Shown: in pieces, positions 1-32,784 of the stretch
Layout of the letters: the number at the start of each line of letters is the position of its first letter
How positions within the stretch are numbered: position 1 is the stretch's first letter
Assembly (NCBI GenBank): GCA_043719125.1
Contig: JAYSUL010000037.1
Location: forward strand, 1-32,784
From: Candidatus Saccharimonadota bacterium
GTDB taxonomy: Bacteria; Patescibacteriota; Saccharimonadia; Saccharimonadales; JAGQMS01
Length of the DNA stretch: 32,784 nucleotides
Reading direction: 5' to 3'
Notes under the pieces: generated by a model
What the model saw: only the letters and a program-made list of their open reading frames with translations
What the model was told of the DNA's origin: nothing
The model's database searches: none
Program-made: the position numbers and the translations under genes

Positions 1-1
1 C

Positions 2-556
2 GAGACAGTTGCAAGCAAGGGCGGGCAGGTTGTTTTTGTAAGTACGAAGCGTCAGGCAAAAGAAATTGTTCAGGCTGCAGCAGAAAAAGCTAAAATGCCA
101 TTTGTTGTCGAGCGTTGGCTCGGTGGTATGCTTACAAACCGCAACACTATCTCTGTACGTATCAAGCATCTCAAAGATCTAGAAGCAAAGATGGACAGCG
201 GTGAGCTTGCTAGCCGTTACAACAAACTAGAAGTTCAAAGATTCCAAGAAGAAATTGATCTGATGAACAAGAAGTTCGGCGGTATTAAAGAGATGGTTGC
301 AAAACCGGCAGTCATCTTTGTCCTCGACATGATCGAAGACGATAATGCTATCAAAGAAGCAACAACACTCGGTATACCAGTCGTTGCACTTGCCGATACA
401 AATGCAAATCCTACTCTCGTAAAGTATCCAATCCCATGTAATGATGATGCGGTAAAGACTATCCAACTTGCTTGTGACTATGTCGTAGCTGCCATCGAAC
501 TTGGCCGGGCAAAAATTAAAGCACCTGTAGCTGAAAAAGCTGCTGAAGAAAAATAA
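2..556 (+). CDS. rpsB: 30S ribosomal protein S2, 5'-truncated by the window edge
   Basis: The frame is open from nt 2 (ETVASKGGQVVFVSTKRQAKEIV...), upstream of the listed ATG at 95. S2-like motifs ERWLGGMLTN and IPVVALADTNANP are present. It is followed by tsf, the conserved rpsB-tsf pair. Confidence 0.95.
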   Translation, partial: ETVASKGGQVVFVSTKRQAKEIVQAAAEKAKMPFVVERWLGGMLTNRNTISVRIKHLKDLEAKMDSGELASRYNKLEVQRFQEEIDLMNKKFGGIKEMVAKPAVIFVLDMIEDDNAIKEATTLGIPVVALADTNANPTLVKYPIPCNDDAVKTIQLACDYVVAAIELGRAKIKAPVAEKAAEEK

Positions 557-568
557 AGAGGGGGTAGT

Positions 569-1168
569 ATGGCTGAAATTACAATTGATTTGATTAAAAG
601 ACTTCGAGAGCTGACTGGTGTCGGTATCACTGATGCTAAGGTAGCACTCGTTGAAGCAGACGGAGACTTTGATAAGGCGCTAGAAGCAATGCGCAAAAAA
701 GGCCAGACAAAGGCCGATAAGCGTGGTGAGCGCGAAGCTAGAAGTGGTGTAATCGGAAGCTATGTACACGATAATCGAATCGGTGTACTTGTAGAGGTAA
801 ACTGTGAGACTGATTTTGTCGCTCGCAACGAGAAATTTACCGACCTAGTAAAGGACGTATGTCTGCATGTCGCAGCATCTGCGCCACTCTACGTCTCTGC
901 TCAGGATGTACCTGCTGAGGATCGAGAGGCTCTCGCGAAGGAGTTCAAGGACAAGGTTGTTGCAGAAGGCAAGCCAGCCGACAAAGCTGACATGATTGTC
1001 GAAGGTATGCTCAAGAAACATTTTGCTGAACGCTGTTTGCTTGAACAGCCATTTATCAAGAACCCCGATCAAACTGTCGAACAGTTTGTCAAAGAAGGCA
1101 TTGCTATCTTGGGTGAGAACATTGTCGTAAGACGATTTTCTAGACTTATGCTTGGTGAAGTTAACTAA
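569..1168 (+). CDS. tsf: Elongation factor Ts (short form, 199 aa)
   Basis: The N-terminal UBA-like motif LIKRLRELTGVGITDAKVAL and the NCETDFVARNEKF motif are present. A GAGGGGG Shine-Dalgarno lies 6-7 nt upstream. The gene sits directly downstream of rpsB. Confidence 0.95.
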   Translation: MAEITIDLIKRLRELTGVGITDAKVALVEADGDFDKALEAMRKKGQTKADKRGEREARSGVIGSYVHDNRIGVLVEVNCETDFVARNEKFTDLVKDVCLHVAASAPLYVSAQDVPAEDREALAKEFKDKVVAEGKPADKADMIVEGMLKKHFAERCLLEQPFIKNPDQTVEQFVKEGIAILGENIVVRRFSRLMLGEVN

Positions 1169-1190
1169 TTCTCTGAACTAGTTAACCGCA

Positions 1191-1224
1191 GCAAAGACTC
1201 ACGGTGTACACTGTGAGTCTTTGC
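1191..1224 (+). terminator. Stem-loop after tsf, a putative intrinsic terminator
   Basis: GCAAAGACTCAC (1191-1202) pairs perfectly with GTGAGTCTTTGC (1213-1224), and the loop contains the palindrome GTGTACAC. The downstream tract is only weakly T-rich (TATACT...). Confidence 0.5.
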
Positions 1225-1252
1225 TATACTAATTAGATCAATAAGGACATAT

Positions 1253-1816
1253 ATGACACAAAACCAAATCGTAGAGAATGCTAAGAAAGATTTTGATAAG
1301 GCATACGCTCATTTTCAGGATGAATGCAAAAAACTTCGTACAGGCCGTGCACACCCCAGTATGGTTGAAGGTGTGATGGCATTGGCTTACGGCGTTCCAA
1401 CTCCACTCATTCAGCTGGCCACCATAACTACTCCTGAGGCTCAGCAGATCCAGATTTCGCCGTTTGATCCAAGCAATGTAGCTAAAATCGCCGAAGCAAT
1501 CAGAAATGATCAAAACCTCGGATTTAATCCAAGCGACGATGGTCGAGTAGTCCGTATCACGATCCCTGCACTAACAACTGAACGTCGGCAACAGATCGTA
1601 AAGCAACTTGGCGAGAAAAAAGAAGATTGTTATGTTTCTATGCGCCAGGCTCGCCATGATGGAATGGATAAGCTCAAAAAACTTAAAACAGACAAAGAAA
1701 TTGGCGAAGATGAGCAAAATAGAGCAGAAAAACTCATCGATGAGCAGATGAACAAAGTTAAAGCAGATGTAGAGTCACATGCTAAGGGTAAAGAAGTCGA
1801 GATAATGACTGTCTAG
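1253..1816 (+). CDS. frr: Ribosome recycling factor
   Basis: It is 187 aa. RRF-like sequence is present (RTGRAHPSMVEGV, ITIPALTTERRQQIVK, and a charged C-terminal helix). An AAGGA Shine-Dalgarno lies upstream. Confidence 0.95.
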   Translation: MTQNQIVENAKKDFDKAYAHFQDECKKLRTGRAHPSMVEGVMALAYGVPTPLIQLATITTPEAQQIQISPFDPSNVAKIAEAIRNDQNLGFNPSDDGRVVRITIPALTTERRQQIVKQLGEKKEDCYVSMRQARHDGMDKLKKLKTDKEIGEDEQNRAEKLIDEQMNKVKADVESHAKGKEVEIMTV

Positions 1817-1822
1817 TAAGTT

Positions 1823-1831
1823 TGATACAAT
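1823..1831 (+). promoter_or_regulatory. Extended -10 element (TGATACAAT) upstream of uppS
   Basis: The TGnTAcAAT match ends 11 nt before the uppS ATG. No Shine-Dalgarno lies between them. Confidence 0.35.
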
Positions 1832-1842
1832 AGTTTAAATAC

Positions 1843-2550
1843 ATGAAAGATTCTGAAGACTCCTTGAACGTTCCGCGCCATATTGGCTTTATTATGGATG
1901 GAAATCGACGGTGGGCAAAAGCACGAAATTTGCCAGCCTTTAAAGGTCATGAAGCAGGGGTTGATGCTTTAGAGCGAGTTGCTGACGCATGTTTTGCGAA
2001 GGGCATTAGGTATATGTCGGCCTATACATTCTCTACTGAGAACTGGTCCCGTACTCAAGAAGAAGTTGGCTTCCTAATGGGTCTCGTAACAAAAATACTC
2101 ACAACATACCTCAAGAAATTTCACGATAAAGGTATACGAATCGTGATAATCGGCACTCGAGATAGGCTGGGCAAGAAAGTGGTAGAAGCGATAGATAGAG
2201 CAGAGGAGGAAACTAAAAACAACACGAATGGCACTCTTGCACTTTGCTTTAACTACGGCGGTAGACAAGAAATCGTCGATGCAGTAAAAAAAGTAGTTGA
2301 TAGCGGTGTTGATATACACACACTTACCACAGACTCACTGATGGGCTATTTATATCAGTCAGATATACCGCCATGTGACCTAATTGTCAGAACGTCTGGC
2401 GAACATCGACTTAGCGGTTTTATGCTTGCGAGGAGTGAATATGCAGAGCTACTTTTTGAAAACAAAAAACATTGGCCAGATATCGACGAGACTGACGTTG
2501 ATCGCTACATCAAAGAATACGCGAATAGAACCCGTCGATTTGGCAAATAG
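1843..2550 (+). CDS. uppS: Undecaprenyl diphosphate synthase (cis-prenyltransferase)
   Basis: Diagnostic motifs are IGFIMDGNRRWA, FSTENWSR and RTSGEHRLSGF. It is 235 aa. Confidence 0.95.
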   Translation: MKDSEDSLNVPRHIGFIMDGNRRWAKARNLPAFKGHEAGVDALERVADACFAKGIRYMSAYTFSTENWSRTQEEVGFLMGLVTKILTTYLKKFHDKGIRIVIIGTRDRLGKKVVEAIDRAEEETKNNTNGTLALCFNYGGRQEIVDAVKKVVDSGVDIHTLTTDSLMGYLYQSDIPPCDLIVRTSGEHRLSGFMLARSEYAELLFENKKHWPDIDETDVDRYIKEYANRTRRFGK

Positions 2551-2570
2551 CTAGTGTATACTAGGTCGTA

Positions 2571-3773
2571 ATGGAAATACTTTTGCTTATAGTGGGGCTG
2601 ATACTTTTTGTGGCTCTAGTTGTTGTACATGAATTCGGACATTTCATAATGGCCAGGCGCAATGGTGTTGAGGTAGAAGAATTTGGAGTAGGGTTTCCGC
2701 CTAAAGCCAAAACACTCAAAGTAGATAAACATGGTACTGAGTACACGCTAAATTGGTTCCCATTGGGCGGTTTTGTACGTTTAAAGGGCGAGCATGACGC
2801 AGATAAAGAAAAAGGCTCTTTCGGAAAGGCTAGTTTCTGGGCTAAGACAAAGATAATCTTGGCTGGCGTGGTGATGAATCTATTTACAGCCTGGGTGCTT
2901 TTGACGCTACTCGCAGTAGTTGGCATCCCAAAGCTTCCGTTACCAGGGGGGGAAGAGCAGTTTACGGTCGCATCTGATACTAAAATTGTCAGCAATAAAG
3001 TTTTTGTAGGATACGTTGAACCAGATGGTCCTGCAGACAAAGCGGGGCTAAAAACTGGTGATCGACTCTTATCGTTGCGGTCCGGTAACACGGAAGATGC
3101 GTTTAGGTATACTGAAAAAGCATCAAACTTACGTAGTTCAACGGAGGAACTACTCAGAAGCGGCGCTTCGGATATCAATGTCCTATATATACGTGACAAC
3201 ATTACGGATGGGACGAGTGTTAGCTCTCGATCGCTAAACGAAGTTAAGGCATCAATAGATTCTAATCAGATATGTAAAGCGGAATTGATAAATATTCAAA
3301 GAGATTGTCCACCGATTAAAGGGTACCTCGGAATTGTACCGTATGACTATACGGTACAGCGCTCTACCTGGTCAGCACCGATTGTTGGTGCGGGTCTAAT
3401 CGGACAGTACTCTCGGCTTACGTACTCTGCACTCGGATCAAGCGTTGCTAGTCTATTTCAGGGCAAAGGTGGTGAGGCAAGTGAAAATGTTTCTGGTCCA
3501 ATCGGCATATTTGTTGTGCTCAAGGAAGGTGCATCATTTGGTCCGAGTTATATTCTGCTAATTATTGCCCTACTATCACTGACGCTGGCCATCATGAATA
3601 CACTGCCTATTCCTGCGCTCGACGGTGGTAAGCTGGCCGTTATGCTACTTTTCCGGGCGATAAAGAAGCCTTTGACACCCCAGCTAGAAGAACGGATCCA
3701 TGGCAGTGGCTTCATGCTTCTCATGGGGTTATTTGTAGTGATAACATTCGTCGACGTCCGACGATTCTTCTAG
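2571..3773 (+). CDS. rseP: Site-2 (M50 family) intramembrane zinc metalloprotease, RseP-like, with one PDZ domain
   Basis: HEFGH sits in the first TM helix. A PDZ-like segment is present (GYVEPDGPADKAGLKTGDRLLSL). The second motif is NTLPIPALDGG. The position after uppS is conserved. Confidence 0.9.
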   Translation: MEILLLIVGLILFVALVVVHEFGHFIMARRNGVEVEEFGVGFPPKAKTLKVDKHGTEYTLNWFPLGGFVRLKGEHDADKEKGSFGKASFWAKTKIILAGVVMNLFTAWVLLTLLAVVGIPKLPLPGGEEQFTVASDTKIVSNKVFVGYVEPDGPADKAGLKTGDRLLSLRSGNTEDAFRYTEKASNLRSSTEELLRSGASDINVLYIRDNITDGTSVSSRSLNEVKASIDSNQICKAELINIQRDCPPIKGYLGIVPYDYTVQRSTWSAPIVGAGLIGQYSRLTYSALGSSVASLFQGKGGEASENVSGPIGIFVVLKEGASFGPSYILLIIALLSLTLAIMNTLPIPALDGGKLAVMLLFRAIKKPLTPQLEERIHGSGFMLLMGLFVVITFVDVRRFF

Positions 3774-3774
3774 T

Positions 3775-4503
3775 ATGAAAAAACCTAGCCATCAAGCTAA
3801 AACCGACATAAGGCAAAAACTATTTGGGGTGCTTGTTGATCTTCTGAGTGTTGGGTTCGTGTATCTTGTAAGTCAGCTTGTAATCGTTATTGTTCTGTCG
3901 CTTGCGGGTATTTCCGACTCTAGTGAATTAGATTTCCACCCAAATGTTCTGCTGGCTGCGTATATTGCATCTGGTTATAGTATTGTGCTGACTTTGTATG
4001 GGCTATTAAAGGTACGCAAGATAAATGTATCGATTCTACAACTGAAAAAGCCGAGGTGGGGTGATTTGGGCTATGGACTGATGGGATTTGGTACGTATTT
4101 TCTTATTACTCTCGTTGTAACAAGTATCATTAGGCTTATACCGGGCCTAGATTTGAACCAAAGCCAGAACCTCGGCCTTCAGAATATAGATGATTCACAG
4201 CTACTAACAGTATTTTTTGCCCTAGCCGTGCTCCCTCCCTTGGCAGAAGAGCTGCTGTTTAGAGGGTTTCTCTACGGTCGATTAAAACAGCATAGAGTAC
4301 TGCCATACGTAGGAGCAATAATCACCAGTCTTGTCTTTGGGCTTGTACATGGACAGTTAAATGTCGGTATAGATACCTTCATTTTATCCATGGTTATGAT
4401 CTATATTCTCGAGATACGAAAGAACATATGGTCTACTATCTTTCTGCACTCCATAAAGAACACTGTGGCGTTTCTGGCGTTGTTTGTTTTTAAGATCGTA
4501 TAA
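3775..4503 (+). CDS. CPBP (CAAX protease/bacteriocin-processing) family intramembrane glutamic endopeptidase
   Basis: It is multi-TM, with EELLFRG (motif 1), FGLVHG (motif 2) and LHSIKN (motif 3). The ATG is 1 nt after the rseP stop. Confidence 0.85.
   Translation: MKKPSHQAKTDIRQKLFGVLVDLLSVGFVYLVSQLVIVIVLSLAGISDSSELDFHPNVLLAAYIASGYSIVLTLYGLLKVRKINVSILQLKKPRWGDLGYGLMGFGTYFLITLVVTSIIRLIPGLDLNQSQNLGLQNIDDSQLLTVFFALAVLPPLAEELLFRGFLYGRLKQHRVLPYVGAIITSLVFGLVHGQLNVGIDTFILSMVMIYILEIRKNIWSTIFLHSIKNTVAFLALFVFKIV
4479..4503. repeat. Direct repeat copy 1 (last 7 codons plus the TAA stop of the CPBP gene)
   Basis: GTTGTTTGTTTTTAAGATCGTATAA recurs at 4644-4668 with 24/25 identity. The only difference changes the stop from TAA to TGA. 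Confidence 0.9.
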
Positions 4504-4551
4504 AATAGCACGATATATTTTAGAATTTATTTCTGAAATATATTTCCTTGA

Positions 4552-4635
4552 AGGGGTGGATCCGCCGAGAGATCTATAGATCTCCCGGACGCTAAGGCGG
4601 GGAAACCTAGAGACCATCAGGTCGGTTTCACCGCC
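4552..4635. other. Structured element of unknown function between the direct repeats (possible cis-regulatory or small RNA)
   Basis: There is a 24-nt hairpin at 4565-4588 with a perfect 16-nt palindrome core, GAGATCTATAGATCTC (4569-4584). A second stem pairs GGCGGGGAAACC (4596-4607) with GGTTTCACCGCC (4624-4635), 11/12 bp. CCGCC at 4562-4566 and at 4631-4635 can each pair with GGCGG at 4596-4600. Confidence 0.35.
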
Positions 4636-4643
4636 TTAAGATG

Positions 4644-4668
4644 GTTGTTTGTTTTTAAGATCGTATGA
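4644..4668. repeat. Direct repeat copy 2 (non-coding copy of the CPBP 3' end, with a TGA stop)
   Basis: GTTGTTTGTTTTTAAGATCGTATGA lies exactly 165 nt downstream of copy 1. Confidence 0.9.
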
Positions 4669-4786
4669 GGTACACTATATGGAAATGAAAATGACACGCA
4701 CATCATTTACCCCGAAGAACATGCCGGCTAAGGCCGACTATATTATTCTTTAATTATTTTTCAGTACATAAAATTCGGAGTAAACA

Positions 4787-6040
4787 ATGCGCGTATCACA
4801 ACTTATAACTAAAACTAGAAAAGAAGCACCTGCCGACGAGACGGCCAAGAATGCTCAGCTACTCATTCGAGCTGGTTATGTAAACAAGGAAATGGCGGGT
4901 GTCTATAGTTTCCTGCCACTTGGACTACGTACGCTAAATAAGATTTCTCAGATTATCCGAGAAGAGATGGATGCTATTGGTGGACAAGAGCTTCTGATGC
5001 CGTCCTTACAGTTACCAGAAAGGTATGAAGCCACCGGCCGATGGGATGATAAAGCAGTAGATATCTGGTTCAAGACTCAGCTAGCTAACGGGACAACACT
5101 TGGGCTAGGTTTTTCTCACGAAGAGAATCTCGTTCCTATCGTCAAAAATTATCTTAATTCCTATAAAGAGCTTCCGTTTTCTATGTATCAGATCCAGTGG
5201 AAGTTCAGAAATGAGCTCCGTAGTAAGAGTGGAATTATGCGCGGGCGTGAATTTCTTATGAAAGATATGTACTCTTTCTCACTCACCCAAGACCAACATG
5301 ATGAGTATTATGAGAAGGTTAAACAGGCATATGTGAGGGTTTATGACAGGCTCGGGATTGGGCACAATACCTACTATGCATTTGCGAGTGGCGGTAGCTT
5401 CAGTAAATATAGCCATGAATTTCAAACTCTTAGCGATGTGGGCGAGGATACGATCTACATTAACCGTGAAAAAAAGATCGCGATTAACAAGGAAGTACTT
5501 GAAGACGACATACTAGCAGAGCTTGACGTTACGAAGGATGAGCTAGAAGAGGTACGGGCCATTGAAGTAGGTAATATATTCGGGCTGGGTACTAAATTCT
5601 CCGCACCGTTCAACCTATCTGTAAAAGATGAGAATGGTGAAGAGCACACAGTTATTATGGGTTGCTACGGTATAGGTGTAACGAGGGTAATGGGGACGAT
5701 TGCAGAGCTTATGAGTGACGATAGAGGGCTTGTATGGCCAAAACAGATCGCACCATACCAGCTGCACATTACATCGCTTGGGGGTGACGATGCAGTTACG
5801 GAAGACGCGCTGAAATTATACGAATCATGTAAGTCAGCTGGTATAGAAGTACTTTGGGATGATCGAGACGTATCTGCTGGCGAAAAGTTTGCAGACGCAG
5901 ATCTGATGGGTATGCCACTTAGAGTAGTAGTGAGTAAAAAAACACTAGAGGGAGGGGCTTATGAGGTCAAGGATAGGCGATCAGGAGAGGTTGAATCCAT
6001 GAAGTTAGATAGCCTGATACAAAGGATTTTAGCAATTTGA
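4787..6040 (+). CDS. proS: Prolyl-tRNA synthetase, short form (417 aa) with no INS editing insertion
   Basis: Class II motifs are present: RGREFLMKDMYSF (motif 2 region) and GCYGIGVTRVMG (motif 3). A C-terminal anticodon-binding domain follows. A GGAG Shine-Dalgarno lies 6 nt upstream. Confidence 0.93.
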   Translation: MRVSQLITKTRKEAPADETAKNAQLLIRAGYVNKEMAGVYSFLPLGLRTLNKISQIIREEMDAIGGQELLMPSLQLPERYEATGRWDDKAVDIWFKTQLANGTTLGLGFSHEENLVPIVKNYLNSYKELPFSMYQIQWKFRNELRSKSGIMRGREFLMKDMYSFSLTQDQHDEYYEKVKQAYVRVYDRLGIGHNTYYAFASGGSFSKYSHEFQTLSDVGEDTIYINREKKIAINKEVLEDDILAELDVTKDELEEVRAIEVGNIFGLGTKFSAPFNLSVKDENGEEHTVIMGCYGIGVTRVMGTIAELMSDDRGLVWPKQIAPYQLHITSLGGDDAVTEDALKLYESCKSAGIEVLWDDRDVSAGEKFADADLMGMPLRVVVSKKTLEGGAYEVKDRRSGEVESMKLDSLIQRILAI

Positions 6041-6060
6041 TTAGGTAATGGTGATTTTGG

Positions 6061-6069
6061 TGATATAAT
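6061..6069 (+). promoter_or_regulatory. Extended -10 element (TGATATAAT) upstream of greA
   Basis: It is a perfect TGnTATAAT about 70 nt upstream of the greA ATG. A GGAGAATAAGGA Shine-Dalgarno region lies in between. Confidence 0.4.
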
Positions 6070-6139
6070 CTAGCGAATGATTTTTTTAAGAGGACATTAG
6101 AGGGTAATTTTTTAGATAAGGGAGAATAAGGAAAGCATC

Positions 6140-6601
6140 ATGAAAAAACAATTTCATTTAACTGAAGAGGGAATCACAGAGCTAAAAGCTGAGCTAGTGG
6201 TACTTCTATCTAATCGGACGGAGGTAGCGGATGCTATCCGAGTTGCAAGAGAACAGGGTGATCTATCAGAAAACGCCGAGTATCAGGCGGCCAAGCAAGA
6301 TCAAGAGCGACAAGAGACTCGTATAGGGGAGCTAGAGCACATTCTCAAGAATATGGCCGTTATTAAAAAGCCAAAGGTTGCAGATAAGGTCAGCCAGGGT
6401 TCAACTGTAGTACTTAAAAGCGATAATGGTAAGGAAAAGACCTTCACTATTGTCGGTACTGTCGAGGCTGACCCGTTAAACGGCAAAATTTCCGATGAGT
6501 CACCTATCGGTAAGGCTCTTCTCGGCAAAAAACAAGGCGAAGAGGTTGAGATTACTACTCCCGCTGAGACAGCAACTTATAAAGTTATTTCGATAGCCTG
6601 A
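6140..6601 (+). CDS. greA: Transcription elongation factor GreA
   Basis: It is 153 aa. It has an N-terminal coiled coil with GDLSENAEYQAAK and a C-terminal domain with SPIGKALLGKKQGEEV. Confidence 0.93.
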   Translation: MKKQFHLTEEGITELKAELVVLLSNRTEVADAIRVAREQGDLSENAEYQAAKQDQERQETRIGELEHILKNMAVIKKPKVADKVSQGSTVVLKSDNGKEKTFTIVGTVEADPLNGKISDESPIGKALLGKKQGEEVEITTPAETATYKVISIA

Positions 6602-6933
6602 TGATTGAGTACGCTGACTTTGAGAAAGTCGATATTCGTGTCGGCGTGGTTACTGCAGTTGATGATTTTCCTCAGGCACGAAAACCTGCGTACAAACTAA
6701 CTATCGACTTTGGGCCAGAAATTGGCATCAAGAGATCCAGTGCACAAATCACTACTCACTATACAAAAGATGAACTGTTTGGCAGAAAAGTTCTTGCGGT
6801 TGTAAACTTTCCTGAGAAGCAAATCGGCCCATTTATCAGCCAGGTTCTAACTCTCGGTACCCCAGACATAAACGGCGACGTTATCCTTGTCGACCCAGGA
6901 CAAGACTCTATAACCGGATCAAGACTGTTCTAA
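6601..6933 (+). CDS. tRNA-binding domain protein (CsaA/Trbp111-like OB fold)
   Basis: It is 110 aa. FEKVDIRVGVVTAV...ARKPAYKLTIDFG...RSSAQIT is typical of the CsaA family. The start shares 1 nt with the greA stop (TGATG). Confidence 0.8.
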   Translation: MIEYADFEKVDIRVGVVTAVDDFPQARKPAYKLTIDFGPEIGIKRSSAQITTHYTKDELFGRKVLAVVNFPEKQIGPFISQVLTLGTPDINGDVILVDPGQDSITGSRLF

Positions 6934-6973
6934 ATACTATAATCACAGGGATTATTCCTGTAAACTACTACTT

Positions 6974-9292
6974 ATGGCAACACTCAAAGACTTCAGAGAC
7001 GAACGACTACGCAAATTAGAAGAGTTAAAAAAACTTGGCATTAATCCATACCCAGCCGTGGCCCATCGGACACATACGACTGATATGATAGTGTCTCAGT
7101 TTGCTAGTCTAGAGGGTCAAACAGTTACGATTCCCGGCCGCATAATGTCTATCCGTAAATTCGGAAAGCTCGCCTTTATCGTGATTAAAGATGGTTGTGG
7201 CATAGTTCAATTATTTATCAAAGAAGGTAATGCTTCCGCAGAACCAAATCGCTCAAATTCTGAGCTTCTGATGCCCGGCGAGATAGGTCTACTTGATAGC
7301 GGAGACTTTGTTGAAGCGACAGGTACTGTTATCAAAACTCAGACGGGCGAAATATCGGTTGATGTTTCTAGTCTTCGTATTCTCACTAAAGCGCTACGTC
7401 CTATGCCATCACCCCAGGACGGTTTTACTGATAAAGAGCAACGTCAACGTAGACGCTATATTGATACAAATGTAAATGAAGATGTTAAGCAGAGGTATAT
7501 ACGTAGGAGCAAATTTTGGCAGGCATGTAGGGAGTTCCTGATTCAGGACGATTTCATCGAAATCAACATACCTGTTCTGGAGCACACTACGGGCGGTGCA
7601 GATGCAAACCCGTTTGTCACTCATATGGATGCGCTTGATCAGGACTTTTATCTACGTATTTCACACGAACTTCCACTTAAAAGACTTATAGGCGGTGGTT
7701 ATGAGAAAGTATTTGATATTGGCCCGAGGTTCAGAAACGAGAACTATTCTGATGAGCATTTACCTGAGCACATCGCAATGGAGTGGTATTGGGCTTATGC
7801 TGACTGGAACATGGGCATGGAGCAAGTCGAGAAAATGTTTAGTTTTGTGATGGAGCGCACTTTTGGTAAGACCTCGTTTAATGTGCGAGGTTTTGACATA
7901 GATTTTTCTAAGCCATGGGTAAAACTAGACTACGCCCAGGTTATCAAAGACAATTATGATCTTGATGTGTTCAGCTGCTCAATAAAAGATGTCCAGGCTA
8001 AACTTGCTGAACACAAACTTGAGGTTGAGAAAACAGACAATATCCCCCGTGGTATCGACAAGTTATGGAAAAAGGTACGAGCAACCACCGGTGGTCCTGC
8101 GTGGCTCATCAATACACCGCTATTCATCAGCCCCCTAGCTAAATCCAATGACGATGATCCTAACACAGTCCAAAGGTTCCAGGCTGTAATTGCGGGTAGT
8201 GAGCTTGTTAACGGTTATTCAGAGCTAAATGATCCCCTTGATCAGCTCAACAGGTTTCAGGAGCAAGAAGAGCTCCGTGCCGGTGGCGATGCAGAGGCCC
8301 AGATGCTTGATATTGATTATGTCGAGATGCTCGAGTATGGCATGCCTCCTACATGTGGTTTTGGTATCTCAGAGCGTGTATTTTGGTTTTTTGAGGGGGT
8401 TACTGCTCGTGAAGGAGTACCGTTTCCGCAGCTTCGCACAGAAGTTGATGAGGTAACTAGGGGTATTTATCCGCAGATTGCTTTTTCACCTCACGATACA
8501 AACCAAAAGAAAATCGAGTTACCAAAAGGTGATCTTCCGGTTTCAGCTGTCGAGCAGGGTACTAAAAAGTTATATCTCGATGACTATTCACTTCTGGAAT
8601 GTGATTCGGTAGTTGTTTCGACAGAGGATCTGGGCGAGGGATCGTTACGTCTTATCCTAGACCAAACGTGTTTTTACCCAGGCGGTGGTGGGCAAAATCA
8701 TGATCTTGGAGTGATCTCATGGGATGATGGGTCTTTACAGATCGAAAGCATTACAAAAGACAAAGAAGGTGTTGTGTATCATGACGGAATCCTGGAGGGA
8801 GTGATTTGCGCCGATGGATCCTCGGTCCGTAGCTTCGTTGATTCAGATCGGAGATTACTAAATTCTCGCCTGCATAGCGCTGGGCACTTGATTGACTACG
8901 CAGTTCTAAAAGCTGGAAAAAGCTGGAAAAGCGGGAAAGGTGCGCACTATCCAGATATGAGCTTTGTGGAGTATTCTGGTGATTTCTCTGACCAGGACCC
9001 TGTCGACTTACCGCCTAAAATTGAATCTATACTTCACGACTATATAAATAATGGTGGAGGTGTCTCGGTTGCACGCGTGCCGAGTGAAAAAGCTAGCGAG
9101 TTTTCTGAGTATATCCCAGAATATGTGATTAAAAGCTACCAAAATGTACACATCGCGTCATACCCTGATAATTTCAACATTTGCTGTGGCGGAACACATG
9201 TATCTGATGTATCGCAAATCGGTAAAGTTGTTATCACAAAGATCAAGAAAAAAGACGGTCAGATCCGCGTAAGCTACGAACTAGGTTCCTGA
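6974..9292 (+). CDS. lysS: Class II lysyl-tRNA synthetase fused to a C-terminal AlaX-type (tRNA_SAD) editing domain
   Basis: Residues 1 to about 495 carry an OB anticodon domain and a class II core (RRRYIDTNVN, GGADANPF, LRISHELPLKRL, FRNENYSDEHLPEH, GFGISERV). From about residue 537 the sequence is AlaX-like: LYLDDY, LDQTCFYPGGGGQ, HSAGH (nt 8873-8887) and CGGTH (nt 9185-9199). The ORF is uninterrupted. Confidence 0.9.
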   Translation: MATLKDFRDERLRKLEELKKLGINPYPAVAHRTHTTDMIVSQFASLEGQTVTIPGRIMSIRKFGKLAFIVIKDGCGIVQLFIKEGNASAEPNRSNSELLMPGEIGLLDSGDFVEATGTVIKTQTGEISVDVSSLRILTKALRPMPSPQDGFTDKEQRQRRRYIDTNVNEDVKQRYIRRSKFWQACREFLIQDDFIEINIPVLEHTTGGADANPFVTHMDALDQDFYLRISHELPLKRLIGGGYEKVFDIGPRFRNENYSDEHLPEHIAMEWYWAYADWNMGMEQVEKMFSFVMERTFGKTSFNVRGFDIDFSKPWVKLDYAQVIKDNYDLDVFSCSIKDVQAKLAEHKLEVEKTDNIPRGIDKLWKKVRATTGGPAWLINTPLFISPLAKSNDDDPNTVQRFQAVIAGSELVNGYSELNDPLDQLNRFQEQEELRAGGDAEAQMLDIDYVEMLEYGMPPTCGFGISERVFWFFEGVTAREGVPFPQLRTEVDEVTRGIYPQIAFSPHDTNQKKIELPKGDLPVSAVEQGTKKLYLDDYSLLECDSVVVSTEDLGEGSLRLILDQTCFYPGGGGQNHDLGVISWDDGSLQIESITKDKEGVVYHDGILEGVICADGSSVRSFVDSDRRLLNSRLHSAGHLIDYAVLKAGKSWKSGKGAHYPDMSFVEYSGDFSDQDPVDLPPKIESILHDYINNGGGVSVARVPSEKASEFSEYIPEYVIKSYQNVHIASYPDNFNICCGGTHVSDVSQIGKVVITKIKKKDGQIRVSYELGS

Positions 9293-9329
9293 GCTGGCAA
9301 AATCTACTACAGTATTCGATCGATGCACT

Positions 9330-9338
9330 TGGTACAAT
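9330..9338 (+). promoter_or_regulatory. Extended -10 element (TGGTACAAT) upstream of the helicase gene
   Basis: It ends 9 nt before the ATG at 9348. There is no Shine-Dalgarno. Confidence 0.35.
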
Positions 9339-9347
9339 TGAGTACAG

Positions 9348-10880
9348 ATGAAACAGGCACATGCACTTGGGATTTTGGCGGAGGGGAAGTCGGTATTTTT
9401 AACCGGCCCTGCTGGTAGTGGTAAAACGTATGTCCTGAACCAATTTGTACGCTACGCTAGAGATAACGGTAAAAAGGTTGCCGTCACTGCTAGTACCGGT
9501 CTAGCTGCTACACACCTCGGGGGCAATACGATCCACTCGTGGGCAGGGATTGGTATCCACGACGAAGTCAAAAAATATATGATCGCCGAAATGAGCAAAA
9601 CACGTCGAGATCAGATCGTTGGTGCGGATATACTGGTGATTGATGAGGTCTCTATGCTTCATGACTACCGTCTCGATATGGTCGAGCAGGTCTGTCGTGA
9701 AGTTCGGGGTGATGCAGAGCCGTTTGGCGGGTTGCAGGTAGTACTTTGCGGAGATTTTTTCCAGCTACCCCCTATCAACAGAGATGAAGGCAAGCAGGGT
9801 GGGTTTATCGTTAGCTCCCAAGCATGGGAAGACTTGGATCCAGTGATTTGCTATCTCGATGAACAGCATCGCCAGGAAGACGACCAACTACTTGAAATTT
9901 TGACCGCGCTACGGGGTAACGATCTTCGTCGTCGTCACGCTGAAGCGCTTTTGGAGCGCAAAATGTTCAGGACGCCTTTCGATGAGGTTGTAACTGAGCT
10001 ATATACGAGGAACGAAAACGTAGACCGGATAAACGACCAGAAACTTTCAGAGGTCGATGCAGAACTGCATGAATTTGAAATGACACATACCGGTAGGGCC
10101 TCGGGCGTAGAGTCGCTCATGAAAAGCTGTCTAGCTCCAGAAGTACTGAGGCTCAAACAGGGCGCATTTGTGATGTTCGTCAAAAACTCGCTTGAGAAGA
10201 AGTATGTTAACGGTACCCTCGGAACTGTTGTAGATTTTGAGAATCTCACCGGTTATCCGGTTGTGCAAACAAAAGATGGTAAAACAGTTACAGCAAAACC
10301 AGATACTTGGGAGCTTCGTGATGGTGAAAAAAAGATAGCTAGCATAAGTCAGATACCACTTCGTTTGGCATGGGCAATCACTGTCCATAAAAGCCAAGGT
10401 ATGACACTGGATGGGGCACACATTGATCTATCCAATGCCTTTGTACCTGGTATGGGTTATGTTGCGCTTTCTAGGGTCAAAACACTCGCATCTTTAACAC
10501 TAGGTGGTCTTAATAAAATGGCGCTTACGATGAATATGGAAGCTGGTGAGATTGATAAAAAGTTACGTAAGAAATCATCGAGTGACGAAGAAAAACTAAA
10601 GCACCTCGCAAAAACTTGGGACAAACTTGTAAAGAAGAAGCCAAAGAAAAAGGAATCATCCGGTGACTGGGCTGAGAAACTTAGCAAGATGCGCGAAGGC
10701 CACCCAAATGCCTATATGCCATGGAAAGATCTCGATGATCTACGTCTTGTCAAAAAAGCTACTGAGGGTATGACAATCAAAGCAATGAGCAAAGACTTTG
10801 GTAGGCACGAGGGAAGTATACGCTCAAGGCTAGAGAAGTTGCTGGGCGAAGAATGGCTTAGCAAAACTAGCAAGAAATAG
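9348..10880 (+). CDS. PIF1/RecD-like SF1 DNA helicase with a basic linker and a C-terminal HTH-like domain
   Basis: Walker A is GPAGSGKT and Walker B is LVIDEVSM. Other helicase motifs are CGDFFQLPP, AITVHKSQG and GYVALSRV. The C-terminal tail has a KKKPKKK stretch and a helical module (MTIKAMSKDFGRHEGSIRSRLEKL). Confidence 0.85.
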   Translation: MKQAHALGILAEGKSVFLTGPAGSGKTYVLNQFVRYARDNGKKVAVTASTGLAATHLGGNTIHSWAGIGIHDEVKKYMIAEMSKTRRDQIVGADILVIDEVSMLHDYRLDMVEQVCREVRGDAEPFGGLQVVLCGDFFQLPPINRDEGKQGGFIVSSQAWEDLDPVICYLDEQHRQEDDQLLEILTALRGNDLRRRHAEALLERKMFRTPFDEVVTELYTRNENVDRINDQKLSEVDAELHEFEMTHTGRASGVESLMKSCLAPEVLRLKQGAFVMFVKNSLEKKYVNGTLGTVVDFENLTGYPVVQTKDGKTVTAKPDTWELRDGEKKIASISQIPLRLAWAITVHKSQGMTLDGAHIDLSNAFVPGMGYVALSRVKTLASLTLGGLNKMALTMNMEAGEIDKKLRKKSSSDEEKLKHLAKTWDKLVKKKPKKKESSGDWAEKLSKMREGHPNAYMPWKDLDDLRLVKKATEGMTIKAMSKDFGRHEGSIRSRLEKLLGEEWLSKTSKK

Positions 10881-10926
10881 CACTTCAGGAGTATGCTGGG
10901 AACATCTAAGCGAGGTATAGCTATAA

Positions 10927-11685
10927 ATGAATACTCAGAGTAGAAAAGTTAGCAGTGGTGTACTTGTACTTTTGTTGGTTGTGCTGGCTGGAAGCATGAT
11001 CGGAGCAATCGGTTACTGGTATGGCACGAGAGAAAGTGCAACTAAGTCGGTCATGAGAGAACCAGATACTAGACCCGAGAAAAAAGCTGATGATAGCAAT
11101 CCCAGTTCTTTAGACCCAAGCGGATACATCCCATGTCCAAGTATTGATGAATATATACTATATCAGGATCAGACCGGACTGGAGTTTTGCTATCCTATTT
11201 CCTGGGGTATTGCCGGTGGAGGAAATGTACCCGAATCACAGAGTATTGAAGGTGCTGCATATGAGGTCACTTTTCCCGGTAATGATGAAGTTACAATCTC
11301 CTCAGCGACCGTTGATTATATAAACACAATAGGTCGTGACGGACGTTGCGAAGATCCAGAGAACACGCCTCCAAACTTCGGCTTATATAGCACAAACTGG
11401 GTTAAAGATTCTGCTGATAGTGAGTTGACCGCAGCGGTTCGCTACCCATTAAAGAAAGATGGTGTTTATCTTATACAAGAAAACGTTAATTCCTTCTTCT
11501 TTGGCCTTTGCTACAGTGCACTAGTTAATCAATCAGGTACAGCCTATCCTGTAGTAAAAGTCGCTTTACGCCGCGAATTAGGCTCTGTAACTCCTCTGCA
11601 ATATACAGAAAACCCTGAAGTTCTGCTTACTGCCGCAGAGAAAGCAGAGTTCCTCACTGTTGTAGAGACAATGCGTAAACCGTAA
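10927..11685 (+). CDS. Hypothetical membrane-anchored exported protein
   Basis: A single N-terminal TM helix (VLVLLLVVLAGSMIGAIGYWY) is followed by a charged linker and a globular region. A GAGG Shine-Dalgarno is present. I recognise no family. Confidence 0.6.
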   Translation: MNTQSRKVSSGVLVLLLVVLAGSMIGAIGYWYGTRESATKSVMREPDTRPEKKADDSNPSSLDPSGYIPCPSIDEYILYQDQTGLEFCYPISWGIAGGGNVPESQSIEGAAYEVTFPGNDEVTISSATVDYINTIGRDGRCEDPENTPPNFGLYSTNWVKDSADSELTAAVRYPLKKDGVYLIQENVNSFFFGLCYSALVNQSGTAYPVVKVALRRELGSVTPLQYTENPEVLLTAAEKAEFLTVVETMRKP

Positions 11686-11747
11686 CTACACTTGTCATGT
11701 CCATTAGCTTGGTATACCATAAGCAGTAATAAAGGAGTTTTAGTTAT

Positions 11748-12554
11748 ATGAGCCACCCAGAGAACAAGGATCAGTTTGTCCCAACACCACCAGCAAGCGG
11801 AGAACCCCATACGCCGATGCATACCCCATCACCGGCTATGCCAGCGGCATCCGGAGCAACAGTACCACTAGAGAGTACTACGAGTGGTATGGCTATCGCT
11901 GGTCTCGTCTGTGCATTTATAGCACCGTTGTTTGGCCTGATATTTTCGATCATCGGCCTAAACCAAACAAAGGACAACAAGCGTGGAGGTAGAGGCCTTG
12001 CAGTAGCTGGTTTGGTCATTAGTATACTGGGTATGTTGGCTACACTATTTTGGGTTGTCATCTTTATAATTGCTGCTGTATCTGACACAAACACAAATGA
12101 CTATAACTATACAAGCTCAAACTCTAGTTCACTTAGCTCATTAAACTCAGATGAGACAAAGGTTGTGAGCGGTAAAGTAGCCGAAACAGTCACGGTTGAA
12201 GATATACAGCTAACCGTCAAAGAAGTAAAGCGTGGCTACGTTGCCGAGAGTGAATACTACAAGCCAGATACAGGCAAGGAATATATTGCTGTAAATGTTG
12301 ATCTTAAAAACAATGGATCAGAAAGCAAGACTTTCTCAAGCTTTAGTTTCAAGGTTAGAGATAGCGCAGGCCTAGAGCTTAATGACGCATATGTAGGATC
12401 AATTACTGGTGAATTAGAGTCGGGCAGTCTATCGGCAAATGGCGGTACGACAAGTGGGATTATAGTATTTGAGGTACCGCAGTCCGACACGAGCCTAACG
12501 CTAATATACGAGCCGTCATATTTCGGTAGTGAAGTCGCTGAAATCAAACTATGA
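11748..12554 (+). CDS. Membrane protein with a DUF4190-like TM hairpin and a C-terminal DUF4352-like beta-sandwich domain
   Basis: It has a Pro-rich N-terminus, two TM helices separated by NQTKDNKRGG, a Ser/Asn-rich linker, then KEYIAVNVDLKNNGSESKTFSSFSFKV...GIIVFEVP, typical of DUF4352. A strong AAGGAG Shine-Dalgarno is present. Confidence 0.7.
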   Translation: MSHPENKDQFVPTPPASGEPHTPMHTPSPAMPAASGATVPLESTTSGMAIAGLVCAFIAPLFGLIFSIIGLNQTKDNKRGGRGLAVAGLVISILGMLATLFWVVIFIIAAVSDTNTNDYNYTSSNSSSLSSLNSDETKVVSGKVAETVTVEDIQLTVKEVKRGYVAESEYYKPDTGKEYIAVNVDLKNNGSESKTFSSFSFKVRDSAGLELNDAYVGSITGELESGSLSANGGTTSGIIVFEVPQSDTSLTLIYEPSYFGSEVAEIKL

Positions 12555-13234
12555 AGACAGCCGTAATTACGGGTGTATCATCAGGTATAGGTCAAGCAAT
12601 AAAAATGCAGCTTGAGAACGACGGCTGGAAGGTTGTGGGTATATCCCGCCACCTACCACTCGATGACGTAGGATATGAAGTAGATCTGTCGCACCTTGAG
12701 GCGGTTGAGCCTGTTGCTACGAGAGCAGGTGAAGAGCATGGGCCAATTGATGCATTCTTTCATGTTGCAGGCGTATGGCACGATGAAAATGCTGTTTTGG
12801 CTGGCAAGAAGCTTCATGAATTTACTACATCTGAGATTACCAGGACTATGAACGTCGGGGTCACTAGTGCAATGGTCTTCTCTGCGCGCCTACTACCGTT
12901 TATGGTAGATGGTGGAGCAATGGTCTATATATCTGGCACATTCCAGGATGGTGGAGCAAATTGGCTTCCGTACTATACTAGCAAGCGCGCACTCGAAGAT
13001 TTTATTACTGGGCTTGCATTAGATGAGCAACGAGTAAAGGTCATAGGCGTATCTCCAGCTGATACAGCTACGGAAGCATATAAAAAGTTTTATCCCGCGT
13101 CTAGTAGTACTGCTCAATCACCTGAAATTGTGGCTAAAACATGTATAGATCTGATCAGCGGAAAGTTGCCATCTGCGTCTGGAACGATTGTGGAAGTCAA
13201 AAATGGTTTACCAGGTATGGGCTATCATCGTTAG
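12551..13234 (+). CDS. Short-chain dehydrogenase/reductase (SDR) family oxidoreductase
   Basis: ITGVSSGIGQAI matches the TGxxxGxG cofactor motif, and YYTSKRAL matches the YxxxK catalytic motif. It overlaps the upstream gene in an ATGA. Confidence 0.85.
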   Translation: MKTAVITGVSSGIGQAIKMQLENDGWKVVGISRHLPLDDVGYEVDLSHLEAVEPVATRAGEEHGPIDAFFHVAGVWHDENAVLAGKKLHEFTTSEITRTMNVGVTSAMVFSARLLPFMVDGGAMVYISGTFQDGGANWLPYYTSKRALEDFITGLALDEQRVKVIGVSPADTATEAYKKFYPASSSTAQSPEIVAKTCIDLISGKLPSASGTIVEVKNGLPGMGYHR

Positions 13235-13347
13235 AGGTTGACCAAGCTTCACCGCGCGTATATCAAAAATATGTGCACATTTTGTACTCGATAGTTTACC
13301 CTCAACAATGATATACTTAATTGAGCATATAAATTGGGGTAACAACA

Positions 13348-14091
13348 GTGTTAGAGATCAAGAATGTTTCGAAAACATATGGGAAAAAAGATGCCAGATT
13401 CAAGGCACTTGATAATGTCTCTTTTGCTGTCCCCGAAGGCACCATAGTAGCAATTATTGGCAAAAGTGGGTCTGGTAAGTCAACTCTTATGCACGCGATG
13501 AGCGGTCTTGATTCATTAGACGAGGGTAAAATAATTTTTCACGGCAAAGATATTCAGGCCATGAAGCAGAAAGTATCCGAAAAGTTTCGCGCTACTGAAA
13601 TGGGTTTTATATTTCAGTCATTTTTTATTGAGCCAAATCAAAGTGTCTACCAAAATGTAATGTTGCCACTTGAGATAGGCGGGATCAAAGTCAGCAAACG
13701 AAAAGAACTTGTTTTAGCGGCCCTTGAAAGTGTTGAGCTATTGGATAAGCAAAAAAATCGTGCACGCGACTTGTCGGGAGGCCAAAAGCAACGGCTGGCC
13801 ATTGCGAGAGCTATTGTTCATAAGCCAAAACTTATATTCGCCGATGAGCCTACTGGCAATCTAGACTCCCAAACAGGCGAGAGAGTCGTACAGTTACTAT
13901 TTGATCTGAATAAAACAATGGGTAGCACGCTCGTGATCGTGACTCATGACCATGAGCTGGCCAATAGGTGCCAGATAAAGGTGGAACTTGCTGACGGCAA
14001 GGTCAAGGCGATATCGAGAGCACGTACGGCAGCCGAAAAAAACATACAAGCACAAGCCCAAAAGCTCACGCCTGCAAGGAGGGTAGTTTAA
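13348..14091 (+). CDS. ABC transporter ATP-binding protein (MacB/LolD/FtsE-like)
   Basis: The start is GTG. Walker A is GKSGSGKST, the signature is LSGGQKQR, and Walker B is LIFADEPTGNLD. It is adjacent to an FtsX-domain permease. Confidence 0.9.
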   Translation: MLEIKNVSKTYGKKDARFKALDNVSFAVPEGTIVAIIGKSGSGKSTLMHAMSGLDSLDEGKIIFHGKDIQAMKQKVSEKFRATEMGFIFQSFFIEPNQSVYQNVMLPLEIGGIKVSKRKELVLAALESVELLDKQKNRARDLSGGQKQRLAIARAIVHKPKLIFADEPTGNLDSQTGERVVQLLFDLNKTMGSTLVIVTHDHELANRCQIKVELADGKVKAISRARTAAEKNIQAQAQKLTPARRVV

Positions 14092-15474
14092 ATGAAGTTA
14101 TACGATCTAGTTAGAAGGGCCTCTAGGAGCCTCAAGAGCGCAAAGGTACGGACGCTACTAACCTCGTCAGCCATCGGTGTGGGTGGGTTTGCTCTAGCGA
14201 TGACATTTGCAGCCAGTAATGGTATTACCAATTACGCAAACAACTTAATAAGTTCAAACTTTGATCCTAGTGAGCTAATCGTCGCAAAGGACTTTCAGCT
14301 ATTTGGCAAAGATCGCTCTACGGGACCTAGAGAATATAGCGATAGCGTAGTGGAGCAGGGCGGGTTTAAGGTAGAGACATTGACTCTCGACGATCTGGCG
14401 GTTCTGTCAAAGACAGATGGTGTGGAATCGGTCAAAGAAGTATATGAGATTAGTCCACAGTATGTGACCCGTGATGCAGAATCAAAGAAGTATAACTCAA
14501 CTATCTCGAGCTATAGCGCAGGTCAGAAGCCCGTACTGTCATATGGGTCACTGCCGGATGGAGATCTACCCGAAGGTCAGGTAATTATTCCTGATGATTT
14601 TTTGAATGCATTCGGATTTGTTGACGCTCAGGATGCGGTAGGTAAGAGTATCGTCGTAGTGATGCGCAAAAGCAGTGCTACCCAGCCAACTCCAGAACAG
14701 TTTCAGGCTGCTATTGCCACTGCGGGTGGGAGTATAGAAGCTGCTACTAAAGAACTCAGTAAGACTGCTTTTGAAACTAAGGAGTATAAACTGACTATAA
14801 CTGCGGTCACCAAAAAAGCGGCAACAGAGTTAAATTTCGCGGCAAAACCGCTTCTCGTTGGTTTTACGCAAGCTAGAGTCATGACTGAATTTATTACAAA
14901 GGATACACCGAGCTACCAAAAGTACGCTGTAGCATACGTACGCGTTAAAGACGGTGCTACAAAGTCAAACCGTCAGGCAGTGCAAGACAAGCTAGCTGGG
15001 CTGAACTATAACGTACAGAGCGTTGAAGACACGCAGAAGTTCCTGCTCGACATAGTAAAGTTCCTGACGATTGGTGTCAGTGTATTTTCCGTCATATCAC
15101 TAATTGCATCGGTGTTCGGAATTGTAAATACACAGTACATTAGCGTACTTGAGCGTACCCGCGAGATCGGTCTAATGAAATCACTGGGTATGCGTGGTGG
15201 CGATATACTGAAGCTGTTTTCATTAGAGGCTACCTCAATCGGATTCCTTGGTGGTGTGATCGGTATTGTGGTGGCTGTTGGGATGACATTTGTTCTAAAT
15301 CCGGTACTAAATAAGTCTTTAAATCTTGGTGCCGGAAATGATCTGCTTATTAATAAGCCTGCTCAACTCGGTATCTTGGTTATCGGTTTAATGGCGATCG
15401 CTACTATTGCAGGACTACTTCCAGCAATAAAAGCAGCCAAGCTTGACCCTATCGAAGCCCTACGTACCGAATAA
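14092..15474 (+). CDS. ABC transporter permease, MacB-like (N-terminal TM, large extracytoplasmic domain, C-terminal FtsX-type TM bundle)
   Basis: It is 460 aa. The topology is inferred from the sequence. The REIGLMKSLGMRG motif is typical of the FtsX/MacB permease domain. The start abuts the ATPase stop. Confidence 0.85.
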   Translation: MKLYDLVRRASRSLKSAKVRTLLTSSAIGVGGFALAMTFAASNGITNYANNLISSNFDPSELIVAKDFQLFGKDRSTGPREYSDSVVEQGGFKVETLTLDDLAVLSKTDGVESVKEVYEISPQYVTRDAESKKYNSTISSYSAGQKPVLSYGSLPDGDLPEGQVIIPDDFLNAFGFVDAQDAVGKSIVVVMRKSSATQPTPEQFQAAIATAGGSIEAATKELSKTAFETKEYKLTITAVTKKAATELNFAAKPLLVGFTQARVMTEFITKDTPSYQKYAVAYVRVKDGATKSNRQAVQDKLAGLNYNVQSVEDTQKFLLDIVKFLTIGVSVFSVISLIASVFGIVNTQYISVLERTREIGLMKSLGMRGGDILKLFSLEATSIGFLGGVIGIVVAVGMTFVLNPVLNKSLNLGAGNDLLINKPAQLGILVIGLMAIATIAGLLPAIKAAKLDPIEALRTE

Positions 15475-15643
15475 GTTGGTAGAGCGCATCCATTATCTTG
15501 ACTCATAACTGCGCTTGGCGTCTCATCGTGCTCTCTCACCGTACTTTTGTACGGCTCGGTCTCCCGACGCGACTCTCGCCTTGTTCTGAATTCAAGCTAA
15601 TGAATACTTCACAGTGGAATATTAGTGATTGGCAGGAGAATGA

Positions 15644-17347
15644 CTACGAGCCGATTTTGACGGATACGCCGCCTATGTTTTTGGCAAAGTAGGAATCGTG
15701 GGAAATGTAGATTACCGCTCCTTGGTATTTAAGTAGGGCATTTTCTAACTCTTCGATGCTTGGTAGGTCGAGGTGATTGGTAGGCTCGTCTAGTATCAAT
15801 AGGTTCGGGGACCCAGCTAGCATACGTATAAGTTGTAGACGAGCCTTCTGTCCACCACTGAGGTTTGAGACTAGTGTAGAGGAGTCAGCGGCAGGATCAA
15901 ACAGGTAGTTGCTCATTGCTTGGCGTACCGCCTGCTCGTTCACTTGAACACCTTTTTCGTAGTAGATGTGCTCTACTGCCTGGAATAAAGTCAGTGGCAT
16001 AAGCTCACCTGACAGCTCTTGTTCGTATAAGCTCACTCGAAGTTCACGAGACGGGTTGATAATCCCTTTACCGATCAGAGTAGCTGGCTTAGCCCCGGCA
16101 GTAGTATCCATGATTGCCTTAACAAGAGTAGTCTTACCGGCACCATTACGCCCAATGATGTGTAGTTTGTCTGAGGCACGGAGTTGAAATGATAGACCAT
16201 CAAAAAGTGGTTCATTGTTGTAGCCCAATGACAGGTCGTGAACATCTATCAGTATGCCGGTGGTGTTGTCGTCGGTTGCTTTGAGTTTAATATTCTTGGC
16301 TTTGTATTTCTCATACTTTTCGGTGATTTTGGGATTGAGTAGCCCAGCTGATTCACGGTCAATCCAAAAGCTTGGTTTTTCGTGGGTATCCATTATTTCG
16401 CTCAGCTCTTTTTCGAGGCGTTCCTGGAGTACTACCCATTGGTTTTTGCCACTTCGACCAGTGTTACCACCGGCTTTGCTTTTAGCTTTAATCTTAGAGT
16501 AGCGGATCTGCTCCTTGATGTTTTCGATTCGTTTCTCTGTAGTTTCAAAGCTTTGCATCTGGCCAACAGTTCGTACGGAGTTTTGTACAAGGTAGGCGTC
16601 GTAGTTGCCGTTAAATGAATGATCATCGTAGTCTCTGAGCTCGATAATACGATCAACGATTTGGAGCACATCTCGGTCGTGGCTAATGACAATACAGCTA
16701 CAGCTTGTAGTCTTAAGCCAGTTGAGAAACACGTCCTTAGCGATATAGTCCATATGGTTTGTGGGCTCATCAAGTAGTGCAATACTAGGTTCTCCAATTT
16801 GGATAGCAATCAGATCAATAAGCCGTTTTTGTCCACCGCTGAGTGTGGAGAAATCTCTATGGAGAACATCGTGAGTTAGCTGATAACTACTGAGCAGAGA
16901 TTCAATCTCGTTTTCAATCTCGTAGTATCCTTTATCGCTAAAATCTTGGAGTGCTTCTGCAAATATATTTTGCATATGAGCATTTTCGCCCATCTTTTCT
17001 GGGTAGGTATCAATGATTTCCTTGAGCTCGGCAAACTTTGGCAGGCGTGATGATATGTAGGCAAGCGTCGAAATTCCTTCAAGTCCATGGTGTTCCTGCA
17101 TAGTCGCCATAACGACAGCAGATTTTGGTATTTCGACTTTACCATCAAAATCACTATCAAATCCAAGGAGTATTTTAAATAACGTAGTTTTACCCGTACC
17201 ATTACGCCCAATAAAGCCTAACTTTTCATTATCATTTAAGCGTAGCTCAAAATCTCTAAGCAAAAGCTTCGATCCGGCTGTTTTTTCGAAAATATGAGTA
17301 TATAGCACCAGACAAGTATAGAGTAAAAGCCCCAAAGAAGTAAGCAT
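15644..17347 (-). CDS. ABC-F family ATPase (two tandem ABC domains, no TM; translation-factor type)
   Basis: Two Walker A motifs (GRNGTGKTT, GRNGAGKTT), two signatures (LSGGQKRL, LSGGQKAR) and a basic inter-domain linker are present. The start is uncertain: ATG at 17380, ATG at 17347, or GTG at 17308. The GTG gives the canonical ABC-F N-terminus and lies 6 nt after a TATACT. Confidence 0.9.
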   Translation of the reverse strand: MLTSLGLLLYTCLVLYTHIFEKTAGSKLLLRDFELRLNDNEKLGFIGRNGTGKTTLFKILLGFDSDFDGKVEIPKSAVVMATMQEHHGLEGISTLAYISSRLPKFAELKEIIDTYPEKMGENAHMQNIFAEALQDFSDKGYYEIENEIESLLSSYQLTHDVLHRDFSTLSGGQKRLIDLIAIQIGEPSIALLDEPTNHMDYIAKDVFLNWLKTTSCSCIVISHDRDVLQIVDRIIELRDYDDHSFNGNYDAYLVQNSVRTVGQMQSFETTEKRIENIKEQIRYSKIKAKSKAGGNTGRSGKNQWVVLQERLEKELSEIMDTHEKPSFWIDRESAGLLNPKITEKYEKYKAKNIKLKATDDNTTGILIDVHDLSLGYNNEPLFDGLSFQLRASDKLHIIGRNGAGKTTLVKAIMDTTAGAKPATLIGKGIINPSRELRVSLYEQELSGELMPLTLFQAVEHIYYEKGVQVNEQAVRQAMSNYLFDPAADSSTLVSNLSGGQKARLQLIRMLAGSPNLLILDEPTNHLDLPSIEELENALLKYQGAVIYISHDSYFAKNIGGVSVKIGS

Positions 17348-17433
17348 GCTATTGCTTCGGTGACATACAGTACTAGTCATGCTATAGTAGATCTCCTAGG
17401 GCAGTAGCCAAATGGCCGCTCCGTAGTGATCTT

Positions 17434-18138
17434 ATGTTTGTGAAATCAAAGCATGCGCGAAGTGTATCGATTAGTACCCTGATGAGGGCTATTTTTTATT
17501 CGTATATAGCACCCAGCAACGGTTATCTACTAAAACTCAGAGCGAGATTTGGCCACAATGTTCGATTGGTACTCAATACCGAAATTGCGCTCAAGGTAGT
17601 GTTAAAGAATCTTCCAGATAGACACCCAGGTATGGGTATAGTAATCGAACGGGGGCTCGTGAGGCGTTTTGGCAAGATTATTGAAAACCTTGGCCTCCAT
17701 CCGATCGTATATAACGGAGAAAAAGAACTACTGGTACAATCTGCGGGTAATAGGGTACTTGCGGTAATTATTCCCGATAACTACCATGCCATGACACAGA
17801 GAAATAAGAACAAGTTTGAAAAAACCGATCCTATAAAAATTATCTACCAAAATCGTCGGCGTCCAAAAAGCGTTGAGCTCACACATGACATATACATATG
17901 GGAAACTAGACTACTACCGCGAACAGTCAGCGGTTCAGTGGTAGTGTTGTATAACGATACATTAGACGGCGTAAGGGATGCTCTCAGGAACGCAAATACT
18001 TCAAAGTTGAAGCTTCCTTCCACAGCATTTATAAAAGAAATATATTGGGCTACAAAAGGATATGAAAATAAGTACCGCCGCGTAGATAAAAGTCCGCCAA
18101 AGATTTTAGCTCGTATGCTGTATGATTTCTATAAATGA
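17434..18138 (+). CDS. Hypothetical protein (234 aa, basic, no recognisable motif)
   Basis: It is a long ORF whose stop overlaps the rsmE start (ATGA), which suggests co-translation. The start codon choice is uncertain. Confidence 0.5.
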   Translation: MFVKSKHARSVSISTLMRAIFYSYIAPSNGYLLKLRARFGHNVRLVLNTEIALKVVLKNLPDRHPGMGIVIERGLVRRFGKIIENLGLHPIVYNGEKELLVQSAGNRVLAVIIPDNYHAMTQRNKNKFEKTDPIKIIYQNRRRPKSVELTHDIYIWETRLLPRTVSGSVVVLYNDTLDGVRDALRNANTSKLKLPSTAFIKEIYWATKGYENKYRRVDKSPPKILARMLYDFYK

Positions 18139-18839
18139 TACACAGATTTTATACAGGTACCACCAAAGATAGGGGTGGGGAAATTGCTCTCACTCATGAT
18201 ATGTGGGTAAATGATAAGGGGCTAGTAAATCAGGTGCTTCGAGTGCTTCGGATGCGTAGTGGGGAAGAAGTAGTTTTGTTTAATGGAGAAGATAAGGAAG
18301 TGTTATACCGGATAACAGAAATTGAGCCTCTCGCATTGAGACTACAAAAAGTAACTGACCTTACCCCTAAAAATCCGGAGCGCAATGTTATTTTGGCATG
18401 GAGCTTACTTAAAAAAGACAAAAATGACTGGGTGCTTCAAAAGTGCACGGAGCTCGGTGTCTCGCATTTTTTACCAATGATCACAGATCGTACGGAGAAA
18501 ACTGGTTTTGATGTAGATAGGGCGCATAAGATAGTCGTTGAGTCAATCGAGCAAAGTGGTAGACATATGATCCCGCTCATAAATGAACCACAAGGTATAA
18601 AAGATGTGATAGGTCAGTATCATGAACGTACGCCTATTTGTGTAGCCGATATGGCTGGTGAGCTATATGATGATGACGGCAGTCATGAGGTGGTCGTACT
18701 CGTAGGACCAGAGGGTGGTTGGTCTGATAAAGAGCGTGAGTACTTCGCAGAAAAAAATATCCCTCATATTAGCATTTCTGACTTTATCCTCCGTGCTGAA
18801 ACGGCCTGTTTATCGGCAGTGAATTTGTTGGTATCGTGA
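18135..18839 (+). CDS. rsmE: 16S rRNA (uracil1498-N3)-methyltransferase RsmE
   Basis: It has an N-terminal HRFY, a PUA-like N-domain and a SPOUT C-domain (VLVGPEGGWSDKE, LRAETA). Confidence 0.85.
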   Translation: MIHRFYTGTTKDRGGEIALTHDMWVNDKGLVNQVLRVLRMRSGEEVVLFNGEDKEVLYRITEIEPLALRLQKVTDLTPKNPERNVILAWSLLKKDKNDWVLQKCTELGVSHFLPMITDRTEKTGFDVDRAHKIVVESIEQSGRHMIPLINEPQGIKDVIGQYHERTPICVADMAGELYDDDGSHEVVVLVGPEGGWSDKEREYFAEKNIPHISISDFILRAETACLSAVNLLVS

Positions 18840-20083
18840 TGTACGACCTCATTGTTATAGGTGGAGGTGCGTCGGGGATGATGGCAGCGGGCCGTGCGGC
18901 CGAGCGCGGACTCAAGGTACTATTACTTGAAAAAAACTATATTCTTGGGGAAAAAGTCCGTATTTCAGGTGGCGGACGCTGTAATATAGCAAATGCTGAA
19001 GAAAACGAGCGTGTACTTCTGAGCAATTATGGCAAGTCCGAGCAGTTTTTGTATTCGTTGTTTTCGCAGTTTGGTATGAAGGACACGTTTGAGTTTTTTG
19101 AGAGTAAGGGGCTTAAGCTCAAAATTGAGGCCAAGAATCGAGCGTTTCCTGTTAGTGATAACGCAAATGATGTCGTGACAGTTCTCGAAAAATACATGGC
19201 TAAACACGGTGTCGATGTACGCACAGACACAGAAGTAAAGACAGTTATCCAGGATGGCAAAATGATTCGAGGTATACGTACGCAGAGTACAGTGTTTGAA
19301 GCCCATGATTATCTATACGCAACCGGTGGTGTTTCTAGGCCAGAGACGGGCTCTACGGGCGATGGTTTTGGCTGGCTTAGGTCGCTAGGCCATACCGTAG
19401 CTAGCCCAACACCGACCATTGTCCCCCTATCCGTTAGTGATAAATGGATCACTTTGCTCGCAGGCATCACGCTTCCTGCAGTACGGTTGACGTTCTTTAT
19501 GGACGGGGTAAAGCAGTTCAGGGTTGATGGTGATGTGCTCTGTGCGCATTTTGGGGTGACGGGGCCGACTATTCTCAATAGTGCTCATAAGGTCGCAGAT
19601 ATTATAAAGTATGGGGAAGTGACGGCAACTATCGACCTATTTCCAAAGTTGGATGCCGGGCAACTCGAAAGACAGATCATCGAACTGTTTGATACAAACA
19701 AAAACAAGGACTTTAAAACGGTTCTTCGCGCCATTGTACCAACTGGCACTCATAAGGGCATAGTAGAGTTTTTTGCCGGCATGATGGATATTGATCAAAA
19801 GGTACATTCGTTCAGCAAAGATAACCGAAAGTTACTTGTACAATCCCTAAAGGCTATGCCGATCAAAGTAAATGGTCTCATGGGATTTAGCAGAGCGGTT
19901 GTTGCTGACGGTGGTGTAGCTTTAAGCGAAGTTGACATGCGCACCATGCGCTCCAAGCTGGTAGCCAATCTACTTGTCACGGGTGACTTGCTGCATATTA
20001 GCAGACCATCTGGTGGCTTTTCTTTGCAACTCTGCTGGTCAACTGGCTGGGTAGCTGGTTCAAACGCAGGTCCTAAATTGTAA
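18836..20083 (+). CDS. HI0933/BaiN-like FAD-dependent oxidoreductase (aminoacetone oxidase family)
   Basis: The dinucleotide fold is DLIVIGGGASGMMAAGRAAERG. ISGGGRCN and ATGGVS are typical of the HI0933 family. Confidence 0.85.
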   Translation: MMYDLIVIGGGASGMMAAGRAAERGLKVLLLEKNYILGEKVRISGGGRCNIANAEENERVLLSNYGKSEQFLYSLFSQFGMKDTFEFFESKGLKLKIEAKNRAFPVSDNANDVVTVLEKYMAKHGVDVRTDTEVKTVIQDGKMIRGIRTQSTVFEAHDYLYATGGVSRPETGSTGDGFGWLRSLGHTVASPTPTIVPLSVSDKWITLLAGITLPAVRLTFFMDGVKQFRVDGDVLCAHFGVTGPTILNSAHKVADIIKYGEVTATIDLFPKLDAGQLERQIIELFDTNKNKDFKTVLRAIVPTGTHKGIVEFFAGMMDIDQKVHSFSKDNRKLLVQSLKAMPIKVNGLMGFSRAVVADGGVALSEVDMRTMRSKLVANLLVTGDLLHISRPSGGFSLQLCWSTGWVAGSNAGPKL

Positions 20084-20128
20084 TTTCTACCCTTTACGCT
20101 TCCGCCTAAACCCTATAGGCTAGTAGTT

Positions 20129-20917
20129 ATGGCTTGGCAAAAATACGACTCTACTTACACACCCGGGCAAAAGACTGCCTATAAAATATCTCGGTCAAAG
20201 ATCGATTTCTTCTTGGAATGTCCAAGATGTTTTTGGCTTGATAGGCGACTCGGAATTAAGCGCACAAGTATACCGTCATTTCTGATTAATCAGGCAATAG
20301 ATGATCTTCTTAAAAAAGAGTTTGATATATATAGAGCAAAAGGTGAGCCACATCCATACATGGTTAAGGCGGGGGTTGATGCGGTTCCGTTCCAGCACCC
20401 CAAGTTAGATGATTGGCGCCATGTTTTTACCGGCGTACAGTACCTACACGAACCAACTAATCTATTAATCTTTGGTGCGGTTGATGACCTATGGGTCACG
20501 AAGGGCAACGAAGTCATTGTTGTCGATTATAAGGCAACCGCCAAGGATAAAGAGATTACTGATCTTGATCCTAGTCCAGGCTGGCACGATGCATATCGTA
20601 AGCAGATGGAGATATATCAGTGGCTACTGCGCGGTAATGACCTAAAGGTGTCCGATACAGGGTATTTTGTGTACGCGAATGGTGATGCAAGTGAGCCCTC
20701 GTTTAACGAGGTTGTTAAGTTTAGGGTAAATACATTTCCATACATTGGTGACTCTAGCTGGGTAGATCAGGCGATCGTTGATCTTAAGGCCTGCTTAGAG
20801 GGGGATATACCCGCTGTTGGCATGGGGCAACTTGGTAAAGGTTGTGAGTTTTGTTCTTATGCCAGACAACGTACTGAGATGACACTCAAAGCAATTCAGG
20901 CAAAGAAAAAGAACTAG
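20129..20917 (+). CDS. PD-(D/E)XK (RecB/Cas4-like) nuclease family protein with CxxC...CxxC cysteines
   Basis: Motifs are GAVDDL, VVDYKA (D/ExK) and QMEIYQWLL (QxxxY). Cysteines occur as N-terminal CPRC and C-terminal CEFC. Confidence 0.75.
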   Translation: MAWQKYDSTYTPGQKTAYKISRSKIDFFLECPRCFWLDRRLGIKRTSIPSFLINQAIDDLLKKEFDIYRAKGEPHPYMVKAGVDAVPFQHPKLDDWRHVFTGVQYLHEPTNLLIFGAVDDLWVTKGNEVIVVDYKATAKDKEITDLDPSPGWHDAYRKQMEIYQWLLRGNDLKVSDTGYFVYANGDASEPSFNEVVKFRVNTFPYIGDSSWVDQAIVDLKACLEGDIPAVGMGQLGKGCEFCSYARQRTEMTLKAIQAKKKN

Positions 20918-21255
20918 TGCTTGTTTTTGTGCTGGGCAGCTTCATTAGCCGCCACCATTAACGGATCACGCATACCACCTCTGTCGTATGGTTTCTTGAT
21001 CGCAAAAAAGTATATGACACCACCTATATTTCCAACAACAAGCAGTAAGACTATCCACATGACTCTGTCCTTGACATCATTATGCTGAAGTACGTGAACG
21101 AGAGAGATAATCCAAAGCACGATTCCTGCGATACCGAGAGCCATAACAGCTAGCCAAAAAACGACAAAAAATAGTCCAACACCAAGTCCTAAAGCGGCGC
21201 CCGCTGCTTCCTCACCTGAGCTACTTTGCGCGAACAATGAGATCGTATTTAACAT
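20914..21255 (-). CDS. Small membrane protein with a PLD-nuclease N-terminal (PLDc_N) domain
   Basis: Two or three TM helices are present. LWIISLVHVLQHNDVKDRVMWIVLLLVVGNIGGVIYFF resembles PLDc_N. It converges on the nuclease gene and they share a CTAG tetranucleotide as both stop codons. Confidence 0.65.
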   Translation of the reverse strand: MLNTISLFAQSSSGEEAAGAALGLGVGLFFVVFWLAVMALGIAGIVLWIISLVHVLQHNDVKDRVMWIVLLLVVGNIGGVIYFFAIKKPYDRGGMRDPLMVAANEAAQHKNKH

Positions 21256-21287
21256 AAACCCCTATCCTCATTTACTTGTAGGTACTA

Positions 21288-21293
21288 TATACT
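21288..21293 (+). promoter_or_regulatory. -10 element (TATACT) 6 nt upstream of the serS ATG; putative leaderless promoter
   Basis: ACTATATACTAAAATCATG has no Shine-Dalgarno. The same 11-mer, ACTATATACTA, and the same spacing occur at the M23 gene. Confidence 0.35.
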
Positions 21294-21299
21294 AAAATC

Positions 21300-22556
21300 A
21301 TGATAGATATCCAAAACTTACGAAAAAACCCAGACCATTATCGACAAAAATCTAAGGAAAAAAACATATCTGTTGATGTAGATAGGCTACTAGAAGTCGA
21401 TAGTCTTCGACTTGACGCCCTCCAGCTCGTAGAGGCACTCCGGGCAAAGAAGAACGCCAACGCTGAAAGCATGAAAGCTTCAGCCAGCACTGGTAAGCCA
21501 GATCAGTCACTTATAGACGAAGGTAAAAACATAAAAATAGAGTTATCAGAGCGGGAAAATATCCTTGGTGGACTTGAGAGTGAATGGCAGCAGCTCGTCT
21601 CAAGTGTGCCAAACCCTGCATCTGATGATGTGCCTGTTGGTGATGAGTCACTTTCCGTTGAAATCAAGACATTTGGTGAAAAGAATTCAGGAGCAATTGA
21701 CCACCTTGATTATGCAACGGATAGGGGTTGGGTTGATTTTGAGCGTGGTGCTAAAGTCGCGGGTGCAAAGTTTTATTTCCTAAAGGGTGATCTCGCACTA
21801 CTAGAAAACGCGGTTGTACAGTACGCACTAGAGCGCATAACGGCTAAAGGCTTTACGTACATGACTGTTCCACACATGGTAAATGCGCGTACTGCTACGG
21901 GTACTGGTTTTGCTCCAAGGAGCACAGATCAATCAGATGAGTACTACATCGAAGGAGAAGATCTATCACTAATCGCTACCGCCGAAATGCCGATGACCGG
22001 TTACCACGCCGACGAAGTTATAGACGAGAAAGAACTACCAATCCGTTATGTTGGGTATTCACCGTGCTACCGTAAAGAAGCAGGTACCTACGGTAAGCAC
22101 ACAAGGGGACTATTTAGGGTACACCAGTTTAATAAACTTGAAATGTACGCCTATACACTACCCGAAGAGAGCACTAACATGCATGAGGAAATATTGGGTA
22201 TTGAGGAAGAGATCTGGCAGGCTATTAATATCCCGTATCACATTATCAATATCGCATCAGGAGATCTTGGCGCACCGGCAGCAAAGAAATACGATATTGA
22301 GTATTGGTCGCCAGTAGAGCAAAAGTATCAGGAACTTACAAGTTGTTCGAATTGCACGGATTTTCAAACAAGAAACCTCAATATTAGGGTGCGTAGATAT
22401 GACGGTACTGTTGAAATGCTTCATTCGCTCAACGGTACGGTTGTTTCGATGGCAAGAACACTCATTGCTATTATCGAGCACTACCAGCTACCAAACGGCA
22501 AATTAAAAGTTCCTGAAGTTATACAAAAATATATGGGAGGAAGAACCGAGATATGA
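21300..22556 (+). CDS. serS: Seryl-tRNA synthetase
   Basis: It has an N-terminal coiled-coil arm and a class II core (FRVHQFNKLEMY, TSCSNCTDFQTRNLNIR, HSLNGT). Confidence 0.95.
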   Translation: MIDIQNLRKNPDHYRQKSKEKNISVDVDRLLEVDSLRLDALQLVEALRAKKNANAESMKASASTGKPDQSLIDEGKNIKIELSERENILGGLESEWQQLVSSVPNPASDDVPVGDESLSVEIKTFGEKNSGAIDHLDYATDRGWVDFERGAKVAGAKFYFLKGDLALLENAVVQYALERITAKGFTYMTVPHMVNARTATGTGFAPRSTDQSDEYYIEGEDLSLIATAEMPMTGYHADEVIDEKELPIRYVGYSPCYRKEAGTYGKHTRGLFRVHQFNKLEMYAYTLPEESTNMHEEILGIEEEIWQAINIPYHIINIASGDLGAPAAKKYDIEYWSPVEQKYQELTSCSNCTDFQTRNLNIRVRRYDGTVEMLHSLNGTVVSMARTLIAIIEHYQLPNGKLKVPEVIQKYMGGRTEI

Positions 22557-22915
22557 AACTAGAAATAGATGGCACACACAACCTAGGTAACAGAGACATT
22601 GTTAAGTATATAAACAAAAAGTTTGGTTCGCTCGACAAATATATTCCTCGCCATGCCAGAATGACTGCTCATGCAGAAGTAAAACTACGAGAGCAAAAAG
22701 TAAAAGATAAAAAAGAGTGTATGTGCGAAGTAGTGCTTCACTTGCCGGGTGAGAATATCACCGCAAAAGAAGCTACCATGAACATGTTTGCGGCTGTTGA
22801 TATTGTCGAAGAAAAGCTAAAGTCCCAGCTAAGGAAATACAAGGACAAACACAAAAAGTCCAAGCATAGTACCATAAAGCGTATTTTACGACGTTTTCGC
22901 TCTAGCGAAGAGTAG
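22553..22915 (+). CDS. hpf: Ribosome hibernation/translation inhibition factor (short HPF/RaiA type)
   Basis: It is 120 aa. Sigma-54 modulation protein/S30EA-like sequence is present (KYIPRHARMTAHAEVKL, NMFAAVDIVEEKLKSQLRKYKDK). It overlaps the serS stop (ATGA) and precedes secA, as in Firmicutes. Confidence 0.85.
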   Translation: MKLEIDGTHNLGNRDIVKYINKKFGSLDKYIPRHARMTAHAEVKLREQKVKDKKECMCEVVLHLPGENITAKEATMNMFAAVDIVEEKLKSQLRKYKDKHKKSKHSTIKRILRRFRSSEE

Positions 22916-23001
22916 TCGCCCTAAGGTATAATATATTCCAGATCTATACCGATAGCGGAGTGGGGTTTACTACTATAAGGTTTCCGAGGGGTTTTATATA
23001 C

Positions 23002-25665
23002 ATGAAAAAGTTTGCCAGCAAAAAGACACAAAAAGCCGATCATAAGGACTTTGAACTTAAAGCGTCTAACCGTTCTGTTTCAAAGTTTTTTAAAGTCATA
23101 CTAGGCGATAATCAAAAAGCCAACTTGAGACGCTACTACAAAAAAGTAGCTGAAATTAATAAACTCGAAGATGATTATAAAGAGAAGTCCGATGCTGAGC
23201 TTCGTGCTATGACTGACGATTTTAGAAAGCAACTTGAGACAAAGTCTACGGATACAATCTTGCCACACGCATTTGCAGTGGTGCGCGAAGCAGCAAGGCG
23301 AGTGCTAGGCCAGCGACATTTTGATGTGCAGCTTATTGGCGGCATGGTGCTCCACGAAGGTAAGGTCGCTGAAATGAAAACCGGTGAAGGTAAAACAATT
23401 GTTGCGACGCTACCTCTTTATCTCAACGCACTAACTGGTAAGGGTGCGCACCTTGTAACTGTCAATGATTATCTCGTCCGAATTGGAGCTGGCTGGATGG
23501 GTCAGATATATGACTTCTTGGGTCTATCGGTTGGTGTTATCATGCCAGACGCATCATATATCTACGATAAAAATCATAACGATGAATCACACGATGATGA
23601 GCGACTTAGCCATCTGCGCCCATGCAGTCGGCAAGAGGCGTACCGTGCAGATATCACCTATGGTACTAACAACGAGTTTGGTTTTGACTACCTGCGTGAC
23701 AATATGGTTAGAGAAGACGCTCAGCTACGTCAGCGTGACCTACACTTTGCTATTGTCGATGAGGTGGACTCGATCTTGATTGACGAGGCCAGGACGCCGC
23801 TTATTATTTCCGCACCATCTGTAGCAAGCGCCGCATCATATCAGCAGTTCTCGAGAATTGCGATGCAGCTAAAACCCGAACACTACGAAAAAGACGAAAA
23901 GCGGCGTGCAGTGCACCTCACCGAAATAGGTGTAGAAAAGGTTGAGAAGCTCCTCGGTATCGATAATCTGTATGGTCCAGATAATATCAGGATGATTTAT
24001 CACCTCGATCAGGCACTTAGGGCTCAGACACTGTTTACGCGTGATAAAGACTACGTTGTTGCGAATGATGGCGAGGTTATCATTGTTGACGAATTCACGG
24101 GGCGTCTCCTAAAGGGCAGGCGATATAACGAAGGGCTACACCAGGCCATTGAAGCCAAAGAAGGCGTAGAAGTCCAAGAAGAGTCGATGACACTGGCAAC
24201 TATATCGTTTCAGAATCTTTTCCGTTTGTATGAAAAACTGTCAGGTATGACTGGAACTGCTACCACAGAGGCCGAAGAGTTTCACCAGATCTATAAACTG
24301 GATGTAGTCGAGATCCCGACTAATCAAAAAATGATCAGGAAAGATCTAGCAGACCGTATATATAAAACTGAAGCAGCAAAATTTAAAGCAGTTACTGCAC
24401 TCGTCAAAGAGCTGCACAGTAAGGGTCAGCCAGTCCTAATTGGTACATCCAGTATCGAACGAAACGAAGTGCTCGGTGCCATGTTTAAGAAGTCGGGCAT
24501 CCCACACCAGATGCTTAACGCCAAAAATAACGAACGTGAAGCAAAGATCGTTATGGAAGCTGGGCAAAAAGGTGCCGTTACTATCGCTACCAACATTGCC
24601 GGACGTGGTACGGACATTATGCTGTCCGACGAGACCAGGAAGCTGGGTGGTCTGTATGTAATTGGTAGTGAGCGGAATGAGTCGCGCCGTGTTGACAACC
24701 AATTCCGTGGCCGTTCAGGTCGTCAGGGCGATCCAGGAACAACTCAGTTTTACGTATCGTGCGAAGATAGTTTGATGAGGATTTTTGCTGGTGACCGCAT
24801 CGCAAAAGTTATGGACAGGCTCAAAGTTGACGAAGACACGCCACTTGAAAATCGTTTTGTTAGTAAGAGCTTAGAGGGAGCCCAAAAGAAAGTTGAGGGG
24901 TTCAACTACGACTCACGTAAGAATGTCGTGCAGTACGACGACGTTATGAACCGCCATCGTCGCGCTGTCTATGCAATGCGCAAAAAGCTACTTAACGATA
25001 CTGATGTATCAGGTAAGATCAAAGAGTTCATCGACGAAGAGACCAAACTGCTTGCCTCACTTCCCGGTATAGACGCCGAGTATGAGAAAACTATTACTGA
25101 AGTATTCCCATTTGATGATGCAACATTAGATCGGCTATTTGATGCGGAGGCAGATCGATTTGAGCAGGTTCTTAAGCAAGAATCGATGGAGCTATATGAA
25201 AGCAAGGAGATAGTCTTCACCAATAATGTTATCCGTGAAGTTGAGCGCGATATATATTTCCAGGTCCTCGACGATTTATGGATGAGACATCTTGAAAATA
25301 TGGATCATTTACGCGAGGGAATTCACTGGTACAGTGTAGGGCAACGTGATCCGCTTGTAGAGTATCGCCGTCAAGCACAGTTACTATTCGAATCAATGCA
25401 GCACAATCTTCGTCATGATACGCTGAGGGCTCTGTTTCACGCGACACCTATCGATCCAGATGACTTATTAGCGCCAACAGAGACAGAGCTTACCCGTGCC
25501 GCAAGAAGCTCAGTTGATAACGCCAGCAAGATTATCGAAGGAGAGATTGTACACGAAGAAGACTTCGCCAAGAAGAAGCCAGCACAAAAGGTTAAAGCTA
25601 AGACAACAATTAAAAAAGCCCGTAAACAAGAGCGCAAGCGTCGAGCAAAAGGCAAAAAGCGGTAG
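23002..25665 (+). CDS. secA: Preprotein translocase ATPase SecA
   Basis: Motifs are MKTGEGKT, VTVNDYL, DEVDSILIDEARTPLIIS and TNIAGRGTDI. I chose the ATG at 23002, which has a GAGGGG Shine-Dalgarno 11 nt upstream, over the GTG at 22960. Confidence 0.95.
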   Translation: MKKFASKKTQKADHKDFELKASNRSVSKFFKVILGDNQKANLRRYYKKVAEINKLEDDYKEKSDAELRAMTDDFRKQLETKSTDTILPHAFAVVREAARRVLGQRHFDVQLIGGMVLHEGKVAEMKTGEGKTIVATLPLYLNALTGKGAHLVTVNDYLVRIGAGWMGQIYDFLGLSVGVIMPDASYIYDKNHNDESHDDERLSHLRPCSRQEAYRADITYGTNNEFGFDYLRDNMVREDAQLRQRDLHFAIVDEVDSILIDEARTPLIISAPSVASAASYQQFSRIAMQLKPEHYEKDEKRRAVHLTEIGVEKVEKLLGIDNLYGPDNIRMIYHLDQALRAQTLFTRDKDYVVANDGEVIIVDEFTGRLLKGRRYNEGLHQAIEAKEGVEVQEESMTLATISFQNLFRLYEKLSGMTGTATTEAEEFHQIYKLDVVEIPTNQKMIRKDLADRIYKTEAAKFKAVTALVKELHSKGQPVLIGTSSIERNEVLGAMFKKSGIPHQMLNAKNNEREAKIVMEAGQKGAVTIATNIAGRGTDIMLSDETRKLGGLYVIGSERNESRRVDNQFRGRSGRQGDPGTTQFYVSCEDSLMRIFAGDRIAKVMDRLKVDEDTPLENRFVSKSLEGAQKKVEGFNYDSRKNVVQYDDVMNRHRRAVYAMRKKLLNDTDVSGKIKEFIDEETKLLASLPGIDAEYEKTITEVFPFDDATLDRLFDAEADRFEQVLKQESMELYESKEIVFTNNVIREVERDIYFQVLDDLWMRHLENMDHLREGIHWYSVGQRDPLVEYRRQAQLLFESMQHNLRHDTLRALFHATPIDPDDLLAPTETELTRAARSSVDNASKIIEGEIVHEEDFAKKKPAQKVKAKTTIKKARKQERKRRAKGKKR

Positions 25666-25666
25666 T

Positions 25667-26968
25667 ATGCTGAAGCATACTGTATCTGAAGTCACACTAT
25701 GTAGTGGCGCAAAAGGCTTGTTCATCGATATACCCGACGCTTCTGTGATGAGCTATCGGATCAATTTCAGGGCAGGAGATGTCTACGTTGAGGCGGATGA
25801 AAAATGGGAAACAGCTCATATCATGGAGCATCTTTCACTTGGCGCAAATAAAAAGTTCAAGTCAGCTCGGGAATACCAGGCTTTCCTCGAGAAAAATGGT
25901 GCCTATAGTAATGCAAGCACTGGCCAGACTGATATGATCTACGAAGCTGAGTGTGCTGACTTCGAGTGGGAGTCATTCACTGAACTTTTTACTTTGGGGA
26001 TTTCACAACCGCTATTTTTAGAGTCGGAATTTGAGGCAGAGTGTGGAAATGTACATGAAGAACTTATCGGTCGTGGTAATAACCATGCGGGTAGGCTAGG
26101 GCTCGAGATGGCAAAGAAATATGGTTTTAGGATGAAAACGTTTCAGGAACGTGTTGATTTGATGCAGAATGTCACGTTAGGTGACATAAAAAAACATTAC
26201 AAAAACACTCACTTTGCAGAAAACATGCGGTTTATTATTGCAGGAAAGCTAAAAGGACGACAGACAAAGCTAAAAAACATACTTGAGTCCATGACACTGC
26301 CCAAAAATGCCAAAGGTGTCAGATTTGAAATACCGAGTGAAACTCCAAATAATTTTGGAGAGCCTCTGTTTGTTGAAAATAACTCTGTTCCTAACGCGTA
26401 CTTTTACATTGATACATACTGTAACTATGAGCTACAGATGGAAGATCTGTATTCACTCGGTTTACTCGAGACAATCTTGACCGATACACTCTATTCTCGC
26501 ATTTTGGGTGAGGCAAGAGAGAAAGGGTTAATTTACTATTTGTCTAGTAATTATTATCGTAATATCGGGCATTCATCTTGGTGGTTTGGATCCCAGATTT
26601 CGGAAAAACAACTCGCACCTTTCCTCGACATCTTTGTTAGAGAGTTAGCAGATGCAAAAGCAGGAAAAATCACCGACAAAGATATCGATGCGGCAAAGAT
26701 GAATCAATTGGGCGGCTTTCAGCGTGATGCTCAGACAGTTAATTCTCTTGTCGGTGGTTACGGAAATATGTATTTCTATAATGGTGGAATCACAGATTAT
26801 TACACCAACTTCGAGGCAAAACTAAAAAAGATATCAAGAGAAAATATGACTGATGTAGCAAATAAAATGTTTGCGGATAATGTATGGGGTATAGGTTTTC
26901 TCGGGACAATCTCAGAAAAAGCACGCAGTTCGGCCCAAGCACAAATTTCTAGTCTTTGGGAAAAATAG
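25667..26968 (+). CDS. M16 (pitrilysin) family zinc peptidase
   Basis: The inverted zinc motif HIMEH (HxxEH) is present with downstream glutamates (EAECGNVHEE). I chose the ATG at 25667, directly after the secA stop, over the listed 25496 start that overlaps secA. Confidence 0.85.
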   Translation: MLKHTVSEVTLCSGAKGLFIDIPDASVMSYRINFRAGDVYVEADEKWETAHIMEHLSLGANKKFKSAREYQAFLEKNGAYSNASTGQTDMIYEAECADFEWESFTELFTLGISQPLFLESEFEAECGNVHEELIGRGNNHAGRLGLEMAKKYGFRMKTFQERVDLMQNVTLGDIKKHYKNTHFAENMRFIIAGKLKGRQTKLKNILESMTLPKNAKGVRFEIPSETPNNFGEPLFVENNSVPNAYFYIDTYCNYELQMEDLYSLGLLETILTDTLYSRILGEAREKGLIYYLSSNYYRNIGHSSWWFGSQISEKQLAPFLDIFVRELADAKAGKITDKDIDAAKMNQLGGFQRDAQTVNSLVGGYGNMYFYNGGITDYYTNFEAKLKKISRENMTDVANKMFADNVWGIGFLGTISEKARSSAQAQISSLWEK

Positions 26969-26982
26969 TCTAGACTATACTA

Positions 26983-28068
26983 ATGGACTCACTCACAAAA
27001 GATATCAACGAACTAGACGGTCAATTTTCTGATGCCTATAGATCAATAGGTGGGGCAACACTGGAGAGCGAACTCGCAGATCTAAAGTCTCAAACTGAGA
27101 GCCAAGATTTTTGGAATGACCCATCCTCTGCCCAGCTCATTAGCAAGAAGCTAGCCAAACTCGACTCACGTTTATCCCCGTGGCTTTCTATAAAGAACGG
27201 ACTTTCAGATCTAGTAGAGCTTGCAGAGTTGGGTGATGTGGCCATGCAAAATGAGCTTGTGCAAAGCTATTCCCAGATCAATGATAATTTTATGGAGCTC
27301 AAAGAAGAGTTGAAGTTTGCGGGACCCTATGATGATCACGACGCTATTGTGACTATTTCTGCTGGGGCAGGTGGTACTGACGCGCAGGATTGGGCAGAGA
27401 TGCTTGAGCGAATGTATTTGCGCTATGCAGAAAAAGACAAATTAAAAGTTGAAATACTTGATAGGTCACCAGGCGATGAAGCCGGAATAAAAAGCGTTTC
27501 GTTTGATGTATCTGGTAAGTTTGTGTACGCAAAGCTTAAAGGTGAGCACGGAGTCCATAGACTTGTCCGTCTTAGTCCCTTTAACGCCGATGCACTACGA
27601 CAGACTAGTTTTGCAAAAGTTGAGGTGGTACCCAAAATTGAGAATACGAGTGAAGTTGAGGTGGACGAAAAAGATCTGAAAGTCGATGTATATAGGAGCG
27701 GTGGTAAGGGCGGCCAGTCGGTAAATACAACCGATTCGGCGGTACGTATCACGCATATCCCAACTGGCATAGTTGTTGCAATTCAAAATGAGCGATCACA
27801 GCTACAGAACAGAGAAACAGCCATGACAATCCTAAGATCCAAGCTTGCACAATTACAGGAAGAACAACACAAAGAAAAAGTGAGTGAACTAAAAGGACCA
27901 AATGAACAAGCCGCATGGGGTAACCAGATTAGAAACTACGTCCTTCATCCATACAAAATGGTCAAAGATAGTAGGAGTGGGTATGAAACAACTGATGTCG
28001 ACGCAATACTCAGCGGAGAGTTAAACCAATTAATTAGTGCATATTTGGAGAAAATGATTAGTGCCTAG
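26983..28068 (+). CDS. prfB: Peptide chain release factor 2, encoded in one continuous frame
   Basis: The SPF tripeptide (RLSPFNA) and the GGQ motif (GGKGGQSVNTT) are present. There is no internal in-frame stop or frameshift site. Confidence 0.95.
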   Translation: MDSLTKDINELDGQFSDAYRSIGGATLESELADLKSQTESQDFWNDPSSAQLISKKLAKLDSRLSPWLSIKNGLSDLVELAELGDVAMQNELVQSYSQINDNFMELKEELKFAGPYDDHDAIVTISAGAGGTDAQDWAEMLERMYLRYAEKDKLKVEILDRSPGDEAGIKSVSFDVSGKFVYAKLKGEHGVHRLVRLSPFNADALRQTSFAKVEVVPKIENTSEVEVDEKDLKVDVYRSGGKGGQSVNTTDSAVRITHIPTGIVVAIQNERSQLQNRETAMTILRSKLAQLQEEQHKEKVSELKGPNEQAAWGNQIRNYVLHPYKMVKDSRSGYETTDVDAILSGELNQLISAYLEKMISA

Positions 28069-28110
28069 GCAACCCGCCAACTTATCCTATAGCTTAGTTA
28101 GACGCTAACT

Positions 28111-28119
28111 TGCTATAAT
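28111..28119 (+). promoter_or_regulatory. Extended -10 element (TGCTATAAT) 7 nt upstream of the ftsE ATG; putative leaderless promoter
   Basis: It is a perfect TGnTATAAT. No Shine-Dalgarno lies between it and the ATG at 28127. Confidence 0.4.
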
Positions 28120-28126
28120 AAGCGTA

Positions 28127-28810
28127 ATGATTTTACTCGATAGGGTTACAAAGAGTTATAAAAAACGTGGGGTAGCACTCCAGAATGTCTCTTTGCACGT
28201 TGAGCCAAAGGAATTTGTTATTATTGTAGGCCAGTCAGGTGCAGGCAAATCAACTCTATTGAAACTTTTGACCCGCGAAGAAAAGCCGGATAGTGGCAAA
28301 ATTATTGTTGGAGGCATCGATTATGAATCTCTACGTGACAAAGAAGTACCATATTTGCGCCGCAAGATAGGTGTTGTTTTCCAAGATTTTAAGCTTTTAT
28401 CAAACAAAAACGTATTCGAAAATGTAGCCTTTGCACTAGAGATAATCGGTCAGTCGAACAAAGAAATTAAGCACACCGTACCCAGAGTTCTAGAAATTGT
28501 AGGGCTTGAAGGCAAGGCAAATGCTATGCCGTGGGAGCTGTCTGGTGGAGAAAAGCAACGAGTAGCGATAGCTCGCGCCATCGTACGTCAGCCAAAGATA
28601 CTTATCGCTGATGAGCCAACTGGTAACCTTGATCCCAAACATGCCTGGGATGTTATTCGTGTACTGCAAAAGATCAATAAATACGGCACGACAGTACTAC
28701 TTACTACCCATAATCAGGAAATCGTAAACAAGCTTAAACGGCGAGTCGTTACCATCAAAGACGGCACGATTGTAAGTGATAAAGCCAATGCAGGATATAG
28801 GGAAATGTAG
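28127..28810 (+). CDS. ftsE: Cell division ABC ATPase FtsE
   Basis: Walker A is GQSGAGKST, the signature is LSGGEKQR, and Walker B is LIADEPTGNLD. It is followed directly by ftsX. Confidence 0.92.
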   Translation: MILLDRVTKSYKKRGVALQNVSLHVEPKEFVIIVGQSGAGKSTLLKLLTREEKPDSGKIIVGGIDYESLRDKEVPYLRRKIGVVFQDFKLLSNKNVFENVAFALEIIGQSNKEIKHTVPRVLEIVGLEGKANAMPWELSGGEKQRVAIARAIVRQPKILIADEPTGNLDPKHAWDVIRVLQKINKYGTTVLLTTHNQEIVNKLKRRVVTIKDGTIVSDKANAGYREM

Positions 28811-29749
28811 ATGTATAGAAAACTTATTACATTCAGAAGGTTATTCGGAGTCGGTTGCAAGAACTTTGTGCGTAATGCGTGGCTGAGTATTGCGGCAACA
28901 GCTGTGATGATAGTGACGATTGCGATAGTCTTAACTGCGATAGTACTAAACGTTACTGCCAGAAATGCCATTTCGGAGTTATCAAAAAATCTAAAGATTT
29001 CAGTTTACCTCAAAGACGATGCCTCTAGCGAAGATCAGCAAACCCTCAAAAACGCGCTTGTGAGTAACCAATATGTAAGTACAGTAGAGTTTGTTTCAAG
29101 AGAAAAGGCAAAGGCAAACTTTACCGATAGTTTCCAGAACGATCAAAAACTTCTCGAGGGCCTTGCGCTCGTCGGTGGAGAAAGCCTACCGGCATCATAT
29201 GAAATAAGCGTAAACGATATCGAGAAGATTTCTGAAGTAGGTGAAATAGCAAAAGAACAAAAGTATGCGGGTGTCGTGGAAGAGGTTTCTCTGGGTAAAA
29301 CAAATGTCAAAAGCACGATTGATAGGGCAGCTGCGGCTCAGAAATTTGTTATCAGGGCTAGTATAATTGCATCTGCGGTATTTGCTACGGTATCCATTTT
29401 GATCATATTCAACACTATACGGATGGCCATATTTACCAGGAGCGAAGAGATACGCACCATGAAACTCATTGGTGCGACTCCCAATTACATCAGGGGGCCA
29501 TTTATCATTGAGACTACTCTATACGGTGTGATAGCTGGACTAGCTGCCAATGCGGTCGTCTATGCCGGAATATTATCTTTCGGGAGTAAGCTGTCATCGC
29601 AAGCAGAGTTTGCTGAGACGTATGAGTACTTTACGTCGACGGGTACGATGTTTAGTATGCTTGCGGGCGGTATTTTCGCGGGAATACTCGTTGGCATGCT
29701 GTCGAGCATACTCGCAATGGAAAAATACCTCCGTCTTAAAAAGTGGTAA
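28811..29749 (+). CDS. ftsX: Cell division permease-like protein FtsX
   Basis: It has an N-terminal TM helix, an extracytoplasmic domain (KISVYLKDD...VSTVEFVSREKA) and three C-terminal TM helices with EEIRTMKLIGATPNYIRGPF. Confidence 0.88.
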   Translation: MYRKLITFRRLFGVGCKNFVRNAWLSIAATAVMIVTIAIVLTAIVLNVTARNAISELSKNLKISVYLKDDASSEDQQTLKNALVSNQYVSTVEFVSREKAKANFTDSFQNDQKLLEGLALVGGESLPASYEISVNDIEKISEVGEIAKEQKYAGVVEEVSLGKTNVKSTIDRAAAAQKFVIRASIIASAVFATVSILIIFNTIRMAIFTRSEEIRTMKLIGATPNYIRGPFIIETTLYGVIAGLAANAVVYAGILSFGSKLSSQAEFAETYEYFTSTGTMFSMLAGGIFAGILVGMLSSILAMEKYLRLKKW

Positions 29750-29811
29750 TTTCCGTAGCTTTAACCTGTTGAAACTATATAACTTTTGTACACTTTAAGC
29801 CGTAAGCACTA

Positions 29812-29817
29812 TATACT
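29812..29817 (+). promoter_or_regulatory. -10 element (TATACT) 6 nt upstream of the M23 gene ATG; putative leaderless promoter
   Basis: ACTATATACTATAAGCATG has no Shine-Dalgarno. It shares an 11-mer and the same geometry with the serS upstream region. Confidence 0.35.
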
Positions 29818-29823
29818 ATAAGC

Positions 29824-30963
29824 ATGTCTGTAAGGCGTCTTTTTACTGTTGCATCACTGCTTGTTTTGTTCATGGGCTTTAGTTTGTATCCAAATAGCGC
29901 CAGCAGAGGTGTCCGCGCAGAAGAAGACCCTACGAAAGCGCTTCAGGCCCTCGGTAACAAGACTACAGCTCTTCAGCAGGAAATAGACACCAATTATGAA
30001 AAGATTAAAGAGCTGGCCACGACTGAACGTGATCTAAAAGCAAAGCTTGAGCAGATCAACCTCGAAATAGTTCAGGCAAATAAAGAAATCGAGATAACAG
30101 GCCTCAAGATAGACGAGCTTGACGGTACGCTTACAAAAACACAGGAGGAGCTCAATAACCAAAAGGCGCTACTAAGGGCTAATATTAGGGCATTGTATAA
30201 ATCTGGAGGTGCATCTGACCTTGAGCTTTTAGTCTCGAGCGATAGCTTTTCTCAATACGTCAATGACCAGTCGTATCTCCAGACGGTAAAAGACGGCATA
30301 CAGGTTTCTGCGATAGCAGTTGTTAAAACTAAGCAGGATTTAGAGCTTCAAAGGTTCACGCAAAAGGCACTATATAAGCGTCAAGATGCGCAAAGAGTTA
30401 CGCTTGTAACGAGACAGGGTGATCTTAATAAACTACTTGCAGATACAAAAGGGGAGCAGTCAAAATATCTAGAGATTATGAAGTCACTTGATAAAGAGTA
30501 CGGTCAAGCTGACGCGCTGATGGAGGCATTTTTCAAAGATCAAAAATTCACATCGCTCGGCAAAGTAAAAGCTGGCGAGCAGATTGCATACGTTGGGTCT
30601 AGCGGCTTGTCTACGGGTCCTCATACACATTTCACGGTATTTATGAATGGTAAATGGACTAATCCTATAGAATCAGAAGGTAAGCTAGTCAACGGATTCC
30701 TGTGGCCTCTACCTAATAGTGTGTGGGCTGACATTACTCAGCCATTTGGATGTACAGATTTCGATCTAGAGCCCGTATCTGCCTCATGTCCGGGTGGGCA
30801 TTTTCATAATGGTCTTGATATCGCAGGCTGGTACGGTGATCCAGTTATCGCAGCGGCTGATGGAGACATTATATTCAGGGGTTTTAAGCCAAGCTGGGGA
30901 AATGTTGTGATCATTGACCATGGAAATGGTGTATTTACCCACTATCCCCACTTATTGAACTAA
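29824..30963 (+). CDS. EnvC/PcsB-like coiled-coil protein with an M23 (LytM) peptidase domain in apparently permuted order
   Basis: It has a signal or anchor sequence and a long coiled coil (RANIRALYKSGG...LELL). Next comes VKAGEQIAYVGSSGLSTGPHTHF (HxH at nt 30622-30630). After that come WPLP...ITQPFG...HNGLDIA (HxxxD at nt 30805-30819) and GNVVIIDHGNGVFTHYPHL, then the stop. Confidence 0.85.
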   Translation: MSVRRLFTVASLLVLFMGFSLYPNSASRGVRAEEDPTKALQALGNKTTALQQEIDTNYEKIKELATTERDLKAKLEQINLEIVQANKEIEITGLKIDELDGTLTKTQEELNNQKALLRANIRALYKSGGASDLELLVSSDSFSQYVNDQSYLQTVKDGIQVSAIAVVKTKQDLELQRFTQKALYKRQDAQRVTLVTRQGDLNKLLADTKGEQSKYLEIMKSLDKEYGQADALMEAFFKDQKFTSLGKVKAGEQIAYVGSSGLSTGPHTHFTVFMNGKWTNPIESEGKLVNGFLWPLPNSVWADITQPFGCTDFDLEPVSASCPGGHFHNGLDIAGWYGDPVIAAADGDIIFRGFKPSWGNVVIIDHGNGVFTHYPHLLN

Positions 30964-30978
30964 CGTTCAGTAAGTGTA

Positions 30979-31001
30979 AGCGTTTAACGAATAGCGTATA
31001 G
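30979..31001. repeat. Left arm of an imperfect inverted repeat flanking the four-helix-bundle gene
   Basis: AGCGTTTAACGAATAGCGTATAG matches the reverse complement of 31367-31389. About 20 positions match, with 2 single-nt indels and 2 mismatches. Confidence 0.8.
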
Positions 31002-31009
31002 TGATTAGC

Positions 31010-31363
31010 ATGAAAACCGCAAGCTTTAAGGATCTTATAGTCTGGCAAAAATCCAGGATGTTGGTGAAAATGGTTTATGGGGTATGCGCTACATTACCCA
31101 AGTCGGAAGAATATGGGATTTGTTCTCAGGCAAGAAGATCATCAGTAAGCATCCCATCTAATATTGCGGAGGGTTACCGGCGTAGAAACCTTAAAGAATA
31201 TTTACAGTTTCTTGGCATAGCCGCCGGATCGTCTGCTGAGCTTGAGACTCAGTTAATACTGATAGAGGATATATATAATGTTTCAACTAAAATAGAACTT
31301 GATCTACTAGATGAGGTTCAGAAGATGCTCATGTCGATGCAAATAAAAATGCGACAGGACTAA
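31010..31363 (+). CDS. Four-helix-bundle protein (23S rRNA intervening-sequence protein family, Avd-like)
   Basis: FKDLIVWQKS...LPKSEEYGICSQARRSSVSIPSNIAEGYRR...EYLQFLGIAAGSSAELETQL is characteristic of the family. I chose the ATG at 31010 over the GTG at 31001 by comparison with typical N-termini. Confidence 0.85.
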   Translation: MKTASFKDLIVWQKSRMLVKMVYGVCATLPKSEEYGICSQARRSSVSIPSNIAEGYRRRNLKEYLQFLGIAAGSSAELETQLILIEDIYNVSTKIELDLLDEVQKMLMSMQIKMRQD

Positions 31364-31366
31364 ACG

Positions 31367-31389
31367 CTATTTGCTATTCGCTTAACGCT
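31367..31389. repeat. Right arm of the imperfect inverted repeat flanking the four-helix-bundle gene
   Basis: CTATTTGCTATTCGCTTAACGCT starts 4 nt after the stop codon. It can pair with 30979-31001, enclosing the whole ORF. Confidence 0.8.
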
Positions 31390-31392
31390 ATC

Positions 31393-31401
31393 TGGTATAA
31401 T
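31393..31401 (+). promoter_or_regulatory. Extended -10 element (TGGTATAAT) 7 nt upstream of the ctpA ATG; putative leaderless promoter
   Basis: It is a perfect TGnTATAAT that starts 4 nt after the right inverted-repeat arm. Confidence 0.4.
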
Positions 31402-31408
31402 CAGGTAA

Positions 31409-32647
31409 ATGGAGAAAACAAAGAAAACTCATAAAACGCGGCTTTTTTATGCACTTAGTGCTGTGATTATATTTGCTGGGGGAGTAACACTTGGGCTACT
31501 CTCAAAGGCCAACTTTAGTACTTCATCAGAAAACTCTCAGAGTTTGTTTAGTAGTATATTTGGTGGGCTGACTGACAGAAACGGTTCGGTATCCAACAAT
31601 AACGATAATCTCGACTATGACTCTGTTGAAGAAGCATACGATACGCTCGTAGCAAATTACGATGGAGAGTTAGATAAAACAAAACTCATAGATGGTCTCA
31701 AAAAAGGTTTAGCAGAAGCGACAGGTGATCCATATACGGAATTTTTCCCGGCCGAGGAAACAAAGGAGTTTGCAGAGCAGATTAGCGGGTCATTTACAGG
31801 TATTGGTGCAGAGCTGGGCAAACAAGACAACGCGATTGTGATTATTTCCCCAATCAAAGGTTACCCAGCAGAAAAAGCCGGTGTGCAAGCAAAGGACATT
31901 ATCCTCAAAATCAACGACGAGGACGCACTTTCGCTTTCTATCTCAGAAGCCGTCAAGAAGATTCGAGGGGAAGCCGGCACAACAGTCAAACTCAATTTAC
32001 TTCGAGGCAGTGAGCAAATAGAGCTTACAATCACCCGCACAGAGATCAAAATACCAAGTGTTGAGTATGAAGTGCTTGATGGGGGAGTATGCAATATACG
32101 TATTTCAAGGTTCTCTGACGACACCGATCAGCTTGTTAAGGAGGCCGCAAAAGTCTGTAAAGAAAAGTCTGCGACATCAGTACTATTGGATCTCCGGAAT
32201 GATCCAGGTGGTTATCTCGACCAGGCAATCCGTGTCTCAAGTCACTGGGTAGATCAGGGTAAAACAGTCGTCACGGAAAAACGAGCAGGCAAAGTAATCA
32301 AGACACACTCAGCTGGCGTTGGACAGGAATTCAAAGGCATGAAAACAGTTGTATTAATTAACTCAGGCAGTGCTAGTGCAAGTGAGATTGTGGCTGGAGC
32401 GCTCAAAGATTATGGACTTGCTACGTTGGTTGGTGAAAAATCATACGGCAAGGGCAGTGTGCAGGAAATTGACCAGCTCGGAGGTGGCACATCTCTCAAA
32501 ATCACAATCGCCCGATGGTTTACCCCTAAAGACAAAAACATAGATCAGGAAGGCATAGAGCCAGACCACAAAGTAGAGATCACAGTAGACCAAGCCAAAG
32601 CAGGTGAAGATCCACAAAAAGCCAAAGCCCTCGAACTCCTAAAGTAA
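31409..32647 (+). CDS. ctpA: Carboxy-terminal processing (S41) peptidase with a PDZ domain
   Basis: It has an N-terminal TM anchor and a PDZ segment (GYPAEKAGVQAKDIILKIND). The S41 core has LDLRNDPGG, a GSASASEI catalytic Ser region and a YGKGSVQ Lys region. Confidence 0.9.
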   Translation: MEKTKKTHKTRLFYALSAVIIFAGGVTLGLLSKANFSTSSENSQSLFSSIFGGLTDRNGSVSNNNDNLDYDSVEEAYDTLVANYDGELDKTKLIDGLKKGLAEATGDPYTEFFPAEETKEFAEQISGSFTGIGAELGKQDNAIVIISPIKGYPAEKAGVQAKDIILKINDEDALSLSISEAVKKIRGEAGTTVKLNLLRGSEQIELTITRTEIKIPSVEYEVLDGGVCNIRISRFSDDTDQLVKEAAKVCKEKSATSVLLDLRNDPGGYLDQAIRVSSHWVDQGKTVVTEKRAGKVIKTHSAGVGQEFKGMKTVVLINSGSASASEIVAGALKDYGLATLVGEKSYGKGSVQEIDQLGGGTSLKITIARWFTPKDKNIDQEGIEPDHKVEITVDQAKAGEDPQKAKALELLK

Positions 32648-32661
32648 CCAAAAGCATTTCA

Positions 32662-32689
32662 TTGACAAAAAACCGCTATCAAGCATAAT
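32662..32689 (+). promoter_or_regulatory. Sigma-70-like promoter (TTGACA, 16 nt spacer, CATAAT)
   Basis: The consensus -35 TTGACA is at 32662-32667 and CATAAT is at 32684-32689. A second GCTATAAT lies at 32701-32708, upstream of the ATG at 32724. Confidence 0.4.
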
Positions 32690-32723
32690 GGTAATATAAC
32701 GCTATAATAGGAAAAATAAAAAA

Positions 32724-32784
32724 ATGGAAAAAGTTCCCTCGGCCGGATTAAGCGAAGATGATAGTACTAAAGCTACTAATTTGT
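32724..32784 (+). CDS. Start of an unidentified ORF truncated by the window end
   Basis: The ATG is preceded by AGGAAAAA, and the frame is open to the window edge (MEKVPSAGLSEDDSTKATNL). It is too short to identify. Confidence 0.3.
   Translation, partial: MEKVPSAGLSEDDSTKATNL

Follow-up and report, generated by a model that had tools for sequence, protein, structure and literature searches.

AlaX proteins are regarded as dedicated guardians of alanine codons. They normally strip serine or glycine that has been misattached to tRNA(Ala), and they occur either free-standing or within AlaRS and ThrRS. AlaX-L and AlaRS achieve dimerization and tRNA affinity through a C-Ala domain. LysRS is, to our knowledge, among the synthetases that have no post-transfer editing domain. 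The activity and specificity of canonical AlaX-M have been described (PMC11295145, PMC11260482, PMC12003907). E. coli AlaRS R693 is the determinant for G3:U70 of tRNA(Ala), and human and yeast AlaX, which have a hydrophobic residue at this position, ignore G3:U70 (PMC11260482). Family members with noncanonical substrates include BesG and AlfB (PMC13149037). Outside AlaRS and ThrRS, the only synthetase for which we found a described AlaX-family fusion is apicomplexan TrpRS, with its AlaX-like domain (AXD; PMC3680381).

Here we describe a LysRS that carries an AlaX-M-type module on its C terminus. It is encoded in the window, by which we mean the whole stretch of Candidatus Saccharimonadota DNA that was analyzed (32,784 nucleotides). 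The initial annotation, made from the sequence alone, knew of no description of such a protein, and our literature search found no published LysRS-AlaX architecture either. The combination is real, and it is widespread in Saccharibacteria-type bacteria.

One gene for a LysRS and an AlaX-M-type module

The fused gene, lysS-alaX, is complete and occupies positions 6974..9292 (+). It is one ORF of 772 codons plus a stop, with an uninterrupted frame from ATG to stop. The ORF listing has only short ORFs in the other frames over this interval, and both alternative forward frames are stop-rich at the junction (nt 8400-8600). A Pfam search of the 772-aa translation returned tRNA_anti-codon, tRNA-synt_2, the C-terminal part of tRNA-synt_2c, and tRNA_SAD, which includes the predicted order of tRNA_anti-codon, tRNA-synt_2, and tRNA_SAD. 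The GC and GC3 values are 0.444/0.405 and 0.447/0.409 in the two gene halves. Because these values match, there is no compositional seam at the fusion. The initial annotation had raised the possibility of an assembly chimera or a hidden frameshift, but many independent contigs and genomes share the same reading frame, and therefore the fusion is neither. The linker is the place where such breaks fall: it holds a frameshift in one GTDB metagenome-assembled genome (L007) and a genuine in-frame stop in the L053 lineage. Even so, it is hardly credible that an artefact has joined two ordinary genes here, because the frame is open across the whole ORF of the window, the composition is equal on either side of the junction, and no fewer than 90 independent protein clusters, as well as 14 GTDB genomes, contain the continuous ORF.

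Residues 8-490 are a canonical class IIb LysRS. An N-terminal OB-fold anticodon-binding domain (residues 51-137, 7124..7384, +; Pfam PF01336, E 1.1e-11; pLDDT ~90-95) is followed by the class II (D/K/N) catalytic core (residues 154-486, 7433..8431, +; PF00152, E 3e-60; also TIGR00499 and Foldseek), which is the layout of bacterial class IIb LysRS. The NCBIfam profile lysS_bact (TIGR00499) matched residues 6-489 with 431.1 bits, above its equivalog cutoff of 427.6, and NF001756 was marginally below its cutoff (466.7 versus 468 bits). A Foldseek search with the full-length model found LysU/LysS structures at TMt 0.82. This search returned LysRS structures only, with no match for the AlaX part, and therefore the AlaX module was remodeled by itself. 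Judged by profile, fold, and locus slot, the gene probably encodes the housekeeping LysRS and is orthologous to ordinary lysS. The syntenic locus L001 has a 516-aa bare LysRS in the same slot, 84 % identical over the LysRS part. The LysRS half would be expected to charge tRNA(Lys) in the usual way. A LysX/MprF fusion was considered and rejected (NF002821, 365 bits versus a 742-bit cutoff, with no MprF-type domain).

Residues 521-772 are a complete AlaX-M-type module. It consists of an N-terminal beta-barrel subdomain (8534..8848, +) with the Gly-rich FYPGGGGQ (GGGQ at nt 8684-8695) and an editing core with the zinc site (8849..9289, +), which contains HSAGH (nt 8873-8887) and CGGTH (nt 9185-9199). 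The initial annotation had reported three motifs, LDQTCFYPGGGGQ, HSAGH, and CGGTH, and all are present at verified coordinates: LDQTCFYPGGGGQ with GGGQ at residues 571-574, HSAGH at 634-638, and CGGTH at 738-742. Pfam tRNA-synt_2c matched residues 558-626 (E 3e-11, 43.1 bits versus a cutoff of 30.3) through its positions 485-552, and tRNA_SAD matched residues 737-765 (E 1e-5, 25.8 bits versus a cutoff of 24). The AlaXM profile NF040865 aligned to residues 530-769 from its first position almost to its last (positions 1-232/234, E 2e-30). Its score of 106 bits is far under the equivalog cutoff of 300, and the model is archaeal-centered. This score speaks against a canonical AlaX-M assignment.

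Alignment and structure prediction agree with these profiles. HSAGH and CGGTH are in register with A. fulgidus AlaRS and PhAlaX-M in the HMMER alignment, and PhAlaX-M 2E1B (E 2e-14) and the editing region of A. fulgidus AlaRS (E 1e-16) are among the PDB sequence matches. All 90 fused modules examined have H634, H638, C738, and H742 without exception; GGGQ is kept in all 90 and is invariant across the 50 aligned fusions. The predicted N-terminal subdomain has a pLDDT of 90-97. Modeled alone (pLDDT 89), the module aligns structurally with 9IUW, 3KEW, and 2E1B at TMt 0.79-0.83 over ~250 columns (Foldseek). The protein ends 4 residues beyond the editing core, and a C-Ala domain is absent. Thus, profiles, PDB alignment, and fold agree with the original description of a full class II LysRS in frame with a complete AlaX-M-type module that has both zinc motifs. 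Among 1.84 billion representatives, the 150 nearest nonfused relatives of the module are nearly all free-standing proteins of ~240 aa, and none is of AlaRS length. An alanyl-tRNA synthetase was rejected as an identity, with only positions 485-552/552 of tRNA-synt_2c matched and 83.6 bits for TIGR00344 against a cutoff of 457. A ThrRS-type N2 domain was also rejected (Foldseek TM only ~0.45).

Each half of the gene is complete and appears to evolve under purifying selection. Synonymous sites are saturated, because even the closest relatives for which DNA was available have ~70 % nucleotide identity or less. Mean AlaX identity across the family is 55-57 %, versus ~40-44 % for the linker. At the active-site positions examined (G637, G739, and the zinc ligands), the module does not differ from ordinary free-standing AlaX-M. 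A hairpin rich in Lys, KIKKK (residues 756-760), is also conserved. The position of E. coli AlaRS R693 coincides with R765 (nt 9266-9268) or is next to it, with a register that is ambiguous by one residue. MAFFT anchored on E. coli alaS pairs R693/R694 with I764/R765, whereas an ungapped count from CxxxH pairs R693 with R765. Of the 90 fused modules, 79 have Arg and 7 have Lys at position 765, and 70 have Ile at position 764. If I764 is the true R693 equivalent, then the module resembles relaxed-specificity eukaryotic AlaX (PMC11260482).

The two halves are predicted to be separate well-folded units joined through a low-confidence linker. Residues 488-504 (RTEVDEVTRGIYPQIAF, 8435..8485, +; alignment of 50 fusions) are the C-terminal tail of Saccharimonadia LysRS. 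This tail is also found in unfused LysRS, where bare proteins end ...TKSIYPxφxF, and appended modules begin downstream of it. Because the tail is common to all Saccharimonadia LysRS, fused or not, the variable linker is just ~16 residues (505-520, SPHDTNQKKIELPKGD, 8486..8533, +). It has the lowest conservation in the protein and varies in length across the 50 aligned fusions. The predicted structure has pLDDT <50 at residues 506-516, so that the linker appears to be a short, disordered or flexible tether. Therefore, the architecture in the initial annotation stands, but its boundaries move: the AlaX module starts at ~521, marked by a conserved LPxSA..GTKKLY, rather than at 537, and the variable linker is not ~40 residues long.

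Distribution, neighborhood, and lability of the fusion

The initial annotation had proposed a survey of relatives for the same fusion, and it proved to be present in 90 or more protein clusters and in 14 GTDB species genomes. Alignments to over 80 full-length relatives have 54-77 % identity at 100 % coverage. Thirteen of the GTDB fusion genomes are named Saccharimonadales, Saccharibacteria, or Patescibacteria, and two are probably misbinned. A second lineage has the same collinear LysRS-AlaX architecture with only 36 % identity and an unrelated gene neighborhood, and its fusions also keep the zinc ligands and GGGQ. SR1 and Abawacabacteria are names borne by LysRS-DUF2000 members only.

Related LysRS proteins have, in place of AlaX or besides it, DUF2000, which is PTH2-like, or a CtdA-like B3_4 deacylase. 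Three different hydrolase-type modules (AlaX-M, DUF2000, and B3_4) are thus found on the LysRS C terminus, and LysRS with appended modules recurs in two lineages that are only 36 % identical and have unrelated neighborhoods. From this recurrence, a functional link with LysRS or tRNA(Lys) may be suspected. A purely passive scaffold does not readily account for the occurrence of three hydrolase-type modules on LysRS in two distant lineages. The initial annotation had suggested that a reduced genome consolidated tRNA proofreading onto LysRS. The DUF2000 and B3_4 modules of related LysRS are circumstantial evidence for this, but consolidation stays conjectural because close relatives encode the module as a separate gene.

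The fused gene occupies the chromosomal slot of ordinary lysS in close relatives. The slot greA-(tRNA_bind)-lysS-pif1 holds the fusion in the window, a bare LysRS in L001, and a LysRS-DUF2000 in L005. Pfam found both neighbors that the initial annotation had noted, an upstream CsaA-like gene and a ProRS that lacks an editing domain. The former encodes a 110-aa tRNA_bind (CsaA/Trbp111-like) protein (6601..6933, +; PF01588, E 1.6e-10), and the 417-aa ProRS (4787-6040) has no INS/tRNA_edit domain. The tRNA_bind gene lies upstream of lysS at three loci (the window, L001, and L005) and is absent from L004, L053, L056, L059, and L060. We regard it as context, with only a putative functional tie to lysS-alaX. 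AlaRS is absent from the window, and none turned up in 513 kb of related loci that were searched by tblastn with the catalytic core of E. coli AlaRS. There are no tRNA genes in the window or in 20/21 related loci, the sole exception being one tRNA-Arg, and no biosynthetic gene cluster surrounds lysS-alaX in the window.

The fusion is evolutionarily labile, with bare, split, and free states in close relatives. L053 has a single in-frame TGA between lysS and alaX, and compared with a fused sister, its AlaX is 78 % identical and its LysRS part 71 %. L055 and L056 have a free alaX that is 52-61 % identical to the fused module and not adjacent to lysS. Free alaX copies nest at several separate points within the fused clade. 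Outgroup free AlaX-M genes in other Patescibacteria lie away from lysS, and therefore the simplest reading of lysS-alaX adjacency is that fission left it behind. Two other "free" matches (P0121 and P0122, 51-53 % identical) were rejected as fission evidence because they are truncated calls on contigs of ~1 kb. A lysS-alaX gene string may have given rise to the fusion early in Patescibacteria, on one or a few occasions. Afterward, the fusion would have undergone repeated splitting, loss, or elaboration by DUF2000 or B3_4 modules.

Possible roles of the tethered AlaX module

The explanation that we prefer, and to which we give an even chance, is that a housekeeping LysRS carries a flexibly tethered, active AlaX that clears Ser- or Gly-charged tRNA(Ala) in trans. 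An intact, zinc-dependent aminoacyl-tRNA deacylase of the AlaX-M type would be joined to the LysRS C terminus by a short disordered tether. The dimeric LysRS body would give AlaX 1:1 co-expression, dimerization, and perhaps general tRNA affinity. The invariance of H634, H638, C738, H742, and GGGQ points to catalytic competence, as does the Arg at or near the R693 position. The split L053 gene, the free alaX of L055 and L056, the nested free copies, and the disordered linker all point to action in trans.

True LysRS editing is a less probable explanation, and we consider it unlikely. The AlaX module, like DUF2000 and B3_4 in relatives, would clear, in cis or within the dimer, tRNA(Lys) onto which LysRS had loaded a small amino acid or an analogue, and a class IIb synthetase would gain a post-transfer proofreading site that it normally lacks. 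LysRS-II, as Jakubowski reportedly found in 1999, can load several wrong amino acids onto tRNA(Lys) in vitro, Ser, Ala, and Thr among them. An association with LysRS in particular recurs in two lineages that are only 36 % identical overall and have unrelated neighborhoods, and three different deacylase-type modules share the LysRS C terminus as their attachment site. A flexible tether of 16-35 residues should be compatible with reaching the CCA end on the same dimer, and new aminoacyl and tRNA specificities can evolve in the AlaX family (PMC13149037). However, sister lineages encode the module on its own, where it looks fully functional and, in L055 and L056, is away from lysS, and close relatives have a bare LysRS at the same locus. 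G637, G739, and the zinc ligands are those of ordinary free-standing AlaX-M, and the Arg at or near the tRNA(Ala) G3:U70 determinant is mostly kept. Outgroup free AlaX-M genes do not adjoin lysS, so that adjacency is again most simply a fission relic. Patescibacteria LysRS might more broadly have its own modular proofreading, with AlaX-M, DUF2000, and B3_4 hydrolyzing tRNA(Lys) that is mischarged with near-cognate or host-derived analogues. This is similarly improbable, but it would be the first known class IIb editing site and the first function for DUF2000.

It is less likely again that an active AlaX has a relaxed or different specificity and LysRS is merely its carrier. The module might, as in eukaryotic AlaX, be a general Ser-tRNA deacylase that also acts on tRNA(Thr) or tRNA(Ser), or it might be a deacylase for a host-derived nonproteinogenic amino acid. 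These organisms rely on host supply for amino acids. By the MAFFT register, the R693 position is Ile in 70/90 fused modules, which resembles the hydrophobic residue of human and yeast AlaX (PMC11260482). AlaX-S has no tRNA specificity (PMC11295145), the substrate range in the family is wide, as BesG and AlfB illustrate (PMC13149037), and the NCBIfam score is well under the AlaXM equivalog cutoff. However, a hydrophobic residue followed by Arg or Lys is also found in A. fulgidus AlaRS and most free AlaX-M, and therefore this pair is typical of the M type and not derived. The context of a biosynthetic gene cluster is also absent. Finally, the AlaX-like domain of Plasmodium TrpRS aids tRNA binding and aminoacylation (PMC3680381) and the hairpin KIKKK is conserved, but a noncatalytic appendage that adds only tRNA-binding capacity to LysRS is very unlikely, because Pf-TrpRS lost its four zinc ligands (PMC3680381), whereas here all four and GGGQ are invariant in 90/90 and kept in the second lineage, and lineages that underwent fission still keep the module as its own gene.

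Significance and comparison with known systems

An intact AlaX on LysRS is conserved over a large branch of the Candidate Phyla Radiation, beside architectures with DUF2000 and a canavanyl-tRNA-deacylase-like B3_4. Therefore, ultra-small genomes arrange translational quality control differently. If the module edits tRNA(Ala), as we prefer, it is a clean case of a trans-editing factor recruited physically to a noncognate synthetase; if it edits tRNA(Lys), it is a new editing pathway. The fused, split, and absent states form a natural series for the effect of tethering on editing, and the LysRS-DUF2000 architectures provide a concrete handle on DUF2000 function. Hundreds of database entries labeled "lysine--tRNA ligase," "amino acid--tRNA ligase-related protein," or "DUF2000 family protein" are concerned. 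Length-filtered AlaX surveys (PMC13149037) will have missed the LysRS fusions.

The closest described proteins are AlaX-M of P. horikoshii (PH0108, 2E1B), P. furiosus (9IUW), and C. perfringens (3KEW), which have the same two-subdomain fold (TMt 0.79-0.83). Like them, the module has an N-terminal beta-barrel with a Gly-rich motif and an HxxxH/CxxxH editing core, without C-Ala. It covers the whole AlaXM profile, and its nearest sequence relatives are free AlaX-M of ~240 aa. Unlike free-standing AlaX-M (~215-260 aa), it is fused in frame to the LysRS C terminus. It is only ~25 % identical to the solved archaeal AlaX-M and scores 106 bits against the 300-bit equivalog cutoff, and its substrate is only predicted. 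The AlaRS cis-editing domain has a homologous fold and zinc motifs, with residues ~500-737 of A. fulgidus AlaRS giving the best PDB matches. As in AlaRS, the editing module is C-terminal to a class II catalytic core. However, the host is a class IIb LysRS, with neither the AlaRS catalytic domain nor C-Ala.

Fusions of other synthetases provide further comparisons. The apicomplexan TrpRS AXD is likewise an AlaX-family module on a flexible linker in a dimeric synthetase, but that domain is eukaryotic, N-terminal, and of an AlaX-S-like kind, and the loss of all four zinc ligands is taken to make it noncatalytic (PMC3680381). In contrast, the LysRS module is AlaX-M-type, C-terminal, and bacterial, with every zinc ligand invariant. 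ProXp-ala-ProRS of Plasmodium and the INS of bacterial ProRS follow the same principle, in which a deacylase that is free-standing elsewhere is fused (PMC11295145). These edit the errors of their host synthetase, whereas LysRS is not a synthetase that AlaX is known to correct. Mycobacterial LysX (MprF-LysRS, NF002821) is also a bacterial LysRS fused to another tRNA-dependent enzyme, and its profile matched the LysRS half (E 7e-109). Its partner is an N-terminal lysyl-phosphatidylglycerol synthase that uses Lys-tRNA(Lys), and lysS-alaX has no such domain.

The fused reading frame and its domains

The initial annotation described a lysyl-tRNA synthetase (LysRS, encoded by lysS) fused in frame to a complete module of the AlaX type, a trans-editing deacylase. 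The fusion is a single open frame at 6974-9292 on the plus strand, which starts with ATG and encodes 772 aa without interruption. Other frames here contain only short ORFs, and at the junction of LysRS and AlaX both alternative forward frames are packed with stops. GC and GC3 are equal in the two halves. Pfam domains occur in the order that had been predicted, tRNA_anti-codon (residues 51-137), tRNA-synt_2 (154-486), and tRNA_SAD (737-765), and the final ~70 profile positions of tRNA-synt_2c match residues 558-626. In NCBIfam, the bacterial LysRS model TIGR00499 covers residues 6-489 (431 bits, above its cutoff), and the AlaXM model (M-type AlaX) covers residues 530-769, which are profile positions 1-232 of 234. 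Canonical LysRS (residues 8-490) leads into a tail, RTEVDEVTRGIYPQIAF (residues 488-504), that is common to all Saccharimonadia LysRS, fused or unfused. A disordered tether follows (residues 505-520; modelled pLDDT <50), variable in length and sequence. The AlaX module extends from residue 521, where a conserved LPxSAxxxGTKKLY begins, to the C terminus.

GGGQ (residues 571-574), HSAGH (634-638), and CGGTH (738-742) are present as first reported, and we verified their nucleotide coordinates. In a residue alignment anchored on authentic E. coli alaS, the catalytic residues are conserved: H634, H638, C738, and H742 were unchanged in 90 of 90 fused modules, and G637 and G739 match what free AlaX-M typically has at these positions. 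In the alignment of 50 fusions, GGGQ was unchanged throughout.

The full-length AlphaFold model (pLDDT 82.9) matched LysU/LysS crystal structures at TMt 0.82. Modelled alone (pLDDT 89, pTM 0.85), the module superposed over its whole length both on archaeal AlaRS editing regions (TM 0.76-0.81) and on structures of AlaX-M (9IUW, 3KEW, and 2E1B; TMt 0.79-0.83). AlaX-S matched only the C-terminal core of the module, and the ThrRS N2 domains were a far weaker match than AlaRS or AlaX-M. Among solved proteins, sequence comparison put A. fulgidus AlaRS (E 1e-16) first, followed by P. horikoshii AlaX-M (E 2e-14); the two metal motifs line up in these alignments.

Searching 5.8 billion proteins gave more than 80 full-length relatives (~760-790 aa, 54-77% identity, 100% coverage). 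These lie on many independent contigs, both metagenomic and MAG, which were assigned to Candidatus Saccharimonadales, Saccharibacteria, or Patescibacteria where named. We also scanned GTDB, with one genome per species, using two AlaX-derived peptide patterns. This revealed a continuous 760-797-aa fusion at 14 loci, 12 of them named Saccharimonadales, Saccharibacteria, or Patescibacteria group. The other two names (Verrucomicrobiia and Magnetospirillaceae) are probably the result of misbinning. Mean identity over 50 aligned fusions was 66% for LysRS, 55-57% for AlaX, and about 40-44% for the linker. The same continuous fusion on so many independent contigs disposes of the assembly chimera or hidden frameshift that the annotation had wanted excluded, and a spurious joining of lysS and alaX can be dismissed with near certainty.

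Fused, split, and bare forms of the locus

The fused gene is orthologous to ordinary lysS. A 132-kb contig (L001) has full synteny with the window (RRF, UppS, RseP, Rce1-like, ProRS, GreA, tRNA_bind, LysRS, and PIF1). Its 516-aa LysRS, which shares 84% identity over the LysRS part, stops after the common tail; PIF1 lies 158 bp downstream. At another locus, L005, a LysRS-DUF2000 protein (P0095, 8001-9965) occupies the slot of the fusion.

The module also survives as a separate gene. A module-only word-indexed search found free AlaX proteins at 50-61% identity to it. At L053 (5447-7762), lysS (512 aa) and alaX (253 aa) share one frame and are parted by a single TGA within the linker; alaX was called from TTG, with AGAGGG 9 nt upstream. 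The protein is present on three contigs. The TGA may reflect plain fission, or it may permit some read-through. L053 is syntenic with the fused locus L060, to which its AlaX is 78% and its LysRS part 71% identical. Its AlaX has therefore remained under selection as a separate protein. At L055, alaX has its own ATG and comes straight after greA, with no lysS in between. At L056, a free alaX lies two genes past LysRS-DUF2000 (3013-4974). In L007, from a GTDB MAG (CAYTEG010000010.1, about 3960-4010), the frame shifts within the linker, so that LysRS and AlaX are read in different frames; the cause is either a recent frameshift in this one MAG or an error of assembly.

In a neighbor-joining tree of LysRS cores, every deep branch holds AlaX fusions, and in the crown clade, to which the window belongs, bare forms occur together with fused and DUF2000-fused ones. 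In the AlaX-module tree, free copies are nested at several separate places within the fused clade. The simplest history starts from an old fusion, after which fission, loss, and exchange of modules occurred repeatedly. The number of fusion and fission events is not fixed because these are distance trees without support values.

The initial annotation was also right that the nearby ProRS (4787-6040, 417 aa) has no editing domain: it has only the class II core and HGTP anticodon domain, with no INS/tRNA_edit domain. The ProRS gene beside that of P0102 (L004) encodes 580 aa with PF04073. Therefore, ProRS editing capacity varies in the group. A 110-aa tRNA_bind (CsaA/Trbp111-like) gene (6601-6933), whose start overlaps the greA stop (ATGA), is found upstream of lysS in the crown clade only (window, L001, and L005) and is missing between greA and lysS in L004, L053, L056, L059, and L060. 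Therefore, its distribution does not follow that of the AlaX fusion. The gene directly downstream (9348-10880) encodes a PIF1-family helicase with a Lys-rich C-terminal extension of ~100 aa, and it keeps its position after lysS in L001 and L005. Two Saccharibacteria-type contigs have heliorhodopsin genes near the greA-lysS region (L059, 8519-9301; L056, 12294-13253). Elsewhere in the window, an M16-peptidase ORF with a GTG start (25496-26968) shares ~170 nt with the 3' end of secA (22960-25665), and the peptidase gene probably begins further downstream.

Origin of the module and other modules on LysRS

An exhaustive module-only HMMER search of 1.84 billion cluster representatives gave 1207 matches at E ≤ 1e-10. 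The best 150 were nearly all free-standing (~230-260 aa, 31-41% identity), and none was of AlaRS length. Therefore, the module falls within the AlaX-M lineage rather than being an AlaRS editing domain that was moved onto LysRS. Free AlaX-M genes also occur in other Saccharibacteria, Parcubacteria, Peregrinibacteria, and assorted bacteria, none adjoining lysS in the GTDB scan. AlaX-M-type modules were also seen joined to a class V aminotransferase (P0200, 677 aa, from the eukaryote Platysulcus tardus) and to an AMPK1_CBM glycogen-binding domain (P0152 and P0153, metagenomic, about 360-377 aa).

Related LysRS proteins have other hydrolase-type modules at the point where AlaX attaches in the window protein. 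Some have DUF2000 alone (about 620-820 aa). LysRS with C-terminal DUF2000 is a very common form in Patescibacteria, among them candidate division SR1 and Abawacabacteria (about 80 proteins). DUF2000 matches the uncharacterized Atu0240 structure 2GAX (E 3e-8), and its match to peptidyl-tRNA hydrolase PTH2 in Pfam is subthreshold (E 2e-4, 22 bits versus a cutoff of 23). LysRS followed by DUF2000 and then AlaX (877-1031 aa) is exemplified by P0086 (L003, 1083-3812, 909 aa), P0394, P0395, P0402, P0407, and P0408, and this architecture is found in both the Saccharimonadia lineage and a second, distant one. A LysRS-B3_4-AlaX triple fusion, P0102 (L004, 6001-9018, 1005 aa), has an insert nearest to stand-alone B3/4 deacylases, including CtdA (9F7E, E 1e-12; 9MKL), a canavanyl-tRNA(Arg) deacylase (PMC10018355, PMC12449066). 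The insert is less close to PheRS beta subunits, for which no match was better than E 0.01.

P0270, a 762-aa LysRS-AlaX, is collinear with the window protein at only 36% identity. It seeded a second large group with the same range of architectures, in which the AlaX-bearing members all have GGGQ, HxxxH, and CxGxH intact. Those LysRS-DUF2000 members that have names belong to candidate division SR1, Abawacabacteria, and "Patescibacteria group," and two AlaX-bearing members have gene neighborhoods unrelated to that of the window.

Possible function of the tethered module

Free AlaX-M acts in trans on Ser- and Gly-tRNA(Ala) (PMC11295145, PMC11260482, PMC12003907). The reading we favor, with about even confidence, is that this is the LysRS of the cell, carrying on a flexible tether an active AlaX-M, which would clear the same substrates in trans. 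The LysRS dimer might supply coexpression, dimerization, and perhaps generic tRNA affinity, replacing the absent C-Ala domain (the domain that AlaRS and AlaX-L have at the C terminus).

The main rival, genuine editing of mischarged tRNA(Lys), draws its strongest support from three different deacylase-type modules all being on LysRS, in two very distant lineages. However, the module looks functional without the tether in sister lineages, in some of which it is not even linked to lysS, and it resembles ordinary AlaX-M at the sites examined; we consider this explanation unlikely. Ranked behind it, and also improbable, is an AlaX deacylase with relaxed or analogue specificity. What weight it has comes from the recent discovery of AlaX-family enzymes with noncanonical substrates (PMC13149037) and from an ambiguous register at R693. 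In E. coli AlaRS, R693 touches G3:U70, and Glu, Ile, or Leu is there in relaxed-specificity AlaX-S and eukaryotic AlaX (PMC11260482). R693/R694 align with I764/R765, with the register uncertain by one residue. Position 765, whose equivalence to R693 has that same uncertainty, is Arg in 79 and Lys in 7 of 90 fused modules.

The domains are all known ones, whereas their joint architecture and where it occurs appear to be undescribed. We found no description of LysRS fused to AlaX, DUF2000, or B3_4 in the full-text literature, although most subscription-journal papers were outside its scope and absence is not proof. The AARS Online overview gives AlaX only as free, C-terminal in AlaRS, or N-terminal in ThrRS, and a 2026 study that mined AlaX sequences used a length sort to retain stand-alone proteins (PMC13149037). 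Public-database names are generic ("lysine--tRNA ligase," "amino acid--tRNA ligase-related protein," or "DUF2000 family protein," the last being the only name of some LysRS-DUF2000 entries). The only published case that we found of an AlaX-like domain on a synthetase other than AlaRS or ThrRS is the N-terminal AXD of apicomplexan TrpRS (PMC3680381). Substitutions have removed all four of its zinc ligands, and its only role is believed to be tRNA binding (PMC3680381). A noncatalytic appendage of that kind is essentially excluded for LysRS-AlaX: the zinc ligands that apicomplexan TrpRS has replaced are kept here in all 90 fused modules.

What the first reader, a model, noticed from the sequence alone, without database searches (positions are those of the whole stretch)
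30559..30963. Apparent circular permutation of the M23/LytM catalytic domain in the FtsEX-associated EnvC-like protein
Canonical M23 peptidases (lysostaphin, LytM, the EnvC family) follow a fixed order. It runs PxxxxITSxFG, then HxxxD, then GNxVxIxHxxGxxTxYxHL, then VxxGxxVxxGxxIGxxGxTGxSTGPHLHF. Here the last segment (GKVKAGEQIAYVGSSGLSTGPHTHFTVFMNGKWTNP, with HxH at residues 267-269) comes first, directly after the coiled coil. The normally N-terminal part follows it (WPLP..ITQPFG..HNGLDIA, with HxxxD at residues 328-332, then GNVVIIDHGNGVFTHYPHLLN). The ORF stops exactly where a normal domain would continue into the VxxG...HxH segment. All metal-ligand motifs are intact, so this looks like a functional permuted domain rather than a truncated pseudogene. 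A permuted LytM domain attached to the FtsX-binding coiled coil would change how FtsEX conformational changes reach the active site.
Basis: partly seen in the sequence, partly recalled or inferred. Interest (0 to 1): 0.65.

Follow-up and report, generated by a model that had tools for sequence, protein, structure and literature searches.

The report
Circularly permuted M23 cell-wall peptidase
The cell-division wall-cutting enzyme encoded next to ftsEX in this small-genome (Saccharibacteria-like) bacterium has the two halves of its zinc-peptidase domain in swapped order; this rearrangement is real, is conserved in at least 170 related protein clusters, and was not found described in the literature searched.

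Summary
ORF 29824-30963 (379 aa) has a signal or anchor helix, a roughly 200-residue antiparallel coiled coil, and an M23 domain whose halves are swapped. Residues 247-284 match canonical profile positions 99-136 (HxH half). Residues 290-377 match positions 12-89 (HxxxD half). Rejoining them in silico gives one collinear, complete domain.

It is not an artefact or pseudogene. Two independent assemblies are identical across it, and a roughly 94%-identical strain is collinear with mostly third-codon changes. In total, 178 of 267 related proteins examined share the same order and breakpoint. H267, D332 and H376 are invariant, and H269 and H328 are at least 90% conserved.

The old termini are joined by a median of 4 residues, and the new C-terminus lies a median of 2 residues after the catalytic "xHL". 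AlphaFold2 predicts one compact domain (pLDDT 92.5, pTM 0.87). A non-sequential superposition on LytM could not be run.

The prfB-ftsE-ftsX-gene-S41 protease synteny matches canonical-order orthologues in other phyla. Best reading: an active FtsEX-controlled septal endopeptidase with a permuted M23 domain, a new variant of a known kind. Whether the permutation changes regulation is untested.

The parts
28127..28810 (+). ftsE, the ABC ATPase of the FtsEX pair
   Evidence: PF00005 ABC_tran, 4.2e-37. It sits directly upstream of ftsX, and the same order is seen in L081, L082, L086 and L088.
28811..29749 (+). ftsX, the permease-like partner with an extracellular domain
   Evidence: PF18075 FtsX_ECD at 4.7e-17 and PF02687 FtsX at 1.6e-16.
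29824..30963 (+). Whole gene: a 379-aa secreted or anchored coiled-coil protein with a circularly permuted M23 domain
   Evidence: ORF. PF01551 scores 79 bits in 2 stretches. There are 44 close homologues of the same length and order.
29824..29922 (+). N-terminal hydrophobic helix (signal peptide or membrane anchor) followed by a low-confidence linker, residues 1-33
   Evidence: The sequence is MSVRRLFTVASLLVLFMGFSLYPNSASRGVRA. AlphaFold2 places a helix at residues 2-20, and pLDDT is below 50 for residues 22-32.
29929..30207 (+). Coiled-coil helix 1, residues 36-128
   Evidence: AlphaFold2 helix H36-128, pLDDT up to 97. NCBIfam EnvC NF008644 aligns residues 48-225. The top Foldseek hit is 8tzl_E, EnvC in the V. 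cholerae FtsEX-EnvC complex.
30238..30537 (+). Coiled-coil helix 2, residues 139-238, running back along helix 1 and leading straight into the M23 domain
   Evidence: AlphaFold2 helix H139-238. pLDDT drops to 75-82 over residues 221-240. There is a weak PF24568 CC_PcsB match at residues 105-154.
30553..30675 (+). The canonical C-terminal half of M23 (residues 244-284), here placed first. It carries the Gly-rich loop and H267xH269.
   Evidence: Canonical profile positions 99-136 match residues 247-284. Chain 3slu_A residues 301-340 match residues 244-283. H267 is invariant and H269 is at least 90% conserved in 120 diverse members.
30676..30690 (+). Short linker (residues 285-289) joining the old C-terminus to the old N-terminus
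   Evidence: This is the gap between profile position 136 and profile position 12. The family median is 4 residues, range 0-28, n=164. Model pLDDT here is 92-93.
30691..30954 (+). The canonical N-terminal half of M23 (residues 290-377), here placed last. It carries WPLP..ITQPFG, the Cys310-Cys322 loop, H328xxxD332, H366 and catalytic H376.
   Evidence: Canonical profile positions 12-89 match residues 290-377. Pfam positions 2-52 match residues 327-377. D332 and H376 are invariant, and H328 and H366 are at least 90% conserved.
30955..30963 (+). New C-terminus: L378, N379 and the stop codon, two residues after the ..HL motif
   Evidence: Sequence. The family median tail after ..HL is 2 residues. 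Orthologues without the downstream cassette end at the same place.
31409..32647 (+). S41 C-terminal processing protease (CtpA/CtpB-like, with a PDZ domain), the conserved downstream neighbour
   Evidence: PF03572 at 3.7e-46, plus PDZ and CtpB_N-like. It sits directly after the permuted gene in L081, L082 and L086, and after the canonical orthologue in L088.

Best explanation
The gene encodes the extracytoplasmic partner of the FtsEX division ABC complex in a Saccharibacteria-like bacterium of the Candidate Phyla Radiation (CPR). It is a secreted or anchored protein whose long antiparallel coiled coil docks on the FtsX extracellular domain, and whose catalytic module is a complete, probably active M23 (LytM/lysostaphin-type) zinc endopeptidase in circularly permuted order.

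The domain is cut in the short loop after the catalytic 'YxH-L' strand. The former C-terminal half (Gly-rich loop plus HxH) is fused directly to the end of coiled-coil helix 2. The former termini are joined by about 5 residues. The former N-terminal half (HxxxD ... catalytic His) now ends the protein.

By homology with LytM, Zn would be bound by H328, D332 and H269, with H267 and H376 acting in catalysis. ATP-driven movement of FtsEX, passed through the coiled coil, would switch on cleavage of septal peptidoglycan cross-links.

Shown here: the swapped order, the completeness of the domain, its conservation, the synteny, and a confident single-domain model. Inferred: FtsX binding, Zn binding, enzymatic activity, and origin by tandem duplication followed by loss of the outer half-domains.
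For: - Swapped-order profile matches.
- The re-ordered sequence gives one collinear hit to a canonical M23 profile, positions 12-135 at 131.6 bits. Nothing is missing or duplicated.
- 178 of 267 relatives examined have the same order and breakpoint, and none is intermediate.
- In 120 members at 23-70% identity, G261, H267, D332, G347 and H376 are invariant, and H269, H328 and H366 are at least 90% conserved.
- The linker between the old termini has a median of 4 residues, and the tail after the catalytic His motif a median of 2.
- AlphaFold2 on the domain alone gives pLDDT 92.5 and pTM 0.87. The full-length model has a coiled-coil hairpin at 36-128 and 139-238, and its best PDB match is EnvC in the FtsEX-EnvC complex, 8tzl_E.
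- FtsE and an FtsX with FtsX_ECD lie directly upstream.
- The order prfB-ftsE-ftsX-gene-S41 recurs in L081, L082 and L086. A canonical-order CC-M23 sits in the same operon in an Actinobacteria metagenome-assembled genome.
- Assemblies from two runs are 100% identical across the gene. A roughly 94%-identical strain is collinear, and 15 of the 16 differences listed between 29970 and 30340 fall at third codon positions.
Against: - No sequence-order-independent structural superposition could be run. Foldseek on the domain model returns M23 entries (4rnz, 2gu1, 9gy1) only at E of 0.5 or worse, with partial, high-rmsd alignments. The 3D equivalence and the Zn-site geometry are therefore not demonstrated.
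- There is no biochemical evidence. E. coli EnvC, the best-studied relative, is a non-catalytic activator (PMC7668044).
- A neighbour-joining tree of the domain does not cleanly separate permuted from canonical sequences: 11 of 75 canonical fall on the permuted side.
- No duplication intermediate was found.
Confidence: 0.85

Rival explanations
1. The permutation is real but functionally neutral. It is a topological accident (tandem duplication plus trimming) fixed early in a CPR lineage, and the enzyme is regulated by FtsEX exactly as its canonical-order orthologues are.
For: The coiled-coil region has almost the same length in permuted members (median 240 residues) and canonical CC-M23 proteins (median 252). 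The operon is identical in canonical-order Actinobacteria. Domain identity is about the same between permuted and canonical sequences (0.38) as within the permuted set (0.40).
Against: The attachment point of the coiled coil moves from the old N-terminus to the strand next to the catalytic-His strand. The new C-terminus is held to 1-4 residues after that His motif in three quarters of members. This suggests constraint, but it does not prove a functional difference.
Confidence: 0.45
2. The protein is a non-catalytic activator like E. coli EnvC. Its M23 groove would bind and de-repress a separate amidase rather than cut peptidoglycan itself.
For: JGI annotates relatives as 'septal ring factor EnvC (AmiA/AmiB activator)'. 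The fold is EnvC-like and sits in an ftsEX context.
Against: EnvC's LytM domain lacks the catalytic residues (PMC7668044). Here H267, H269, H328, D332 and H376 are invariant or at least 90% conserved across the family. The NCBIfam EnvC equivalog scores 42.7 bits against a cutoff of 270. No amidase gene lies in the window.
Confidence: 0.1
3. The feature is an artefact or decay product. Possible causes are a mis-assembly, a pseudogene left by rearrangement, or truncation of a normal gene by the four-helix-bundle cassette inserted just downstream.
For: The window comes from a metagenome. A cassette flanked by inverted repeats starts 16 nt after the stop codon.
Against: The sequence is identical in two independent runs, and collinear in a related strain that lacks the cassette. 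Loci without the cassette (L081, L082, L086, L001) end at the same residue motif. 178 homologues share the order, and the substitution pattern indicates purifying selection.
Confidence: 0.02
4. The two half-domains do not fold within one chain but pair between two chains. In this domain-swapped dimer, the C-half of one protomer would complete the N-half of another, tying activity to oligomerisation on FtsEX.
For: PcsB, another FtsEX partner, is reported to crystallise as an intertwined dimer (my own knowledge). The 3D assembly of this domain was not verified.
Against: The linker joining the old termini is very short (median 4 residues) and confidently modelled. The monomer model is compact with pTM 0.87. 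EnvC binds FtsX as a monomer at 1:2 stoichiometry (PMC7668044).
Confidence: 0.05

Closest known systems
EnvC of E. coli and V. cholerae (FtsEX-EnvC-AmiA/B system; PDB 6TPI, 8TZL)
   Same: Both have an N-terminal export signal, a long antiparallel coiled-coil hairpin and an M23/LytM-type domain at the C-terminal end. 8tzl_E is the best structural match, and there is a partial NCBIfam EnvC match. This gene sits directly after ftsE-ftsX.
   Different: EnvC's LytM domain is in canonical order and has lost its catalytic residues. It activates amidases and is autoinhibited by a 50-residue 'restraining arm' between the coiled coil and LytM (PMC7668044). Here the domain is permuted, all catalytic residues are kept, and helix 2 runs into the domain with no separate arm predicted.
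Canonical-order coiled-coil M23 'peptidoglycan DD-metalloendopeptidase family' proteins encoded after ftsEX in Actinobacteria and Firmicutes (for example P0047, MBE0446748.1)
   Same: Same operon, ftsE-ftsX-CC-M23-S41 protease. Similar length and coiled-coil size. Catalytic motifs are intact. These are the probable orthologues.
   Different: The domain order is N-half then C-half, as in all 43 PDB M23 sequences that the family profile matched. Most carry a recognisable PF24568 CC_PcsB domain.
LytM and lysostaphin catalytic domains (MEROPS M23B; PDB 2B0P, 4QPB)
   Same: Same motifs, including near-identical local sequence (KVKAGEQIAYVGSSGLSTGPHTHF here). The profile matches at 1e-13. The inferred Zn ligands and catalytic histidines are the same.
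   Different: They are canonical in order, have no coiled coil, and are not FtsEX partners.
PcsB (S. pneumoniae), CwlO (B. subtilis) and RipC (M. tuberculosis): FtsEX-controlled direct hydrolases
   Same: The working logic is the same: a coiled coil bound by FtsX plus an active hydrolase domain. Some proteins that hit the same coiled-coil profile carry no M23 domain, and one relative is annotated CHAP (P0363, P0366, P0369, P0416).
   Different: Their catalytic domains are CHAP or NlpC/P60 cysteine peptidases, not M23.
Circularly permuted NlpC/P60 families (YaeF/poxvirus G6R, LRAT-like)
   Same: These are a precedent for a natural circular permutation of a peptidoglycan-peptidase catalytic domain (PMC6403190).
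   Different: They belong to an unrelated fold and have a different catalytic mechanism. They are not linked to FtsEX.

Membership tests
Peptidase family M23 (Pfam PF01551; LytM/lysostaphin type) | Whole-protein score above Pfam's gathering threshold | tested here: met
   79 bits against a cutoff of 28.7, E 3.1e-22.
Peptidase family M23 (Pfam PF01551; LytM/lysostaphin type) | HxxxD and HxH metal-binding and catalytic motifs, plus the third catalytic His (xHL) | tested here: met
   H328xxxD332, H267xH269 and H376 are all present. They are invariant or at least 90% conserved in 120 family members.
Peptidase family M23 (Pfam PF01551; LytM/lysostaphin type) | Collinear order: HxxxD half, then xHL, then HxH half | tested here: not met
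   The profile matches in two stretches in reversed order.
Peptidase family M23 (Pfam PF01551; LytM/lysostaphin type) | M23 three-dimensional fold with a single Zn site | tested here: inconclusive
   The AlphaFold2 model is compact (pLDDT 92.5, pTM 0.87). Foldseek aligns sequentially and gives only weak partial M23 hits.
Circular permutant of a known domain | The two segments match the parent domain in swapped order and together cover it once, with no loss or duplication | tested here: met
   The native sequence matches positions 99-136 and then 12-89. The re-ordered sequence gives a single hit at positions 12-135 of 145.
Circular permutant of a known domain | The old termini are joined by a short linker, and the new termini lie in a former loop | tested here: met
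   The linker has a median of 4 residues and the tail after ..HL a median of 2 (n=164). The cut falls in the 5-8-residue loop between 'YAHL' and 'G.V..G' of 3slu.
Circular permutant of a known domain | The arrangement is inherited and under selection, not a one-off rearrangement | tested here: met
   178 proteins share the order. Strain differences are mostly at third codon positions.
EnvC family (murein hydrolase activator, NCBIfam NF008644) | Equivalog score above the curated cutoff | tested here: not met
   42.7 bits against a cutoff of 270.
EnvC family (murein hydrolase activator, NCBIfam NF008644) | Antiparallel coiled-coil hairpin preceding the LytM-type domain | tested here: met
   AlphaFold2 helices at 36-128 and 139-238. 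Foldseek hits 8tzl_E at 9.8e-06 and 6tpi_A at 1.6e-03.
EnvC family (murein hydrolase activator, NCBIfam NF008644) | Degenerate (non-catalytic) LytM active site used to activate amidases | tested here: not met
   All catalytic residues are retained. EnvC lacks them (PMC7668044).
EnvC family (murein hydrolase activator, NCBIfam NF008644) | Physical binding to the FtsX extracellular domain | not testable with these tools
   Only gene adjacency to an FtsX with FtsX_ECD is shown, together with conserved synteny.
PcsB-type FtsEX partner (Pfam PF24568 CC_PcsB) | CC_PcsB coiled-coil domain above the gathering threshold | tested here: not met
   17.4 bits against a cutoff of 27, E 0.004. A few relatives (P0003, P0045) carry a precomputed PF24568 hit.

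The most novel reading that the evidence does not exclude
The permutation rewires regulation. The coiled coil is fused directly to the strand next to the catalytic-His strand, and that strand is left as a free C-terminal tail of 2-3 residues. FtsEX mechanotransmission would then open or distort the active site itself, rather than displacing an EnvC-type restraining arm. The exposed C-terminal tail beside the active site would also be the recognition handle for the co-operonic S41 C-terminal processing protease. One cut would thus couple activation and turnover of the septal hydrolase.
Probability: 0.2. Interest if true: 0.75.

Novelty: new variant of a known kind. Interest (0 to 1): 0.58.

Why it matters
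M23/LytM domains are among the most studied peptidoglycan hydrolase and regulator modules. They include lysostaphin, LytM, EnvC, NlpD, ShyA and DipM. All 43 solved M23 structures matched by the family profile have the canonical order.

A natural, ancient and widespread circular permutant, sitting in the FtsEX-partner position, gives three things:
- a test of how much chain connectivity matters for this fold;
- a natural experiment on how FtsEX movements are coupled to a catalytic domain, because the coiled coil now enters the domain next to the active-site strands;
- a marker trait for part of the Candidate Phyla Radiation, whose cell-division machinery is almost unstudied.

There is also a practical point. 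Domain-based annotation sees only a 'weak' or partial M23 hit and labels these proteins EnvC amidase activators, which is probably wrong for this family.

Tried and rejected
- **Foldseek, full-length model against PDB.** The result is dominated by coiled coils. It is useful only for the EnvC and FtsEX-complex hits.
- **Foldseek, domain-only model.** No significant hit. This is expected for a permuted chain with a sequential aligner, so it is uninformative rather than negative. I could not obtain model coordinates for a permutation-aware superposition.
- **Organism names.** Two cluster look-ups and a third homologue search with a 120-sequence profile gave no named permuted protein. Lineage therefore rests on two points: SecA is about 70% identical to a 'Candidatus Saccharibacteria bacterium' SecA, and the L001 record is titled Berkelbacteria.
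- **Neighbour-joining tree of re-ordered domains.** 163 of 164 permuted sequences fall on one side, but 11 of 75 canonical sequences fall there too. This is too poorly resolved to prove a single origin.
- **Search for duplication intermediates** (C-half plus a full domain, or a full domain plus an N-half, behind the coiled coil). None among 267 proteins. The apparent 'FN' and 'CNN' classes were threshold artefacts.
- **Truncation by the downstream four-helix-bundle cassette.** Rejected, because loci and a strain without the cassette end identically.
- **Stop-codon read-through into a missing C-half.** Rejected, because the next gene follows within 20-45 nt in the cassette-free loci and no M23 sequence lies downstream.
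- **Rfam and tRNA scans of the window.** Nothing found.
- **Literature.** No paper in the library describes a permuted M23 or LytM domain.

Full report
**1. What is in the sequence**

The ORF at 29824..30963 (+) encodes 379 aa. The finding's interval, 30559-30963, runs from codon 246 to the stop codon.

Four profile searches show the swapped order.
- Pfam PF01551 scores 79 bits (cutoff 28.7) in two stretches. The best stretch, residues 327-377, matches only profile positions 2-52 of 96.
- NCBIfam MepM positions 371-408 of 439 match residues 246-283.
- Against the solved Neisseria M23 protein 3slu_A, residues 300-377 align to chain 224-295, and residues 244-283 align to chain 301-340.
- I built an HMM from 65 canonical-order domains recovered in the homologue search. 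The native sequence hits positions 99-136 (E 2.7e-18) and then positions 12-89 (E 3.2e-23). When the two pieces are re-ordered in silico, they give one collinear hit over positions 12-135 at 131.6 bits.

The two pieces therefore make exactly one M23 domain, with nothing lost or duplicated. The cut lies in the short loop that follows the 'YxHL' strand.

**2. It is not an artefact or a pseudogene**

Contigs assembled from two separate sediment-metagenome runs are 100% identical across 29700-31500. A third run holds a roughly 94%-identical strain that is collinear over 29711-30914. Of the 16 differences listed between 29970 and 30340, 15 fall at third codon positions.

The first homologue search returned 44 protein clusters at 28-83% identity and 360-424 aa. 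All have HxH before HxGxD, and nearly all end at YPHLL[NQDE].

A profile search of 1.84 billion representatives found 2125 proteins at E below 1e-30. I classified the best 150 together with the earlier hits using the canonical HMM. Of 267 proteins, 178 are permuted, 76 are canonical, and none is intermediate.

In an alignment of 120 permuted members at 23-70% identity, G261, H267, D332, G347 and H376 are invariant. H269, H328 and H366 are at least 90% conserved.

Across 164 full-length members:
- the linker joining the old C-end to the old N-start has a median of 4 residues;
- the tail after the catalytic '..HL' has a median of 2 residues;
- the median protein length is 383 residues.

**3. Structure**

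With the 38-sequence family alignment, AlphaFold2 gives mean pLDDT 85.5 for the whole protein. It predicts helices at 2-20, 36-128 and 139-238, followed by a beta-rich domain with pLDDT of 81-96. The domain alone (residues 241-379, 20-sequence alignment) gives pLDDT 92.5 and pTM 0.87, with all five models above 92. This indicates one compact domain.

The best PDB match of the full-length model is EnvC in the V. cholerae FtsE/FtsX/EnvC complex (8tzl_E, E 9.8e-06). 6tpi_A, EnvC bound to FtsX, is also listed.

The domain-only Foldseek search returns M23 entries (4rnz, 2gu1, 9gy1) only at non-significant E-values and with partial alignments. Foldseek aligns in sequence order and I cannot access model coordinates. 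Assembly of the Zn site is inferred from the compact model, the very short linker and the conservation of all ligands.

All 43 PDB sequences hit by the family profile are in canonical order.

**4. Context**

The upstream genes are prfB, ftsE (ABC_tran) and ftsX (FtsX_ECD plus FtsX). Downstream lies an S41 C-terminal processing protease with a PDZ domain.

The order prfB-ftsE-ftsX-permuted M23-S41 recurs in three loci:
- L081, on an 881-kb contig;
- L082, whose protein is 47% identical;
- L086, a distant representative.

The ftsE-ftsX-permuted M23 order also recurs in L084, whose protein is 27% identical. In L001, a Candidatus Berkelbacteria chromosome, the permuted gene starts right after the preceding gene, which I read as ftsX.

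A canonical-order CC_PcsB plus M23 protein from an Actinobacteria metagenome-assembled genome sits in the same ftsE-ftsX-X-S41 operon. The permuted proteins are therefore positional orthologues of ordinary FtsEX-partner M23 hydrolases.

The rest of the window is a housekeeping block, including rpsB, tsf, frr, uppS, rseP, aminoacyl-tRNA synthetases and secA. Its SecA is about 70% identical to a SecA labelled Candidatus Saccharibacteria bacterium, and the closest relatives lie on contigs of 0.9-1.0 Mb. I infer a Saccharibacteria-like CPR organism.

**5. How it most likely works**

Shown:
- the export or anchor helix;
- the coiled-coil hairpin;
- one complete M23 domain in permuted order, with every catalytic residue conserved;
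- conserved linkage to ftsEX.

Inferred from established knowledge of EnvC, PcsB, RipC and CwlO (PMC7668044, and my own knowledge):
- the coiled coil binds the FtsX extracellular domain;
- ATP-driven FtsEX movement switches the hydrolase on at the septum.

Inferred from LytM (my own knowledge): its Zn ligands are H210, D214 and H293, and its catalytic histidines are H260 and H291. Here, H328, D332 and H269 would bind Zn, and H267 and H376 would catalyse.

Because the ligands are kept, I read the protein as an active endopeptidase, not as an EnvC-type amidase activator. The likely origin is the classical route: tandem duplication followed by loss of the outer half-domains. A tandem of the domain does contain the canonical order across the junction, and tandem M23 proteins exist (P0070, P0364). 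No intermediate was found.

**6. What the permutation might change (hypothesis)**

In EnvC, the coiled coil is followed by a 50-residue restraining arm that blocks the LytM groove, and then by the N-terminus of the domain. Here, helix 2 runs to residue 238 and enters the domain 8 residues later, at the strand that leads to the Gly-rich loop and HxH. The strand bearing catalytic H376, which is normally tied covalently to that strand, ends free after 2-3 residues.

Movement of the coiled coil could therefore act directly on the active-site strands. The free C-terminal tail could be what the co-operonic S41 protease recognises. Nothing here tests this.

The coiled-coil length is nearly the same as in canonical orthologues (240 against 252 residues). 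A functionally neutral permutation is therefore a serious rival.

**7. Novelty**

Searches of the paper library for circular permutation, or 'permuted', together with M23, LytM or FtsEX found no description of such a domain. The only permuted peptidoglycan peptidases mentioned are NlpC/P60 families. Source annotations call these proteins EnvC or M23 without comment.

I rate this a new variant of a known kind. It is real, widespread in at least two CPR lineages, and of moderate-to-good interest to people working on cell-wall hydrolases and FtsEX.

Noticed in passing
window 30979-31389 (ORF 31001-31363, +): A 120-aa four-helix-bundle / 23S rRNA intervening-sequence protein gene (PF05635 at 4.8e-32; TIGR02436) lies between the M23 gene and the S41 protease gene. 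It is flanked by a 30-nt imperfect inverted repeat (30979-31008 and 31360-31389) that closes a long stem in the predicted RNA fold (z -3.35). The whole block is absent from a roughly 94%-identical strain and from syntenic loci L081, L082 and L086. It therefore looks like a recently inserted IVS-like cassette in an intergenic spacer rather than in rRNA.
   Followed up: partly
window 30751-30789 (residues C310-C322 of the M23 protein): The loop between ITQPFG and HxxxD is enlarged, with a median of 18 residues against 12 in canonical M23. It carries two conserved cysteines in 85 of 149 permuted members where the loop could be located, against 7 of 64 canonical sequences. This is probably a disulfide-stapled substrate-groove loop that could alter specificity.
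   Followed up: partly
P0363, P0366, P0369, P0377, P0388, P0416 (relatives, not in the window): Proteins that match the same coiled-coil profile strongly carry a different C-terminal domain. They show no M23 hit, and P0416 is annotated PF05257 CHAP. This suggests that catalytic modules have been exchanged on a conserved FtsX-binding coiled coil.
   Followed up: no
window 6974-9292 (+): A 772-aa class II aminoacyl-tRNA synthetase (tRNA-synt_2 plus the OB anticodon domain) has an extra C-terminal piece that matches the end of alanyl-tRNA synthetase (PF01411 positions 485-552). This is an unusual fusion.
   Followed up: no
window 25496-25665: The longest ORF of the M16 peptidase gene (GTG start at 25496) overlaps the 3' end of secA by 170 nt. 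The orthologue in L081 is 433 aa and starts right after secA, so the true start here is probably further downstream.
   Followed up: no
L081 5526-5948: In the 881-kb relative, an extra 140-aa ORF with no Pfam hit sits between ftsX and the permuted M23 gene. It is absent from the window and from L082 and L086.
   Followed up: no
L047 4755-6017: A genome labelled uncultured Candidatus Saccharibacteria carries a canonical-order coiled-coil M23 protein of 420 aa, with an insertion after HxH. It lies between gltX and a femAB-like gene and is not next to ftsEX. Similar canonical proteins (P0375, P0395, P0396, P0398) score E of about 1e-52 to 1e-56 against the permuted-family profile. CPR bacteria therefore have both topologies.
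   Followed up: partly
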